A DNA stretch of 64,000 nucleotides from contig VXTR01000035.1 in NCBI GenBank assembly GCA_009837355.1, positions 49,531 through 113,530 of the forward strand. Reading direction: 5' to 3'. Both the position numbers and the translations under genes were made by a program. The DNA is from Chloroflexota bacterium. Lineage in GTDB: Bacteria; Chloroflexota; Dehalococcoidia; Lucifugimonadales; UBA3495. Positions 1 through 64,000 of the stretch are shown here, piece by piece. Numbering within the stretch: the stretch's first letter is position 1; every line of letters begins with the position of its first letter. A model generated the notes under the pieces. It was not told the DNA's origin, did not search any database, and saw nothing but the letters and a program-made list of their open reading frames with translations.

Positions 1-299
1 GCAAATGCGAGGTTGATGACGGCGGCCTCGAAGTTCTGGACTTCGAGCACGGCCCGGTCAACGGCGTCTTCCATCACCCGGTAGTAGATGACGAAGTCCA
101 TGTCCACCACCACGTTGTCTGCGGTGATGTACTTCTGGGTTGGCACACGGGTAACGCGCTCGCGCAGGTCAACCTTGGTGCCGGTGTAAAGAATGGGAAT
201 GAGGAAGCGCAGGCCGGGGCCCCTGGTGCCGACGTAGGTGCCGAAACGCTGGACGACCATGCGCTGGTATTGCTGGACGACGATAAGCCCTGCGGCCAT
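1..299 (-). CDS. SPFH/band 7 (stomatin-like) protein, 5' part (runs off window start)
   Basis: Manual translation from ATG 299: MAAGLIVVQQYQRMVVQRFGTYVGTRGPGLRFLIPILYTGTKVDLRERVTRVPTQKYITADNVVVDMDFVIYYRV; AAGGAGG RBS upstream; follows nfeD. Confidence 0.9.
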   Translation of the reverse strand, partial: MAAGLIVVQQYQRMVVQRFGTYVGTRGPGLRFLIPILYTGTKVDLRERVTRVPTQKYITADNVVVDMDFVIYYRVMEDAVDRAVLEVQNFEAAVINLAF

Positions 300-359
300 G
301 GTGAAACCTCCTTCATCGAGGGAGTGTAATCGGCGTATTCAATGGGCATTCTAGCATCA

Positions 360-1775
360 TTACTGACCTCCGGGGGCAACCGTGCTGCTCACGGCCTCTA
401 CGGTGAGCAGCAGGCCGTCAACGGCGATCACGCGCACGCGGCGACCGGCCGGTATCGGCGAACCGTCGCTGCTGACGCCGGACCAAGTTTCGTCATGCAA
501 GGCGACGATGCCGCGGGGCTGCAACGGAGAAGTTACGAGTCCGGTCTGCCCAATGAGGTGTCCGGCCGAACTGCGTCCGTCGCTGTCGGAGAGGTTGCCA
601 CCGGGCACCGTTGCCCGCCGGCTGCCGACTCGTGAGGCGATGGCTTCGTAAGCAACGTAGGCGGCGCAGAGGGTAAGGACGCCGCCCACTCCGACCAGAA
701 TCCATAGGCTGACGGAAATATCGGGGAAGTTGGCCGGCACAGCGCCGCCGCCGAAGCTGCCGAAAAGCAGCACGCCGCCGATAATCAGGCTTACCACCGC
801 GCCAATGCCCAGTGCGCCGAAACCGGAAACAAAGATTTCCAACAATGCCAGGACGGCGGCCAGGATGATAAAGGCAACGCCGGCCCAGTTGAACGGAAGG
901 TTGCCCAGAGCCAGAAAACCGAGGCCGAGGCAGATGACGCCGGCGATGCCAGGGCCGATAGCCCCCGGCGTCATCAGTTCGAATATGAGGCCCAGGCTGC
1001 CCAGGCTAATCAGCAGGAAGGCGATGTTGGGGTTGGCGATGAAGTCAACGAACCGCTCGTTCCAGCGCATCTTGACTTCCTGAACGTCGGTGTCGGCGAG
1101 CCGGAGGGTTCGTTGGCCGGCCGCTGTGCTGACGGTGCGACCGTCGAGTTGGGCCAGCAGGTCGGGCAGGTCTGCGGCCAGCAGGTCGATGATGCCGGCT
1201 TCCAATGCCTCGCTGGCGCTGTAGGATGCGGCCGAGCGGACGGTTTCCTCCAGCGGGTCGGGGTTGCGTCCGCGCTCTTCGGCGATGGAGCGAATCAGGG
1301 CGGCGGCATCGTTGGTTACCTTGTCGGCCAGGGTTTCGCCGATGTCCTCGCCGCTGCCGGACACTGGCGTAGCCGCGCCAATGTTGGAGCCGGGCGCCAT
1401 GGCGGCGATGTGACCAGCGGCGGTGATGAACGTTCCGGCCGAGCCGGCCTGGGCGCCCCGGGGCGATACGAACACGGCCACCGGAACGTCGGACGAAAGC
1501 AGCGTCTCCACGATGTCTCGGGTGCTGTCGTACAGGCCGCCGGGGGTATCCAGCTCGATAACCAGCAGCTCGGCGTTGGCTTCGGAGGCGTCGGCCACGG
1601 CGCGAGCAATGACGCGGGCCTTGACCGGGTTGATGGTGTCCTCAACCTTCAGCAGCAGGACAGAGCGAGTTTCCGCGTCCGCCTGGCTGTAATGGAAGCC
1701 GAATGAGTACAGGCCCAGGCAAATCAAGACGAGATACGCCACGATCAGGGGGATTCTGGTCAGGGAGACGGGCAT
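360..1775 (-). CDS. nfeD: NfeD family membrane-bound serine protease (ClpP class)
   Basis: IELDTPGG, AGSAG, NIGAATPV motifs, TM block, C-terminal OB-like domain; paired with SPFH gene. Confidence 0.92.
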   Translation of the reverse strand: MPVSLTRIPLIVAYLVLICLGLYSFGFHYSQADAETRSVLLLKVEDTINPVKARVIARAVADASEANAELLVIELDTPGGLYDSTRDIVETLLSSDVPVAVFVSPRGAQAGSAGTFITAAGHIAAMAPGSNIGAATPVSGSGEDIGETLADKVTNDAAALIRSIAEERGRNPDPLEETVRSAASYSASEALEAGIIDLLAADLPDLLAQLDGRTVSTAAGQRTLRLADTDVQEVKMRWNERFVDFIANPNIAFLLISLGSLGLIFELMTPGAIGPGIAGVICLGLGFLALGNLPFNWAGVAFIILAAVLALLEIFVSGFGALGIGAVVSLIIGGVLLFGSFGGGAVPANFPDISVSLWILVGVGGVLTLCAAYVAYEAIASRVGSRRATVPGGNLSDSDGRSSAGHLIGQTGLVTSPLQPRGIVALHDETWSGVSSDGSPIPAGRRVRVIAVDGLLLTVEAVSSTVAPGGQ

Positions 1776-1830
1776 CGTACATCACCTGATACCATCATCA
1801 GACCCACGTCGTAATATGTCAATCGGTGAA

Positions 1831-1855
1831 TCCTTCGACAAGCTCAGGATGAGCG
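1831..1855. repeat. REP-like short element (TCCTTCGACAAGCTCAGGATGAGCG)
   Basis: Intergenic; matches the CTTCGACAAGCTCAGG repetitive extragenic family as recalled; single copy here. Confidence 0.55.
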
Positions 1856-1880
1856 AGTGCCCTTGACGATAGCGGGCGGT

Positions 1881-1909
1881 TTGACGATGGCGTAGCGTGC
1901 CAATACAAT
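1881..1909 (+). promoter_or_regulatory. sigma70-type promoter of crotonase gene
   Basis: TTGACG (1881-1886), 17 bp, TACAAT (1904-1909). Confidence 0.6.
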
Positions 1910-1947
1910 GCGGACAATTACGGAGCGCTAGAGGAGCGGAGTTTTCA

Positions 1948-2808
1948 ATGGACTACCAGTACATTCTATACGAGAAGGAACGAGTATCCCGTTTTGAGGG
2001 CAGTGGCGAACGTCGGCGGGAGAAAGTGGGGCACGTGGCCTTTCTCACCATGAACCGTCCCGAGGTACTAAACGCGATGAACCGGCAGCTCACTGAAGAG
2101 TTGCACGACGCGGTGCGCTGCGCCAACGAGGACGACGAAATCGGCTGCATCGTCATCACTGGCGCGGACACGCACCCGCGAGTGCCGGCGTTCACGGCAG
2201 GCGGTGACATCCACCAACAGCGGGAAGACCAGGCGGCGTTGAACGCGGGAACCTTGACCCGCGAAGACATGGACGCCCAATCGGCCAAACGTCAGCGGGG
2301 GAGCTACGAGGTCAGCGCGTCGGCGAAACCGGTGATCGGGATGATTAACGGGCTGGCTTACGGCGGCGGCGCGGTGCTGTCATCGTCCCTAGACATTCGG
2401 ATCGGTTCCGATGCGGCGCGGTTCCGCTTCCTGGCGGCGGCCTACGGGCGCATCAACTCCACCTGGACGCTGGTGAACCAGGTGGGTTGGCCGCAAGCGA
2501 AAGAGCTGCTGTTCACGGCACGGATTGTGGAGGCGGAAGAAGCCTACCGCATCGGCCTGCTGAACCACCTGGTTCCATCCTACCGGCTGCGACAGAAGAC
2601 CATGGAAGTTGCCACGGAGATTGCCACCAACGACGTCCCTTCCGTGATTGGCATCAAACGGCTGTTGCTGCAGCACATGGGCGGGACGTTGGAAGAGCAG
2701 TGGGCAAACGAAAAGGACTTCACCACCAACGTTCTGCGCGGTACGCTGGCTGAGGAAGCGTTCCCTGAATTCCTGGCCCGGCGAGGTCGTCCGGTTCGCA
2801 GCGCCTAG
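1948..2808 (+). CDS. Enoyl-CoA hydratase/isomerase (crotonase) family protein
   Basis: LTMNRPEVLNAM, AFTAGGDI, KPVIGMINGLAYGGG, AKELLFTAR; start set at ATG 1948 after GAGGAG/GGAG. Confidence 0.9.
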   Translation: MDYQYILYEKERVSRFEGSGERRREKVGHVAFLTMNRPEVLNAMNRQLTEELHDAVRCANEDDEIGCIVITGADTHPRVPAFTAGGDIHQQREDQAALNAGTLTREDMDAQSAKRQRGSYEVSASAKPVIGMINGLAYGGGAVLSSSLDIRIGSDAARFRFLAAAYGRINSTWTLVNQVGWPQAKELLFTARIVEAEEAYRIGLLNHLVPSYRLRQKTMEVATEIATNDVPSVIGIKRLLLQHMGGTLEEQWANEKDFTTNVLRGTLAEEAFPEFLARRGRPVRSA

Positions 2809-2830
2809 AGTTACGCCCGGAAGGTATTTG

Positions 2831-2863
2831 AAGACCCCTCCCAGATTGCCGGGAGGGGTTTTT
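2831..2863. terminator. Intrinsic terminator between convergent genes
   Basis: ACCCCTCCC...GGGAGGGGT stem followed by a T run. Confidence 0.75.
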
Positions 2864-2867
2864 GCAA

Positions 2868-3260
2868 TCAGCCGTTGATGTGGCGATGTTGCAGATAGCC
2901 CGGGAGTAATTCGGTATCGCCTTCCCAAGTCAGGTTTCCCTTCCCGTCGATGACCGAGTAGGAAACGGGCTGACGAACGATTGAACCGGCGACGATGTTT
3001 TTGCGGCGTTGCTCGGGCTGCTGGGCGAGTAGCTGGGTATCGCCTTCCCACGAGACATTGCCATCGGCGTCAACGACGGCGTAGGAGACGGGCTCGTCCC
3101 CGGCTGGCCGGACGTCCGGCATCGCGTAATCAAGATAGCGACTGGTCAGGGTATTGGCGATGGGCTGCACCGGTGTCATTGCCTTGATGACGATAGGCTG
3201 GTCCAGGATGGTCTCCAGCATCCGGTTCATCCGGTTGATGTTGTTCTGTACGATAGGCAT
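2868..3260 (-). CDS. Hypothetical protein with a duplicated 22-aa motif
   Basis: GGGAGG RBS, TATAAT at 3300-3295; PVSYAVVDADGNVSWEGDTQLL / PVSYSVIDGKGNLTWEGDTELL. Confidence 0.7.
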   Translation of the reverse strand: MPIVQNNINRMNRMLETILDQPIVIKAMTPVQPIANTLTSRYLDYAMPDVRPAGDEPVSYAVVDADGNVSWEGDTQLLAQQPEQRRKNIVAGSIVRQPVSYSVIDGKGNLTWEGDTELLPGYLQHRHING

Positions 3261-3330
3261 GGCTTCCCTCCCGGCTCACCAGTGTTGAATGTTTATTATA
3301 CAGGTTTTGCACCGACCGTGTCAGGGGCGG

Positions 3331-3945
3331 CTAGCCGTCCAGGGTACCCTTGGTGCTGGGAACCTGCCCGACGGCTCGGGGGTCAGGTTCCACGGCGTCG
3401 CGGAGGGCGCGGGCCAGGGCCTTGCAAAGCGCTTCGGCTTTGTGGTGAGGGCTGACGCCAGCCAGTACCCTGGCGTGGAGGTTGATACGGGCTTCGATGG
3501 CAAAGGATTCCAGGAAGTGGGCCACCAGATCGCCGGACAGGGTTTCCACCATGGTGTCGTCAAGCGTGGTATCAACCGACGCGTAAGGCCGTCCGCTCCA
3601 ATCCACGGCGACCATCACCAGGGTTTCGTCCAGAGGCACGATGGCGTGGCCCATGCGTCGGATGCCGCGGGGTTCGCCCAGAGCCTGGGCGAAAGCGCGC
3701 CCCAACATGATGGCGGTGTCTTCCACCAGGTGGTGCCAGCCGACATGGGTGTCCCCCTGTGCGTTGACCTCGATGTCAAAGAGGCCGTGGCGGGCAATCT
3801 GGCTGACCATGTGGTCCAGGAAGCCGTTGCCGGTGTCAACATCGTAGTGACCCTGTCCGTCCAGGTTGACAGTGATGGAGATGCTGGTCTCGGCGGTGGC
3901 GCGCTGCAAGCTGGCAGTGCGGGCCGGAACTTCGGGCGTGGTCAT
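3331..3945 (-). CDS. hisB: Imidazoleglycerol-phosphate dehydratase (monofunctional)
   Basis: RATAET, FLDHM, HHLVED, PLDE, HHKAEA, PSTKG. Confidence 0.97.
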   Translation of the reverse strand: MTTPEVPARTASLQRATAETSISITVNLDGQGHYDVDTGNGFLDHMVSQIARHGLFDIEVNAQGDTHVGWHHLVEDTAIMLGRAFAQALGEPRGIRRMGHAIVPLDETLVMVAVDWSGRPYASVDTTLDDTMVETLSGDLVAHFLESFAIEARINLHARVLAGVSPHHKAEALCKALARALRDAVEPDPRAVGQVPSTKGTLDG

Positions 3946-3946
3946 G

Positions 3947-5041
3947 TCAGTCCACTCCCAAGACGGCGCGGAATCCGGCGATTACCGCGTCGGTCTCTTC
4001 GGGTTTACCCACGCTGGAACGGATGTAGTCGCGCAGCAGGTCGTTGTCGAAGTAACGCAGGAAGACGCCCCGGCGACACATTGCTTCATAGACCTCGCGG
4101 CCCCGTCCGTCGGGCATCTTGCAGAGGATGAAGTTGGCCTGGGACGGCCACACCTTGATTCCGGGGATTTCGCACAGCAGCCGGTACATGCGGGCCCGCT
4201 CGGTGACGATGGCGTCAACCCGCTCCAGCAGGTGGGCCGTGTCGGCCAGGGAGGCCAGCAGGGCGACTTCGGCGGCGAGGTTGACGTTGTAAGGCGGTTT
4301 CATGCCCATCATGGTAGCGGCCAGCTCGGTGTCCATGGCGCCAGCGCCGATGCGGAGGCCGGCCAGGCCGGCCCACTTGCTGAAGGTGCGGAGAACCACC
4401 AGGTTGCGATATTCGGGCAGCAGGGGCATCAGGGTCCGGCCGCAGAAGTCGTGGTAGGCTTCGTCGGCCACCACCAGCAGGCCGGTGTCCAGCAGGGCGC
4501 GGGCCTGGGCTTCGCTGACCAGGTTGCCGGTGGGATTGTTGGGACTGGGGAAAAAGATGATTTTGGTGCGGGGCGTGATAGCGCCCTTGATGGCCTCGAT
4601 GTCGATGTCAAAGTTGTCGTCGCGGGGCACGGACACGGCGCGGGCGCCGGCCACGTCGGCGGAGAAAGAGTACATTCCGAAGGTGGGCACCGGGATGATG
4701 ATTTCATCGTCCGGGGACAGGAACATACGCATCAGCAGGTCGATGATTTCGTCGCTGCCGTTGCCGGCGACGATATGCTCCTCGGGTACGCTGAGGTAGT
4801 CGGACAGGGCGGCGCGCAGGCGGCGCTGGGCCGGGTCGGGGTAGTGGTTGTAGTCCTGAAAGCTGCCCAGGGCTTCGGCGACCTGGGGCGACGGGCCGTA
4901 GGGGTTTTCGTTGCCGTTGAGCCGGATGACCCGATCCAGGGGTATGCCGGCTTCCTCGGCCAGGGTTTCGCTGGGAGAAACGCCCTCGTAGGTTTTGAGG
5001 CGGCTGATGTGGGGGAGCAGCAGGTCTTCGACGTCAGGCAT
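3947..5041 (-). CDS. hisC: Histidinol-phosphate aminotransferase
   Basis: NENPYGPS, GNGSDEII, SPNNPTG, DEAY, RTFSKWAGLAGLRIG. Confidence 0.96.
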   Translation of the reverse strand: MPDVEDLLLPHISRLKTYEGVSPSETLAEEAGIPLDRVIRLNGNENPYGPSPQVAEALGSFQDYNHYPDPAQRRLRAALSDYLSVPEEHIVAGNGSDEIIDLLMRMFLSPDDEIIIPVPTFGMYSFSADVAGARAVSVPRDDNFDIDIEAIKGAITPRTKIIFFPSPNNPTGNLVSEAQARALLDTGLLVVADEAYHDFCGRTLMPLLPEYRNLVVLRTFSKWAGLAGLRIGAGAMDTELAATMMGMKPPYNVNLAAEVALLASLADTAHLLERVDAIVTERARMYRLLCEIPGIKVWPSQANFILCKMPDGRGREVYEAMCRRGVFLRYFDNDLLRDYIRSSVGKPEETDAVIAGFRAVLGVD

Positions 5042-5199
5042 CAGTGTACTTCCGATAGGTCAGCGGGTGTGGGTGGCGGCGGGGCAATCCGCATTCACTT
5101 TATAAGGATTGGGGCCGGGGCGCAACCACCCATACGCACTGACGGGAACCGTCTTGGCTACGTTGGCTTGGGGTTTATAGTGGTTGGCCTCCGGTGGGT

Positions 5200-5245
5200 T
5201 GTCAGAATCAGGATTCACGGGATTTTGGGATTTTCAAGATTTTGG
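5200..5245. repeat. Short GGATTT(T) tandem motif
   Basis: GTCAGAATCAGGATTCACGGGATTTTGGGATTTTCAAGATTTTGG: four imperfect 8-9 nt units. Confidence 0.45.
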
Positions 5246-5624
5246 GTAGCCTGCGAGAGGTAAGGTGGTCGTTGTCAGCCCCACGGCCGGGGGTTAGTTC
5301 GCACTCCCACATAGGTGTTTTTGTGACGGAGACCTCCGGCAGGTCCGGGGATCTGGGGCCCGTCAATGGCCGCAGTGGTATCGCGCCGTGCCACACCTGG
5401 TCTTTCTCCCTGGCTGCAATTAGCCGGGATGGCAGCAGTGGCCGCTCCGGTGTCACGTCTGGTGTTTTGTGACGGTAATCTCGATCCGTCAATGGCAGCA
5501 GTGACCGCTCCGACGTGCGATTATAGGATTTGCTGACGGTTGTGGCCGTCGACGACCGGAACCGTGATGGTTCTGATTTACCTCTCGTTGCAGGCTGTGG
5601 GTTACCGATGGTTTCGCTAGCGAT
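5244..5624 (-). ncRNA. Candidate novel structured RNA with repeated hairpin modules
   Basis: Closing stem 5578-5596/5248-5263; CACTGC(T/G)GCCAT at an exact 63-nt period; TGACGG..CCGTCA hairpins; compensatory changes; own promoter. Confidence 0.6.
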
Positions 5625-5630
5625 GAGGCT

Positions 5631-5660
5631 ATTATGAACGGACGTTCTATGGTTTGTCAA
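5631..5660 (-). promoter_or_regulatory. sigma70 promoter with overlapping LexA-type (SOS) box
   Basis: TTGACA (5660-5655), 18 bp, CATAAT (5636-5631); GAAC-GTCC-GTTC at 5647-5636. Confidence 0.65.
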
Positions 5661-5723
5661 TGGGCCGGCGTCGGTGATTTTAGCAGATTTGGGAAAGTGG
5701 GCACTGGGAGGGGTTGCGGTTGG

Positions 5724-6047
5724 CTAGAACTGGCTGCGCACGGCGGCGAGGATTTCAGCCAGCTTGGCGTCGGTGAGGCGGGCGACGGTGTTGCCGAATC
5801 TACTTTCGGCAAGGGTAGCCAGCCGGTCGGGGCGCACCTTGCTATCCGGGTCTAAGCTTCCAGCGAGCAAATCGGCCGGGCTGATGGGTATCGCTCGGAG
5901 GTGCGGTATCTTGCTCGTAGTTACCGGACAAACTATCCAGTCCGCGTATCTGCCGTTGCCGACATCCGCCAGTAGGACGGTCGGACGGGGTTTCGCGTCG
6001 GCGCTGTCGGCATAGGGAAAGGGCAAAATGACGATATCGCCAACCAT
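5724..6047 (-). CDS. PemK/MazF family toxin (endoribonuclease)
   Basis: MVGDIVILPFPYAD..AKPRPTVLL..WIVCPVTT..SKVRPDRLATL; 107 aa; ATG 2 nt after the upstream stop. Confidence 0.9.
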   Translation of the reverse strand: MVGDIVILPFPYADSADAKPRPTVLLADVGNGRYADWIVCPVTTSKIPHLRAIPISPADLLAGSLDPDSKVRPDRLATLAESRFGNTVARLTDAKLAEILAAVRSQF

Positions 6048-6049
6048 GG

Positions 6050-9000
6050 TTAATCTTTCTGCTCCCGAATGTCGGGCAACGAGGCTAACCATGCCTGGTA
6101 TTCGGGATCATCATCAGATTCGTCGTAGTAGGAGTTAAAGGCCTCCAGGGCCATGGTCTCCCACTCGTTTTTTCCCCGGTCGTCGAAGACGATGAGGTGG
6201 CCGTCTTCCCAATAAGCCATCCCGTCCACAATGGCCATGGTTTTGACGCTGACGGTGCAGACGCGTTGCAGCAGGTCGATTACCGGTTCCTTGTAGTCGG
6301 CGAAGCGGTAGGTGTTGAAGCGCTCGCGGATGGTGGGGTCGCGGGGTTTCTTTTCCTTGTACTGGTCGAGAACCCACTCCAGGGCGGAGCGGCTGCCCAG
6401 CCGGTAGCGCCAGGTGGCTTCGGGGATGCCGGCCAGCGTAGTCACGGTGGTTCCGTCGTCCAGGGTGATGACGCCGCCGGACGTATTGGCGAGCAGGCGG
6501 GTTTTGTACGGTTTCGGACTGGGCCGGTCGTGTCGTTCCAGCGGGTAAGGTTCGGCGGATTCAAAGCCGATGTGCAAGTCCAGAAGTTGCTGGCCCATTT
6601 TGGCCCAGGCATCAAAGTCGTGGTAGAGGGGCAGACGGGGGAACTCGCGCAGGAGGTCAACCTGGTAGTCGTGGCGGTACACCGGGTCGTGGAGGACGGC
6701 GTAGGTGTAGGCGAACACGTCCTCGGCGGTAATGCCGTCGGGATAGGTGGCGTCGAAGTGGTCGCCCCACTGCTCACGGTAGTGGTCGTTGATGCGTTGG
6801 AGGCCCCACTGGGTGATGTTGCTGACCCGCTGGTCGTCGGGCGCGTAGCGGTAGAGGGGGAGGCATTGGGTGTCGCCGGTGAAGTGCCAATCGGTTAATC
6901 TGCTGGCCGCCAGAACGTAGAAATGCCGACCGTTCATGCTGAAATTGATGACTTGGTTAGGCTGTTTCAAATCCAGCCCAAATATATCGTAATGATTGCT
7001 GGTGAGCACGTCGTTCATCGTGAAGTCGGCGAAGTGATGTTTTATGACAAATGGGCGATACAGCGACTGAATGCGGTTTGCTTCGCTGTAGACAATGCGG
7101 TGCCCGCGCTGAAATTCGTTGCGCAAGTCGCGGCTCCACTTGATGACAGGGTTGTACGACTTGTCGTCTTCGTCGAGGAATCCGTTGTAGGTATCGGCAA
7201 AGAAAAGATATTTGCTTCGCAGATTGTCAGCCGAAAAGTCATACACCCACCCGTCGCGAGCGGTATTGACACCGGGCGTGCTGAGCTTAAACATCGCCTG
7301 TTCTTCCTCAACCGTCTTGGCGAACTTGGTTTCCCGGTCGGCAAGAGGAACCAGGGACCCAAAGTTGCTGTTGGACTGATTGAGCCACTGGGCATAGGCA
7401 TCGGGGGTAATTTCGAGGAAATCGAAGCCGTCCATAGATTTGTTTCTGACGTAGGCAAGCTTCTCAAAGGATCTGGCGTAGTCGTCAACGGCGTTGTAGA
7501 ACACCTTGAAACCGTCGGCGCCCTTGCGGCGCACCAAGAAATAGACTGCCACGCCGACGCGGATTTTATCGTCAAAGACGTTGCCACCCTCTCGTCGTCT
7601 CTGCTCCCCGATGGTGCGAGCGTTGCCCTTCAGGTCAATGGCCCACAGCTCGTTGAACTCCTCAGCCACCACCTTGCGAAATCCGTCATCCTGTCGAGCG
7701 TCCAGAAACGCATTGTTACTAACGAAGCCGATAATCCCATCTTCGGCTAACCTATCCGATGCCCAACGGATGAACCGCTTGTACATATCGTACTGCTTGG
7801 TCTTTTGCGCTGAACTGTTAGCGATATAGGTATCACTAATGCGACGGTCAACGTCGGGGTATGGATCGTTGGCGGTGCCATCGTCCCACAACGTCGCGCT
7901 GGCGTTATAGGGCGGATTGCCAATGATGACACTGATGGTTTGCTCGTTCTGTTCTTGCAGTCGCATCCAGTTTTCTTGAGAAATACCGCCGAAATGCAGG
8001 TCGAGCCGACCAGTGAACGTGTCGGCGGAAGTCCCCTGCCAGTCCATGTTGTCCAGGGTGTCGACGAAGCAGAGGTTGGGGAACTCCAGGTATTGGCCGG
8101 TGCGTTCCTTGTAGGTGTACTCGATGTTGAGGTTGGCGATGTAGTAGGGGAGGATGGCGACCTCGTTGGCGTAGATTTCGTTTCGGTACTTGTGCTCCAG
8201 GCGGTCGGCGGGCAGGTAGTTGATGAGGTTGGTGATGAAGGTGCCGGTGCCGGTGGCAGGGTCGAGGATGTTGATCCTGTCGTGGGCCAGAGACTTGCCG
8301 AAGCGCTTGTCGAGCAGCCAGTCCGCTCCCCTAATGATGAAGTCCACTACCTCGTTGGGGGTATAGACGACACCGAGGCGGTCGGCTGCCTCCGGATTGT
8401 AGGCTTGGTAAAAGTCTTCGTAGATGGCCTTGAGGAACTGCTGCTTTTCGGCGTAGTCGGCGATTTCGTCGGCGGCGCGGCCGATGGCGCCGTAGTAGGC
8501 GCGGAGGCGGTCGATGGCCTGGCGGCGCAAGTTGCCGGTGAAGAAAGTGCGCTCCAGTGCGTCCAACTGGACAGCGATATTGTTCTCCTGGTGGAACTGG
8601 TCTTCGGCGAAGACGCGCAGGAAGATGTCCTTGGTCAGAATGTGCTGCAAGAGCATCTCTCGGACCTGCTCAGGAGACACCCAGGGGCCGATGGTACGGT
8701 GGCACAGCGTGAGGAAAACGTCGGCAGCGGCGTGATATTCGGCGTTGTTGGCCTCCGCGTCGGCCACAGCCTCCCGCAGGGCCTCCAGAACCCAGGGCAG
8801 GTCGGCCCGGAACTGCTCCCTGGCTCGGCGAAACTCCCAAATCTCCGGTAGCTCGTAGTCCAAGAATTGGTTGATAATCCAGTCCAGCTCGCGGGGGCGG
8901 GACATATCCACCCGCATAATCATGCTGCCGTTCTGGTAGAGGACGGCGGTTTGGGAATCCTCGAAAAGGATGTTGTCCTGAGGGTAGCCGCGGTTGAACT

Positions 9001-9277
9001 TGGCCTGGATTTCGGCGTCGAGGTCGTCGTGGGTGTCCTTGGCTTCCCAATAGCCACGGGCCATGCGTAGGGAATCCTTGACGGTGCCGTCGGGCCGGTT
9101 GCGGGAGCCGATGGCCAGTTCGGGCACCAGCAGCAGGCGTTCGCGATGGTCGCGGCAGTAGGCGGCCAAGCAGTTCTGGAAAGCCGGCCGGATGTTCAGC
9201 TCGCTGTCGGAGCCGCCGAACTCGATCAGCTCGGAAAGCTCCTCGCGGTACTGGTCGATGTGGGGGTAGGAGGCCAT
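6050..9277 (-). CDS. Single-polypeptide restriction-modification enzyme (nuclease, N6-adenine MTase, type ISP-like specificity domain; no helicase) with extra acidic C-tail
   Basis: PDG..WEAKD nuclease motif, ILDPATGTGTF (motif I), IIGNPPY (motif IV), YRLGSRSALEWVLDQY C-terminal motif. Confidence 0.88.
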   Translation of the reverse strand: MASYPHIDQYREELSELIEFGGSDSELNIRPAFQNCLAAYCRDHRERLLLVPELAIGSRNRPDGTVKDSLRMARGYWEAKDTHDDLDAEIQAKFNRGYPQDNILFEDSQTAVLYQNGSMIMRVDMSRPRELDWIINQFLDYELPEIWEFRRAREQFRADLPWVLEALREAVADAEANNAEYHAAADVFLTLCHRTIGPWVSPEQVREMLLQHILTKDIFLRVFAEDQFHQENNIAVQLDALERTFFTGNLRRQAIDRLRAYYGAIGRAADEIADYAEKQQFLKAIYEDFYQAYNPEAADRLGVVYTPNEVVDFIIRGADWLLDKRFGKSLAHDRINILDPATGTGTFITNLINYLPADRLEHKYRNEIYANEVAILPYYIANLNIEYTYKERTGQYLEFPNLCFVDTLDNMDWQGTSADTFTGRLDLHFGGISQENWMRLQEQNEQTISVIIGNPPYNASATLWDDGTANDPYPDVDRRISDTYIANSSAQKTKQYDMYKRFIRWASDRLAEDGIIGFVSNNAFLDARQDDGFRKVVAEEFNELWAIDLKGNARTIGEQRRREGGNVFDDKIRVGVAVYFLVRRKGADGFKVFYNAVDDYARSFEKLAYVRNKSMDGFDFLEITPDAYAQWLNQSNSNFGSLVPLADRETKFAKTVEEEQAMFKLSTPGVNTARDGWVYDFSADNLRSKYLFFADTYNGFLDEDDKSYNPVIKWSRDLRNEFQRGHRIVYSEANRIQSLYRPFVIKHHFADFTMNDVLTSNHYDIFGLDLKQPNQVINFSMNGRHFYVLAASRLTDWHFTGDTQCLPLYRYAPDDQRVSNITQWGLQRINDHYREQWGDHFDATYPDGITAEDVFAYTYAVLHDPVYRHDYQVDLLREFPRLPLYHDFDAWAKMGQQLLDLHIGFESAEPYPLERHDRPSPKPYKTRLLANTSGGVITLDDGTTVTTLAGIPEATWRYRLGSRSALEWVLDQYKEKKPRDPTIRERFNTYRFADYKEPVIDLLQRVCTVSVKTMAIVDGMAYWEDGHLIVFDDRGKNEWETMALEAFNSYYDESDDDPEYQAWLASLPDIREQKD

Positions 9278-9281
9278 GATG

Positions 9282-9306
9282 ATGCGATTGAGATCGCATT
9301 CTAGCA
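9282..9306 (-). promoter_or_regulatory. Extended -10 promoter with overlapping inverted repeat upstream of RM gene
   Basis: TGcTAGAAT (9306-9298); ATGCGAT-N4-ATCGCAT (9282-9299). Confidence 0.45.
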
Positions 9307-9392
9307 TAGGGCCATCAGCCCCCCTGCGCGATACTCGCTGAGATTCGGCAGCCCATCCTGGTCCCGGTTGGAGGGGCAGAGGGTAAGCCGGG

Positions 9393-10739
9393 TTAGCGCG
9401 TTTGGGCGGCGGCGATGTGGTCGAGGCGGGCCTGGACGGCGCCGGCGTGGCCGGGCAGTCCTTCGGCTTCGGCGATGCGGACGGCGGCGGGACCCAGGTC
9501 GGAAAAGCGCTGGGGACTCAACCCGACGACGGGCATGGTGCGCAGGAAATGATGGACGCTGAGGGCGGAGCTGAAACGGGCGGTGCCGCCGGTGGGCATC
9601 ACGTGGGACGGGCCGGCGATGTAGTCGCCCATGACTTCCGGCGAGAACTCGCCGAGGAACAGGCCGCCGGCGTTGCGAATCTGGCCGGCCCAAGCCCAGG
9701 GGTCGGCGGCCATCAGGCACAGATGCTCGGGGGCGATGCGATTGGCGACGGTGACGGCTTCGTGGAAGTCGTCAACCAGGACGACGCAGCCCTGCCGTTC
9801 CAGGGAATGGCGGATGGTGTCGGCGCGGGGGTTGCCGGCGATTTGGACGTCCAGCTCGGACTCCACGGAGGCTACCAGGGAGTCGGAGTCGGTAACCAGG
9901 ATGGCGGAGGCCATGGGGTCGTGCTCGGCCTGGGCGATGAGGTCGGCGGCACAGAAAACGGGGTTGGCGGTTTGGTCGGCCAGCACGATGGTTTCGGTGG
10001 GGCCGAATACGCCGTCGATGTCAACCTGGCCCTGCACCATGCGCTTGGCATAGGCGACGAAAACGTTGCCGGGGCCGCAAATCTTGTCCACCCTGCGGAT
10101 GCTTTCGGTTCCGTAGGCCAGGGCGCCGATGGCCGGCACGCCGCCGACCTGATACACGGCGTCCACGCCGGCGATGCGGGCGGCGGCCAGCACGGTGGAG
10201 TTGAGCGGTTCGCTGCCACGGCGTGGGGTGGCCAGGACGACCTCACTGACGCCGGCGACGCGGGCCGGGATAGCGGTCATCAGGACGGTGGACGGGTAGG
10301 CCGCCGTACCGCCGGGAGCGTAGAGACCGACACGCTCCAGGGGGCGGACCAGTTCGCCCAGGCCGCCGCCCAGGTCAACCCAGTCGCGGGGCAGCGTGGC
10401 CTCGTGAAACTCGGTGATGCGGCGGGCGGCCAGCTCCAATGCCTGCTTCAAGTCGCCTGGCGTGTCGTCCCAGGCTGCGTTGAGCTGGGATTGGGGGACT
10501 TGGAGGTTGTCCAGTTCGGCGTCGTCCAGGAGTTTGGCGTAGCGGCGGACGGCAGAGTCGCCCTGGGCGCGGACATCGCGCAGCATTTGCAGGACGGAGG
10601 ACTCCGGCGTGGCGTCGGGGCCGAAAAAATCGCGAGTGCGCTGCAAGGCCGTTTCGGGCAGCGACGACAAGTCGAGGGGATCGATGCGGGTCAGGGCGGA
10701 TTCGGCGGCGGCGGGCCCGCGAACCTGTTTAAGTTGCAC
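9393..10739 (-). CDS. hisD: Histidinol dehydrogenase
   Basis: GLYAPGG, PSTVLM, GPGN, GPTE, QAEHD, APEHL, DYIAGPSHVMPT; GTG 10739 after GGGAG. Confidence 0.97.
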   Translation of the reverse strand: MQLKQVRGPAAAESALTRIDPLDLSSLPETALQRTRDFFGPDATPESSVLQMLRDVRAQGDSAVRRYAKLLDDAELDNLQVPQSQLNAAWDDTPGDLKQALELAARRITEFHEATLPRDWVDLGGGLGELVRPLERVGLYAPGGTAAYPSTVLMTAIPARVAGVSEVVLATPRRGSEPLNSTVLAAARIAGVDAVYQVGGVPAIGALAYGTESIRRVDKICGPGNVFVAYAKRMVQGQVDIDGVFGPTETIVLADQTANPVFCAADLIAQAEHDPMASAILVTDSDSLVASVESELDVQIAGNPRADTIRHSLERQGCVVLVDDFHEAVTVANRIAPEHLCLMAADPWAWAGQIRNAGGLFLGEFSPEVMGDYIAGPSHVMPTGGTARFSSALSVHHFLRTMPVVGLSPQRFSDLGPAAVRIAEAEGLPGHAGAVQARLDHIAAAQTR

Positions 10740-11490
10740 TGAGATACTCCCGGGCCTGGGCAATGGTTTCATCGATGACGCGCTGGCGGTAGTCGTCAAT
10801 CAGTTCGTGAGGAACGTGCTGGTACACTCGCTCCAAGCTGTCCGGCATCTGAGACAGGAAGCCATCAACAACCTGCTGCACTTCGTCGTTGTCGCGGTAC
10901 ATACGGTTGAGGGCGCGCTTGAGGCGATCCCAAGTGAAATCCCAGCCCAGCAGGCGGGCAACCCAACCGCGCCACTCGTCGATCAGCTCGTCCTGCAGGA
11001 ACTCCAGAGCCGGCATGGTGTCGACGGCGGCGATGGCGTCGTTTTCGGCGGACAGGCCGCCGCTTTGGCTGAGTACCGAGCGATCCATGTCCAGTTGCAG
11101 GGCACGGTCCCAGATTTGTGCCTCAACTTCGGTGTCGGTAATGAGGTTGGCCGGGTCAAAATGGGGCCGGAACATGGTGGTAATCCACAGTTCATCGGCG
11201 ACGATGTGGCTGATGTAGCCGAGCAGGAAGGAACGGGTTTGCGGGGTGAGCCCGTTGTCGGAGCCGGCCAGGTGGGGGTACAGCTCAAACATACGCTCGA
11301 CGCCGGCGCCAACTTGGGTAACGGACAAGTCGGAAAAATGGGTGCGGCCCCGGTCCCACTTGGTCATAGCCCGTATGTCCGGCGTAGTAGAGCCGAGATA
11401 GGCTGCGCCGGGATGGTCATGGCAGTAACCCCAATCCAGCTCGGTGGCAATTTGCTGGCACAGGTAGATGTGCATCGGGAGGTTAGGCAT
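10729..11490 (-). CDS. Zinc-dependent phospholipase C family protein
   Basis: MPNLPMH, YLGSTTPD, THF, GYISHIVADELW metal-ligand pattern; overlaps hisG and hisD. Confidence 0.75.
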   Translation of the reverse strand: MPNLPMHIYLCQQIATELDWGYCHDHPGAAYLGSTTPDIRAMTKWDRGRTHFSDLSVTQVGAGVERMFELYPHLAGSDNGLTPQTRSFLLGYISHIVADELWITTMFRPHFDPANLITDTEVEAQIWDRALQLDMDRSVLSQSGGLSAENDAIAAVDTMPALEFLQDELIDEWRGWVARLLGWDFTWDRLKRALNRMYRDNDEVQQVVDGFLSQMPDSLERVYQHVPHELIDDYRQRVIDETIAQAREYLSAT

Positions 11491-12502
11491 AATCGGCCGG
11501 GCCTCCGTTGAGGGCGGCGACGCGGTGCAGGAAACGGTCGAACGCCTGAGACTGGCCCTTGAACAGGTAGGACAGCTGGGCGGCAGCGATGTCAACGCCG
11601 CCGCACTCGCGCAGGTGGGCCACGGCGTCCAGCAGCCGGTTCTTGCGTATCAGCAGGGAAACGGCGTACCAGTCCTCTTCCTCGACGCTAAATACGCGGG
11701 CGACGGTGGGACCCTGGATGCCGGCGATTTCGGGGCGGGCCAGGATCATGGCGCTGACGTCCTCGGGCGAACGTCCCTGCACGTTGGCGGTGATGCGGTA
11801 GTAAGGTTCGGCGCGCAGGTGGGCTTCCAGCATTTCGGTGAGGGACTGGGCCAACTGCAGGTCGTCGGGCTGTTTGGCCAGGGTGTGTGGGTTGGCGATG
11901 AGGCACGCTTGCGAGGTCAGGATGGTGCCGCCGTCGACGGTTTTCAGACGGTTTTCCCGCAGCGTAGTGCCGGTGGCGGACAGGTCGGCGATAAGGTCGG
12001 CATAGCCGGCGATGGGGGCGGCCTCCAGGGTGCCGCTGGCCGGAACCAGGGTGAAGTAATTGATGCCGCGCTCAAACAGGTAGCGGCGCAGCAGCCGGGG
12101 GTACTTGGTGGCGATGCGCAGCTGCCGGCCCCGGGCGTGAAACTCCAGGGCCAGGTCGGCCAGGTCGTCGATGGACGTTACGTCCAACCAGGAATCGGGC
12201 ACGGCCAGCACGTAATCGCAACCGCCAAACTCCAGGTCGTCCATCACCGAGACGACGGCGTTTTCGTCATGGCGGTATTCCATGAGACGGTCCAGGCCCG
12301 TGATGCCCATTTCGGCGCTGCCTTCCTCCACCTTGGTGGTGATGTCGGCGGTGCGCTGGAACAGCACGTCGATGCCGGGCAGGGCGGGTATGGAGCCGGT
12401 GTAACGTCTGGCGTTGGGACGACTCACCTTGACGCCGCAGGTCGCCAGGAACCGCATGGTCGGCTCGCCCAGTTCGCCGTCGCTTGGAATTACCAGTCTC
12501 AC
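11483..12502 (-). CDS. hisG: ATP phosphoribosyltransferase (long form)
   Basis: GITGLD, IATKYP, GTLEAAP, DLSATGTTLRENRL plus C-terminal GPTV regulatory domain. Confidence 0.95.
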   Translation of the reverse strand: MRLVIPSDGELGEPTMRFLATCGVKVSRPNARRYTGSIPALPGIDVLFQRTADITTKVEEGSAEMGITGLDRLMEYRHDENAVVSVMDDLEFGGCDYVLAVPDSWLDVTSIDDLADLALEFHARGRQLRIATKYPRLLRRYLFERGINYFTLVPASGTLEAAPIAGYADLIADLSATGTTLRENRLKTVDGGTILTSQACLIANPHTLAKQPDDLQLAQSLTEMLEAHLRAEPYYRITANVQGRSPEDVSAMILARPEIAGIQGPTVARVFSVEEEDWYAVSLLIRKNRLLDAVAHLRECGGVDIAAAQLSYLFKGQSQAFDRFLHRVAALNGGPADYA

Positions 12503-12518
12503 GTTGCCACCCCAAGAA

Positions 12519-13937
12519 CTACACGGCCACGATCCGGGAGTAGTCGGCCGCCGATTCCCGGCCGCTCACGTCCAGGATGGCGACGCCGCCCCGATTACGT
12601 ATGTCGGCGGCGGCGCGCAGAGCGTCGGCATTGGCTCGGCGCTCGCTGGGGCTGACCAGCACGGCGTCAACGTCGGGCAGCGGAATAGTATCAGCCGGCA
12701 TAGCCGACAGCAGGGATTCCAGCGTGTAGGCGAAGCCCAGGGCAGGCACTGGGTCGGGGCCGCCGAGGGCAAGGGCGAGGGCGTCGTAGCGACCGCCGCC
12801 GCCGAGAACGGCATTGTTGGAACCGTGGGTGACGTCGAAGATGATGCCGTTGTAGTAGGCGATGCCACGGGCCAGCGAGAAATCTATGACCAGCCGGCCG
12901 GCCATGGACGCATCCGTGCCAACCAGTTCGACAAGCTCCGTCAGCCGGTCAGTGGCAGCGCCGTCCGCGCCGGACGCGGAGACGATGGCCCGAGCCTGCC
13001 GTAGCGCGTCGGTGGGCTGGCCGCTGACGCCGGCGAGCTGGCCGGCCAGGGCGAGGCCGCGCTCGATGGCGTCGGAGGCGTCGCCGCCGCGCAGTTTGCG
13101 GAGCAGGCGGTCAACTATCTCGTCGGGAGAACGGCGGCCCAGGGGAGTGTCCGTCGAGCTGTTCCAGCGCATAAAGCCGGACAGCACGGCGCGGGCGGCG
13201 TCATCGGGCAGGTCGGCCACCGCCGCCGCCAGGTCGGTTTCCTCATTGTGCAACTCGCGGCCGGCGACGATGTGCAACTCGTCGGCGCGGCGCAGGGTGG
13301 CGGCCAGGTTGTCGGGGCTGTCGCCGATGCGGTTCATGTTGGCGATGATAAAGGCACGGGCGCGTTCGGAGAGGCCGACGGTGTCCAGCACACTGTCCAG
13401 CACGTCCAGGTCGGCCAGGCGCAGGCGGTAGTCGTCGATGCCGAGCTCGGCGGGAACGTCGGCGGCCAATGAGAGCAGCTCGGCGTCGGCCAGGATGCTG
13501 TTGGAACCGACCAGTTCAGCGCCGACCTGGGTGAACTGTCCGCTGTGGTCGGCCGGCGGCGGATGGCCGAGGTCGTAGCGGAACACGGGGCCGGCGTACT
13601 GCCAGCGCAGGACCGGGTTGTCAGCGGAGTCGGCGGCGATTTCCAGGTAGTGCCGCATAATGGCCGAGGTGAACTCCGGGCGCAGACTGACGGCGTTGGA
13701 GCCGGGGTCGGCGAAGGAGTACATCTGGGAGGCCAGGTCGCCGCCGGACTTGCGCAGGAATAGCTCGGTGGATTCGAGGAGGGGTACTTCCAGGGGCCGG
13801 TAGCCGTAGCGGCTGATGGCGTCGGAAAGGCGACGTTCGACGGCCTGCTTGCGGCGGCAGGCGTCGTCGGACAGGTCGCGCATACCCGGAAGGCGGCGTA
13901 CCGGGCTGGGAGTGCTGGAAACGGTGGCGGCAATCAT
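12519..13937 (-). CDS. hisZ: ATP phosphoribosyltransferase regulatory subunit (HisRS-like)
   Basis: LRPEFT, GPVFRY, QFTQVGAEL, ARGIAYYNG, GGGRYD; truncated anticodon domain; directly upstream of hisG. Confidence 0.8.
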   Translation of the reverse strand: MIAATVSSTPSPVRRLPGMRDLSDDACRRKQAVERRLSDAISRYGYRPLEVPLLESTELFLRKSGGDLASQMYSFADPGSNAVSLRPEFTSAIMRHYLEIAADSADNPVLRWQYAGPVFRYDLGHPPPADHSGQFTQVGAELVGSNSILADAELLSLAADVPAELGIDDYRLRLADLDVLDSVLDTVGLSERARAFIIANMNRIGDSPDNLAATLRRADELHIVAGRELHNEETDLAAAVADLPDDAARAVLSGFMRWNSSTDTPLGRRSPDEIVDRLLRKLRGGDASDAIERGLALAGQLAGVSGQPTDALRQARAIVSASGADGAATDRLTELVELVGTDASMAGRLVIDFSLARGIAYYNGIIFDVTHGSNNAVLGGGGRYDALALALGGPDPVPALGFAYTLESLLSAMPADTIPLPDVDAVLVSPSERRANADALRAAADIRNRGGVAILDVSGRESAADYSRIVAV

Positions 13938-13955
13938 CGCCGGCTATTGTACCAC

Positions 13956-14312
13956 CTACAGGCTGAGGAGGCGGTTCACGAAACGGGCTACTTTGGGGCG
14001 GTCGCTGACAATCTCATTGGCAGCTAGCCGGCCGTGATAGAAATGCGCATGGAAACTCTCCGCCGTGTTGAAATCAGAAAACCACTGCGGTCTACCATGC
14101 AAGGATGCCAGTTGCCTGATGACGTAACGCAGCGCGCCTTGGCTGTCGTAATGCCAGCCATGCTCTAGCGCTACCGCAATCAGCGCATGGGCTGCTGCGC
14201 CCCATAACAGCTCGGCGCCGTTGAGTTCGTCTCCGGTCGTGAATTCGCGCGCCGATTTGTCCAGGAAGTACCGAGCGATGTCAGCGTGCCGACTTTGCGC
14301 GAAGGTGGTCAT
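13956..14312 (-). CDS. PaREP1-like (HEPN-fold) small protein
   Basis: AELLWGAA, AVALEHGW, AESFHAHFY. Confidence 0.65.
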   Translation of the reverse strand: MTTFAQSRHADIARYFLDKSAREFTTGDELNGAELLWGAAAHALIAVALEHGWHYDSQGALRYVIRQLASLHGRPQWFSDFNTAESFHAHFYHGRLAANEIVSDRPKVARFVNRLLSL

Positions 14313-14679
14313 TGCGCGCGTCCAACTCCTTGACTATGCCAATGACCCAGTTGACCATCATTCGGGCGTCATCGGCGCACTCGTCCGCAGGTACAAAGAA
14401 GCCGTAGCGCACTTTGTCCGGCTGATAATGTATAGCGGAGAAACCGCTGAGCAACGGTTCGTCCTCGTCATCATCAAGCTCGTTGAGACGCTCGGCGACG
14501 GCATAAAGTTCGTCGCGGTTGGAGTGGGGCCAGCCGTTGTGCTGGGCCACCGCCGAGAGGGCGCAGACCACGGCGTCCCACAGCCGTTCGGTGGCGGCCA
14601 GCGGGTTGCCGGCGGCAAACTCGCGGTCGGCGGCGGCCAAGAATTCTTGGGTTTTTTGGGTTTGATCTGCGGTAATCAT
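14281..14679 (-). CDS. PaREP1-like small protein, divergent paralog
   Basis: FLAAADREFAAG, TERLWDA, AVAQHNGWPH; similar to neighbouring gene. Confidence 0.6.
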   Translation of the reverse strand: MITADQTQKTQEFLAAADREFAAGNPLAATERLWDAVVCALSAVAQHNGWPHSNRDELYAVAERLNELDDDEDEPLLSGFSAIHYQPDKVRYGFFVPADECADDARMMVNWVIGIVKELDARNDHLRAKSAR

Positions 14680-14768
14680 TACTAGCTATAGTACCACCAA
14701 CGGGTGTCGGCGGGCTGGCCGTCGGTTGCCGGGGGGTTTGGGATTTGGGTCGATGGACGGAATTTTCA

Positions 14769-14815
14769 GACCCCGTATCAAGTACGGGGTGACGTTCTTT
14801 TGTCGGAATGACGGT
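14769..14815. repeat. Composite REP-like palindrome
   Basis: ACCCCGTATCAAGTACGGGGT hairpin followed by CGGAATGACG, the same end as the 48607 element. Confidence 0.6.
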
Positions 14816-14825
14816 GTTGGGGTGG

Positions 14826-15590
14826 TTACGGGTGGGCGTTGGCACCGCCGTCGATGTACACGGGTTGGCCGCTGGGGTAGTCGCAGTGGGGCGAGCAGAG
14901 ATAGACCAGCATGGCGGCCAGGTCGCGGGGGTGGCCCTTGCGACGCATTGGCGTGTAGCGGACGAGGAGTTCCTCTCGTTGGTTTTCCAGGGGGATGTCC
15001 TCCGCCGTTGACCAACCGGAGCCGACGGCGTTGACGCGTATCTCGCTGCGGCCCCATTCCACGGCCAGGGAACGGGTCAGGGAGAGGACGGCGGCCTGGG
15101 TTGCGCTGAAGGCCGAGCAGTTGTGGATGCCACGCTCGGCCAGGTTGGAGATGACGTTGACGATGCGTCCGTACTGCTGCGCCAGCATCCGCTGTCCTAC
15201 CGCCTGGCTGAGCATAAAGGTGGCTCGGACGTTGCGGGTGTAGAGTTCGTCCCACTCCTCCAGCGTAATCTCGGCGGCGGGCTTGGCGAAGAAGCTGCGG
15301 GTGTCGTTGACCAGGATGTCGGCGCGGGTGTGAGCATCAGCAAAGGCGGAAAGCAAGGCGTTGGCATCGGCGGGAGTGTCCCAGCGGCCAGTGTAGCCGT
15401 GGGTGTCTTTTCCGGTTACGGCGGTAACGGCGGCGCGGATGGCGTCGGTTGCGTCGGAATGACGGGCGACGGCGAACACATCAGCGCCGGCCTCGGCCAG
15501 GGCCGCCGCCAGCGCAGGGGTTTCATCGCCGCCGGCGCTGGCGACGATAGCGGTGTGGCCGGTGAGGTCAAATTCTGTGGGCAGGGTCAT
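14826..15590 (-). CDS. SDR-fold protein with degenerate catalytic and cofactor motifs
   Basis: SDR layout (FDLTG, GRIVNV, IRVNAV, IDGG) but ASAGGDET, VNDT and FSATQ replace TGxxxGxG, NNAG and YxxxK. Confidence 0.8.
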   Translation of the reverse strand: MTLPTEFDLTGHTAIVASAGGDETPALAAALAEAGADVFAVARHSDATDAIRAAVTAVTGKDTHGYTGRWDTPADANALLSAFADAHTRADILVNDTRSFFAKPAAEITLEEWDELYTRNVRATFMLSQAVGQRMLAQQYGRIVNVISNLAERGIHNCSAFSATQAAVLSLTRSLAVEWGRSEIRVNAVGSGWSTAEDIPLENQREELLVRYTPMRRKGHPRDLAAMLVYLCSPHCDYPSGQPVYIDGGANAHP

Positions 15591-15600
15591 TGGTGTTTGC

Positions 15601-16410
15601 CTATGGCTCCAACGGGGCGACGGGAGCGTGGCCGGTGGGGGCGATGCCGGCGGCAAGACCGGCGCCGTCGAGGATGAACATTTCGCCGGTCATGTAGTCG
15701 GAGGCGTCGGAGGACAGGAACACGGCAATGGGGCCGAGGTCTTCGGGCTTGCCCAGCTTACCGGTAGGCAGGAAGTCGCCGGACTGGGGCAGCGTACGGT
15801 TGATTTCGGCGCCGGGGTCGATGGTGGGAATAAAGCCGGGCACGATGCTGTTGGCGGTGATGCCGTATCGGGCCAAGCTGAAGGAAAGGACGCGGGTGAG
15901 CTGGATGACGCCGCCCTTTGAAGTGCAGTACATATAGATGTCGCGGCCACCGCGCAGGCCGAAACCGGAGGCGACGTTGATGATTTTGCCCTTGCCGGCG
16001 TCGGCCATGGGCTTGGCGGCGGCGCGGGCGCAGTAGAAAGCGCCGTCCAGATTGACGGACATGGCAGCCTGCCAATCGCCGTCGGTGATTTCCCAGATGG
16101 GTTTGAGCACGTTGTCGGCGACCATGGCGGCGTTGTTGATGAGCACGTCGATGCGTCCGAAGTGAGCGATGGCGGTGTCAATGAGGGCGTTGGCGTCGGC
16201 GGATTCGGACACGTCGGTGGGGACCGCAATGGCGTCCTGGCCGGCGGCGATGACCTCATCGCGGGCGGCCTCGATGGGGCCGGGCCGGCGGCCGGCGATG
16301 GCCAGGTTGGCGCCGGAACGGGTCAGGGCGCGCACCATCTCCAGGCCGAGGCCGGTGCCGCCGCCGGTGATGACGACGACCTTGCCGTCAAGGTAGAGGT
16401 TTTCGAGCAT
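15601..16410 (-). CDS. Short-chain dehydrogenase/reductase
   Basis: TGGGTGLG, NNAA, S, YCTSK. Confidence 0.93.
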   Translation of the reverse strand: MLENLYLDGKVVVITGGGTGLGLEMVRALTRSGANLAIAGRRPGPIEAARDEVIAAGQDAIAVPTDVSESADANALIDTAIAHFGRIDVLINNAAMVADNVLKPIWEITDGDWQAAMSVNLDGAFYCARAAAKPMADAGKGKIINVASGFGLRGGRDIYMYCTSKGGVIQLTRVLSFSLARYGITANSIVPGFIPTIDPGAEINRTLPQSGDFLPTGKLGKPEDLGPIAVFLSSDASDYMTGEMFILDGAGLAAGIAPTGHAPVAPLEP

Positions 16411-17206
16411 ATGGGACAGGTTCTCCTGAGGCTGCTCGAAGGGTAATGTCTCCGGCGGTGAGGGTCAACAGTTGACCGGCGTTGGTGCGGAGGAGCAGGT
16501 TGCCGTGCTCGTCGATGTCCTCGGCGAGGCTGGTCTCGGCGCTGCCGTGATGGGTTACGGTTACGCGCTGACCCAGGGTGTCCAGCCAGCGCCGCCATTC
16601 GGGAATGGGTGAGCGTCCGCGCCTGAGGTCCAGGTACAGGGCGTCCAGGTGCTGCAGGATGCGGCGCAGCAGTTCGGCGCGGTCAACGTCAGCGTTGGCC
16701 AGTTGGTTGAGGCTGGCGGCGGTGGCGGCGATTTCCGGGTCGGCGGATGTGTCCAGCGCTATGTTGACGCCGACGCCAACGATGGCGTGCTCAATTCGCG
16801 AGCCGGACATTGACGATTCAGCCAGGATGCCTGCGACCTTGCGTCCGTCAATCATTATGTCGTTGGGCCACTTGATGGTTGGATAGAGGCCGGCGGCCTG
16901 TCGAACGGCGCGGGCGACGGCGACGCCGGCCAACGGGCTGAGCAAAGGCAAAGCGTTGGCATCGGGGCGGAAGAGCACGGAGAAGTACAAGTTGCCGGAA
17001 TCGGAAATCCAGCGGCGGCCCAGGCGTCCCCGGCTGGCGGTTTGGGTTTCGGCGACGACCACCGCGCCCTCGTCGGCGCCATCCCTAGCCCACTGGGCGG
17101 CGTCGTCCATGGTGGACGCGGTGGACTGGTAGTAGCGTACGCTGCGTCCGATGATGGCGGTGTAGAGGCCGGCGCGCAGCATTTGAGCGACGACGGAGGG
17201 AGGCAT
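16388..17206 (-). CDS. birA: Biotin-protein ligase (no HTH domain)
   Basis: ASTMD, QTASRGRLGRRW, IKWPND, KVAGILAE, GVGVN. Confidence 0.93.
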   Translation of the reverse strand: MPPSVVAQMLRAGLYTAIIGRSVRYYQSTASTMDDAAQWARDGADEGAVVVAETQTASRGRLGRRWISDSGNLYFSVLFRPDANALPLLSPLAGVAVARAVRQAAGLYPTIKWPNDIMIDGRKVAGILAESSMSGSRIEHAIVGVGVNIALDTSADPEIAATAASLNQLANADVDRAELLRRILQHLDALYLDLRRGRSPIPEWRRWLDTLGQRVTVTHHGSAETSLAEDIDEHGNLLLRTNAGQLLTLTAGDITLRAASGEPVPYARKPLP

Positions 17207-17251
17207 GGCTAACCCGTCACGGATAGCGGGGCTGCGAGGTTATGCTGATGG

Positions 17252-17701
17252 TCAGGCTTGCTCAACCCAATCTGCGAATGGGGCGCCGCCGGTGTATTCG
17301 GCCGGGAGAAGCTGCCACAGGATTTCGAGGAGGGGTCGGACTTCTGTAAGGGCGAACTCGGTCAACCCGGCAGTCATGTACACTTCGTAGAAGTTGCCAT
17401 GTAACCTTTCTGCAGCCGTGAGGCCGCGCGCTATCTCAGTCATATGATCGGGCATTTCGTCAGACAACGCGGTGAGCGCTTCCTGAATGGCTACGTGGTC
17501 GTAGTGCTCCCAGCCGCGCAGGGTGGCGACGGCTTTGGTCAGTTGGGACACAGTGCCCCAGCCTTTTTCGCCGGCCTGGCACAAGTCGCCCTCGGCCAGG
17601 TGGGCGGGCCATTTTGACCAGTAATCCCGTGCCTGGCTGATGTGATTGCGGATGCGGGCGTCCCGGCGGGCCGGGGTTTCGCGTCTGATGCGAGGCGGCA
17701 T
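17252..17701 (-). CDS. PaREP1-like (HEPN-fold) protein
   Basis: GDLCQAGEKGWG, KAVATLRGW, AERLHGNFYE. Confidence 0.75.
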   Translation of the reverse strand: MPPRIRRETPARRDARIRNHISQARDYWSKWPAHLAEGDLCQAGEKGWGTVSQLTKAVATLRGWEHYDHVAIQEALTALSDEMPDHMTEIARGLTAAERLHGNFYEVYMTAGLTEFALTEVRPLLEILWQLLPAEYTGGAPFADWVEQA

Positions 17702-17718
17702 GGTGATAGCAGTATAAC

Positions 17719-19038
17719 CTACCAGCCGTGGTCGTACCGGTCCTGGAGTACGTTGAGGAGGCGGCTGACTGGGATGCGTTCCTGCGCCATGGTGTCGCGG
17801 TCGCGGATGGTTACGGCCTGGTCGTCCAGGGTGTCGAAGTCCACGGTTACGCAGTAGGGGGTGCCGATTTCGTCCTGGCGGCGGTAGCGGCGGCCGATGC
17901 TTTGCGCGTCGTCGAACTGGGCGCGGAAGCGGCGGCGCACCAGGTCATAGACGCCGCGGGCGGTGTCCGCCAGACGCTCGTTGCGGCTGAGGGGCAGCAC
18001 GGCGACGGTTACGGGAGCCAGGGCGCGGTGGAAGTGCAACACGGTGCGGGTGTCCTTACCGTCGGGTTCCTCGTCGTAGCTGTCCAGCCAGAAGGCGAGG
18101 GTGGCCCGGTCAACGCCGCCGGACGGCTCGATGACGTAGGGGGTGTAACGCTCGTGGACTTCGTCGTCGAAGTAGGACAAATCCTCGCCGCTGTACTGGG
18201 TGTGGCGTCCCAGGTCGAAGTCGGTGCGGTCGGCGATGCCTTCCAGCTCGCCCCAGCCCCAGGGGAAGCGGTACTCGATGTCGTAGGTTGCTTTGGCGTA
18301 GTGGGCCAGTTCGTCGCCGGCGTGTTCCCGCAGGCGCAGGTTCTCGGCGCGGATGCCGTAGCCGACGTACCAGTTGAAGCGGTCTTTGACCCATTGCTGC
18401 AGCCATTCTTCATCGGTGCCGGGCTTGACGAAGAACTCAATCTCCATCTGCTCGAACTCGCGGGTGCGGAAGGTGAAGTTGCCGGGGGTGATTTCGTTGC
18501 GGAAGGCTTTGCCGATTTGCGCGATGCCGAAAGGCAGCTTCTTGCGGGTGGCCGTCTGGACGTTCTGGAAGTTGACGAAGATGCCCTGGGCAGTTTCGGG
18601 GCGCAGGAAAACCTCGTTGCTGGAATCTTCGACCGGCCCCATGAAGGTGCGGAACATCAGGTTGAAGCGCCGGGGTTCGGTGAAGTCGCCGCCGCACTCC
18701 GGGCAGACGTCGGATTCCAGCTGGTCCTGGCGGAAGCGGCGGTGGCACTGGCGGCATTCCACGAGAGGGTCGCTGAAGTTCTCCACGTGGCCGCTGGCCT
18801 CCCAGACACGGGGGTGCATCAGGATGGCTGCGTCCAGGCCCACCACGTCGTCGCGCTCGGAGACGACGGAGCGCCACCAGGCTTCCTTGACGTTGCGCTT
18901 GAGTTCGACACCAAGAGGGCCGTAGTCCCAGGTTGACCCCAGCCCGCCGTACACTTCGCTGGACTGAAAGACGAAACCCCGTCGCTTGGACAGGGAAAGA
19001 ATTTTATCCATATCGGCGTAGGGGAGGGTGCGCGGCAT
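17719..19038 (-). CDS. glyQS: Glycine--tRNA ligase (alpha2 type)
   Basis: [49 protein letters not shown]. Confidence 0.97.
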
Positions 19039-19070
19039 AGGGTTTCCTCACTGGCATTTGGTGGAGGTTT

Positions 19071-21155
19071 TTATGGTAACACAGCGGAGGCGGTAACCTC
19101 GCCGGGCAGTTCACGACGCACGGCGTCGGCGAGGCTTTCGGCGGCCAGGTCGTCCAGCTTGATATAGCGGGCGGACATGGCGTCGGCGATGGGCTGAGAG
19201 AGTTGCAGTTTGATGAAGTCCTGTTCGGTGTCCACAACAACGGCGGGAATCTTGGCTTCGGCAATCATCCGCGCCAAGTCTTGCACTTCGCCGTCGGAGG
19301 ACGCAATCTGCATGGACTGTTCCCCGGCCAGGGTTACGTTGGCCCGTCCGTCGGAGAGCAGCACCAGCAGCGGCAGCACGTCCCGGTCTTTCAGCCGCTC
19401 GGTCTCCAGGGTTTCCATAGCGAGGTAGAGGGCGCGAGCCAGTGGGGTGCGTCCGCCGGTGGGCATTTCCTGCAAACACCATTGGGCCATTTCGACGCTG
19501 CCGGTTGGGGGCAGCAGTAGTTCGGCGCCGGTTCCCCGAAAGGCAATGAGGCCAACCCGGTCCCGTCGCTGGTAGGCGTCGAGGAGCAGGGACATTACGG
19601 CGCCCTTGACGGCAACCATCCGACGCTGGGCGCCCATGGAGCCGCTGGCGTCCACGACGAACAGAATCAGCGAGCCGGTATGCGTCTCGCGGACTTTCTC
19701 GCGGACATCCCACGGCTCGATGAGCAGGGCGGCGGCCTGCGTGTCCGGGCCCGGGCCGGAGTTGATGCGGCGGGTCTGTTGATGGGGCGCGGCGGCGCGC
19801 AGGGTGGCGTCGAGGGCCAGGTCGGCGGCCGGGCCGTTGGGAACGCGGGCGGCGACGTAGTGCCCGGCCGAGGTGCCGCTGACGGTGGTGGCGCGGCGGC
19901 CCGAGGCGCGACGGGCGCGCCGGTCGGGGGGCTGGACCTGCAGGTTCTGGACGGCGTATGGGTCGCCGATTTCGAACCATTCGTCGCCCAGGCCGGCGTC
20001 GGCGACAGGGTCGTCGGTTTCGGGTTCGGGCGGTTCCGGGTCTCTATCGCTATCGGCGTCGCCGGGGTCGTCGTTCAGCGAGTTGTCGGCGTCGGCCGGC
20101 TCGCGGTTGCGGGGCTGGTTCTGGAATTCTTCCAGCATCTGGTCAAGCTGCTCGGTAACCAGGTGGGGCTGCTGGAAGGGCTGGCGTCGTTGGCGGTGCA
20201 GCAGGGCCATCAGCGCCGCTTCGCGCACGTCGTCAACGTCCACGACGGTGCGGCCTTCGTAGGCTGCGATGGTGCTGGCGGTTTTGTACATCACGATGTC
20301 GCCGCGCAGCCCGTCAACCTGATACTCGGCGCAGATGTCGGTGATCAGTTCCAGAATGTCATCAGGAACCACCACGTCGGCCAGGCGTCGCTGGCTGTCC
20401 AGCAACCGCTTGCGTTCTTCTTGTTCCGCATCCGCCCAAGCGTCCATAAAGGCGAAGGGTTGGGACTCGAAGGCCATCCGGCGGCGGACCACTTCTCGGC
20501 GCTCGGCCGGCTCGAAAACGCCGTCCACTTCCACGGCCAGGCCAAAGCGGTCAAGGAGTTGGGGACGCAGGTCGCCCTCTTCCGGGTTCATGGTGCCGAC
20601 GAGCATAAACTCGGCGTCGTGGCTGATGGAGATGCCTTCGCGCTCCACGTAATTGCGGCCCATGGCGGCGGCGTCCAGCAGCACGTCAACCAGGTGGTCG
20701 TTGAGCAGGTTGACCTCGTCGATGTACAGGATGCCCCGGTGGGCGGCGGCAATCAGCCCCGGCTCGAAGTTCTTTTCGCCGGACTTGATGGCCTGTTCGA
20801 TGTCGAGAGAGCCAACCAGCCGGTCCTCGGTGGCGCCGACGGGCAGGTCAACGATGCGAACCTGGCGGGCAGACGGACTGCCGGCAGGTCCCGCGTGGTG
20901 GCACCGCTGGCAGACTTCCTGGGGCGCTCCCGGCTGGCAACTGTAGAGACAACCGGGAACCACTGGAACCTGGGGCAGCAGCGCCGCCAGCGAGCGGACG
21001 GCAGTGCTCTTGGCCGTACCCTTCTTGCCGCGCACCAGCACGCCGCCGATGCGCGGGTTGATGGCGTTCAGCAGCAGCGCCCGTTTCATCGGCGTCTGGC
21101 CGACGATGGCGGTGAAGGGGAAACGCGGTTCGCGTCCGGCGGCGGGTTGGGTCAT
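19071..21155 (-). CDS. Chelatase AAA+/vWA subunit (ChlI/ChlD fusion type), probable cobaltochelatase ATPase partner of CobN
   Basis: FPFTAIVGQ, GKKGTAKST, YIDEVN, LLDRFG, DASGSM MIDAS motif; in the cobN operon; alternative start GTG 21167. Confidence 0.88.
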   Translation of the reverse strand: MTQPAAGREPRFPFTAIVGQTPMKRALLLNAINPRIGGVLVRGKKGTAKSTAVRSLAALLPQVPVVPGCLYSCQPGAPQEVCQRCHHAGPAGSPSARQVRIVDLPVGATEDRLVGSLDIEQAIKSGEKNFEPGLIAAAHRGILYIDEVNLLNDHLVDVLLDAAAMGRNYVEREGISISHDAEFMLVGTMNPEEGDLRPQLLDRFGLAVEVDGVFEPAERREVVRRRMAFESQPFAFMDAWADAEQEERKRLLDSQRRLADVVVPDDILELITDICAEYQVDGLRGDIVMYKTASTIAAYEGRTVVDVDDVREAALMALLHRQRRQPFQQPHLVTEQLDQMLEEFQNQPRNREPADADNSLNDDPGDADSDRDPEPPEPETDDPVADAGLGDEWFEIGDPYAVQNLQVQPPDRRARRASGRRATTVSGTSAGHYVAARVPNGPAADLALDATLRAAAPHQQTRRINSGPGPDTQAAALLIEPWDVREKVRETHTGSLILFVVDASGSMGAQRRMVAVKGAVMSLLLDAYQRRDRVGLIAFRGTGAELLLPPTGSVEMAQWCLQEMPTGGRTPLARALYLAMETLETERLKDRDVLPLLVLLSDGRANVTLAGEQSMQIASSDGEVQDLARMIAEAKIPAVVVDTEQDFIKLQLSQPIADAMSARYIKLDDLAAESLADAVRRELPGEVTASAVLP

Positions 21156-21167
21156 GGCGCGTTGCAC

Positions 21168-21956
21168 TCAGGCGGCGACAGCTGGCGTTTGCGGATAGGC
21201 GTGGATGTCCCGCTCGCGGTAGATTTTGTAACCCACGGTGGCGAAGGCAATGCCCATCCACAGCAGGAAATGACCGCCGGCCGTGAAGGTACGGAACATG
21301 ATGGTCAGTTCCGCGGGCAGCCAGTCAGGCGCGGCATCGCGGACGCTGGGAACGGCGAAGGCCAGCAGCAGGGCAACGACGGCGTAGGCGATGCCGATTC
21401 CGGCGTAAGGCAACCAGCGGGCGCCGCCGGCCTTGGTACGGTTGACCAGCCCGGCCCCGTAAATCACCAGCGCGACGGATATGGTGGACACGGCGATGAA
21501 CAGGAACTGGAAGCCCTGGCGGGCCAATAGCGTGTCCTCGTCGCCGATTCCCGGCGGGTTGAGGGGGAACTTGATCTGGGTGTACAGGGACACGCCCCAG
21601 AAGCCCAGCAGCCCGGCGACGGCGGCCCAGGCCCAGGGACTCCATCCGGGCGCGGCGTTGCGCATCAGGTGGTACAGGCCGGTGAACACGGCGGCGTAAA
21701 GGATGCCGATGACGGCCAAGCCGACGCTCATGCCGATTCGCTGACCACCCAGGGAGACCAGGAAGGACAGAGGCAAGGGGTCTTCTTCCTCGGCAGAAGC
21801 CAGTTCCTCGGCGCAACCGGCACGGTCAATGTCGCAGCCTTCGAGGGCGATGGCCCACTCCATGACGGGGACGTTGAAGATGTTCATGTAGGCTGCGACG
21901 AGCAGGCCGAATATCAGCCCCATTACCAGGGCCGTAGGGAGAATGCGAGTCATCAT
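21168..21956 (-). CDS. cbtA: CbtA family cobalt transporter subunit
   Basis: AIALE, KFPLNPPGIG, TLLARQ, five TM segments; GGAGG before ATGATG (start 21956 or 21953). Confidence 0.85.
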   Translation of the reverse strand: MMTRILPTALVMGLIFGLLVAAYMNIFNVPVMEWAIALEGCDIDRAGCAEELASAEEEDPLPLSFLVSLGGQRIGMSVGLAVIGILYAAVFTGLYHLMRNAAPGWSPWAWAAVAGLLGFWGVSLYTQIKFPLNPPGIGDEDTLLARQGFQFLFIAVSTISVALVIYGAGLVNRTKAGGARWLPYAGIGIAYAVVALLLAFAVPSVRDAAPDWLPAELTIMFRTFTAGGHFLLWMGIAFATVGYKIYRERDIHAYPQTPAVAA

Positions 21957-22101
21957 TGACCTCCGATGATCCACTGACTGAACAGGTTTGTCGACCCGCG
22001 GCAAGTACCGGGTTGGAAATCGCTAAACCATTCAGGCAGTTTCACAGCGCACTCCTCCCGACGCTCCGGGGAGCGTCCGCGCGGCGAAACTTACCGTTCT
22101 T

Positions 22102-22124
22102 GATTCCGGCGAAAGCCGGAATGA
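22102..22124. repeat. REP-like palindrome
   Basis: ATTCCGGC-GAAA-GCCGGAAT hairpin; related copy at 48607. Confidence 0.65.
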
Positions 22125-22174
22125 TGGGTATAGGAACGGCCCGGCAGGTTGTCAGCGCCGGGCCAGTGCAGCGC

Positions 22175-22375
22175 CTAGTGGCACATAAAGGCGACGTGGC
22201 GGGCGTGGTGGAAGAACTCGTGAACGGTGTTCAGGATGGCCGGAGAGCCGGCGGCGGCGGCGTGAACTCCGCCGTCAACGTAGCCCACCAGGTACAAGCC
22301 GATGGCGGCGAGAACCAGCCAGGGCGCCCAGGCTGCGGTGTTGGTCGTGGAAAGGAAACGGTTGACGATACCCAT
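22175..22375 (-). CDS. cbtB: CbtB family cobalt transporter subunit
   Basis: One TM segment plus HEFFHHARHVAFMCH His-rich tail; AAGGAG RBS. Confidence 0.85.
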   Translation of the reverse strand: MGIVNRFLSTTNTAAWAPWLVLAAIGLYLVGYVDGGVHAAAAGSPAILNTVHEFFHHARHVAFMCH

Positions 22376-22490
22376 TTTTCACTCCTTTTGTGGTGATACA
22401 CGCTTTGCGTAGTATCAATAGCAGGCATTGTAGTACCTTGCTTCAGGTTACACAATACCGGCAGGCGGACAATATCGGCGGATACGCCGA

Positions 22491-22901
22491 TTATCGTTCC
22501 ACAAAAATCAGGTCGTCCTCCTTGCCGACCCAGCGGTCGCGGGCTTCCTCAAAAGCGCGCAGTTTTTCGGGCTGGAACTCGGTGCGCTTTTCGTCGTCGT
22601 CCAGGTGTGGATTGGGGAAATAGCAGCGCACCAGGGTTTCGTCCCAGTTGCGGGAGAACCTCACGTAGTAGGATTTCAGGTCGCCGTGGCTGGTGGCTTC
22701 CACGAACTGGATGCCGTCAATCTGCTCCAGTTGCAGGTGAAAGTGCCAGTTGTCGGCTTCAATGGTGGCCCAGCCGTTATGCACTTCCGGTTCCCTGATG
22801 CCGTGGGCGTGATTTTCGCTGACCACGGAACCTCCGCCAACGACCCACATCATCGTGGGGTTGCCGGTCAGTTCCTTGAGCAGGTCCAGTGTGTGTTCCA
22901 T
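22491..22901 (-). CDS. ChuX/HutX/HemS-like tetrapyrrole-binding protein
   Basis: VVSE..GWATIE..WHFHL..IQFVE..SYYVRF pattern; AGGAGG RBS; 136 aa. Confidence 0.65.
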   Translation of the reverse strand: MEHTLDLLKELTGNPTMMWVVGGGSVVSENHAHGIREPEVHNGWATIEADNWHFHLQLEQIDGIQFVEATSHGDLKSYYVRFSRNWDETLVRCYFPNPHLDDDEKRTEFQPEKLRAFEEARDRWVGKEDDLIFVER

Positions 22902-22917
22902 CGTAGTCTCCTCCTGC

Positions 22918-26841
<3,924 letters not shown>

Positions 26842-26848
26842 GATGCGG

Positions 26849-27547
26849 TCAGTCGTGCTCACCGGCGGGACGGGGGAATACCATGATGGACAGGTCGCTG
26901 AACTCGTCGGGCAGTTCGGCGCACTGGGCCAGGGTGCCGTCCCAACGCTGTTCGTCGGGGAGGGACAGTCGTTGGAACACGGTAACGGGATGGGCCGGGT
27001 CAGCCCCGTCGGCGATGGCGTTGGCGGCGATGGCCGGCGGCATAAAGTCGAAGGGACGGGGCAGCAGGATGACGTTGCGCCGGCCCCGTTCCAGCAACTC
27101 AATCAGCTCGCCCAGTTCCGAGCCTCGATCCCACCGCTGGTGCAGGGTGATGAAGGTTGACTCTTCCAGCGAGATGACGGCACGGGCGCAGGCAATCTGG
27201 ATGCTGCTGACGCCGGGTACTAACTCCACCGTTTCGGCGCGGCGGCGAACGCGGTTGAGCAGCTCCTTGGCAGATACGTTGAGGTCGCCCCAGACGCAGA
27301 CGACGCAGGCCTTGCCCTGCTGCGCCTGCTCCTGGGCGTAGTCCAGCACGGCTTCCTGGTCGCGGTAGGCCATGGGGCGTACTTCGGCGTCGCCGGTGTG
27401 GGCCGATACCACGTCCAGCACGGTTTTGAAGCCCACCACCAGGTCGGCGTCGGCCAGGGCCTGGCGTCCCTTGATGGTCAGGAACTCGGGGTCACCGGGA
27501 CCGACGGCCACGACGGTCATTTTGATTCCGCTGTTAGAGGTAGTCAT
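26849..27547 (-). CDS. cbiE: Tetrapyrrole methyltransferase, CbiE-like
   Basis: AVGPGDPEFLT, PGVSSIQIACAR, QRLSLPDE, FSDLSI; first gene after the B12 riboswitch. Confidence 0.7.
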   Translation of the reverse strand: MTTSNSGIKMTVVAVGPGDPEFLTIKGRQALADADLVVGFKTVLDVVSAHTGDAEVRPMAYRDQEAVLDYAQEQAQQGKACVVCVWGDLNVSAKELLNRVRRRAETVELVPGVSSIQIACARAVISLEESTFITLHQRWDRGSELGELIELLERGRRNVILLPRPFDFMPPAIAANAIADGADPAHPVTVFQRLSLPDEQRWDGTLAQCAELPDEFSDLSIMVFPRPAGEHD

Positions 27548-27570
27548 TTGTTAGTTCAGCAAAGGCTCGT

Positions 27571-27609
27571 GAAAATGAAAAACCCTGGCTTTGCGGTCTG
27601 CCAGGGTTT
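27571..27609 (-). terminator. Riboswitch expression-platform terminator
   Basis: AAACCCTGGC...GCCAGGGTTTTTCATTTTC on the minus strand. Confidence 0.75.
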
Positions 27610-27678
27610 GAACTATCCGCTATTGCGGAAGGCACAAGGAACGACCCTGTTGGGCGCAGAGAAAGGTTCCAATAGGAA

Positions 27679-27810
27679 CGCCGGGCAGGTTTCCTGGCTT
27701 GCGAGCCCGGCCGGCCGATAGCCGGCATCTCGCTTACAGTGGCGCAACCGCGGCGGATTTGCACCGCCTTCCCCAATTAAGCCGAAATGGGTGTTGGCGC
27801 CCGGTGTCCA
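27679..27810 (-). ncRNA. Cobalamin riboswitch
   Basis: Minus strand: GGGAAggcGGTGcAAATCCGccGCGGT.GCGCCACTGTAA...AAGCCAGGAAACCTGCC; upstream of cob genes. Confidence 0.92.
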
Positions 27811-27845
27811 AAGTTCAAGTGTTAATCGGCGCAGATGCCGCCAAC

Positions 27846-27874
27846 AATGTAGCCCTATCGTGTGCGGTTGTCAA
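27846..27874 (-). promoter_or_regulatory. sigma70 promoter of the cobalamin operon
   Basis: TTGACA (27874-27869), 17 bp, TACATT (27851-27846). Confidence 0.7.
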
Positions 27875-27938
27875 CGTGGGCGCGGCACGGCGCGGTGATA
27901 CACTGCTAATAGCGCTTCTGGCGCTGGGAGATAATTTG

Positions 27939-29786
27939 ATGCTGGCCATAAAGATTCTGGGGGCGATAGCCGCCGTCGTTGTCGTTGCCGTCGTGGCCGT
28001 GGGACTGGCGATGTACTTCCGGGTGGTTCCGATACCGGGGCCGATTCTGGCGCTGCTGGTGGGCGCGAAACCGCCGGAATACTCGGCGCGCTACTATCCG
28101 CCGGATACGCTGTCCTACGCCTGGGTTACCCTGGTACCGGTGGATGAGCAGTTAAACGACATGCAGGACATCTGGGAACGGTTCAATGAATATCCCGCTT
28201 TCACTGTCCTCATTGAGGAGCTGCAGGAAGACTTTGAAGACGAAACCGGCATCGATTTTGAGGACGAGGTACAAGCTTGGATCGGCCCGGAAATAGGCGC
28301 TGCCGTCATTCGATTAGACGTGCCAGGCGGAAGTCTCATGTCAATTGAGGACGGCGACGATATTGGGGAGGCTATAACCGCCGCGGTTACGGTGGGCGTA
28401 CGCGACCAGGACGCCGCTGCCGACTTCCTGGTGAAGTGGCTGCGGTATATGTCCATTGAAAGTGATGCGGATTTTGCCGATGGCTCTTATCGAGGCTTCG
28501 ATACGTGGGTTGACGAAAGCGCGTACCAAGCCTACGCCCTGGCCGGCGACTGGCTGGTGTACGCCACCGACGAGAAAACCCTGCACGACATCCTGAAGCG
28601 CATCGACGGCGACGACTCCGACTCGCTGGCCGAGCAGGACAACTTCCTGGCGGCGCAAACGGCCCTGCCGGAACGTCGCTTCTCCTCGGCCTATTTGGAC
28701 TATGAGCAGGCTTTGGAGTTGGCGGAAGAATTCACCCTGGGCCTCAGCCCATTGACGCCGGGAATGCCCGGCCCGACCGCATTCGCCAACCAGGCGCCGG
28801 CGTGGGTGGCCGGTTCAACAACGTGGGTTGAGCGCGGCATCGTTACCGAAACGGTTTCGCCGACCACTGCCGGGTTCGGGCTGGAGCCGGGAGAACTGCA
28901 GGAGCCGGCCGACCTGCTGCCTGATGATACCCTGGGCTTCATCGCCGGAGCCTTTGACCCAAACGTTGACCACTGGCGGGTCGCCCTGGCCGAGTACCGG
29001 CTGGCGGACGCACTGCCCTGGCCGGAACTGATCGATGAAATCAACGCCGGCCTGGCCGAAGCGGCGCCGGACCGCCACATTGCGCTGGGCGACGACGCGA
29101 CGCTGGCGGACGCCCTGGACGCCGGCCTGGAGGCGGTGGCAGAAATCACCGGCATTGACTTGGAGGGAGATTTCTTCGACCATCTGGCCGGCGAGTCAAT
29201 ACTGGCGGTGCGCGAGTTTGACTTTGACGCCGTGGAGGACGACCCGGCAGCCAACGCGGTCGAGGCCGTGATGATGTTGTCCTACGAGGAAGTTGGCAAA
29301 GACGACCTGTCCGATACCATGAGCGAAGTCGCCGACCTGCTGGAGGAGTACGTCGGCCTGGTCGCCGACCGGGTTGACGTCGGCGCGGATGATGACGCCG
29401 TGGTGTTCGAACTGGGCCTGTTGGGAATGATGATGACGGATTCGTTTGGCTACCGGCCCGGCTACGTGCTGCATGACCAGTACCTGACCATAGGCACCAC
29501 GGAGCAAGCCCTGGAGACTATCGTGGGGATCCAAAACGGCCGGGGAGCGAGCCTGTCGTCCGATGCCGAGTACCGACGGGCGGTGAGCCATCTCGCCGGC
29601 GGACGGCAGTTGCTGGGCTACGTTGACGCACACGGCATCATCGCGCAGCTGGACGCCGACGAGCTGGGCCTGGAACCGGGCGATTATCGCCTCTTGCAGG
29701 AGGGAATCGGTGTAGTGGGTTTCGGCGTCGCCAGCGGGGACGAGTACGACCGGGGCGTCGCGGTGCTGACGCTGTTCCCGGAGTAA
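27939..29786 (+). CDS. Membrane-anchored acidic protein, DUF3352-like
   Basis: N-terminal TM anchor, ARYYPPDT, IDFEDEVQAWIGPE, internal two-fold repeat; GGGAG RBS. Confidence 0.7.
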   Translation: MLAIKILGAIAAVVVVAVVAVGLAMYFRVVPIPGPILALLVGAKPPEYSARYYPPDTLSYAWVTLVPVDEQLNDMQDIWERFNEYPAFTVLIEELQEDFEDETGIDFEDEVQAWIGPEIGAAVIRLDVPGGSLMSIEDGDDIGEAITAAVTVGVRDQDAAADFLVKWLRYMSIESDADFADGSYRGFDTWVDESAYQAYALAGDWLVYATDEKTLHDILKRIDGDDSDSLAEQDNFLAAQTALPERRFSSAYLDYEQALELAEEFTLGLSPLTPGMPGPTAFANQAPAWVAGSTTWVERGIVTETVSPTTAGFGLEPGELQEPADLLPDDTLGFIAGAFDPNVDHWRVALAEYRLADALPWPELIDEINAGLAEAAPDRHIALGDDATLADALDAGLEAVAEITGIDLEGDFFDHLAGESILAVREFDFDAVEDDPAANAVEAVMMLSYEEVGKDDLSDTMSEVADLLEEYVGLVADRVDVGADDDAVVFELGLLGMMMTDSFGYRPGYVLHDQYLTIGTTEQALETIVGIQNGRGASLSSDAEYRRAVSHLAGGRQLLGYVDAHGIIAQLDADELGLEPGDYRLLQEGIGVVGFGVASGDEYDRGVAVLTLFPE

Positions 29787-29842
29787 CATTCTCCCCGGTG
29801 CTATAATCACGCATCGGTTGTAGAGGCAAGGGAGAGCATACG

Positions 29843-30208
29843 ATGGGCGTGACCTATGCCAGAGGCAGCATATCCGGGCGAGGTGAAACGCGGGAGTTCG
29901 ACTTCCTGGTGGATACCGGCGCAACTTGGGTAGGCATTCCACAGGCCGACATTGACGCTTTGGGATTGGACACCGTTCCCAACGCCAGCGCCGCCCTGAT
30001 GACGGCTGACGGCTCCGTCAGCCACACACCGATTTACATTGCCGTCGGTATGTTGGAGGGCGCCGGTTTCGTCAACGGGGCCGTGCCGGCAGCGGTTCCC
30101 CTGGTGGGATACAAGCTACTGCAGGACCTGGGGTTCAAGGTTGACCTTGTCAACGAGCGAATCGAGAAGCGCCCGGACGACGAGATAGGGCCGCCGTTCC
30201 TGCTGTAA
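29843..30208 (+). CDS. Clan AA (retropepsin-like) aspartic protease
   Basis: FLVDTGAT and PLVG..LLQDLGFKVD. Confidence 0.85.
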   Translation: MGVTYARGSISGRGETREFDFLVDTGATWVGIPQADIDALGLDTVPNASAALMTADGSVSHTPIYIAVGMLEGAGFVNGAVPAAVPLVGYKLLQDLGFKVDLVNERIEKRPDDEIGPPFLL

Positions 30209-30478
30209 CTACCCGCCGCCGATGGCGGGGAGGAAGTGCATCTCGCTGTCCTCGCTGACGCGCTCCATCAAGCCCAGCTGGCTCACGTCGCCATCCACGA
30301 TGACGGCCAGGCCGGGGGTTATGTCGTCCAACTCCTCGTCGTAGAGGAGTTCCTTCATGCCGGGGTGCATCCGCTCCAGGTTGTTGATGACCTGGCGAAC
30401 GGTGGCCCCTTCCACCTGCACGCGGTCGGGCGCGCCGGTGATGCGCTGCATCTGGGCGGGTATCCAAACGTCGGGCAT
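30209..30478 (-). CDS. MoaD/ThiS family sulfur carrier
   Basis: VEGATVRQVI, C-terminal PAIGGG. Confidence 0.9.
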   Translation of the reverse strand: MPDVWIPAQMQRITGAPDRVQVEGATVRQVINNLERMHPGMKELLYDEELDDITPGLAVIVDGDVSQLGLMERVSEDSEMHFLPAIGGG

Positions 30479-30497
30479 TTTGGCACCTATTATTGCA

Positions 30498-30525
30498 GTA
30501 GGGGCGAAGAATTCTTCGCCCCTAC
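30498..30525. repeat. Perfect 28-bp GTAG-type REP palindrome
   Basis: GTAGGGGCGAAGAATTCTTCGCCCCTAC is its own reverse complement. Confidence 0.8.
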
Positions 30526-30532
30526 CCATCTG

Positions 30533-32854
30533 CTACTTTCCGTTCTTTTCCCACAGAGCTTCCAACACGTTGCCGGGATTCATGGGCAGGACGGTCAGGC
30601 GGACGCCGATGGCGTCGTAGATGGCGTTGGCGATGGCGGCCATCGGAGGCACGATGGGCACCTCGCCGACGCCGCGGACGCCGAAGGGATGGTTGGGGTT
30701 GTCCACTTCTACGATGCAGGTGTCAATCATGGGCAGGTCCAGGCTGGTGGGCATCCGGTAGTCCAGGAAGCTGGAGTTGACCATGTGGCCCTGATCGTTG
30801 GTGTAATACTCCTCGTTGAGCGCCCAGCCGATGCCCTGCACGGCGCCGCCCTGAATCTGTCCCTCCACGTAGGAAGGGTGGATGGCCTTGCCGGCGTCCT
30901 GAATGGCGGTGTAGCGGACGATTTCCACCTTGCCGGTATCCTCGTCAACCTCAACGTCCACGATGTGAACGCCGATGCAGGGGCCGGCGCCGCCGGGGTT
31001 GACGCCGCCGCGCCCGACGATGGGCCCGCCGGTGGGAACCTGGCGAGCGGCCAGCTGCTGGAAGGTCATCTGCAACTGGTCGTCGGCGCGGTGCTTGAGC
31101 ACGCCGTCCTCGTAGAGCACGTCTTCCGCCTCAACCTCCCAGATGCGGGCGGCGCGGGCAATCATCTGCTGTTTCACGTCCTGGGCGGCGGTGTAGGCGG
31201 CGTACCCCGTCTTGAAGGTAACGCTGCTGCCGCCGGTATTGGAGGTAAAGCCGATGCTGTCGGTGTCGCCGATTTGCGGGTTCACGTCTTCCACGGGAAT
31301 GCCCAGCACCTCGGCCAGCTGTTGGGACACTGAGGCCCGGGTGCCGCCGATATCGGGAGAACCTTCGGTGAGGGTGACAGTCCCGTCGGGGTTGACCAGG
31401 GCGACGGCGGCCGACGGGCCGGTGTTGTTGCCCCAGAACCCAGAGGCCACGCCGCGGCCATGACGCTTGCCTTTAGGAGCGCCGTAGTGCGGGTGGGACT
31501 TGGTCGCTTCCAGGGTTTCAACGTAGCCGACTTTGGGGGTCAACGGGCCGGTGGGACGACGGGTGCCTTCCCTGGCGCTGTTCATCAGGCGCAGGTCGAT
31601 GGCGTCGATGCCCAGCTTTTCGGCCAGTTCGTCCAGCGCCACTTCCACGCAGTAGGCCGCCGCCGGCGAGCCGGGGGCGCGGTAGGCTGCCGTCTTGGGG
31701 CGGTTGACCACGATGTCGTAGCCTTCAATCCAGGTGTTGGCGATGTCGTAGGCCGCCAGCACGCAGTTGGCCCCACCGGCTACGGGTGAACCGGGGAAAG
31801 CGCCGGCCTCAAAAATCAGGTGCACCTCGGCGGCGGTGATTTTGCCGTCGTTGGTGGCGCCAATCTTGCAGGATATTTCAGTGCCGGAGGTGGGGCCGGT
31901 GGCTTCAAAGACCTCGGTGCGGTTCATGGCCAACTTGACCGGCGCGTGGGCCTTGCGGGCCAGTAGCGCGGCCACCGGCTCCATATAGACGGCCAGCTTG
32001 GCGCCGAAACCGCCGCCGATTTCCATGGGAATCGCCTTGACCTTGGACACGGGGATGCCCACCAGCCGGGCTGTGTGGTCGCGAACGGTGAAGTGTCCCT
32101 GGCTGCTGGACCAGATGGTGAGGCTGCCGTCGTCGTGCCACATGGCGGTGCCGGCGTGAGGTTCAATGTAACCCTGGTGCACGGCAGAGGTGGACACGCT
32201 GCGCTCGACGATAACGTCGGCCTCGGCAAAGCCGGCGTCCATATCACCCATGCGGAACTCAAAGTGGTTGGCTACGTTGGTGCCGGCGCTGTCATCGTCG
32301 TCGTCCAGCACGCCGCCGGCGCGGGTGCCGGCGGTGTGGAAGGCGGCGAGACGCTCGTGAATCAGGGTAGCTTCGTCGGCCATGGCCTCGCGGGCGTGCA
32401 TCACCGGCGGCAGTACTTCGTACTCCACCTCAATCCGCGACAGGGCTTCTTCGGCCAGGTGGGCGTTGACCGCGGCAACGGCGGCGATGGCGTGGCCCTT
32501 GTACAGCGCCTTGTCCTGGGCCATGATATTGTTGCTCAGGAACTTGAAGTTAATCATCGCGCCTTCGGCCAGGTCTGACGCACGGCCAGTGGGTTCAACG
32601 ATGTCGGAGCCCGTAACCACGGCGCGTACGCCGGGCACGGCCTCGGCCTTGCTGGTGTCGATGGACCTAATGCGGGCGTGGGCGTGAGGGCTGCGCAGCA
32701 CCTTGCCGTAGAGCATACCGGGCAGGTTCAGGTCGGCACTGTAGCGGGCCAGCCCGGTTACCTTGTCCGCCCCGTCGTGGCGGATGGGGCGGGTGCCAAC
32801 GACCTTGTACTCCTTGTCGCTAGTCAAAACCATGTTGGGGGTGTAGTCCGGCAT
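30533..32854 (-). CDS. Xanthine dehydrogenase family molybdopterin-binding subunit
   Basis: KVTG, RSPHAHARI, IGGGFGAK, AYRAPG, GQIQGG, GVGE; GGAGG RBS. Confidence 0.93.
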   Translation of the reverse strand: MPDYTPNMVLTSDKEYKVVGTRPIRHDGADKVTGLARYSADLNLPGMLYGKVLRSPHAHARIRSIDTSKAEAVPGVRAVVTGSDIVEPTGRASDLAEGAMINFKFLSNNIMAQDKALYKGHAIAAVAAVNAHLAEEALSRIEVEYEVLPPVMHAREAMADEATLIHERLAAFHTAGTRAGGVLDDDDDSAGTNVANHFEFRMGDMDAGFAEADVIVERSVSTSAVHQGYIEPHAGTAMWHDDGSLTIWSSSQGHFTVRDHTARLVGIPVSKVKAIPMEIGGGFGAKLAVYMEPVAALLARKAHAPVKLAMNRTEVFEATGPTSGTEISCKIGATNDGKITAAEVHLIFEAGAFPGSPVAGGANCVLAAYDIANTWIEGYDIVVNRPKTAAYRAPGSPAAAYCVEVALDELAEKLGIDAIDLRLMNSAREGTRRPTGPLTPKVGYVETLEATKSHPHYGAPKGKRHGRGVASGFWGNNTGPSAAVALVNPDGTVTLTEGSPDIGGTRASVSQQLAEVLGIPVEDVNPQIGDTDSIGFTSNTGGSSVTFKTGYAAYTAAQDVKQQMIARAARIWEVEAEDVLYEDGVLKHRADDQLQMTFQQLAARQVPTGGPIVGRGGVNPGGAGPCIGVHIVDVEVDEDTGKVEIVRYTAIQDAGKAIHPSYVEGQIQGGAVQGIGWALNEEYYTNDQGHMVNSSFLDYRMPTSLDLPMIDTCIVEVDNPNHPFGVRGVGEVPIVPPMAAIANAIYDAIGVRLTVLPMNPGNVLEALWEKNGK

Positions 32855-32961
32855 CGGCGAATCCTCCGTTGAAACTATCAAGCGGGCAAATGAGGGCCGG
32901 GGCGTCCCGGCGGGCCTATGATAGCATAGCGATAGAACCAGTGGCACCGGGAGAGTCGAAT

Positions 32962-33849
32962 ATGGACACCATTATAATCAAGGGATGCTTGAACGGCAGT
33001 CGGGGACGGGAACATAACCCCAACGTGCCCTGGACGCCGGAAGAAGTGGCGCAGGAAGCAGTGCGCTGCTACGAGGCCGGCGCGTCCATCGTGCACTTCC
33101 ACGCGCGGACGCCGGACGGCGGCATCAGCTACGACCCTGCCTGGTACGCGCAGACCGACGCCATGATTCGCGCGCAGTGCGACCTGGCGCTGAACCACAC
33201 CACGGCACGGCGGGCCGACGTGCCGGTGGAGGCGGTAACGCGCTACCTGCTGGAAACGCCGCAGCCGGTGGAGATGGTGTCGCTGAACCTGGGCATGGGC
33301 GTGCGCTGGGGCATCAATCCCGAAACCGGGCAGCGACGGACTTCTATCACCCCGAACTCCTTTGAGGACATCACCGCAACGCTGGACGCCTGCTACCAGC
33401 GGGGCACCTTCCCGGAGCCGGCGGTGCACGACATGGGCGACCTGAACAACGCCTTCACCCTGATGGAGGAGGGCTACATCAAGGATACCCGCTATTTCCT
33501 GGTGGAACCGGGCGCGCACTGGGGCGACGGCCGGCAGGCCATGGTGGGCTCGCCGCGAAACTACACGCTGATTGCCGAAACCATCCGCGAGCGATACCCC
33601 GAATCCACCTGGCTGGCGCACAGCAGCCTGGGCCAGACCTTCCCGCTGTGCGCCATTGCCATCGCTACCGGGGCGCACATCCGGGTGGGGTTTGAGGACA
33701 GCCCCTATCTGCCCAACAACCCGCAGCCCAAGTCCAACGCCGAGTATATCGAGTGGGCGGTAACCATGGCGCGGCTGCACGGCCGGGAGCCGGCCACGCC
33801 GCAGCAGGCGCGGGATATGCTGGGCCTGATACCGTTTCCGGGGGCGTAG
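32962..33849 (+). CDS. Beta-keto acid cleavage enzyme (BKACE/DUF849)
   Basis: PNVPWTPEE, AGASIVHFHAR, HIRVGFED, GREPATP. Confidence 0.92.
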   Translation: MDTIIIKGCLNGSRGREHNPNVPWTPEEVAQEAVRCYEAGASIVHFHARTPDGGISYDPAWYAQTDAMIRAQCDLALNHTTARRADVPVEAVTRYLLETPQPVEMVSLNLGMGVRWGINPETGQRRTSITPNSFEDITATLDACYQRGTFPEPAVHDMGDLNNAFTLMEEGYIKDTRYFLVEPGAHWGDGRQAMVGSPRNYTLIAETIRERYPESTWLAHSSLGQTFPLCAIAIATGAHIRVGFEDSPYLPNNPQPKSNAEYIEWAVTMARLHGREPATPQQARDMLGLIPFPGA

Positions 33850-33864
33850 GGCGAATCCAAAGCC

Positions 33865-34661
33865 TTAATCAATCCGCCGCCCCCGCCAGTATTGCGCCGG
33901 GCGTTCACGGCCGCCGTACCCGCCGCCGTAGCCCGACGAGTCCCGGCGAAGCATCTTGACCGCCGCGCCCACGACTACCCCCACCACGAACCCGCCGATG
34001 TGGGCGAAGAACGCTGTGCTCACCTGGTCGCTGACGCCGATGGACAGCAGCCCCTGTATCGTTTGCAGGCCAATCCAGATGAGCAGCAGCCATGCGGCCC
34101 GCAGCTCCACGACGGTTATCAGGATGTAGATAATCAGCGTGCGGATGCGGTTGCGCGGATAGAGCAGCAGATAAGCGCCCATCACACCGGAAATCGCGCC
34201 GCTGGCGCCCACCAGCGGAGTCTGCGACGACGGGTCGATGGCGAAGTGCGCCAGCGTGGCCAACACCCCGGCCACCAGGTAAAACACCAGGTATTTGACG
34301 TGGCCGAAGGTGTCCTCGATGTTGTCGCCGAACACCCACAGGAACAGCATATTGCCGATGAAGTGCATCAGCCCGCCGTGGATGAACATGCACGTCAGCA
34401 GGGTTGCCCAGGTAGGGATGGGCGAGGCGATGTCGATGCCGCCGGGCAGGATTTGATAAGCCTGGCCCGACGATAGCTCGGCGGGAATGAAGCCGAACTT
34501 CAGGAAGAATACGAGAATGCCGAGGGTGTCGCCGCCGAACAGGAAACCAAAACCGCCGACGCCAATCTCGTAGAGAAAAACAGGGTGTTCAGCCCCAGCA
34601 GGGTGAAGTTGACGAAAGGGACGCTGCCATGGGGACGCCCGGCGTCGGATATAGGCAGCAC
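33865..34661 (-). pseudogene. Rhomboid protease split by a 1-nt frameshift (pseudogene or sequence error)
   Basis: GTG 34661 gives MLPISD..PFVNFTLLGLNTL, then the frame shifts near 34581 to VFLYE..MFIHGG..GNM..GASG..AHIGG; span 797 nt. Confidence 0.8.
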
Positions 34662-34667
34662 GGCTGA

Positions 34668-35375
34668 CTAGCCGGTCGCCCCGGCGATGTCTTCGGCGGC
34701 GTGGGCGATGATTTCAGCAGCGGTGGTCTGGGAAATCCTGCCGATGTTGAGCATCAGGTGGAACTTGGTGGGGTCGTTGGCATCGGTGCGGAAGAACTTG
34801 CGGTAAAAGGTTACCCGAGCGTTTTCCAGCTCCTCGGCATAGGCGCGCGCCTCTTCGTTGGAGAAGTGCTCGCGCTTGGCCATGGTGTCGATGCGCACGT
34901 CCATGGGGGCGACCAGGCCGACGTGAATCACGCCCGGCGTGTCGGCCAGTATCATGTTGCTGCCGCGCCCGATGATGACCACGTCGCCGCCCTCGGCCAG
35001 TTCCTTGACCACCGAGGTGGTCGCGTCGATAAAAGCGCGGTCATGAACCGGGGAATTGGCCGCGGCGTCGGAGACCAACTCGGTGTAGGCTTCGGCCGGC
35101 AGCATCTCGATGCCGCGGCCGAAGTATGGATCGGCGCCGGCGCCGGCCACGGCGGAACGCTCCAGGACACCCTGCATGAAGCGGGCCACCTTTTCCCGGA
35201 AGGGTACAATCCGCTGCTCTTTTTCAATCAGCTGGCTCACCGGGGAGCCGACCAGGCGCGCCGCTTCGGAGAAGATGTAGCGGTCAACGTAGTTCAGGCC
35301 CATGTTCTGGGCGACCTGGTGGCCGATTTCCAGGGTGCCGCTGCCAATTACCCCGTTGATGGTGATGACCGGCAT
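34668..35375 (-). CDS. Cytidylate kinase-like family protein
   Basis: VITINGVIGSG, VVIIGRG, DPTKFHLMLN. Confidence 0.85.
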   Translation of the reverse strand: MPVITINGVIGSGTLEIGHQVAQNMGLNYVDRYIFSEAARLVGSPVSQLIEKEQRIVPFREKVARFMQGVLERSAVAGAGADPYFGRGIEMLPAEAYTELVSDAAANSPVHDRAFIDATTSVVKELAEGGDVVIIGRGSNMILADTPGVIHVGLVAPMDVRIDTMAKREHFSNEEARAYAEELENARVTFYRKFFRTDANDPTKFHLMLNIGRISQTTAAEIIAHAAEDIAGATG

Positions 35376-35404
35376 GGTTATTCCTCCGTCCCCGTTCCCG
35401 CGCG

Positions 35405-35992
35405 TTACGCGCCGTACTGTGCCAGGACCCGGCTGCGGCGCCGGCTGTATTCGTCGGTCAGCAGACCCATGGCGAAAGAATCGTACCAGTTGCCATCCTT
35501 GCGGTGGGTGCGGCGCAGGTGGCCTTCCAGGACAAAGCCCAGGTGACGGAACATCTGCAAGGCGTGTTCGTTGTACTCGGGCACGTCCACCCAAACCCGG
35601 TGCAGTTCCAGGCTGTCGAAGGCCTCGTCCAGCATCGCTACCAGGGCGGCGGTGCCGTAGTGATGGTGCCAGAGGTCCTTGCGGCCGATGAGGATGAACA
35701 GTTGCGCCTCTTCCAGGGGCCACTCTACGAGCAGTTGCCCTTCACCGATGTGGGACTCATCGGTGGAGTAGATTGAGTAGATGCGCCGTTCGTCCTGGTT
35801 GAAAATCTGGTTCCATTCGTCATCGTTGGCGCTCTCAACCTGCTCGGGCGCATAACCGATGTGCATGGGGTGCCCGTCCGAGTCGTCGGTGCCGTACCAG
35901 AGCGAACTGATTTCAGGGTCGCGGAGCCAGTCCCGGATGCGGGTAACATCCTCCCGGGAAACGGCCGTAGTGAGGCTAACCTGTGGGAACAT
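35405..35992 (-). CDS. GNAT N-acetyltransferase (RimJ/RimL type)
   Basis: IGRKDLW..YGT, LHRVW, YN..A, GFVLEG. Confidence 0.85.
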   Translation of the reverse strand: MFPQVSLTTAVSREDVTRIRDWLRDPEISSLWYGTDDSDGHPMHIGYAPEQVESANDDEWNQIFNQDERRIYSIYSTDESHIGEGQLLVEWPLEEAQLFILIGRKDLWHHHYGTAALVAMLDEAFDSLELHRVWVDVPEYNEHALQMFRHLGFVLEGHLRRTHRKDGNWYDSFAMGLLTDEYSRRRSRVLAQYGA

Positions 35993-36130
35993 GGTCGGTC
36001 TCCTCGAATGCGATGGCGATAACGTCGGATATTCAGGTGGACTTCGTAATGCCGTTATGAGCGTTGGCTTGGGCTGATTATAACACGGGGCGCGTTCCGT
36101 TATGACAATAGAACTGCGTTGCCGTTATGA

Positions 36131-36171
36131 AAACAGGGGCGAACCCGCCATTGGCTGATTCGCCCCTGTTT
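36131..36171 (-). terminator. Terminator after DAHP synthase gene
   Basis: AAACAGGGGCGAA...TTCGCCCCTGTTT stem. Confidence 0.7.
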
Positions 36172-36199
36172 GAAGAAACCGGATGTTGGTGCGGCAAGG

Positions 36200-37249
36200 T
36201 CAGCCCAGTTCGTCGTAGGCCCACTCCAGCAGGTTCACCGTTTCCTCCCATCCGATGCAGGAGTCGGTGATGGATACGCCATATTCCAGCGTGGACGGGT
36301 CCGAGCCCAGCTTCTGCGCCCCGGGGTTGATGTTGCTTTCCAGCATCGCGCCGACCAGGTTCGCGTTGCCGCCGACCCGCTGGCCCAGCACGTCCTTAAA
36401 GGCGATGTGCTGCCGGGTGTGGTCCTTGTTGGAGTTGCCGTGGCTGCAATCCACCACAATGTTGGAAGGAGCGTCGGCCTTGCGCAGCGCCTCGGCGGCG
36501 ACGGCGATGGAGCGGGCGTCATAGTTGGTGCCGCTGCGTCCGCCGCGCATCACCAGGTGGCAGTTCCGGTTGCCCTTGGTTTCCACAATGGATGCCTTTC
36601 CATCATGGTCAATGCCCAGGAACGCCTGCGGCGTGGCCGCCGCCACCAGGGCGTCGACCGCCGTTTGCGGGTCGCCGTCGGTGCCGTTCTTGAAGCCGAC
36701 GGGCATGGACAGCCCGGAGGCCATCTGCCGGTGAGTCTGGCTTTCGGTGGTGCGCGCGCCAATGGCAGCCCAGGTCACCAGGTCGGCAAAGTACTGAGGA
36801 GCGATGGGGTCCAGGAACTCAGTGGCGGAGTAGAGACCGGCTTCGGCGATTTCCATGAGCAGGCGGCGGGCGCGATGCAGGCCGTCCTCAATCTCGTAGG
36901 TGTCGTTGAGGTTGGGGTCGTAAATCAGCCCCTTCCAGCCCACGGTGGTGCGCGGCTTTTCAAAATAGACGCGCATCACCACCATGATGCGGTCGCTCAC
37001 CTGCTCCGCCAGCGGCTTCAGGCGCCTGACGTAGTCCAGCGCCGTCGAATGGTCGTGGATGGAGCAGGGCCCGACAATGAGCGCAAACCGTTCGTCCTCG
37101 TGGTTCAGCACCGCTTCCAGCTGCCGGCGTCCTTCCAGCACGGTGGACTCGGCAGCAGGAGAGAGCGGGATGCTGGCCTCCAGTTCCGATGGGCGAATCA
37201 GTGCGTTGTTGCTCACGACGTTCACATCCTTGGCTTGTAGCGTTGCCAT
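36200..37249 (-). CDS. aroF: 3-deoxy-7-phosphoheptulonate (DAHP) synthase, class I-alpha
   Basis: GPCSIHD, RVYFEKPRT, IGARTTES, GFKNGTDG, DCSHGNS; aroF versus aroG isoform cannot be resolved. Confidence 0.93.
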   Translation of the reverse strand: MATLQAKDVNVVSNNALIRPSELEASIPLSPAAESTVLEGRRQLEAVLNHEDERFALIVGPCSIHDHSTALDYVRRLKPLAEQVSDRIMVVMRVYFEKPRTTVGWKGLIYDPNLNDTYEIEDGLHRARRLLMEIAEAGLYSATEFLDPIAPQYFADLVTWAAIGARTTESQTHRQMASGLSMPVGFKNGTDGDPQTAVDALVAAATPQAFLGIDHDGKASIVETKGNRNCHLVMRGGRSGTNYDARSIAVAAEALRKADAPSNIVVDCSHGNSNKDHTRQHIAFKDVLGQRVGGNANLVGAMLESNINPGAQKLGSDPSTLEYGVSITDSCIGWEETVNLLEWAYDELG

Positions 37250-37299
37250 ATTGTGTCTCCTCTCTGGATGCTGCTGTGGTTGCGCCGGCCGGCTGGTCA

Positions 37300-37337
37300 A
37301 TCAAAAAGGACTTCAGCCTGCGTCCGGCTGAAGTCCT
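37300..37337 (-). terminator. Attenuator terminator upstream of DAHP synthase
   Basis: AGGACTTCAGCC-loop-GGCTGAAGTCCT followed by a U run. Confidence 0.85.
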
Positions 37338-37359
37338 GCCAAAGTGGTCGTAACCAGGG

Positions 37360-37464
37360 TTATTGGGCTTCACACGCCGGCTCTCCGCTGACCGCGCTGC
37401 GGTAAGCGTAAAAGTAAAACGGGCGATAATACCCAAAGTTGATTTGGCGCTGGACGGAAATCAT
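37360..37464 (-). CDS. Tyr/Phe-rich attenuator leader peptide (34 aa)
   Basis: MISVQRQINFGYYRPFYFYAYRSAVSGEPACEAQ*; 5 Tyr and 3 Phe within 12 codons. Confidence 0.85.
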   Translation of the reverse strand: MISVQRQINFGYYRPFYFYAYRSAVSGEPACEAQ

Positions 37465-37473
37465 TGCACCAAG

Positions 37474-37502
37474 ATGCTACGCCGCCACGCCGAGATTGTC
37501 AA
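37474..37502 (-). promoter_or_regulatory. sigma70 promoter of leader/aroF
   Basis: TTGACA (37502-37497), 17 bp, TAGCAT (37479-37474). Confidence 0.75.
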
Positions 37503-37543
37503 CGGGCCGGCGACACTGATTTGCTTGAAATTGTCGCCGGTTC

Positions 37544-38359
37544 CTAATTTTGCCCGGCCAGTTCCGCAACTACTCTGGCGCCGCGCTCAGCCGCGGCATC
37601 GTCCGGGCCATCGGCCAAGGCGTGCACCAGCGCGCTGCCCACCACCGCCGCGTCGGCGCGCTGGCCCACTTCCAGCACGTGCTCCCGCTGCGAAATGCCG
37701 AACCCAACGGCCACGGGCAGGTCGGTGTGCTGCCGTACCCGGTTGACCAGGTCCAGGCCCCGGTCGGACACCTCCGCGCGAGCTCCGGTTACTCCGGTTA
37801 CGCTGAGGCAATAGACAAAGCCGCCGCCAATCTGCGTGGATCGGGCGATGCTTTCGTCGGTGCTGGTAGGAGCCAGCAGCGGAATCAGGTGAATGCCATG
37901 GTTCCCCAACTGCTCAATCAGCGGTTGCGCCTCGTCGCTGGGCAGGTCAACGATAATTAGCCCGTCCACGGTGGCGTCGGCGCAGGCGTCGGCAAAACGT
38001 TCCAAGCCATAGGCCAGCAGGGAATTGTAGTACCCCATCAGGATAACGGGAGTATCGCCAATGCGGGGGCGCAAGTTGGCTGCGGTGTCCAGGCAATCCT
38101 GGATAGTGATACCGTTCTGCAGGGCAACGAAGCTGGATTCCTGGATTACCGGGCCCTCGCCGATGGGGTCGCTGAAAGGCATTCCCAGCTCGATGGCGTC
38201 GGCGCCGGCGGCGACGAGGCTCGGCACCACGTCCAGCGCAGCGTCGCGGTAGGGATGGCCCACCGTGACGAACACCACCAGGCCGGGCCGTCGCTCGGCC
38301 TTAATGGATGCAAACTTGGCGGCGATGCGGTCGGCGCGGGCAATTGATTCGGTTGCCAT
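37544..38359 (-). CDS. trpA: Tryptophan synthase alpha chain
   Basis: IELGMPFSDP, LMGYYN, LAPTS, GVTGAR, VGFGIS, VVGSA. Confidence 0.96.
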   Translation of the reverse strand: MATESIARADRIAAKFASIKAERRPGLVVFVTVGHPYRDAALDVVPSLVAAGADAIELGMPFSDPIGEGPVIQESSFVALQNGITIQDCLDTAANLRPRIGDTPVILMGYYNSLLAYGLERFADACADATVDGLIIVDLPSDEAQPLIEQLGNHGIHLIPLLAPTSTDESIARSTQIGGGFVYCLSVTGVTGARAEVSDRGLDLVNRVRQHTDLPVAVGFGISQREHVLEVGQRADAAVVGSALVHALADGPDDAAAERGARVVAELAGQN

Positions 38360-38607
38360 GAAGGGCCTCGCTGGGGAGCTGGTATTGAATACGGTTTATT
38401 TTACCACCCGGATGGGGATAGATTTGGTGATGTTGGGGTAATGGCTGGCTCCTTTAGGTTGTTCGGTTGATGAGTTGGCTGGCTGATTGTGGTAGGCAGG
38501 TTGGGATGGCGACAAGCACTCCCGTTGTCCTTTTATAATACGGGGTGAAGATTTGCCCGACCGGCCCTGGGCCGGACGTGATACCAAGCAAGGAGTCCGA
38601 TTCATCA

Positions 38608-39237
38608 ATGACCAGCCGTTCCACCAATGTGTTCTGGCAAGACTATGCGGTAGCTCGGGCGGACCGCACCGCGCTACTGCATCAGGAGCCGCTTGTACTG
38701 TGGCTGACCGGCCTTTCCGGGGCCGGCAAGACCACGTTAGCGAACTTCATGGCCAAACGCCTTTACGACAACGGTTATCACGCCTACGTCCTGGACGGTG
38801 ATAACCTCAGGCACGGATTGAATCGGGATTTGGACTTCAGCGAGGCGGCCCGCCACGAAAACGTCCGTCGCATGGCGGAGGTGGCCGGGCTGATGTACGA
38901 CGCCGGGTTGATCACGCTGGCGGCTTGCATATCTCCGTTCCAGTCTGAGCGGGATTTTGCGCGCGGCCTGTTGCCGCCGGGTCGTTTCGTCGAGGTCTTC
39001 GTGGATACCCCTTTGGAAGTATGCGAGCAGCGCGACGCCAAGGGACTGTACCGCCGGGCCCGGGCTGGTGAGATCACCAACTTCACCGGCATCGACTCGC
39101 CCTTTGAGCGCCCGGCCAACCCGGAGCTGACCATTGACAACAGCTGCCGAACCCCGGATGAATGCGCCGACATCGTTATGGACTACCTGAACCGGCACGG
39201 GCTGTTGGCTGCCCCTACAACGCAAACGCCACCGTAG
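38608..39237 (+). CDS. cysC: Adenylyl-sulfate kinase
   Basis: WLTGLSGAGKTT, LDGDNLR, ISPF, KGLY, FTGIDSP. Confidence 0.95.
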   Translation: MTSRSTNVFWQDYAVARADRTALLHQEPLVLWLTGLSGAGKTTLANFMAKRLYDNGYHAYVLDGDNLRHGLNRDLDFSEAARHENVRRMAEVAGLMYDAGLITLAACISPFQSERDFARGLLPPGRFVEVFVDTPLEVCEQRDAKGLYRRARAGEITNFTGIDSPFERPANPELTIDNSCRTPDECADIVMDYLNRHGLLAAPTTQTPP

Positions 39238-39958
39238 CCACCGCCAGCAGGTTCTGCATGGCGTGAACGGCGATGCCGGGCCATACGGATCCGGTGTACC
39301 GGTACAAGCCTCCCAACAGCAGCGCAGTAACGAACACCGGGATGATGACTCCGGGATCGGCGTGCAACCCGGCAAACAGCGCTGAGGACACCGCCAGCGC
39401 CGGGCCAAAGCCCCAGCTGTTAGTCAGCCCGCGCAGCACGAATCCGCGAAAGAATATCTCTTCCGCAACCGGGGTTATTACCACCAGGGCAACCACGCTG
39501 CAAATCACCCATCCACCGGGCAGCAGCAAATCCTCGGGCAGGTCGGGAGGCGTCAGGAAATCCCAACCCAGAGCCACGGTTGCCATGGCGTACAGTTGGG
39601 CAAAACCCAGATTAGCTGCGAACAAGGTAATGCTGGCAACCGCAACCCGCCATCGCTGCATCTTGGCGCGCGCCAGACCTATCGATGCCAGGTTCGGCGG
39701 CCACGCCCGCATCGCCAGCAGCCATACCAGCGCTAGCTGCGCCAGCGCCAATAGTCCGGTTCCCAGTACTGTTACTGCTGACAACGGCATCAGCGTCGCC
39801 AGGGCGGAAACCAGCAGCGCCGTCGGAACCAGCGCCAGGATGCCGAGGGCAACGTGCCGGAATCCCCACGTCGCGCCGCCGCCTTGGTGACTGCAAACCG
39901 GGCAGACGGTGTTTCCCAGCAACAGCATCCTGCCGCACCGCGTACAGTATGAAGTCAT
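39215..39958 (-). CDS. CPBP (CAAX) intramembrane metalloprotease with N-terminal zinc ribbon
   Basis: EEIFFRG, FAGLH, HAMQN; CTRC..CPVC; TATACT 6 nt before ATG. Confidence 0.88.
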   Translation of the reverse strand: MTSYCTRCGRMLLLGNTVCPVCSHQGGGATWGFRHVALGILALVPTALLVSALATLMPLSAVTVLGTGLLALAQLALVWLLAMRAWPPNLASIGLARAKMQRWRVAVASITLFAANLGFAQLYAMATVALGWDFLTPPDLPEDLLLPGGWVICSVVALVVITPVAEEIFFRGFVLRGLTNSWGFGPALAVSSALFAGLHADPGVIIPVFVTALLLGGLYRYTGSVWPGIAVHAMQNLLAVATVAFAL

Positions 39959-40061
39959 TGGACGAGTATAGCCGATTGCCAACGGTGTCAGGTTGCGCCA
40001 TAATGACGCCGCAACGCCGGGAATCCTGACCACACCAAATCCCGGCCCGCGGCAGGCGACG

Positions 40062-40265
40062 ATGTCCACCGATTCCGAATCCACAGCGATTGAGCAGGCA
40101 TTCCTGCAGGTCGCCGCCGGCAACGGCCTCGACATCTCTGACACCGAACGCATGGCGGATTTGCGCCGCCGGGTGGCGTTGATGCGGCAGGGGTTGGAGC
40201 GTCTTTATGAAATTGACGTCGCCGGAGCCGAATCTCCGTCGGTGTTCGTGCCGGCCCGTCGGTAA
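40062..40265 (+). CDS. Small GatC/AtzG-like amidase-associated protein
   Basis: 67 aa, GLDIS..ER..L..IDVAGAESPSVF; directly before the amidase. Confidence 0.55.
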   Translation: MSTDSESTAIEQAFLQVAAGNGLDISDTERMADLRRRVALMRQGLERLYEIDVAGAESPSVFVPARR

Positions 40266-40300
40266 TCATCCGGCCGGCCGATTCCACAACGAGGTCGCGT

Positions 40301-41713
40301 ATGCCTGATACGGAACTGCACTATATGTCGGCCTGGGAACTGTCCGGCCTGATTAGGGACGGCCAGGTGTCGCCGGTGGACGTGGTTGAGGCCTGCCTCG
40401 CCCGCATAGAGGAAACCGAGCCGACGCTCAACTCCTTTATCACCTTGCTGCCGGAGCAGGCTCGCGCCGCCGCCCTCCGCGCCGAGCAGGAAATCGGCCG
40501 GGGCAACTATCGCGGCCCGCTGCACGGCATACCGGTGGGCTTGAAAGACCTGTTTTATACCGCCGGCGTCCGCACCACGTCGGGAACCCGCATCTACGAC
40601 ACGTACACCCCTGCTGAGGACTGCACCGTAGCCGCCCGTTTCAGCCAGGCTGGCGCCATCCTGCTGGGCAAACTGAATATGCACCCGCTGGCGTTCGGCC
40701 CGACCGGTGAGAACGGCGATTACGGGCATATGCACAACCCCTGGAACCCGGAACGCATCACCGGCGGTTCCAGCGGCGGCAGCGGTTCGGCGGCGTCCGC
40801 CGGCCAGTGCCACATCACCATGGGCAGCGACACCGGGGGCAGCGTGCGGATTCCGGCGGCCCTCTGCGGCATCGTCGGCCTGAAACCAACCTACGGCCGG
40901 GTCAGCCGAGCCGGATTTACCCCGCTGTCCTGGTGCCTGGACCACCCAGGCCCGATGGTGCGCACCGTGGAAGACGCCGCCTTGACCATGAACGTCATCG
41001 CCGGACACGACCCTCGGGATACCGCCACTGCCGACGTGCCCGTTCCCGACTACACCGCCGCCCTCACCGGCGACGTGCGCGGACTCCGCATCGGCGTGGT
41101 GAAAGAGTACTTCGAGACCGAGCTGGACTCCGGCGTCGCGGATCTGGTGCAGCGGGCCATCGCCGAGCTGGGTGAACTGGGCGCGGAAATAGTGGACGTG
41201 TCCCTGCCGCTGTACGAGTACGCCCAACCCATCAGCAACGCCATCCTCAGCGCCGAAGCAACGGCGGCCCACCGCGACGCGCTGCTCAGCGACGGCGACA
41301 AGCTCTACCCCCAGGTGCGGGACCGATTGGAAGAGGGGCTGTTCATTTCCGCAGCCGAGTATTTGCGGGCGCAGCAGGCCCGGCAGATATTTTGCGCCCA
41401 GGTGGATGACCTGCTGCGGGAGGTTGACCTGCTGGCCGGGCCAGTGGAACCGGTCACCGCGCCGGTGATTCTGGAACGCAGGATTGATGTTGGCGGGGAA
41501 TCGTTGCCCGCGGTGCCGCTGCTCACCAAGTACACCCGGGTGTACAACATCACCGGTTCTCCGGCCATCTCGGTGCCTTGCGGTTTCGCCGCAGACGGCC
41601 TGCCCGTGGGGCTGCACCTGGCCGGCCGAAACTTTGACGAACTGTCCGTGCTGCGTGCCGCCTACGCTTACCAGCAGGCCAACGACTGGCACACCCGCCG
41701 GCCGCCCCTGTAA
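40301..41713 (+). CDS. Amidase signature family protein
   Basis: GPLHGIPVGLKD, GGSSGGS, GSDTGGSVRIPA. Confidence 0.95.
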   Translation: MPDTELHYMSAWELSGLIRDGQVSPVDVVEACLARIEETEPTLNSFITLLPEQARAAALRAEQEIGRGNYRGPLHGIPVGLKDLFYTAGVRTTSGTRIYDTYTPAEDCTVAARFSQAGAILLGKLNMHPLAFGPTGENGDYGHMHNPWNPERITGGSSGGSGSAASAGQCHITMGSDTGGSVRIPAALCGIVGLKPTYGRVSRAGFTPLSWCLDHPGPMVRTVEDAALTMNVIAGHDPRDTATADVPVPDYTAALTGDVRGLRIGVVKEYFETELDSGVADLVQRAIAELGELGAEIVDVSLPLYEYAQPISNAILSAEATAAHRDALLSDGDKLYPQVRDRLEEGLFISAAEYLRAQQARQIFCAQVDDLLREVDLLAGPVEPVTAPVILERRIDVGGESLPAVPLLTKYTRVYNITGSPAISVPCGFAADGLPVGLHLAGRNFDELSVLRAAYAYQQANDWHTRRPPL

Positions 41714-41742
41714 GCCTGACCAGTTCCCTCCGTTACCAACGC

Positions 41743-42522
41743 ATGCGGAAATCTACCGTGGCCACCATCACAGCCGTAACCTTTGACCTCTGGCAAACCC
41801 TTATCCTGGACAACCGGGAATTGGGCTTGCAACGGGCTCAAGCGCGGCTGGACGGGGCCCGGGATCTGCTGTCCCAGCACGGCATCGACAGCGACCCGGA
41901 CGGTGTCAGGGAAGCTTATCGGGGCTGTTATCGCGCTTGCCGTGCGGTGCGCACCGAGAACCGGGATGTCAGTTTCCGCCAGCAGGTGGAAATTTTCATT
42001 AACCTGATTGACCAGGGGTTGGTGGAGCGGTTGCCGGAAGCAACCGTAGCCGAGATTGAACGCATATATGCCGAGTCCTTTTTCGACTATCCGCCCCGCT
42101 TTCACGAGGCCACTCGATCCACGCTGGAATCCGTACGGGCGCTGAACTTGAGCATCGGCCTCATCTCCAACACTGGAATGACTCCCGGCTATACCTTCCG
42201 CGAGTTTCTGCGACGTCACGACTTGCTCCGCTATTTCGACGTGCTGACCTTTTCCGACGAAACGCTCCTGGCCAAGCCCTCCGATGAGATTTTCCTGATG
42301 ACGGTCAAATCCTTGAACAGCAATCCGCACGCGACCATCCACGTTGGCGACCACGTAACCAACGACGTGGTCGGCGCCAACCGGGTGGGCATGAAGTCAA
42401 TCTGGATTCGCGGGTTTTATGAGCCGGAAGATCCGGACGACCCGGATTCCCAGGCCGATATAGCCGTAGATGACCTTTCGGCAGTTTCGGACGCAGTGCG
42501 CCAGTTGGTTAGTAGCCCATAG
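41743..42522 (+). CDS. HAD family hydrolase
   Basis: FDLWQTL, LISNT, AKP, HVGD..NDV; start may be GTG 41758. Confidence 0.88.
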   Translation: MRKSTVATITAVTFDLWQTLILDNRELGLQRAQARLDGARDLLSQHGIDSDPDGVREAYRGCYRACRAVRTENRDVSFRQQVEIFINLIDQGLVERLPEATVAEIERIYAESFFDYPPRFHEATRSTLESVRALNLSIGLISNTGMTPGYTFREFLRRHDLLRYFDVLTFSDETLLAKPSDEIFLMTVKSLNSNPHATIHVGDHVTNDVVGANRVGMKSIWIRGFYEPEDPDDPDSQADIAVDDLSAVSDAVRQLVSSP

Positions 42523-42540
42523 CCGGCGAGGAGTACACCT

Positions 42541-43116
42541 TTGTTTGAGGAATTTGCCGGCGGCCCGCTGCCCAACGGGCGCTACCCCGACATCACGTTG
42601 GCCATCTTTCCCCATCTCCAGGAGTTCATCGTGGTTGACACCCGGACGGAGCAGGCCGAGGTTACTCTGATGTCCACCGACGCGGTGTTCAACGACGAGT
42701 ATTACCGCGCGGTGGAGAGCGAGTTCAACAGCCTGCTGCGCGAAGGGGGGAATCAGCCCTTTCTCCACCTGATACACCTGCCTGCGCAACTGGACGACAT
42801 CCTGCGAGGGATAGCGATGAACTTTATCCTTGACCGGTTGGGGGTGAACTTCCACGACGAGGAGAACCTGCCCGAGGTTGTGGTGCTGGTGATTTCCGGC
42901 CCTACGCTGGCCATACCGCAGGAACAGGTGGTATCCGGCTTTGCCGATATGCTCTACGGCCGGTTGGACGGGTCGGAGTTGGAGCATTGGAAGCGCACGC
43001 TGACCGAACTGGTGCGGCGGGAAGCCGATGCCTTCCCCGCCACCAACGAGGCGCTGGGCGAATCCATGACCGACGAATCCCTGGACCCCTATTACATCTG
43101 GCAGAACCGAAACTAG
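42541..43116 (+). CDS. Hypothetical protein
   Basis: GAGGAG RBS with TTG start, operonic position, protein-like composition. Confidence 0.75.
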   Translation: MFEEFAGGPLPNGRYPDITLAIFPHLQEFIVVDTRTEQAEVTLMSTDAVFNDEYYRAVESEFNSLLREGGNQPFLHLIHLPAQLDDILRGIAMNFILDRLGVNFHDEENLPEVVVLVISGPTLAIPQEQVVSGFADMLYGRLDGSELEHWKRTLTELVRREADAFPATNEALGESMTDESLDPYYIWQNRN

Positions 43117-43128
43117 GAAACATTCGCC

Positions 43129-44142
43129 ATGCAACGCATTGCCGTTACGTTCAGCAGCCGGGACAACAACGACGACAGCGATCTCATTGCCATAGCCCAG
43201 GCCGCCGACCGTCTGGGTTACGAATCCTTCTGGACGGGAGAGTCCTGGGGCCGGGACGCCTTCACGGTGCTGACCATGCTGGCGTGTCACACCGAACGCA
43301 TCGGGCTGGGCACGGGCATCGTAACCGTGTACAGCCGTACTCCCGGACTGATTGCCCAGAGCATAGCGTCGCTGGACTGCATCAGCGGCGGGCGCGCCAT
43401 CCTGGGCCTGGGCTCCAGCGGGCGCATCGTCATCGAGGATTGGCACGGCGTCCGGTTCGACCATCCGGTGGCGCGGACGCGCGAATACATCGAAATCGTT
43501 CGGATGGCGTTGTCCGGCGAACGGGTCAACTACGAGGGACGCTTCTACCAACTGCAGCGGTTTCGCATGGGCGTTTCTCCGGTGCAGGAGCGGATTCCCA
43601 TTTATGTTGCGTCGCTGGGGCAGCGCAATCTGGAACTGACCGGCGAGCTAGCCGACGGCTGGCTGCCCATCTGGACCCATTGCGAGAAACTGCCGGCCAT
43701 CAAGGAACCGCTGACGGCGGCGGCAACCGCTGCCGGCCGTCCCCCGTCCGACGTCACCACCGCGCCGCAAACCCTGTGCTGCGCCTCCGACGATGCCGCC
43801 GTCGTAACTGAGGCAATCCGGCAGGCGAGGGCGCACATGGCCTTTTATGTAGGCGGCATGGGACAGTACTACTACGACCTGTTCTGTCGCTATGGCTACC
43901 AGCCGGAGGGGGACGCAATACGACGGGCTTGGGGCGAAGGCGATCGGAGCGCCGCCGCCAACGCCGTCACGGAAGAAATGATTGACGCCATCACCGTCAT
44001 CGGCTCCCCTGAAGACTGCCGGCGCAAGATGGCCCGGTTCCGTGCCAACGGGGTCGATATGCCCGTAGTTGCCTTCCCCCACGGCACGAGCCGCCATACC
44101 ATGCTCGGAACTCTGGAAGCCTTGGCCCCGGACCAGGATTAG
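43129..44142 (+). CDS. LLM-class (probably F420-dependent) oxidoreductase
   Basis: WTGESWGRD, LGTGI, SGGRAILGLG, GELADGW. Confidence 0.9.
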   Translation: MQRIAVTFSSRDNNDDSDLIAIAQAADRLGYESFWTGESWGRDAFTVLTMLACHTERIGLGTGIVTVYSRTPGLIAQSIASLDCISGGRAILGLGSSGRIVIEDWHGVRFDHPVARTREYIEIVRMALSGERVNYEGRFYQLQRFRMGVSPVQERIPIYVASLGQRNLELTGELADGWLPIWTHCEKLPAIKEPLTAAATAAGRPPSDVTTAPQTLCCASDDAAVVTEAIRQARAHMAFYVGGMGQYYYDLFCRYGYQPEGDAIRRAWGEGDRSAAANAVTEEMIDAITVIGSPEDCRRKMARFRANGVDMPVVAFPHGTSRHTMLGTLEALAPDQD

Positions 44143-44151
44143 AATCTCGCC

Positions 44152-44712
44152 GTGAAAATCGGACTGATTTCCGACACGCACTCCGCCGGCAGCGGTTGGG
44201 ACTTGCCCCGGGAGACCCTGCGCGCGCTGGCCGGTTGCAAGCTGCTGCTCCACTGCGGCGATTTGGAATGCCTCGGCGTGCTGGATTGCCTGGAGCAGGT
44301 GGCGCCGGTGCTGGCGGTGCGCGGCTACGAAGATCCTCGGGAACCCGGCGAGCGGCTGGCCGACGTTACCCGCATCGTCGAGGTTGCCGGCGTCCGCATC
44401 GGGATGGTGCACGACATTCAATGGCCGCCGCCGTCCATTGCCACCACGCCCGATGGCGCCGGACTGGTGTATCCCATGGCAGGGTTGACGGAGCTGCTGA
44501 CCCGGAAGTTCGGCGGCGATGTTGACGTAGTGGCGTTTGGCGATACCCACGAAGAGCTGGTGGAATGGCGCGACGGCGTGCTGTTCGTCAACCCCGGCAG
44601 CCCAACCTACCCGGGCCGTCGCCACGCGCCGGGAACGTTGGGCACAGTGGCGTTGCTGGAACTGGACGATGGCATAAAGGACGCACGCATCGTGCAGCTG
44701 CCGGCGGGCTGA
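44152..44712 (+). CDS. YfcE-type metallophosphoesterase
   Basis: SDTH, HCGD, GDTH, NPGSPT. Confidence 0.85.
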   Translation: MKIGLISDTHSAGSGWDLPRETLRALAGCKLLLHCGDLECLGVLDCLEQVAPVLAVRGYEDPREPGERLADVTRIVEVAGVRIGMVHDIQWPPPSIATTPDGAGLVYPMAGLTELLTRKFGGDVDVVAFGDTHEELVEWRDGVLFVNPGSPTYPGRRHAPGTLGTVALLELDDGIKDARIVQLPAG

Positions 44713-44719
44713 AGGTTCA

Positions 44720-44748
44720 TTGACACCAAGTTGGCCTTGTGCTAGTTT
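44720..44748 (+). promoter_or_regulatory. sigma70 promoter of hppA
   Basis: TTGACA, 17 bp, TAGTTT with extended TG. Confidence 0.55.
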
Positions 44749-44793
44749 CGCAACGTTTGTCGGACTTTTTTGCCGAAAAACGGAGAGGAGAGT

Positions 44794-46863
<2,070 letters not shown>

Positions 46864-46886
46864 GCGGCCAATACGGCGACTTACGA

Positions 46887-46920
46887 GCGGGGCGGGTTAC
46901 CATCCGCCCCGCCTTTTCGT
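46887..46920 (+). terminator. Intrinsic terminator after hppA
   Basis: GCGGGGCGG...CCGCCCCGC followed by TTTT. Confidence 0.75.
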
Positions 46921-46953
46921 TGTGATACATTGTCCCGCAACCTGTTTTGAGAG

Positions 46954-47742
46954 ATGAACGCGATGACTACCAACAACGGCGGACTGTTTGACCTCACGGG
47001 GCTGGTGGCCCTGATCACCGGCGGCAACGGCGGCCTCGGCCTGGGGATGGCGCTGGGCTTGGCCAACGCCGGGGCCGACATTGCCATCGCCGCGCGCAAC
47101 GCGGAAAAGAACGCCGCCGCCGTCGCCGAGATAGAAGCCACTGGCCGGCGCGCGGTAGCCATCGCCACCGACGTTACCAGCGACTCAGACATTGACGATA
47201 TGGTGTCCCGCGCCGTTGCTCACTTCGGCCGGGTGGACATCCTCATCAACAACGCCGGCGCAACCGTGCGCAAACCGCCGGAGGACATCACCGCCGCCGA
47301 GTGGGACAACGTGCTGGACGTGAACCTGCGGGCCGCGTTCCTGTCGTGCAAGGCGGTCTATCCGCACTTCAAGGCCCAGGGCGGCGGCAAGATTATCAGC
47401 ATCGGCAGCATGTACAGCATCTTCGGCGGTGGGGGCAGCGGCGTGCCCTATTCATCCAGCAAGGGCGGCATAGTGCAGCTGTCCAAGAGCTTCGCCGTGG
47501 CGTGGGCCGGTGACAACATCCAGTCCAACGCCATCCTGCCCGGCTGGTTTATGACCGAGCTGACCCAGGCCATCCCCGAAACGCAGCCGGAACGCTACGA
47601 CCTCATCAACAAGCGCATCCCCGCCGGCCGTTGGGGCGATGCCAGCGAGCTGCAGGGAGCGGCAGTGTTCCTCGCCAGCCGCGCGTCGGACTACGTTACC
47701 GGAGCAGTGATAGCGGTGGACGGCGGCTTCTCGGTGGCCTAG
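46954..47742 (+). CDS. SDR oxidoreductase (KduD/gluconate 5-dehydrogenase-like)
   Basis: TGGNGGLG, NNAG, YSSSK, RIPAGRWG. Confidence 0.92.
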   Translation: MNAMTTNNGGLFDLTGLVALITGGNGGLGLGMALGLANAGADIAIAARNAEKNAAAVAEIEATGRRAVAIATDVTSDSDIDDMVSRAVAHFGRVDILINNAGATVRKPPEDITAAEWDNVLDVNLRAAFLSCKAVYPHFKAQGGGKIISIGSMYSIFGGGGSGVPYSSSKGGIVQLSKSFAVAWAGDNIQSNAILPGWFMTELTQAIPETQPERYDLINKRIPAGRWGDASELQGAAVFLASRASDYVTGAVIAVDGGFSVA

Positions 47743-47810
47743 CTCCCCGAATACGTCAATCCCGCGCTTGATAAAATGACCCTCTCACGTAAATCAGGAG
47801 CCAATTTCTC

Positions 47811-48575
47811 ATGGAATGCAAAGATTTACTGTTGTCAATTACGCGCTGCCACGAATTAGCCAGTGCCACGGGCGATTCGTCCCACCCTTGCGCCATAGTA
47901 GTAAGGAGTCAAACCGGGCAAATTTACCAAGTGCCGGAACCTTGGACAGGGCACATTGAAACTGCGCCAATATTGTTCATCGGATCCAATCCCGGCATTC
48001 ACGAAAGCGAGTACTTCCCCAGAAGTAACTGGAGCGATCCGGATACCATCGACTTCTTTACGCGGCGCTTTGACCGAGACGCTGGATATACATACCAGAA
48101 ACCCAACGGAGGAGCGCAATATGTCAAGGTTTACGAGGGCAATAATGGTCCTGTCGTATCCCGCCATTGGGTACGGTTCTGGTCAATGATCAAAAATCAC
48201 GCCAAGGCCATTGCACAAGACCAGCCGGAGGCGGGTAAGGACTACGCCATAACTGAGATGGTGCACTGCAAATCCAATAACGAGGCCGGAGTACGAAATG
48301 CGTTGAGCCACTGCTCGCGGAAATGGCTACCGGCCATCATGGAGCAATCCGGCGCGGCCATTATAGTGCTGCTCGGAGACCACCCGCGGGATGCGGCCGT
48401 TGGTCTTTGGGGACTGGATGCCTCCCAACGTGTCCAATTTGACGTCCCCATCGCGGGACGGAATCGAGCTGTGGTCATCTTGCCGCACCCCAACTTTCGC
48501 GGCAAGCGAAAGATTGAGGATTATGTGGGTCAGCAGGAATTAGAACAGTTGCGCAGTAAATTGCCACGCGCATAG
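47811..48575 (+). CDS. Uracil-DNA glycosylase superfamily protein (divergent)
   Basis: PEPWTG, ILFIGSNPG, TEMVHCKS, IIVLLG, LPHPN; AGGAG RBS; AT-richer than neighbours. Confidence 0.65.
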   Translation: MECKDLLLSITRCHELASATGDSSHPCAIVVRSQTGQIYQVPEPWTGHIETAPILFIGSNPGIHESEYFPRSNWSDPDTIDFFTRRFDRDAGYTYQKPNGGAQYVKVYEGNNGPVVSRHWVRFWSMIKNHAKAIAQDQPEAGKDYAITEMVHCKSNNEAGVRNALSHCSRKWLPAIMEQSGAAIIVLLGDHPRDAAVGLWGLDASQRVQFDVPIAGRNRAVVILPHPNFRGKRKIEDYVGQQELEQLRSKLPRA

Positions 48576-48606
48576 TATCTAGGAGCAAGGTATATTCCAA
48601 GGGCAT

Positions 48607-48634
48607 CTGGATTCCGGCTTTCGCCGGAATGACG
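48607..48634. repeat. REP-like palindrome
   Basis: CTGGATTCCGGCTTTCGCCGGAATGACG between convergent genes. Confidence 0.7.
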
Positions 48635-48645
48635 ATCCAGAAGAG

Positions 48646-49518
48646 CTATAGTTGCTCCAATGCCTGGCGTGAGAGCATCATCTTTACCGGGCTGATGGGG
48701 CGGAAGGTGCGGGAGACGCGCACGTCGCCGGCGAGGCTGCACAGGGTGTAGGCGTCGTAGGGTTCCATGCCCTTTTCGGTGATGAGGAAGTCCACCATGT
48801 CGCGGACGGCCTGTTTCATTGCCGGTCCCAGGTCTTCGCCGTGGGACAGCACCACGTAGTGCTCCGGAGTGATGGCGCGCGGGCCGGAAATGTTCATTCC
48901 CTTTTCCACCGTAACGCGGACGTGAGTATCGGCGGAGCACTCGGCGCCGGTGCCAGCCACCGCGCCATCGCCGACCACGGCGTGGCAATCGCCCATGGCC
49001 AGCAGGCCGCCGGGGACGAACACGGGCAGATAGAGGACGCTGCCCTCCACCAGCTCTTTCATATCGATGTCGCCGCCGTAGGGACCGCTGTCGCTGGCGG
49101 TTTCCTGCGGGTAGGTCGGAGTGGTGGCGACCAGGCCCATGGAGGGGTTCAGGGGCAGGCGGACGCCGCTGGGCAGCACCAGGTCGTCGCCGTCGATGCT
49201 CATCACGGTGGGATAGCCCTCGGTGAACTCGGCTTCCAGGAAGCCTCGGCCCGGCATCACCATGTGAGCTGGGTTCTCCTTGGGCTTGATGCTGACGAAC
49301 TCGATGCGCAGGGCGTCGCCCGGCTCGGCGCCGTTGACGTAGATGGGGCCGGTGGCCGGGCCTTTCAGCGACTTTTCCTGTAGGACCCCCGGCTCGCGGA
49401 TGCCTTCAAAGGCATCCCAGGTCTCTACCATCAGGTCGTCGCCGTCATCGATGACAACGGCCGGCTCGTTCTCAGGCTGCAGGACGTAGATGCGCTGTTC
49501 GCGAGAGATGGTTTTCAT
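48646..49518 (-). CDS. Acetamidase/formamidase family protein
   Basis: TGPIYVNGAEPGD, GGDID, GDCHAVVGDG. Confidence 0.88.
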   Translation of the reverse strand: MKTISREQRIYVLQPENEPAVVIDDGDDLMVETWDAFEGIREPGVLQEKSLKGPATGPIYVNGAEPGDALRIEFVSIKPKENPAHMVMPGRGFLEAEFTEGYPTVMSIDGDDLVLPSGVRLPLNPSMGLVATTPTYPQETASDSGPYGGDIDMKELVEGSVLYLPVFVPGGLLAMGDCHAVVGDGAVAGTGAECSADTHVRVTVEKGMNISGPRAITPEHYVVLSHGEDLGPAMKQAVRDMVDFLITEKGMEPYDAYTLCSLAGDVRVSRTFRPISPVKMMLSRQALEQL

Positions 49519-49533
49519 GGTGCAGGCTCCTCT

Positions 49534-50316
49534 TCAGTTGTCGGCAGCGATAGCCGGCGGCGCGGCGGATTCGGCGCTCATTGGCACTGAAATTTGATAA
49601 ACGTTGGGACGGTTGGCGAGGGCTGGGTCCAACTCCACGACGTTGACCGCAATTTTATCGCGCGCGCTGGACGCACCCATTGGCGAGCCGGAGTAGAACG
49701 CCGTCACTCCGCCCTGAGAAACGTCCTCGAACCTCTCCCAATGACCCAGGGCGATGTAGTCGCAATTGGCCTCGGCGACTTCGTGGGGATGGATCGGTGA
49801 GGAGCGTTCCTCGGTGTCGTCGGGGTAGTGGTAGTGGCCGTGGGCGATGGCCACCCGCCAGTGGTCCACCTCTGGTGGACGTTCCGGCGGGATGCCGGCC
49901 AGCGGGCGGAACTCCGGCGTGTGGCTGTTCATGGCGCGGCCCCAGACCTCCAGCGTCAGGTGCGGGAAGGTCAGCGTCTCGCCTCGCGTGCCGGCGATGA
50001 CGTGCAGGTTGTCCGGCCCGTCGCCGAAAGGACTGCGATGGTAAAGCGATTCGGCGTCGTAAAGGTCGTGGTTGCCGGGCAGGATGATGGCCGGCACGAC
50101 GGCACGGGCCATCTCAGACACGAAAAACTCCAGCACTGCGTCGGAGATGCGGGCGTTGTCGAACACGTCGCCGGCGATGAGCAGCGCGTCAGCGTGATAC
50201 AGGTGAACGCCGTCAACCACGGCGGACAGGGCGCGCTGCGCTGCCAGGGGATCCCAGTCGTCGCCCAGGTGGGTGTCGGAGGTATGAATCAGGCGGATAC
50301 TGCGGCGGGTTGCCAT
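49534..50316 (-). CDS. SbcD/Mre11-like metallophosphoesterase
   Basis: HTSDTHLG, AGDVFD, PGNHD, AHG, ALGHW, YSGSP. Confidence 0.85.
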   Translation of the reverse strand: MATRRSIRLIHTSDTHLGDDWDPLAAQRALSAVVDGVHLYHADALLIAGDVFDNARISDAVLEFFVSEMARAVVPAIILPGNHDLYDAESLYHRSPFGDGPDNLHVIAGTRGETLTFPHLTLEVWGRAMNSHTPEFRPLAGIPPERPPEVDHWRVAIAHGHYHYPDDTEERSSPIHPHEVAEANCDYIALGHWERFEDVSQGGVTAFYSGSPMGASSARDKIAVNVVELDPALANRPNVYQISVPMSAESAAPPAIAADN

Positions 50317-51482
50317 TGGGTTACGGTATCTCCAACTTGGGCGCGAACGGATTCCAACAGGGCCGGCAGGTTCCAGCCTTTCGCGGCGGACACGAACACC
50401 CGCCCGTTCACGGCCGGCGAGTCGGCAGCGGCGATGACGGACAGGTCGATTTGGTCAAAGGTCTCTACGTCTGCCGGGTTATCGGTGAGCAAGTCCATCT
50501 TGTTGATGACCAGCAGGCGGGGCTTGCCTCCCAGGTCAAGGTCGTTGAGGGTCTGTTCCACCACCTCGGCCTGCTCCGGCGCTTTGGGATGGGTTATGTC
50601 AATCACATGGAGCAGCAGGTCGGCCTCGTCCAATTCGGCCAGGGTGGCGCGGAAGGCGGCGACGACGGTAGGCGAAAGCTTCTGGATGAAACCCACTGTA
50701 TCGCTGAGCAGCAGCTCGCTGCCGTCGGTCAGGTGCAGGCGGCGGGTCACTGGGTCGAGGGTGTTGAACAACTGGTCTTCGGCCGGAACCCCAGCGTTGC
50801 TCAGGGCGTTGAACAGCGTGCTCTTGCCGGCGTTGGTGTAGCCGACCAGGGTGGCCATGGGCGTAGCCGAGCGGCGTCGGCGTTCCAGGTACTGGCTACG
50901 GCGTTTGCGGACGTTATCCAACTCCGCCTCGATTTTCTGGATGCGGCGTCGGATGAGTCGGCGGTCGGTTTCCAGCTGGGTTTCGCCGGGGCCGCGGGTG
51001 CCGATGCCGCCGCCGAGCCGCTCCAGGTGAGACCACTGGCCAATCAGGCGCGGCAGCAGGTACTGATGCTGGGCCAGTTCAACCTGCATCTGGCCCTCGC
51101 GGGTGCGGGCGTGGCGGCCGAAAACGTCCAGAATCAACGCGGTGCGGTCAAGGACTTTAATCTGGAGCGCGTTTTCCAGGTTACGCTGCTGGGTGGGCGT
51201 CAACTCGTCGTCACAGATTACTACGTCGGGGCGCTCTTCCTCCAGAACGTCCTGCAACTCCTGGAGCTTGCCTTTGCCGACGTAGGTCGGGGTCAGCCGG
51301 TCGGCGCGCTGAGATACGGTGGCGACGACCTCGGCTCCGGCGGAGCGGGTGAGGTAGTCCAGTTCGACCAGCGTATCGTCCAGCCCCCAAAGACTTTCGC
51401 CGCGCCGTTTCTCCTCAACGGCCACCAGGACGGCCCGCTCGGTCTGCGGGCCGGTGGGCTTGGGTTGGCGAGATTTGGGCAT
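50289..51482 (-). CDS. hflX: GTPase HflX
   Basis: RGPGETQLE, GYTNAGKST, DTVGFI, NKMD. Confidence 0.96.
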   Translation of the reverse strand: MPKSRQPKPTGPQTERAVLVAVEEKRRGESLWGLDDTLVELDYLTRSAGAEVVATVSQRADRLTPTYVGKGKLQELQDVLEEERPDVVICDDELTPTQQRNLENALQIKVLDRTALILDVFGRHARTREGQMQVELAQHQYLLPRLIGQWSHLERLGGGIGTRGPGETQLETDRRLIRRRIQKIEAELDNVRKRRSQYLERRRRSATPMATLVGYTNAGKSTLFNALSNAGVPAEDQLFNTLDPVTRRLHLTDGSELLLSDTVGFIQKLSPTVVAAFRATLAELDEADLLLHVIDITHPKAPEQAEVVEQTLNDLDLGGKPRLLVINKMDLLTDNPADVETFDQIDLSVIAAADSPAVNGRVFVSAAKGWNLPALLESVRAQVGDTVTQWQPAAVSA

Positions 51483-51489
51483 AAGCGAC

Positions 51490-52668
51490 TTAGGAACGCG
51501 GCGCCGGGATGGTCCAGTTTTCCAGCCGCTGGCAGCCGGTTTCCACGCGCTCGTCAGGGGTAGTGAGCGAGAGGCGGATATAGCCCTCGCCGTACTGCCC
51601 GTAGGAGGAGCCGGGGGTAACCACGATGTCGATTTCTTCCAGCAGGCGCGCCGCAAAATCGGCGGAAGTGAATCCCTCCGGCACCGGCGCCCAGATGTAC
51701 AGGCTGGCGCGAGGCGTCTCCACTTGCAGGCCCATGCGGGTCAACGCCTGCAGCACCCGGTCGCGCCGCCATTGGTAGATGCCGATGTTGTCGTCGATGC
51801 AATCCTGCGGGCCGGTCAACGCCTCCATTGACATTTCCTGAATGGCCTGGGGGATGCCGGAGTCCAGGTTGGCCTTGATTTGGAACAGAGCCTTGATCAT
51901 GTCGGCGTTGCCCACGGCCATGCCCATGCGCCAGCCGGTCATGTTGTAGGTCTTGGACAGTGAATGAAACTCCAGGCCGACCTCTTTGGCCCCATCCAGC
52001 TGCATCATGCTGCCGGCCCGGTAACCGTCGTAGCCGACTTCCGAGTATGCGGCATCGTGCAGCAGAGCGATGTTGTGCTCGCGGCAGTAGCGCAGGGCCG
52101 ATTCCAGGTCTTCCTGCGAGGCCACGGCGCTGGTGGGGTTGTTGGGGTAGTTCAGCCACATCACCTTGGCGGCGCGGGCCACGTCGTCGGGGATGGCATC
52201 ATATTCTGGCAGCCAGCCGTTGCGCTGGTACAGGGGCATCACGTAACTCTCGGCGCCGGCGAACATGGTGCCCACGGCATAGACGGGATAGGCCGGATCG
52301 GGCACCAGGGCGATGTCGCCGGGATCGAGGAAGCAAAAGGCGGCGTGACCGATGCCTTCCTTGGCGCCGATGAGGGGCAGCACCTCGGTGTCCGGGTCAA
52401 GGTTAACGTCGAAGCGCTGCTTGTACCAGTGGGCGACGGCCCGACGCATCTCAGGCAGGCCATCGGTCTCCGGATAGCGATGGTTGGGCGGGTCCTGGGA
52501 TGCCGTCAGCAGTCGGTCGATGATGGGCTGCGGCGTAGGTATGTCAGGGTCGCCAATGCCGAAGGTAACTACGTCGGCACCGGCAGCGCGCTTCTCAGCG
52601 ATGATGCGCGAGATTTCCACGAAGGGGTAAGGTGCAAGTTTGCCGAGTCGGTTGGAGAAGGTGGGCAT
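51490..52668 (-). CDS. dapL: LL-diaminopimelate aminotransferase
   Basis: GIGDPD, GAKEG, LNYPNNPT, DAAY, SLSKTYNMTGWR, NLDSG; near dapF. Confidence 0.88.
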   Translation of the reverse strand: MPTFSNRLGKLAPYPFVEISRIIAEKRAAGADVVTFGIGDPDIPTPQPIIDRLLTASQDPPNHRYPETDGLPEMRRAVAHWYKQRFDVNLDPDTEVLPLIGAKEGIGHAAFCFLDPGDIALVPDPAYPVYAVGTMFAGAESYVMPLYQRNGWLPEYDAIPDDVARAAKVMWLNYPNNPTSAVASQEDLESALRYCREHNIALLHDAAYSEVGYDGYRAGSMMQLDGAKEVGLEFHSLSKTYNMTGWRMGMAVGNADMIKALFQIKANLDSGIPQAIQEMSMEALTGPQDCIDDNIGIYQWRRDRVLQALTRMGLQVETPRASLYIWAPVPEGFTSADFAARLLEEIDIVVTPGSSYGQYGEGYIRLSLTTPDERVETGCQRLENWTIPAPRS

Positions 52669-52729
52669 TGGTGCTCCTGGGGTTGATGCCATGACAGGAA
52701 TGTTTAGAGTTTGGGCACGATGGCAGCGC

Positions 52730-53410
52730 TTACACCGCTGCCGCTACCTCCGGCTGTTGCGCCATTCCCCGCTCCAGCGTCAGCCAGTTGTATTCGTCGA
52801 TGAACTTGGCCAGGCTGAACGGCGGGTCGATGCCCAGCTCGGTGGATAGCTGGCCGGCCGGGTCGTCGATGCCGTGCTGCCCGCGGGCGTCGGAAACGAT
52901 GGACAGGGTGGCCATGCGCATGACGGTCAGGAACTGTGAGTAGGTTGCCCCGTTGGGTTTGTCGTCCGGGAAGTAGGCGTTCCGGATGCCATCGCTCCAC
53001 GACACGAAAAGTTGTGGGTTTAGCGCAGTGAGAATCGCAGATGCGGCGGTAGGCCCCACGCCGTGGGCTGCGGTCAGGCAGTCGAAAGCCCGCTCGATCA
53101 CGTCCAGCGTGGAGCAGCGAAGGTCGTCAAACTCTAATGCCGATGCCGCCAGCGGAGTCAAATAAGGGGCTGCTGTGGCGATAGCGTGGGCGATGCTGGG
53201 TGCCTTATCCGGTGAAATCCGCGTATTCCACTGATTGGTGTAGCGCACTAGCGACGACCAATCGGCGTCGGGCTTGCCTTCCAGCAGCGCGGCGCCGAAC
53301 TGCGGTGTGATGACCGTCATGGATAGCGCGTCGTCGTCCCTGCCGCGGAAAGCGTGGGCCGACCAGCACAGTTGCTCAAAGGTATTGGGGCCGGTTGTGT
53401 AGTCGCTCAT
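52730..53410 (-). CDS. Hypothetical protein, HhH-like motif
   Basis: ATGA overlap with dapF; GVGPTAASAILTALNPQLFVSW, LAKFIDEYNW. Confidence 0.65.
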   Translation of the reverse strand: MSDYTTGPNTFEQLCWSAHAFRGRDDDALSMTVITPQFGAALLEGKPDADWSSLVRYTNQWNTRISPDKAPSIAHAIATAAPYLTPLAASALEFDDLRCSTLDVIERAFDCLTAAHGVGPTAASAILTALNPQLFVSWSDGIRNAYFPDDKPNGATYSQFLTVMRMATLSIVSDARGQHGIDDPAGQLSTELGIDPPFSLAKFIDEYNWLTLERGMAQQPEVAAAV

Positions 53411-54267
53411 TCTGTCCACACTCCACTGAAAACTTCGGCGGCGGGGCCTTCCAGGTAAACCTCTCCCTGGCCATCCCACTCGATGTTGAGGGTGCCGCCG
53501 GGCAGGTTGACGGCTACCCGGTCGCCGGTGTGCCCCAGGAGTCGAGAGGCGACGCCGATGGCGCAAGCGCCGGTACCGCAGGCCATGGTCTCGCCGGAAC
53601 CGCGCTCCCAGACCCGGGCGTCCAGCTTGCCGTCATCGCGCAGGTTGACGATTTCAAAGTTAACCCGGTCGGGGAAAATAGGATGCCGTTCCACCAACGG
53701 CCCGATGTTGTGCAGTGGGAACTCTTCCACTGGCTGGTCGATGAAGGTAACGGCGTGAGGGTTGCCCATTGACACAAAGGTCAGGAACAGGCGGAAATCC
53801 CCAGGATGGATGGCGTAGTTGATGATAGGGCCGTCCTTGCCGGCGATGGCCGGGTCAAGGTCAACCGGGATCTCCGCCGGCGCGAATCGGGGCGGTCCCA
53901 TGCTGACCCGCGCCGAATCAACCGACGTTCCGTCGTAGTGAGGCACGATGGTGCGGACTCCGGACATGGTGTCAACCGTGACCTCCTGGGCAGTGGAGGG
54001 CACGATGCCTCGTTCGATGGCGTACTTGGCGAAGCACCGGATGCCGTTGCCACACATCGCGCCCTCGGAGCCGTCGGAGTTAAACATCCGCATCCTCAGG
54101 TCGGCGACTTCGGAGTTCATCACCAGGATCAGGCCGTCGCCGCCCACGCCGAAATGACGGTCGCTGATGCTCCGGGACAGGCTCCCCCAATCACGTTCGG
54201 GCATGGCGCGGGCGTCCACATAGACGTAGTCGTTGCCGGCGCCGTGCATTTTGGTGAATTCCATCAT
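53407..54267 (-). CDS. dapF: Diaminopimelate epimerase
   Basis: KMHGAGND, MCGNGIRC, GNPH, ERGSGETMACGTG. Confidence 0.97.
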   Translation of the reverse strand: MMEFTKMHGAGNDYVYVDARAMPERDWGSLSRSISDRHFGVGGDGLILVMNSEVADLRMRMFNSDGSEGAMCGNGIRCFAKYAIERGIVPSTAQEVTVDTMSGVRTIVPHYDGTSVDSARVSMGPPRFAPAEIPVDLDPAIAGKDGPIINYAIHPGDFRLFLTFVSMGNPHAVTFIDQPVEEFPLHNIGPLVERHPIFPDRVNFEIVNLRDDGKLDARVWERGSGETMACGTGACAIGVASRLLGHTGDRVAVNLPGGTLNIEWDGQGEVYLEGPAAEVFSGVWTE

Positions 54268-55256
54268 TGAAACTCCGTCCCCGGATTGGCTCGGGGGCTG
54301 TCGTTCGCAATTGTATCACACGGCGCCGGCGACTCCATGAACTTCTGCACCAGCGACGAGGCGGCATCTATCGGCAAGCCGCTGGTAGCATCCAGCCATG
54401 CGATGCGCGGGTCGGCGGGCTTGAACCAGGTATATTGGCGGCGAACCAGGCGGTGGGTTTGCGTTTTGGCGCGGGCGATGGCGTCGGGCAGTGTCACTTC
54501 GCCGGCCAGATGCTGACCTAGTTCGGAATATCCGACACCGGATAGCACGCCGGCTCCCAGGGTATAGCCCTCGCCAGCGAGGCGGCGCGCCTCGTCCAGC
54601 AATCCCGCGTCCATCATCGCGTCGAAGCGCTCGTCAATGCGCTGGTACAGGGTGGCGCGGTCAGCGGTAAGGCCGATGATTCGGGCGCGATAAGGTGGCT
54701 CTGCGCTCTTGGCGCCCGCAGCAACCGAGCCGCCGTGAGCGTGGTGGATTTCCAGGGCGCGGATGATGCGCCGCGTGTTGTGAGGGCCGATACTCTCAGC
54801 GCGCTGCGGGTCGAGACTGTGCAGTTCCCGGTAAAGCGCAGTTGCGCCCTCGGCGCTCGCCCTGCGTTCCAGCTCGGCGCGCAAATCGGCGTTGGGACGG
54901 ACTTGGGGAACCTGCCATCCTTCCAGCAATGCCCAGACGTATTGCCCCGTGCCGCCGCACAGAATTGGCAGCTTGCCGCGTGAGACGATGTCGGTGATGG
55001 AATCTCTGGCCAGCGGAAGGTACTCGCCCAGGCTGAATGGCGCGTCAGGCCGGCGAATGTTAATGAGGTGATGACGGGCGGCGCGCAGTTCCTCGGCAGT
55101 TGGCTTGGCGGTACCGATGTCCATGCCGGTATAGACCTGCCGACTGTCCGCATTGACGATTTCGACGTCGAATCGTCGGGCCAGCGCAATGGCAAGTGCA
55201 GTTTTGCCCACTCCGGTGGGGCCGACGACGGCGACGAGTGTCGCGCAGGTCGACAT
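54264..55256 (-). CDS. miaA: tRNA dimethylallyltransferase
   Basis: GPTGVGKT, ADSRQVY, DIGTAKP, RRIIRALE, RQYTWF. Confidence 0.96.
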   Translation of the reverse strand: MSTCATLVAVVGPTGVGKTALAIALARRFDVEIVNADSRQVYTGMDIGTAKPTAEELRAARHHLINIRRPDAPFSLGEYLPLARDSITDIVSRGKLPILCGGTGQYVWALLEGWQVPQVRPNADLRAELERRASAEGATALYRELHSLDPQRAESIGPHNTRRIIRALEIHHAHGGSVAAGAKSAEPPYRARIIGLTADRATLYQRIDERFDAMMDAGLLDEARRLAGEGYTLGAGVLSGVGYSELGQHLAGEVTLPDAIARAKTQTHRLVRRQYTWFKPADPRIAWLDATSGLPIDAASSLVQKFMESPAPCDTIANDSPRANPGTEFQ

Positions 55257-55275
55257 AGACTGGCCTGTGCGAACG

Positions 55276-56052
55276 CTAGGACTCGCCGGCGGCGAAAGCG
55301 GCGGCCACCGCCAGGAAGGAATCGGCGTCCAGGCTGGCCCCGCCCACCAGCGCGCCGTTGATGCTGAGGACGGCGGCAAAATCGGCGGCGTTGCCCGGGT
55401 TAACGCTGCCGCCGTAAAGCAATGGCGTTGCCGCCGCGACTTCTACTCCCAGGCACGCCGACACGGTGGGCCATATTGCCCCGCCCATTATTTGGTCGGC
55501 GATTTCGGGAGTAGCGGCGCGCCCGGTCCCGATGGCCCAGACGGGTTCGTAGGCTATCGACAAACGCCCCGCGGCGGCCTCGGGGTCCAGGTCGGCCAGG
55601 GCGGCCACCACCTGGCGGCGAATCACCTCCACGGCCTGGCCGCTTTCACGCTCGTCCAACGTTTCACCGACGCATACGATGGGGCGCAAGCCATGATTCA
55701 AGGCGGCGGCAGCTTTGCGGCCCACGGACTCGTCGGTTTCGCCGTAAAACTGGCGACGCTCCGAGTGCCCGATAAAGACGTAATCACAAAGGCCGACCAG
55801 CATGGGCGCCGCGATTTCGCCGGTGAATGCGCCGCTGTCGTCGGCGTGCATATTCTGGGCGGCCACGGCAACTCCGCTGCCGGCCATGGCGTCCCGTACT
55901 GCGGCCAGCGACACAAAAGGCGGGCCAACGATGACGCTGACGCCGTTCAGGCTCGCCGCGCCGGTGGCGATGGCCGACGCCAGCCCCACGCCGGACGCGA
56001 TGTCCGTGTTCATCTTCCAGTTGCCGGCTACTATGTTTCGGATGGCTGGCAT
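55276..56052 (-). CDS. tpiA: Triosephosphate isomerase
   Basis: AGNWKMN, GHSERR, AYEPVWAIGTG, YGGSV, LVGGASL. Confidence 0.97.
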   Translation of the reverse strand: MPAIRNIVAGNWKMNTDIASGVGLASAIATGAASLNGVSVIVGPPFVSLAAVRDAMAGSGVAVAAQNMHADDSGAFTGEIAAPMLVGLCDYVFIGHSERRQFYGETDESVGRKAAAALNHGLRPIVCVGETLDERESGQAVEVIRRQVVAALADLDPEAAAGRLSIAYEPVWAIGTGRAATPEIADQIMGGAIWPTVSACLGVEVAAATPLLYGGSVNPGNAADFAAVLSINGALVGGASLDADSFLAVAAAFAAGES

Positions 56053-56062
56053 CGGTAGTTCC

Positions 56063-57268
56063 TCACGGGCCGTACTTGCCCAGCTTGCCCGAGTGGGACA
56101 GGGCCAGCAGCATGATGGTTTCGGCGGGTATTCGGCCCAGGGAACCCTGGGCGCAAGCGCGCTCATTGAAGCCGTCCACGCCTTCGCCCAGGGTCAGCTG
56201 GGAGTGTAGCAAAAACGGCACCGGATGCCAGCTGTGGGAGGCCATGACCGCCGGCGTTGCGTGGTCGCCGGCCACCATCAGCACGTCGGGTTCCAACTCA
56301 AGTATCCGCGGGATATGGGTGTCCAGCACTTCAAGCGTACGCACTTTGCCGTCGAAATCGCCATCTTCGCCGGCAGAGTCGGCGGGTTTGTAGTGCAGGA
56401 AGAAGAAGTCGTGGTCTTCCCAGTTGGCATGCAGCGTGTTCACTTCGTCGCCAAAATCCATGCCGGTGGGGATGATTTTCATGTTGGCGACGGAGGCCAG
56501 CCCTCGGTACATCGGGTAGGCGGCAATGGCGGCGGGATTCAGGTGATAGACCTGCCCGAAATCCGGGAGGTTGGGCAGCTGGGCCCAGCCGCGCAGCAGC
56601 ACCATGTTGGCCGGCTGTTCTTCGGATAGGAGGCGGCCGGCCTCGGCGACGAATTGCTGCACAATCTCGGCGGTGCGCTCGGCTTCCGGCGTCAGCGCGC
56701 CGGCCGGGCGCGGAGCCACGCCCTCCCGCTGGGGGTCCGTCTCGTCCACCTGCTCGGACAAGCCTTCGCCTCGCAGGCGCAGCACGAAGCGATAGTCCTG
56801 CACCGGGAACACGTCCAACTGGACGCCGGGGATTTCAATCTCGTCCAGGCGTTCGCACAGGGGCGCACTCAGCGCGGTGGCGATGCGTCCGGCGCGGCGG
56901 TCGGTGAGCCGGCCGTCGTCGTCAACGGTGCAGAAGTTGCCCCGCGCCGCCACGTCCCCGGGCAGCAGTTCAGCGCCGATGCCCAATGCTTCCAGGACAC
57001 CGCGCCCGATGAAATACTTCAACGGATTGTATCCGAACAGGGCCAGATGCCCCGGGCCGCTGCCGGGAGCGATGCCCACCTCCACCGGCGTGGTCAAGCC
57101 GCAGGCGCTGCGTTGCGCCAGGGCGTCCAGGTTGGGTATGTGGGCGGTTTCCAGCTCCGACTTGCGGGTGTCGGGATGGGGCAGCCCACCCAGCCCGTCG
57201 GCAACCAGCATTATGATTTTGGACGGCGTGCTGGCAAGGCTATCGTGAATCTGTTCAAGGTCAATCAT
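56063..57268 (-). CDS. apgM: 2,3-BPG-independent phosphoglycerate mutase (ApgM type)
   Basis: DGLGG, PGSGPGH, GRGVLEA, DRRAGR, GDHATP, HSWHPVP. Confidence 0.92.
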   Translation of the reverse strand: MIDLEQIHDSLASTPSKIIMLVADGLGGLPHPDTRKSELETAHIPNLDALAQRSACGLTTPVEVGIAPGSGPGHLALFGYNPLKYFIGRGVLEALGIGAELLPGDVAARGNFCTVDDDGRLTDRRAGRIATALSAPLCERLDEIEIPGVQLDVFPVQDYRFVLRLRGEGLSEQVDETDPQREGVAPRPAGALTPEAERTAEIVQQFVAEAGRLLSEEQPANMVLLRGWAQLPNLPDFGQVYHLNPAAIAAYPMYRGLASVANMKIIPTGMDFGDEVNTLHANWEDHDFFFLHYKPADSAGEDGDFDGKVRTLEVLDTHIPRILELEPDVLMVAGDHATPAVMASHSWHPVPFLLHSQLTLGEGVDGFNERACAQGSLGRIPAETIMLLALSHSGKLGKYGP

Positions 57269-57285
57269 GGTAGCTCCGAAGTATT

Positions 57286-58482
57286 TTAAGTGTCCGGCAA
57301 GGCGGCGATGCCGGGCAGTTCCCGCCCTTCCAGAAATTCCAGCGATGCGCCCCCACCTGTTGACACGTGGGTCATATGGTCCATAAGGCCCAGAGATTCT
57401 ACAGCCTCGGCAGTGGAACCGCCCCCGACCACGGTAGTTACCCCAGGCTGTCCGGCGATGCCATTGGCAACCTGCCGAGTGCCGGTGCTGAACCGTTTCA
57501 TTTCAAAGACGCCCATGGGCCCGTTCCACAGGATGGTTTTGCAGCCGGCCAAAGCAGTAGCATAGCGGGTAGCGGTTTCCGGCCCAACGTCCATGATGTA
57601 CCAGCCGTCGGGAACGTCGTCCACCGAGCGAGTCGTTACGGCATTGGGGTCGGGAGCAAACTCGTCGGCAGTTACCACGTCCTCGGGCAGGTGAACGGCA
57701 ACGCCGTCGCGCTCGGCGCGTTGCAATACGTCCCTGGCGAACTCCAGCCGGTCCTCTTCAACCGCCGACGCGCCGACGGATTTGCCGATGGCGGCCAGGA
57801 AGGTTATCGCCATACCGCCGCCGATGAAGAGATGGTCCAGCCGGGACAGCAGGTTTTCCAATACCAGGATCTTGTCGCTGACCTTGGCCCCGCCCATCAG
57901 CGCGGCCAGCGGACGCTCCGGTTCGGCGAGGGCCAGCCCCAGCGACTCTACCTCGCGCTGAGTCAACAAGCCCATAGCCGACGGCAAAAGTTGGGGCAGG
58001 CCGACGGTCGAGGCGTGGGCGCGATGCGCCACTGCGAAAGCGTCCATTACGAAACGGTCGGCCAGGGATGCCAGTTTACTGGAAAATCCGGCGTCGTTTT
58101 TTTCCTCGCCGGGGTGAAAGCGCAGGTTTTCCAGCAGGACGATTTCACGGGCAGACATATCTGAAACCGCCCCGGTAACCTCCGGGCCAATGCAATCGTT
58201 GAAAGACCGTACCGGGCGATTGAGCAGCACGGCCAGCCGGTCACCCACCGGGGCGAGCCGCAGGTCGTCGTCGACTTTCCCTCTAGGGCGGCCCAGGTGT
58301 GAACAGAGCACTACCTTGCAATCCCGTTCCAAAAGGTACTCGATAGTAGGCAAGGTGGCGCGCAGCCGCTGGTCGTAGTTGGCGATGGCCTCAACGCCCT
58401 GCTCGATGGGAACATTAAAATCGACGCGTACCAGCACGGTCTTGCCGGCCACGTCCAGTTGAGAGAGGGTGCGCTTGGTCAT
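57286..58482 (-). CDS. pgk: Phosphoglycerate kinase
   Basis: RVDFNVP, SHLGRP, LLENLRF, GGAKVSDK, WNGPMG, STGGGASL. Confidence 0.97.
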   Translation of the reverse strand: MTKRTLSQLDVAGKTVLVRVDFNVPIEQGVEAIANYDQRLRATLPTIEYLLERDCKVVLCSHLGRPRGKVDDDLRLAPVGDRLAVLLNRPVRSFNDCIGPEVTGAVSDMSAREIVLLENLRFHPGEEKNDAGFSSKLASLADRFVMDAFAVAHRAHASTVGLPQLLPSAMGLLTQREVESLGLALAEPERPLAALMGGAKVSDKILVLENLLSRLDHLFIGGGMAITFLAAIGKSVGASAVEEDRLEFARDVLQRAERDGVAVHLPEDVVTADEFAPDPNAVTTRSVDDVPDGWYIMDVGPETATRYATALAGCKTILWNGPMGVFEMKRFSTGTRQVANGIAGQPGVTTVVGGGSTAEAVESLGLMDHMTHVSTGGGASLEFLEGRELPGIAALPDT

Positions 58483-58502
58483 TGCTCGCTGCCTTTCCGG
58501 AG

Positions 58503-59531
58503 TCAAACCACCGCGCCGCCGATTACCCATTCCGTAGCTTGCTGCAAGGCTGCGGGTTGGCGCAGCCGGACATTTCCGGTGGAAACCGCAGCGTCAGCGC
58601 CGTCCAGCAGCTCAGCAGTGTGCTTCTCGGCATACTCCCGCGAGGCGGTACCGTCCAGGATGGCTACAATGCGCGCGGAATCGTCCGGCTCCAGCACCCG
58701 TTTCATATAGATGCCGCCCAACTCGCGCTTGTCCGACGTTTCAGCGTGTTGCAGCGCATGGATGATGGGCAGGCTCTTTTTCTTGTTCAGCACGTTGCTG
58801 GCGGTAAAACCGTCGCCGGTGCTGCCCCACAGATCGGCTACGTCGTCGCGGATTTGCCGCGCCATGCCCAGGTTTTCGCCCCATTGCCGCAGGCAATCCG
58901 CGGTGTCGGCGTCAGCGCCCACAGCCAGCGCGCCCAGCTGCGCGGAGCAGCCGGCCAGCGCCCCCGATTTGCGACGAATCATGTCCAGGTAGTCGGGCTC
59001 CGACACCATCAACTGGTCCTGGTAGGTCAAGTCCATGTACTGCCCCTCGCACAGCGTCAGGCACGCTTGGTCCAGGGAACGGAGGGCAGCCAGTACGGTA
59101 TCGGCAGACGCCCCGCCCTCAGCAAGCCGCATCAATTCCGAACGGGCCAGAGCGTGCAACCCGTCGCCGGCATTGATGGCTTGGGACGGCCCCCAGACCC
59201 ACCAGATGCTGGGGCGGTCGTCGCGCTGGTCGATGCGCCCGGCCTGCACGTCGTTGTGCACCAGCACAAAGTTGTAGGCCAGCTCCACCGACGATGCGGC
59301 CGGCACTGCAGGGCGATAATCGCCGGACACGGCCTCGGCGGCGGCAAGGGCCAGCACGCCGCAGTAGTGCAGTGGAGTCGGCGTCCCGTCAACAGGATTC
59401 CCGCGCTCGTCCACCCAACCCAGATGATAACGCACCAGGTCGTAAAGCATACCCTGCCGGTTGGAGAGCGACGCGCGCAAATCGGCGTCCACCGCGGCGC
59501 GGTAGCTGTCGTATGTAACGGCAGTGGTGAT
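58503..59531 (-). CDS. Polyprenyl synthetase family protein with degenerate first Asp-rich motif
   Basis: AINAGD, EGQYMD, QIRDDVAD, KKKSLP; FARM reads HNDVQA; start inferred at ATC 59531 (first canonical start is GTG 59492). Confidence 0.85.
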   Translation of the reverse strand: MTTAVTYDSYRAAVDADLRASLSNRQGMLYDLVRYHLGWVDERGNPVDGTPTPLHYCGVLALAAAEAVSGDYRPAVPAASSVELAYNFVLVHNDVQAGRIDQRDDRPSIWWVWGPSQAINAGDGLHALARSELMRLAEGGASADTVLAALRSLDQACLTLCEGQYMDLTYQDQLMVSEPDYLDMIRRKSGALAGCSAQLGALAVGADADTADCLRQWGENLGMARQIRDDVADLWGSTGDGFTASNVLNKKKSLPIIHALQHAETSDKRELGGIYMKRVLEPDDSARIVAILDGTASREYAEKHTAELLDGADAAVSTGNVRLRQPAALQQATEWVIGGAVV

Positions 59532-59552
59532 GATTGCCTCCGCGTCGGCACG

Positions 59553-60164
59553 TTAAGCCAAGGCCTGCTGGATTTCGCAGAATTGCAGCGCCCCGGCCCG
59601 CAACAAAGTGGGCCCGTTTTCGGACACTGCTACGATAGTGCTGGCGGTACCCTGCGGCTGCTGGCCAGCAGTAATAATACCATCAACCAGCCCTCCCAAA
59701 CAGCGGCGTAAATCCTCCGGGTCTGTGATGTCCTCGGCGCCGCTGGGGTTGGCGCTGGTTCCCGTGATAGGCCGGCCAAGGCTCTTGGCCAGTGCCAGCG
59801 GTACGTCATGGTCGGGCATCCGCACGGCGATGGTATCCCGGCCGGCGGTAAGGCGCGGTGGCAATTCCGGCGCCGCAGGTAGCACCAACGTGAGAGGGCC
59901 GGGCCAGTATCTGCTTGCCAATTGTTCCGCTATAGCGCGAGCCAGCCCCCTGACATTGGAGACCGTCGCCACCTGCTCCCAGCCGGAAACCAGTACCGGC
60001 AAGGGCATGTCGGCGGGCCGCCCTTTCACCTGATAGACTCGCTCCAGCGCCGCCGGGTTGAGGGCGTCGGCGGCCAGGCCATACAGCGTGTCCGTGGGGA
60101 TGGCAACTACACCGCCGTCGGCCAGGCAGTTCACCGCTTGAGCGATTTCAGTTTGGTAACCCAT
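59553..60164 (-). CDS. tsaC: L-threonylcarbamoyladenylate synthase (TsaC/YrdC)
   Basis: PTDTLYGL, KGRP, WPGPLT, AVRMP, TSANPSG. Confidence 0.93.
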   Translation of the reverse strand: MGYQTEIAQAVNCLADGGVVAIPTDTLYGLAADALNPAALERVYQVKGRPADMPLPVLVSGWEQVATVSNVRGLARAIAEQLASRYWPGPLTLVLPAAPELPPRLTAGRDTIAVRMPDHDVPLALAKSLGRPITGTSANPSGAEDITDPEDLRRCLGGLVDGIITAGQQPQGTASTIVAVSENGPTLLRAGALQFCEIQQALA

Positions 60165-60255
60165 ATCAGCGTTGATTTTACCATCCCCGGACGGTGCCGC
60201 GGCTCTCAGTATGCTAATATAATCGCCGAAATTCTGTGAGTGCGGGAAGAGCGGC

Positions 60256-61809
60256 ATGATCACATCAGCGCACCCCGATGCCATCGTCGTCATTGATTTT
60301 GGTTCGCAGTACACCCACCTGATTGCGCGCCGCATACGGGAGTTGCGGGTGTACTCCGAAATCGTCTCGGCGACGGCGGGGCTAGCGGCGGTTTCACACC
60401 TCAACGTGCGTGGAATCATTCTGTCCGGCGGCCCGGCCAGCGTGTACGACGACGGGGCGCCGGCAATAGAGGACTGGGTGCTGCATTCCGACGCTCCGAC
60501 GCTGGGCATCTGCTACGGTATGCAAGCGTTGGTGCATCAGTTGGGCGGGAAGGTAGTGGCTGGCGACGTTCGAGAGTACGGTCACGCCGACCTGTTGAGC
60601 GATGGCAGCGACGACGGATTGCTGGCCGGAGTGGGCCGCAAGGCTCCGGTGTGGATGAGCCACGGCGACCGGGTGGAACGCCTCCCCGATGGCATGACTG
60701 CCCTGGCGCACACCGCCAACACCAACTGCGCCGCCGTCAGCGACGGCGAGCGATGGTACGGCCTGCAGTTCCATCCCGAAGTGCAACACACGCCGGACGG
60801 TATGACCATCCTGCGCAACTTCGTGCGCAACATCTGCGGCTGCCCAGAATCCTGGACGCCGGGCAACTTCGTCGCCGACACGGTGGCGCGGGTTCGGGAG
60901 CAGGTTGGCGACGACCGGGTAATCTGCGGTTTGAGCGGCGGCGTGGATTCGTCGGTGGCGGCGGCGCTGCTGCATCGAGCCATCGGCCCGCAACTCACCT
61001 GCATCTTCGTCAACAACGGCCTGCTGCGCCATGACGAAGTGGGCCAGGTGCAGGAAACCTTCCAGCGTGGGCTGGGGCTGGACTTGCGTTATGTTGACGC
61101 CAAATCCCGGTTCCTGAACAAGCTGGCCGGCGTAACCGACCCGGAAGTGAAGCGCAAGACCATCGGCGAAGAGTTCATCCGCGTCTTTGAGGACGCCGCC
61201 GCCGAGATTGAAAACGTGCAGTGGCTGGCGCAAGGCACTCTCTACCCCGACGTGATTGAAAGCGAAACGCCGGAGAACCGGGCCTCGGCCCGCATCAAGA
61301 CCCACCACAACGTCGGTGGCCTGCCGGAGCGCATGGACTTTGGCTTGGTGGAGCCGCTGCGTTACCTGTTCAAGGACGAGGTCCGCGCCGTCGGCCTGGA
61401 GCTGGAACTGCCGGAGGAGATAATCTACCGTCAGCCATTTCCGGGACCGGGCCTGGCCATCCGCATCATCGGCGAAGTAACGCCCGAAAAGACGGCGATG
61501 CTGCGCGACTGTGACCGCATCGTGCTGGAAGAAATCGGTGACGCCGGTTTGTACCGGGACATCTGGCAGAGCTTTGCCGTGCTGACCGACAACCGCACCG
61601 TGGGCGTCATGGGCGACTACCGAACCTACGGCTACGCTTGCGCCATCCGCGCGGTGAACTCCGAGGACGCCATGACCGCCGACTGGGTGCGCCTGCCCTA
61701 CGACGTGCTGGCCCGGATGAGCAACCGCATCGTCAACGAAGTGGACGGCGTGAATCGGGTGGTCTATGACATCACCAGCAAGCCGCCCGGCACCATTGAG
61801 TGGGAGTAA
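60256..61809 (+). CDS. guaA: GMP synthase (glutamine-hydrolysing)
   Basis: [40 protein letters not shown]. Confidence 0.98.
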
Positions 61810-61814
61810 CGTAC

Positions 61815-63122
61815 GTGCGTGTTCTGGTAGTCGGCTCCGGCGGTCGGGAGCACGCGCTGGCCTGGCGGTTGGCACGTTCGGAGTCGGTGAGCGAGCCGTT
61901 CGCCGCGCCGGGCAACTCCGGCACTGCCCTGGTGGGAACCAACCTGCCGGTATCCGACACCGACGTGGACGGCATCGTCGCCGCTGCAATCGCCCACGAC
62001 ATCGGCCTGGTGGTGATTGGGCCGGAGACGCCGCTGGCAATGGGCCTGTCCGACCGCCTGGCTGCTGCCGGCATCACCGCTTTCGGCCCCAGCCGGGCGG
62101 CGGCGCGGCTGGAATCCAGCAAGAGCTTTGCCCGCAGCGTGCTGGACGCCGCCGGCGTGCCCGGTCCGGACTACCGGGTATTCCAAAGCGTCAGCGGCGC
62201 GCTGAACTACGTGGATTCCCATGACCGCCCCGTGGTGGTGAAAGCCGATGGCCTGGCCGCCGGCAAAGGCGTCGCCCTCTGCGCCAATCGCGAGCAGGCC
62301 CACATCGCCATCCGCGCCTGCATGGAAGACCGGATCTTCGGCGATGCCGGGGCGACCGTAGTTGTCGAAGACTGGCTGCACGGCCCGGAGGTCAGCGTCT
62401 TCGGGTTCGCCGACGGCGAGAACCTGTCGGCGGTAACCGCGGCTACCGATTACAAGCGCATCGGCGAGGGCGGAACCGGCCCTAACACCGGCGGCATGGG
62501 CAGCTACGGGCCGCCACACTTCTGGAACGATGAACTGGCCGAGCAGATTCGCCAGGAGTATATGCTGCCCGTCATCAGGGAACTGGCCAACCGTAATGCC
62601 CCCTACCGGGGCGCGCTGTACTGCGGGCTGATGCTCACCGACGCCGGCCCTCGCGTGCTGGAGTTCAACTGCCGCTTCGGAGACCCGGAAACGCAGGTGG
62701 TAATGCCCCAGCTGCTCAGCGACCCGGTAGACGTGATGCTGGCCTGCGCCACCGGCAGCCTGCATGACGTTGCTCCGGTGCGCTGGTCGCAGCGGCCTGC
62801 CGTGGCAGTCGTCATGGTGTCCGACGGCTACCCCGGCCCGTATCAAACCGGGTTCCCCATTGCCGGCCTTGACGACGACCAAACCGACGACGTGATAGTG
62901 TTCCACGCCGGGGCCCAACTGGCCGATGACGGCAGCAACGCCGTGCTGACCGCCGGCGGCCGGGTGCTGGCCTGCGTGGGTCTGGGCGACACCGTTGACG
63001 AAGCCCGCAACCGGGCCTACCGCCGAATTGACGGCATCAGCTTTGAAGGCGCGTACCACCGCCCTGACATTGCGACTGAGGCCGCCGTCGCCATGGCCGG
63101 CGCGCAGGAATCAGCCTGTTGA
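61815..63122 (+). CDS. purD: Phosphoribosylamine--glycine ligase
   Basis: GSGGREHA, KADGLAAGKGV, NTGGMG, EFNCRFGDPE. Confidence 0.97.
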   Translation: MRVLVVGSGGREHALAWRLARSESVSEPFAAPGNSGTALVGTNLPVSDTDVDGIVAAAIAHDIGLVVIGPETPLAMGLSDRLAAAGITAFGPSRAAARLESSKSFARSVLDAAGVPGPDYRVFQSVSGALNYVDSHDRPVVVKADGLAAGKGVALCANREQAHIAIRACMEDRIFGDAGATVVVEDWLHGPEVSVFGFADGENLSAVTAATDYKRIGEGGTGPNTGGMGSYGPPHFWNDELAEQIRQEYMLPVIRELANRNAPYRGALYCGLMLTDAGPRVLEFNCRFGDPETQVVMPQLLSDPVDVMLACATGSLHDVAPVRWSQRPAVAVVMVSDGYPGPYQTGFPIAGLDDDQTDDVIVFHAGAQLADDGSNAVLTAGGRVLACVGLGDTVDEARNRAYRRIDGISFEGAYHRPDIATEAAVAMAGAQESAC

Positions 63123-63715
63123 TGCCACGCTCACCCAACATTCTCCCGGACTGGCCGGTGCTGGCGAGCGCTTTCCACAAAGCTGCCAATGCCGGCGAGC
63201 TGGACGCATTCCGCCGCCGCCGCTGGGGCAACAATGAAGTTGTGGCTTGGCTGGAGCAGGATGCTCTCACCGGCCTCACCGAAACGCAAGCTGGAACGCT
63301 TTACCGAGGCGCCGGCGGGCGACAAATCGCCAAGTTCCGCGCCAACCCCATCGAAGAAGTGCGCGATGCCGTGGACTTTCTGCTCTACGACACCATCAAG
63401 CTGGAAAACCGCTTTGAAGAGTGCGCCGTCGAAACCGGCGGCTTCGGCCTGGCCGGCGCCAGCAAGGAATGGCCGTCGTACCTGCTCGCGCTGCGGGAGC
63501 CGAGCCTCTTTGCGCCGTGGAGTCCCCATACCGAGCGGGCGCTGCGCCGCTGGGGTCTGTTGCCGGCCGGCTTCAAGGGCGGACACCCCGGCCTATGCTA
63601 CATTGACTTGCTGGACATTCTGCACGGCCTGCGGGTAAGAATCGGCTTGCCGGACTTTCGCAGCGTTGACGAATTCTGTTACTTTAACGGGCGTGTCAAA
63701 AAAGGCTCGACGTAG
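63122..63715 (+). CDS. Hypothetical helical protein
   Basis: Start overlaps the purD stop; SYLLALREP..FAPW..AL..G..Y..VDEFCYF. Confidence 0.7.
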   Translation: MPRSPNILPDWPVLASAFHKAANAGELDAFRRRRWGNNEVVAWLEQDALTGLTETQAGTLYRGAGGRQIAKFRANPIEEVRDAVDFLLYDTIKLENRFEECAVETGGFGLAGASKEWPSYLLALREPSLFAPWSPHTERALRRWGLLPAGFKGGHPGLCYIDLLDILHGLRVRIGLPDFRSVDEFCYFNGRVKKGST

Positions 63716-63756
63716 TCGTCGTAACAGCCTGACCGCCGAAACCGGAGGAACAATCG

Positions 63757-64000
63757 ATGCCCTGGCTTGATGACCTGAACCGCCTGCGTGTGCGCGTGGA
63801 TAACGAGGGCTACGGTCGGCAGATGTCCGAGGTCGCCGAGCGTCGCGGCCTGCTGGAAAAATACGCCGACGGCTTGGGCGTTGAGAAACTCTTGACGCAG
63901 ATGAACGACGTCCTGCTGGACGGCGGAGCCCGGCTCATCGTCGATCGCTCCTGGCAGTACGACTTCGAGGGGGACGATGACTCCGATTTTGAAGGACTCA
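63757..64000 (+). CDS. Hypothetical protein, 5' part (runs off window end)
   Basis: GGAGG RBS; MPWLDDLNRLRVRVDNEGYGRQ... open to the window edge. Confidence 0.7.
   Translation, partial: MPWLDDLNRLRVRVDNEGYGRQMSEVAERRGLLEKYADGLGVEKLLTQMNDVLLDGGARLIVDRSWQYDFEGDDDSDFEGL

Follow-up and report, generated by a model that had tools for sequence, protein, structure and literature searches.

A gene for a MazF-family toxin that lies directly behind a restriction-modification (RM) gene, with no antitoxin gene at its side, raises the question of what keeps the toxin silent. Such a locus is found in a sponge-associated bacterium, on the minus strand of the 64,000-nucleotide stretch of DNA that was analysed (the window), where a DrdV-like type IIL RM gene (9277..6050) is followed by a PemK/MazF gene (6047..5724). 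The layout is as the original prediction had read it, with the mazF ATG at 6047, 2 nt past the RM stop, and no ORF for a separate antitoxin in between. [quoted passage not shown] The answer at this locus probably lies in the RM enzyme itself, which, as judged from sequence comparison and structure prediction, would carry a cis-fused MazF antitoxin. Most likely, two defence systems are here physically wired together in a way that was previously undescribed, and no published report of a fusion between an RM enzyme and an antitoxin was found.

The RM gene forms a single open frame of 1085 aa at 9307..6050 (minus strand). An in-frame ATG at 9307 would give the 1085-aa product; the probable start is 9277, because homolog alignments begin at M11, which agrees with the start proposed originally and gives a single-chain DrdV-like type IIL/IIG enzyme of 1075 aa including the fused tail (6050..9277, minus strand). 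The protein matches the PADLOC model REase_MTase_IIG with 912.7 bits over residues 19–1030 and contains the Pfam domains ISP_coupler, N6_Mtase/Eco57I and Type_ISP_C, the last of which (PF18135, E 2.3e-73) marks the target recognition domain (TRD) at residues 672–1012 (6272..7294, minus strand). PD...EAK nuclease-type, DPATGTGTF and NPPY motifs are present in the translation, and these presumably represent the PD-(D/E)XK nuclease, SAM-binding motif I and motif IV, respectively. The alignment with the solved homolog 7lo5_A (1029 aa) covers query residues 17–1030 and chain residues 6–1024 with an E-value of 2e-285; we take this chain to be DrdV, and it fits the 1029-residue length given in a preprint (10.1101/2021.01.06.425610). 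By homology, the enzyme is a complete single-chain type IIL enzyme with nuclease, connector, N6-adenine methyltransferase and TRD, and its activity is predicted.

The frame continues past the end of this family. The original prediction had set apart a 56-aa continuation, and the last 56 aa of the frame (6220..6053, minus strand) read exactly as quoted there. The Pfam Type_ISP_C match ends at residue 1012 and the PADLOC type IIG model at 1030, 7lo5_A stops about 5 aa past the residue aligned to query 1030, and tail-less homologs (26 of the 29 RM homologs in a class sample) stop 10–25 aa beyond the VS.xT motif. The extension is real, but the family end lies a few residues later than had been proposed, so that about 50 aa are extra and not 56. 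Its proximal part (approximately residues 1036–1047; 6167..6202, minus strand) appears in alignments as a conserved hairpin-like linker, which is common to all tail types, is retained in short-tailed homologs that end just after it, and lies outside the predicted MazF interface. The distal part (RM residues 1048–1083; 6059..6166, minus strand) is acidic and Trp-containing, with an invariant DDDPEYQ.WL..LPDI block, and is the predicted MazF-binding segment, as evidenced through the predicted interface, the invariant columns and a pN/pS of 0.12. An AlphaFold2 model of the TRD with the tail was of low quality (mean pLDDT 52.5, and mostly <50 in the tail) and was not used to judge exposure of the tail.

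The neighbouring gene (5724..6047, minus strand; 107 aa and a stop) encodes a protein that matches PF02452 over residues 3–106 (E 3.4e-14; 53.4 bits against a cut-off of 23.1), and its profile matches solved MazF chains at E 0.003–0.006. Among 15 homologs, R21 and P22 are invariant and T43 is nearly so, and R21 and T43 correspond in alignment to the RP and IT positions in Staphylococcus aureus MazF chains; Arg21 and Thr43 are presumably the catalytic residues of MazF. On this evidence, the 107-aa PemK-fold protein is a member of the MazF/PemK family, for which endoribonuclease activity and toxicity are predicted. The sole ORF downstream of mazF is a 150-aa ORF with a TTG start (5660..5208), the DNA of which is unconserved in related loci except for a short repeat. 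A promoter and terminator scan gave counts at the level of shuffled sequence, and Rfam gave no match over 4900–9500.

Tails of this kind were found at 41 loci on contigs of Dehalococcoidia genomes, and at 35 of these the tail continues an RM reading frame (950 aa or longer in 26, interrupted by the end of the contig in 7, and with an RM fragment fused to the tail in 2). Intact MazF is present at 30 of the 41 loci, in all 30 cases behind an intact in-frame tail, with a spacing from RM stop to mazF of 2–6 nt at 29 of them and 21 nt at locus L021. The tail is absent from 26 of the 29 RM homologs in the class-wide sample, and none of these 26 tail-less loci, 11 of which share 51–65% identity with the query region, has a MazF gene within 1.5 kb (E ≤ 1e-3). 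The alignment of homologs suggested with the original prediction therefore finds the tail to be extra and to co-occur with a downstream mazF in both directions, and the outcome that had been named as counting against the idea, a tail common in homologs without mazF, is not what these loci show. Decay of the loci is asymmetric as well, with the tail occurring without an intact MazF at 10 loci (5 with a defective MazF and 5 with none) and intact MazF without the tail at none, which is the expectation for a toxin that depends on this antitoxin. Judged by these comparisons, the tail and MazF together are a conserved module and not an accident, and two genomes each bear modules of different subtypes. 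In a phylum sample of 401 genomes, the tail search returned only genome G000 and one weak match, and a search with the RM C-terminus at E ≤ 1e-40 returned G000 only, whilst a scan of metagenome contigs for the tail gave 3 unrelated proteins sharing DPEYQAW alone.

Purifying selection acts on the tail in this frame, with a pN/pS of 0.16 for the whole tail and 0.12 for its distal part, compared with 0.21 for MazF (15 pairs from 6 loci). A value for the RM core came from unaligned sequence and was set aside as unreliable. Tail subtypes also appear to track MazF subtypes, although physical linkage alone could produce such a match. Eight MazF clusters were distinguished among 28 modules, each with its own middle segment of the tail, and in the same 28 modules the distal tail varies with MazF at a rho of 0.44, reached by 0 of 2000 permutations, compared with a rho of 0.12 for the RM core against MazF (56 of 2000 permutations).

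Prediction of a complex between two MazF chains and a 62-aa tail, the structural check proposed at the outset, gave a confident interface that scored 0.87 in 3 of 3 runs against 0.29 for the best control, from a predictor that may lean on solved MazE-MazF complexes and with input alignments that lie outside its calibration (58 of 80 solved complexes and 2 of 110 mismatched pairs attain its mark). Partner pLDDT was 71–72 and contact agreement at least 88%. In the predicted complex, residues 25–60 of the 62-aa chain, which correspond to RM residues 1048–1083, lie over the MazF dimer, and the interface on the MazF side includes residues 19–22 and 41–47.

The search for antitoxin relatives of the tail, which had also been proposed, detected none. 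The tail had no match in Pfam, NCBIfam or PADLOC and nothing better than E 0.4 in the PDB, and a tail profile gave 21 matches among 1.84 billion representatives, of which the 15 examined were pieces or remnants of RM tails together with one weak unrelated repeat protein, with no free antitoxin family among these 15. The tail fits no family model, and the toxin therefore looks unguarded and annotation pipelines miss the feature. No DNA-binding antitoxin domain was found in the module with Pfam and NCBIfam; it is the RM enzyme that stands upstream of the tail. The proposal that small antitoxins end in a similar acidic tail with a Trp stood in part, as the ORF upstream of the nearest non-RM relatives of this MazF ends in an acidic W, 2–3 residues, (P)EED, one residue, AW, two residues, L at 21 of 29 loci. 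A comparison by hhalign of the RM tails with the C-termini of the free antitoxins of related MazFs was, however, not significant (P 0.014–0.087), and a self-written pattern for the motif, which fits those 21 of 29 loci and 5 of 5000 control 30-mers, fits 15 of 48 type-B tails and 0 of 26 type-A tails. Shared ancestry of the RM tails and free antitoxins was dropped because of the non-significant hhalign comparison and the absence of the motif from the type-A tails. As far as these searches reach, the tail is without detectable homology to MazE or other antitoxins.

A different 63-aa tail begins at the same junction at loci L009, L013 and L015, and at L009 this tail is followed by a ParE toxin gene (PF05016, E 1.3e-9), with an ATGA overlap between the two at the stop of the tail. 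A search for free relatives of the ParE-linked tail gave 2 proteins, both of them RM C-terminal fragments, and its similarity to a neighbouring 161-aa protein in the antitoxin position is weak (14 of 30 identities, E 0.001, one pair). A second tail type, type B, is also followed by MazF in the read-through fragments P0073, P0139 and P0147. The central claim of the original prediction, that the RM protein itself bears the MazF-neutralising element, is backed computationally along several independent lines, namely co-occurrence, selection, subtype matching, the predicted interface and the different tail paired with ParE.

The alternative that survives best, though it is unlikely, is a nested gene, in which a free 56-aa antitoxin would be made from the in-frame ATG at 6220 (M1030; 6218..6220, minus strand), the fusion would be incidental or minor, and the locus would encode an ordinary two-protein TA pair. 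All 33 sequences compared (the window and 32 loci) share this Met codon, and gene callers gave proteins of 57 aa (P0007) and 51 aa (P0141) that start there; some tail-less homologs, however, also have Met at the matching position. The sequence upstream of the ATG is G-rich, but this is because of conserved Val/Asp/Gly codons, and no clear conserved Shine-Dalgarno sequence was found there. The decayed loci L009, L013 and L015 do have a free 75-aa form with its own ATG, yet free 75-aa forms occur only beside a disrupted or missing MazF, and none of the 30 intact-MazF loci shows a stop between RM and tail, a pattern that a dispensable fusion would not readily explain. The nested gene and the fused antitoxin are not exclusive of each other.

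It is considerably less probable that the extension has a part in the RM enzyme's own function, such as oligomerisation, regulation or stability, and that MazF is a mere neighbour, neutralised otherwise or non-toxic. The proximal MAYW...GDRDK is still present in short-tailed homologs, from which the distal acidic part is missing, and may belong to the enzyme, and DrdV-type enzymes act, according to the accessible text of the preprint, as DNA-bound dimers to tetramers (10.1101/2021.01.06.425610). The solved homolog and 26 relatives nevertheless manage without the extension, and the distal tail accompanies MazF or its remnants, with the exception of 5 tail loci with no MazF. This genome has just one other PemK-family gene, located on a separate contig, and the tail was not found in it a second time. 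Subtype matching, the predicted interface, the 2–6 nt coupling and the ParE-linked replacement tail likewise point the other way. A lost stop codon or an assembly error, for which a metagenome-derived draft genome of 89 contigs and the decay of several related loci might speak, is effectively refuted by the fused frame kept in 35 of 41 related loci, by the tail pN/pS of 0.16 and by contigs of three runs, possibly the source of this DNA, which are free of any difference or indel over 5600–6700.

For the preferred reading of a cis-fused antitoxin, a type IIL RM enzyme would have gained the toxin-neutralising peptide of a type II TA pair as a C-terminal extension of about 50 aa, with the enzyme replacing the usual DNA-binding domain of the antitoxin and expression coming from the RM operon. 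The RM stop TAA (6052–6050) and the 2-nt spacer before the mazF ATG (together 6048..6052, minus strand) are likely a site of termination-reinitiation coupling, and from the 2–6 nt spacing we infer that ribosomes finishing the RM-tail protein may reinitiate on mazF, such that each MazF would be made after a tail. The acidic, Trp-containing distal 36 residues would wrap over one MazF dimer, masking in the model the face with Arg21 and Thr43, and in the RM-MazF2 complex so formed the RNase would stay inactive. Release of MazF would follow when no more tail is supplied or when the tail is taken away; phage-induced shut-off, proteolysis of an exposed tail, a lost or truncated RM gene and attack on the RM enzyme are candidate causes. 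The cell would then change over from restricting DNA to cleaving RNA and arresting its growth. A guard or abortive-infection role, with MazF released by anti-restriction proteins or loss of the RM system, is plausible.

A wider possibility, which we regard as rather doubtful, is that the RM C-terminus is a general toxin docking site, at which interchangeable antitoxin peptides (two MazF-binding types and one ParE-linked) would tether a silent toxin and the state of the enzyme would decide on arrest. The states concerned could then be inhibition by phage anti-restriction, destruction or clipping, halted synthesis, or assembly of the cleavage oligomer on foreign DNA, and the site would amount to a hard-wired switch from restriction to abortive infection in which truncating RM mutations are punished.

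The coupling appears to be encoded in the polypeptide, the restriction enzyme bearing the antidote to the adjoining RNase, and the arrangement seems to be maintained across loci, to have split into subtypes that match and to recur with another toxin family. Should this be borne out, it would offer a simple, testable model of the handover from first-line to second-line defence, account for some apparently orphan MazF genes, provide a short portable MazF-silencing peptide of about 36 aa, and suggest that natural grafting of antitoxin peptides onto unrelated enzymes can occur.

The C-terminal peptide of MazE lies over the MazF dimer, and here too an acidic, Trp-containing C-terminal peptide is predicted to do so. 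The locus further resembles MazE-MazF and PemI-PemK in its PF02452 toxin and in a putative neutraliser encoded immediately upstream, but it differs in having no separate antitoxin gene and no AbrB, RHH or other DNA-binding domain, the peptide being part of a 1075-aa enzyme. Compared with type II TA systems, adjacency is found in a fused form and binding is predicted (0.87 vs 0.29), whereas the DNA-binding domain of the antitoxin is missing. EzeT is a cis-fused toxin-antitoxin protein in which the antitoxin is joined to its own toxin; as in EzeT, antitoxin function would here be a domain of a larger polypeptide rather than a free protein, but the fusion partner is a third-party defence enzyme.

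Among RM systems, DrdV shares full-length homology (E 2e-285) and the same domain order, but ends at residue 1029 without the extension, and no mention of a toxin partner was found in the accessible text of the preprint (10.1101/2021.01.06.425610). For HEPN RNase domains linked or fused to RM systems, the available part of the article proposes a multi-pronged defence with an RM subunit reversibly inhibiting the RNase (Anantharaman et al., 2013; PMC3710099); the toxin domain in those cases is fused to, or lies beside, nuclease or helicase subunits, whereas here it is the antitoxin part that is fused and MazF is separate. The precedent invoked originally, PrrC held inactive by the type I RM enzyme EcoprrI, is as it was stated, so far as the available parts of the reports go (PMC1484252, PMC2610378). 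In these, PrrC is an anticodon nuclease encoded in the RM locus and kept latent by association with the type Ic enzyme EcoprrI, acting as a second line once restriction is countered (PMC1484252, PMC2610378, PMC12707154). An RNase gene is attached to the RM locus in both systems, mazF here standing 2 nt past the RM stop. PrrC, however, combines an ABC-ATPase with a HEPN-type domain, has a multi-subunit type I enzyme as its partner and responds to the T4 Stp peptide as trigger, whereas the RNase here is a 107-aa PemK-fold MazF, and the RM enzyme is proposed to contact it through a dedicated antitoxin-like peptide at its own C-terminus, to which the peptide is fused.

The RM enzyme of this locus quite probably carries a fused MazF antitoxin, as judged from comparison of homologs and from complex modelling. 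The underlying layout, a fused tail with an adjoining mazF as described in the original prediction, is confirmed. A single open frame of 1085 aa extends from 9307 to 6050 on the reverse strand, with the gene start most likely at 9277, since homologs align from Met11. The last 56 residues (6220..6053, -) are identical to those first quoted, the stop TAA lies at 6052-6050 (-), and a 107-aa gene opens with its ATG at 6047 (-), with no ORF between this stop and start. Its product belongs to the PemK/MazF family (PF02452 at 53.4 bits, where 23.1 is the cut-off; E 3.4e-14).

The RM enzyme itself looks complete, because Pfam assigns it a type ISP coupler, N6-adenine methyltransferase/Eco57I domains and a Type_ISP_C specificity domain ending at residue 1012, the PADLOC type IIG model matches residues 19-1030 (912.7 bits), the best solved-structure match is 7lo5_A (1029 aa, E 2e-285; residues 17-1030 against chain residues 6-1024), and the motifs PD...EAK, DPATGTGTF and NPPY are present in the translation. 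We take 7lo5 to be DrdV, with which the length of 1029 aa agrees. At its C-terminus, the RM enzyme is ~50 aa longer than this solved homolog. According to a preprint, DrdV is a type IIL enzyme in which a single chain of 1029 residues carries the nuclease at its N-terminus, then a helical connector and the methyltransferase, and the TRD at its C-terminus; on DNA it forms dimers to tetramers (10.1101/2021.01.06.425610).

Scanning one genome per species returned 41 tail-bearing loci, all in metagenome-assembled genomes of Dehalococcoidia/Chloroflexota. In 35 of them RM sequence and tail share one reading frame (26 in frames of at least 950 aa, seven cut by a contig end and two on RM fragments). 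Three sponge-metagenome runs, themselves possibly the source of this DNA, show zero differences over 5600-6700 of the window. Among the best 120 of 5462 RM homologs, 29 carry the type-A tail of the window (block DDDPEYQ.WL..LPDI), 53 a shorter, acidic type-B tail with a Trp-rich motif at its end, and 38 short or other C-terminal ends. Across six close loci pN/pS is 0.16 for the tail, 0.12 for its distal part and 0.21 for MazF. These sequence comparisons show a tail that is under selection, and that is extra to the RM family rather than accidental. Some RM tails (P0014, P0026, P0030 and P0005 among the protein matches) extend 79 aa past the KT motif, with an apparent tandem duplication of an EW...L.L..WF helix ahead of the type-A end, and look like hybrids of type-B-like and type-A middle segments.

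An intact MazF ORF is present at 30 of the 41 tail loci, starting 2-6 nt past the RM stop in 29 of the 30; at L021 the start lies 21 nt past it, behind a small duplication (L021 and L043 were counted as intact, both ORFs being whole). MazF is defective at five loci, where it is frameshifted (L018), contains an internal stop (L025) or is disrupted (L009, L015 and L020, a short repeat element being the cause in the first two); it is absent at a further five (L010, L013, L027, L028 and L044), and a contig edge cuts L034. An intact MazF always stands behind an intact in-frame tail (30/30), but the converse is false, as tails without intact MazF exist, and the dependence shown by these loci is one-sided. 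As a control, 401 genomes sampled across the class supplied 29 RM-homolog loci, and 26 of these loci end 10-25 aa past the conserved VS.xT motif. Downstream of these tail-less loci, 11 of which are 51-65% identical to the query region, no MazF was detected (0/26; E<=1e-3, within 1.5 kb), bearing out the expectation that the tail would prove additional to the family and co-occur with mazF. The remaining three control loci comprise a type-B tail with a C-terminal remnant of MazF (L053), a truncated tail without MazF (L049) and a copy that is frameshifted and stands at the end of its contig (L050). Three read-through fragments (P0073, P0139 and P0147) pass from a type-B tail straight into the MazF N-terminus.

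In loci without MazF, the RM gene is closely followed by the gene of a conserved PD-(D/E)XK_3 protein of 121 aa, PF13366 at E 7.4e-37 (L010:6345-6710, L013:6304-6711, L027:6885-7250 and L028:6386-6751). Separately, a contig of a different sponge-metagenome study (run X5, record 27) matches the RM C-terminus at 6177-6366 with 17 differences and also the repeat at 5612-5639 (window region compared, 5639-6366), with 493 other letters replacing the window's 537 in between, and may come from a relative whose distal tail and MazF cassette are of another kind.

The tail and MazF also vary together. In 28 intact modules (the window and 27 loci, leaving out L021, L023, L038 and 11 loci without intact MazF), eight MazF clusters were found, each with its own version of the middle segment of the tail. 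Pairwise identity of the distal tail correlates with the pairwise identity of MazF (rho 0.44, equalled in 0 of 2000 permutations; for the 400 aa of RM preceding the tail there is hardly any correlation, rho 0.12 and 56 of 2000), which shows at the sequence level that tail and mazF travel together, although linkage alone could give such a correlation because the two are adjacent, and co-evolution is not implied. Modules of different subtypes occur within one genome (L004, L016 and L042 in OZ242258.1; L014 and L017 in jk18x27bins.51), while OY761558.1 and IRC4_bin_11 each hold two modules of one subtype.

Direct binding of the tail over the active face of MazF is predicted. Modelling of two MazF chains (alignment A3) with the last 62 RM residues (A4), as proposed originally, gave a confident interface scoring 0.87 in three of three runs against 0.29 for the best control, a score to be read in the knowledge that user-made alignments fall outside the calibration of the predictor and that likeness of a query to complexes already solved can inflate its result. 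Contacts agreed to at least 88%, with a partner pLDDT of 71-72; of 80 solved complexes 58 attain the mark of the predictor, as do two of 110 mismatched pairs. The predicted contacts involve chain residues 25-60, equivalent to RM residues 1048-1083, which touch one MazF protomer extensively and its dimer partner as well. The proximal extension (~RM residues 1036-1047) lies outside the predicted interface and is kept in short-tailed homologs. On the MazF side, residues 19-22 and 41-47 are included, and hence Arg21, which is invariant, and Thr43, which is nearly so; the two fall opposite RP and IT in alignments with solved MazF chains and are presumably the catalytic residues.

Ahead of the nearest MazF relatives unlinked to RM genes (29 loci of the class sample) lie small proteins whose N-terminal parts vary; at 21 loci their C-terminus is an acidic motif (W, 2-3 residues, (P)EED, one residue, AW, two residues, L). 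This agrees with the statement in the original prediction that small antitoxins before such MazF toxins end in an acidic, Trp-containing tail. The RM tails resemble these proteins in composition and position only. Homology was not demonstrated by hhalign of RM tails against free antitoxin C-termini (P 0.014-0.087 over 5-12 columns), and the motif pattern occurs in 15 of 48 tails of type B and in none of 26 of type A, so we call the tail antitoxin-like by function and context rather than by demonstrated homology.

In L009, L013 and L015, the RM frame departs from the common sequence at one shared position, just past the VSVKT motif, into an unrelated 63-aa tail (L009:5441-5886, including ParE; L013 and L015:5531-5719), which a relative search found on RM C-termini only. 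In L009 the stop of this tail and the start of a ParE-family toxin gene (PF05016, E 1.3e-9) share an ATGA, and past the toxin gene remain a free 75-aa type-A tail remnant and a MazF broken by the repeat element. The alternative tail is weakly like a protein in the antitoxin position before a paralogous ParE of the same locus; ParE paralogs lie further downstream in L009, L015, L024 and L035. Several loci have the short repeat element within mazF or in its place (L009:6165-6320, L015:6165-6300, L028:6175-6327 and others), and further copies are scattered through the flanks. Its in-frame translation includes peptides such as ...SEAGFAGFYDLAGLG..., and the element resembles a miniature transposon of these genomes.

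In the window, the module interrupts a row of histidine biosynthesis genes (3331-12502, -, module included), lying between hisD (10799..9393, -) and hisC (5041..3947, -), with hisG (12502..11483, -) and hisB (3945..3331, -) beyond, all names being read from translations; a 288-aa ORF (10729-11595, -) between hisD and hisG slightly overlaps both ends. Because none of the 41 other tail loci has hisD or hisC within 6 kb, the module is, on the evidence of its neighbours, mobile. No second tail copy was found in the genome of the window, which holds one other PemK-family gene on another contig (L078, G000:C40:6083-6361, 60 bits), preceded by an ORF of 255 aa that belongs to no obvious family. Between mazF and hisC, the 680-nt spacer contains short multi-copy repeats (5600-5680 and 5190-5250); the first matches many other contigs of the same metagenomes at ~90%, with divergence beyond, and a ~50-nt piece near the second recurs in related loci. 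A strong sigma-70-like site (TTGACA-18-CATAAT, 5660-5631, -) lies within the first repeat, directed to hisC.

With the tail acting as antitoxin, termination-reinitiation coupling would ensure that MazF is made only once a tail exists, and the RM operon would stand in for antitoxin autoregulation. As a possible guard, MazF would then be freed if tail supply stopped or the tail were lost; candidate triggers range from phage shut-off, proteolysis and loss or truncation of the gene to an anti-restriction protein or engagement of the enzyme with foreign DNA. A free antitoxin might also be made from the in-frame ATG at 6220, which is invariant but has no clear ribosome-binding site ahead of it; this is a minor rival reading, compatible with the fused antitoxin.

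Full-text searches of the openly accessible literature yielded no description of an antitoxin tail on an RM enzyme. The nearest ideas are the silencing of PrrC by EcoprrI (PMC1484252, PMC2610378), RM guardian systems in a 2025 review (PMC12707154), and HEPN RNases that are fused to RM subunits or linked with them (PMC3710099). The RM-tail/MazF module relates as a variant to two known kinds of system, the type II TA pair and the RM-coupled RNase.
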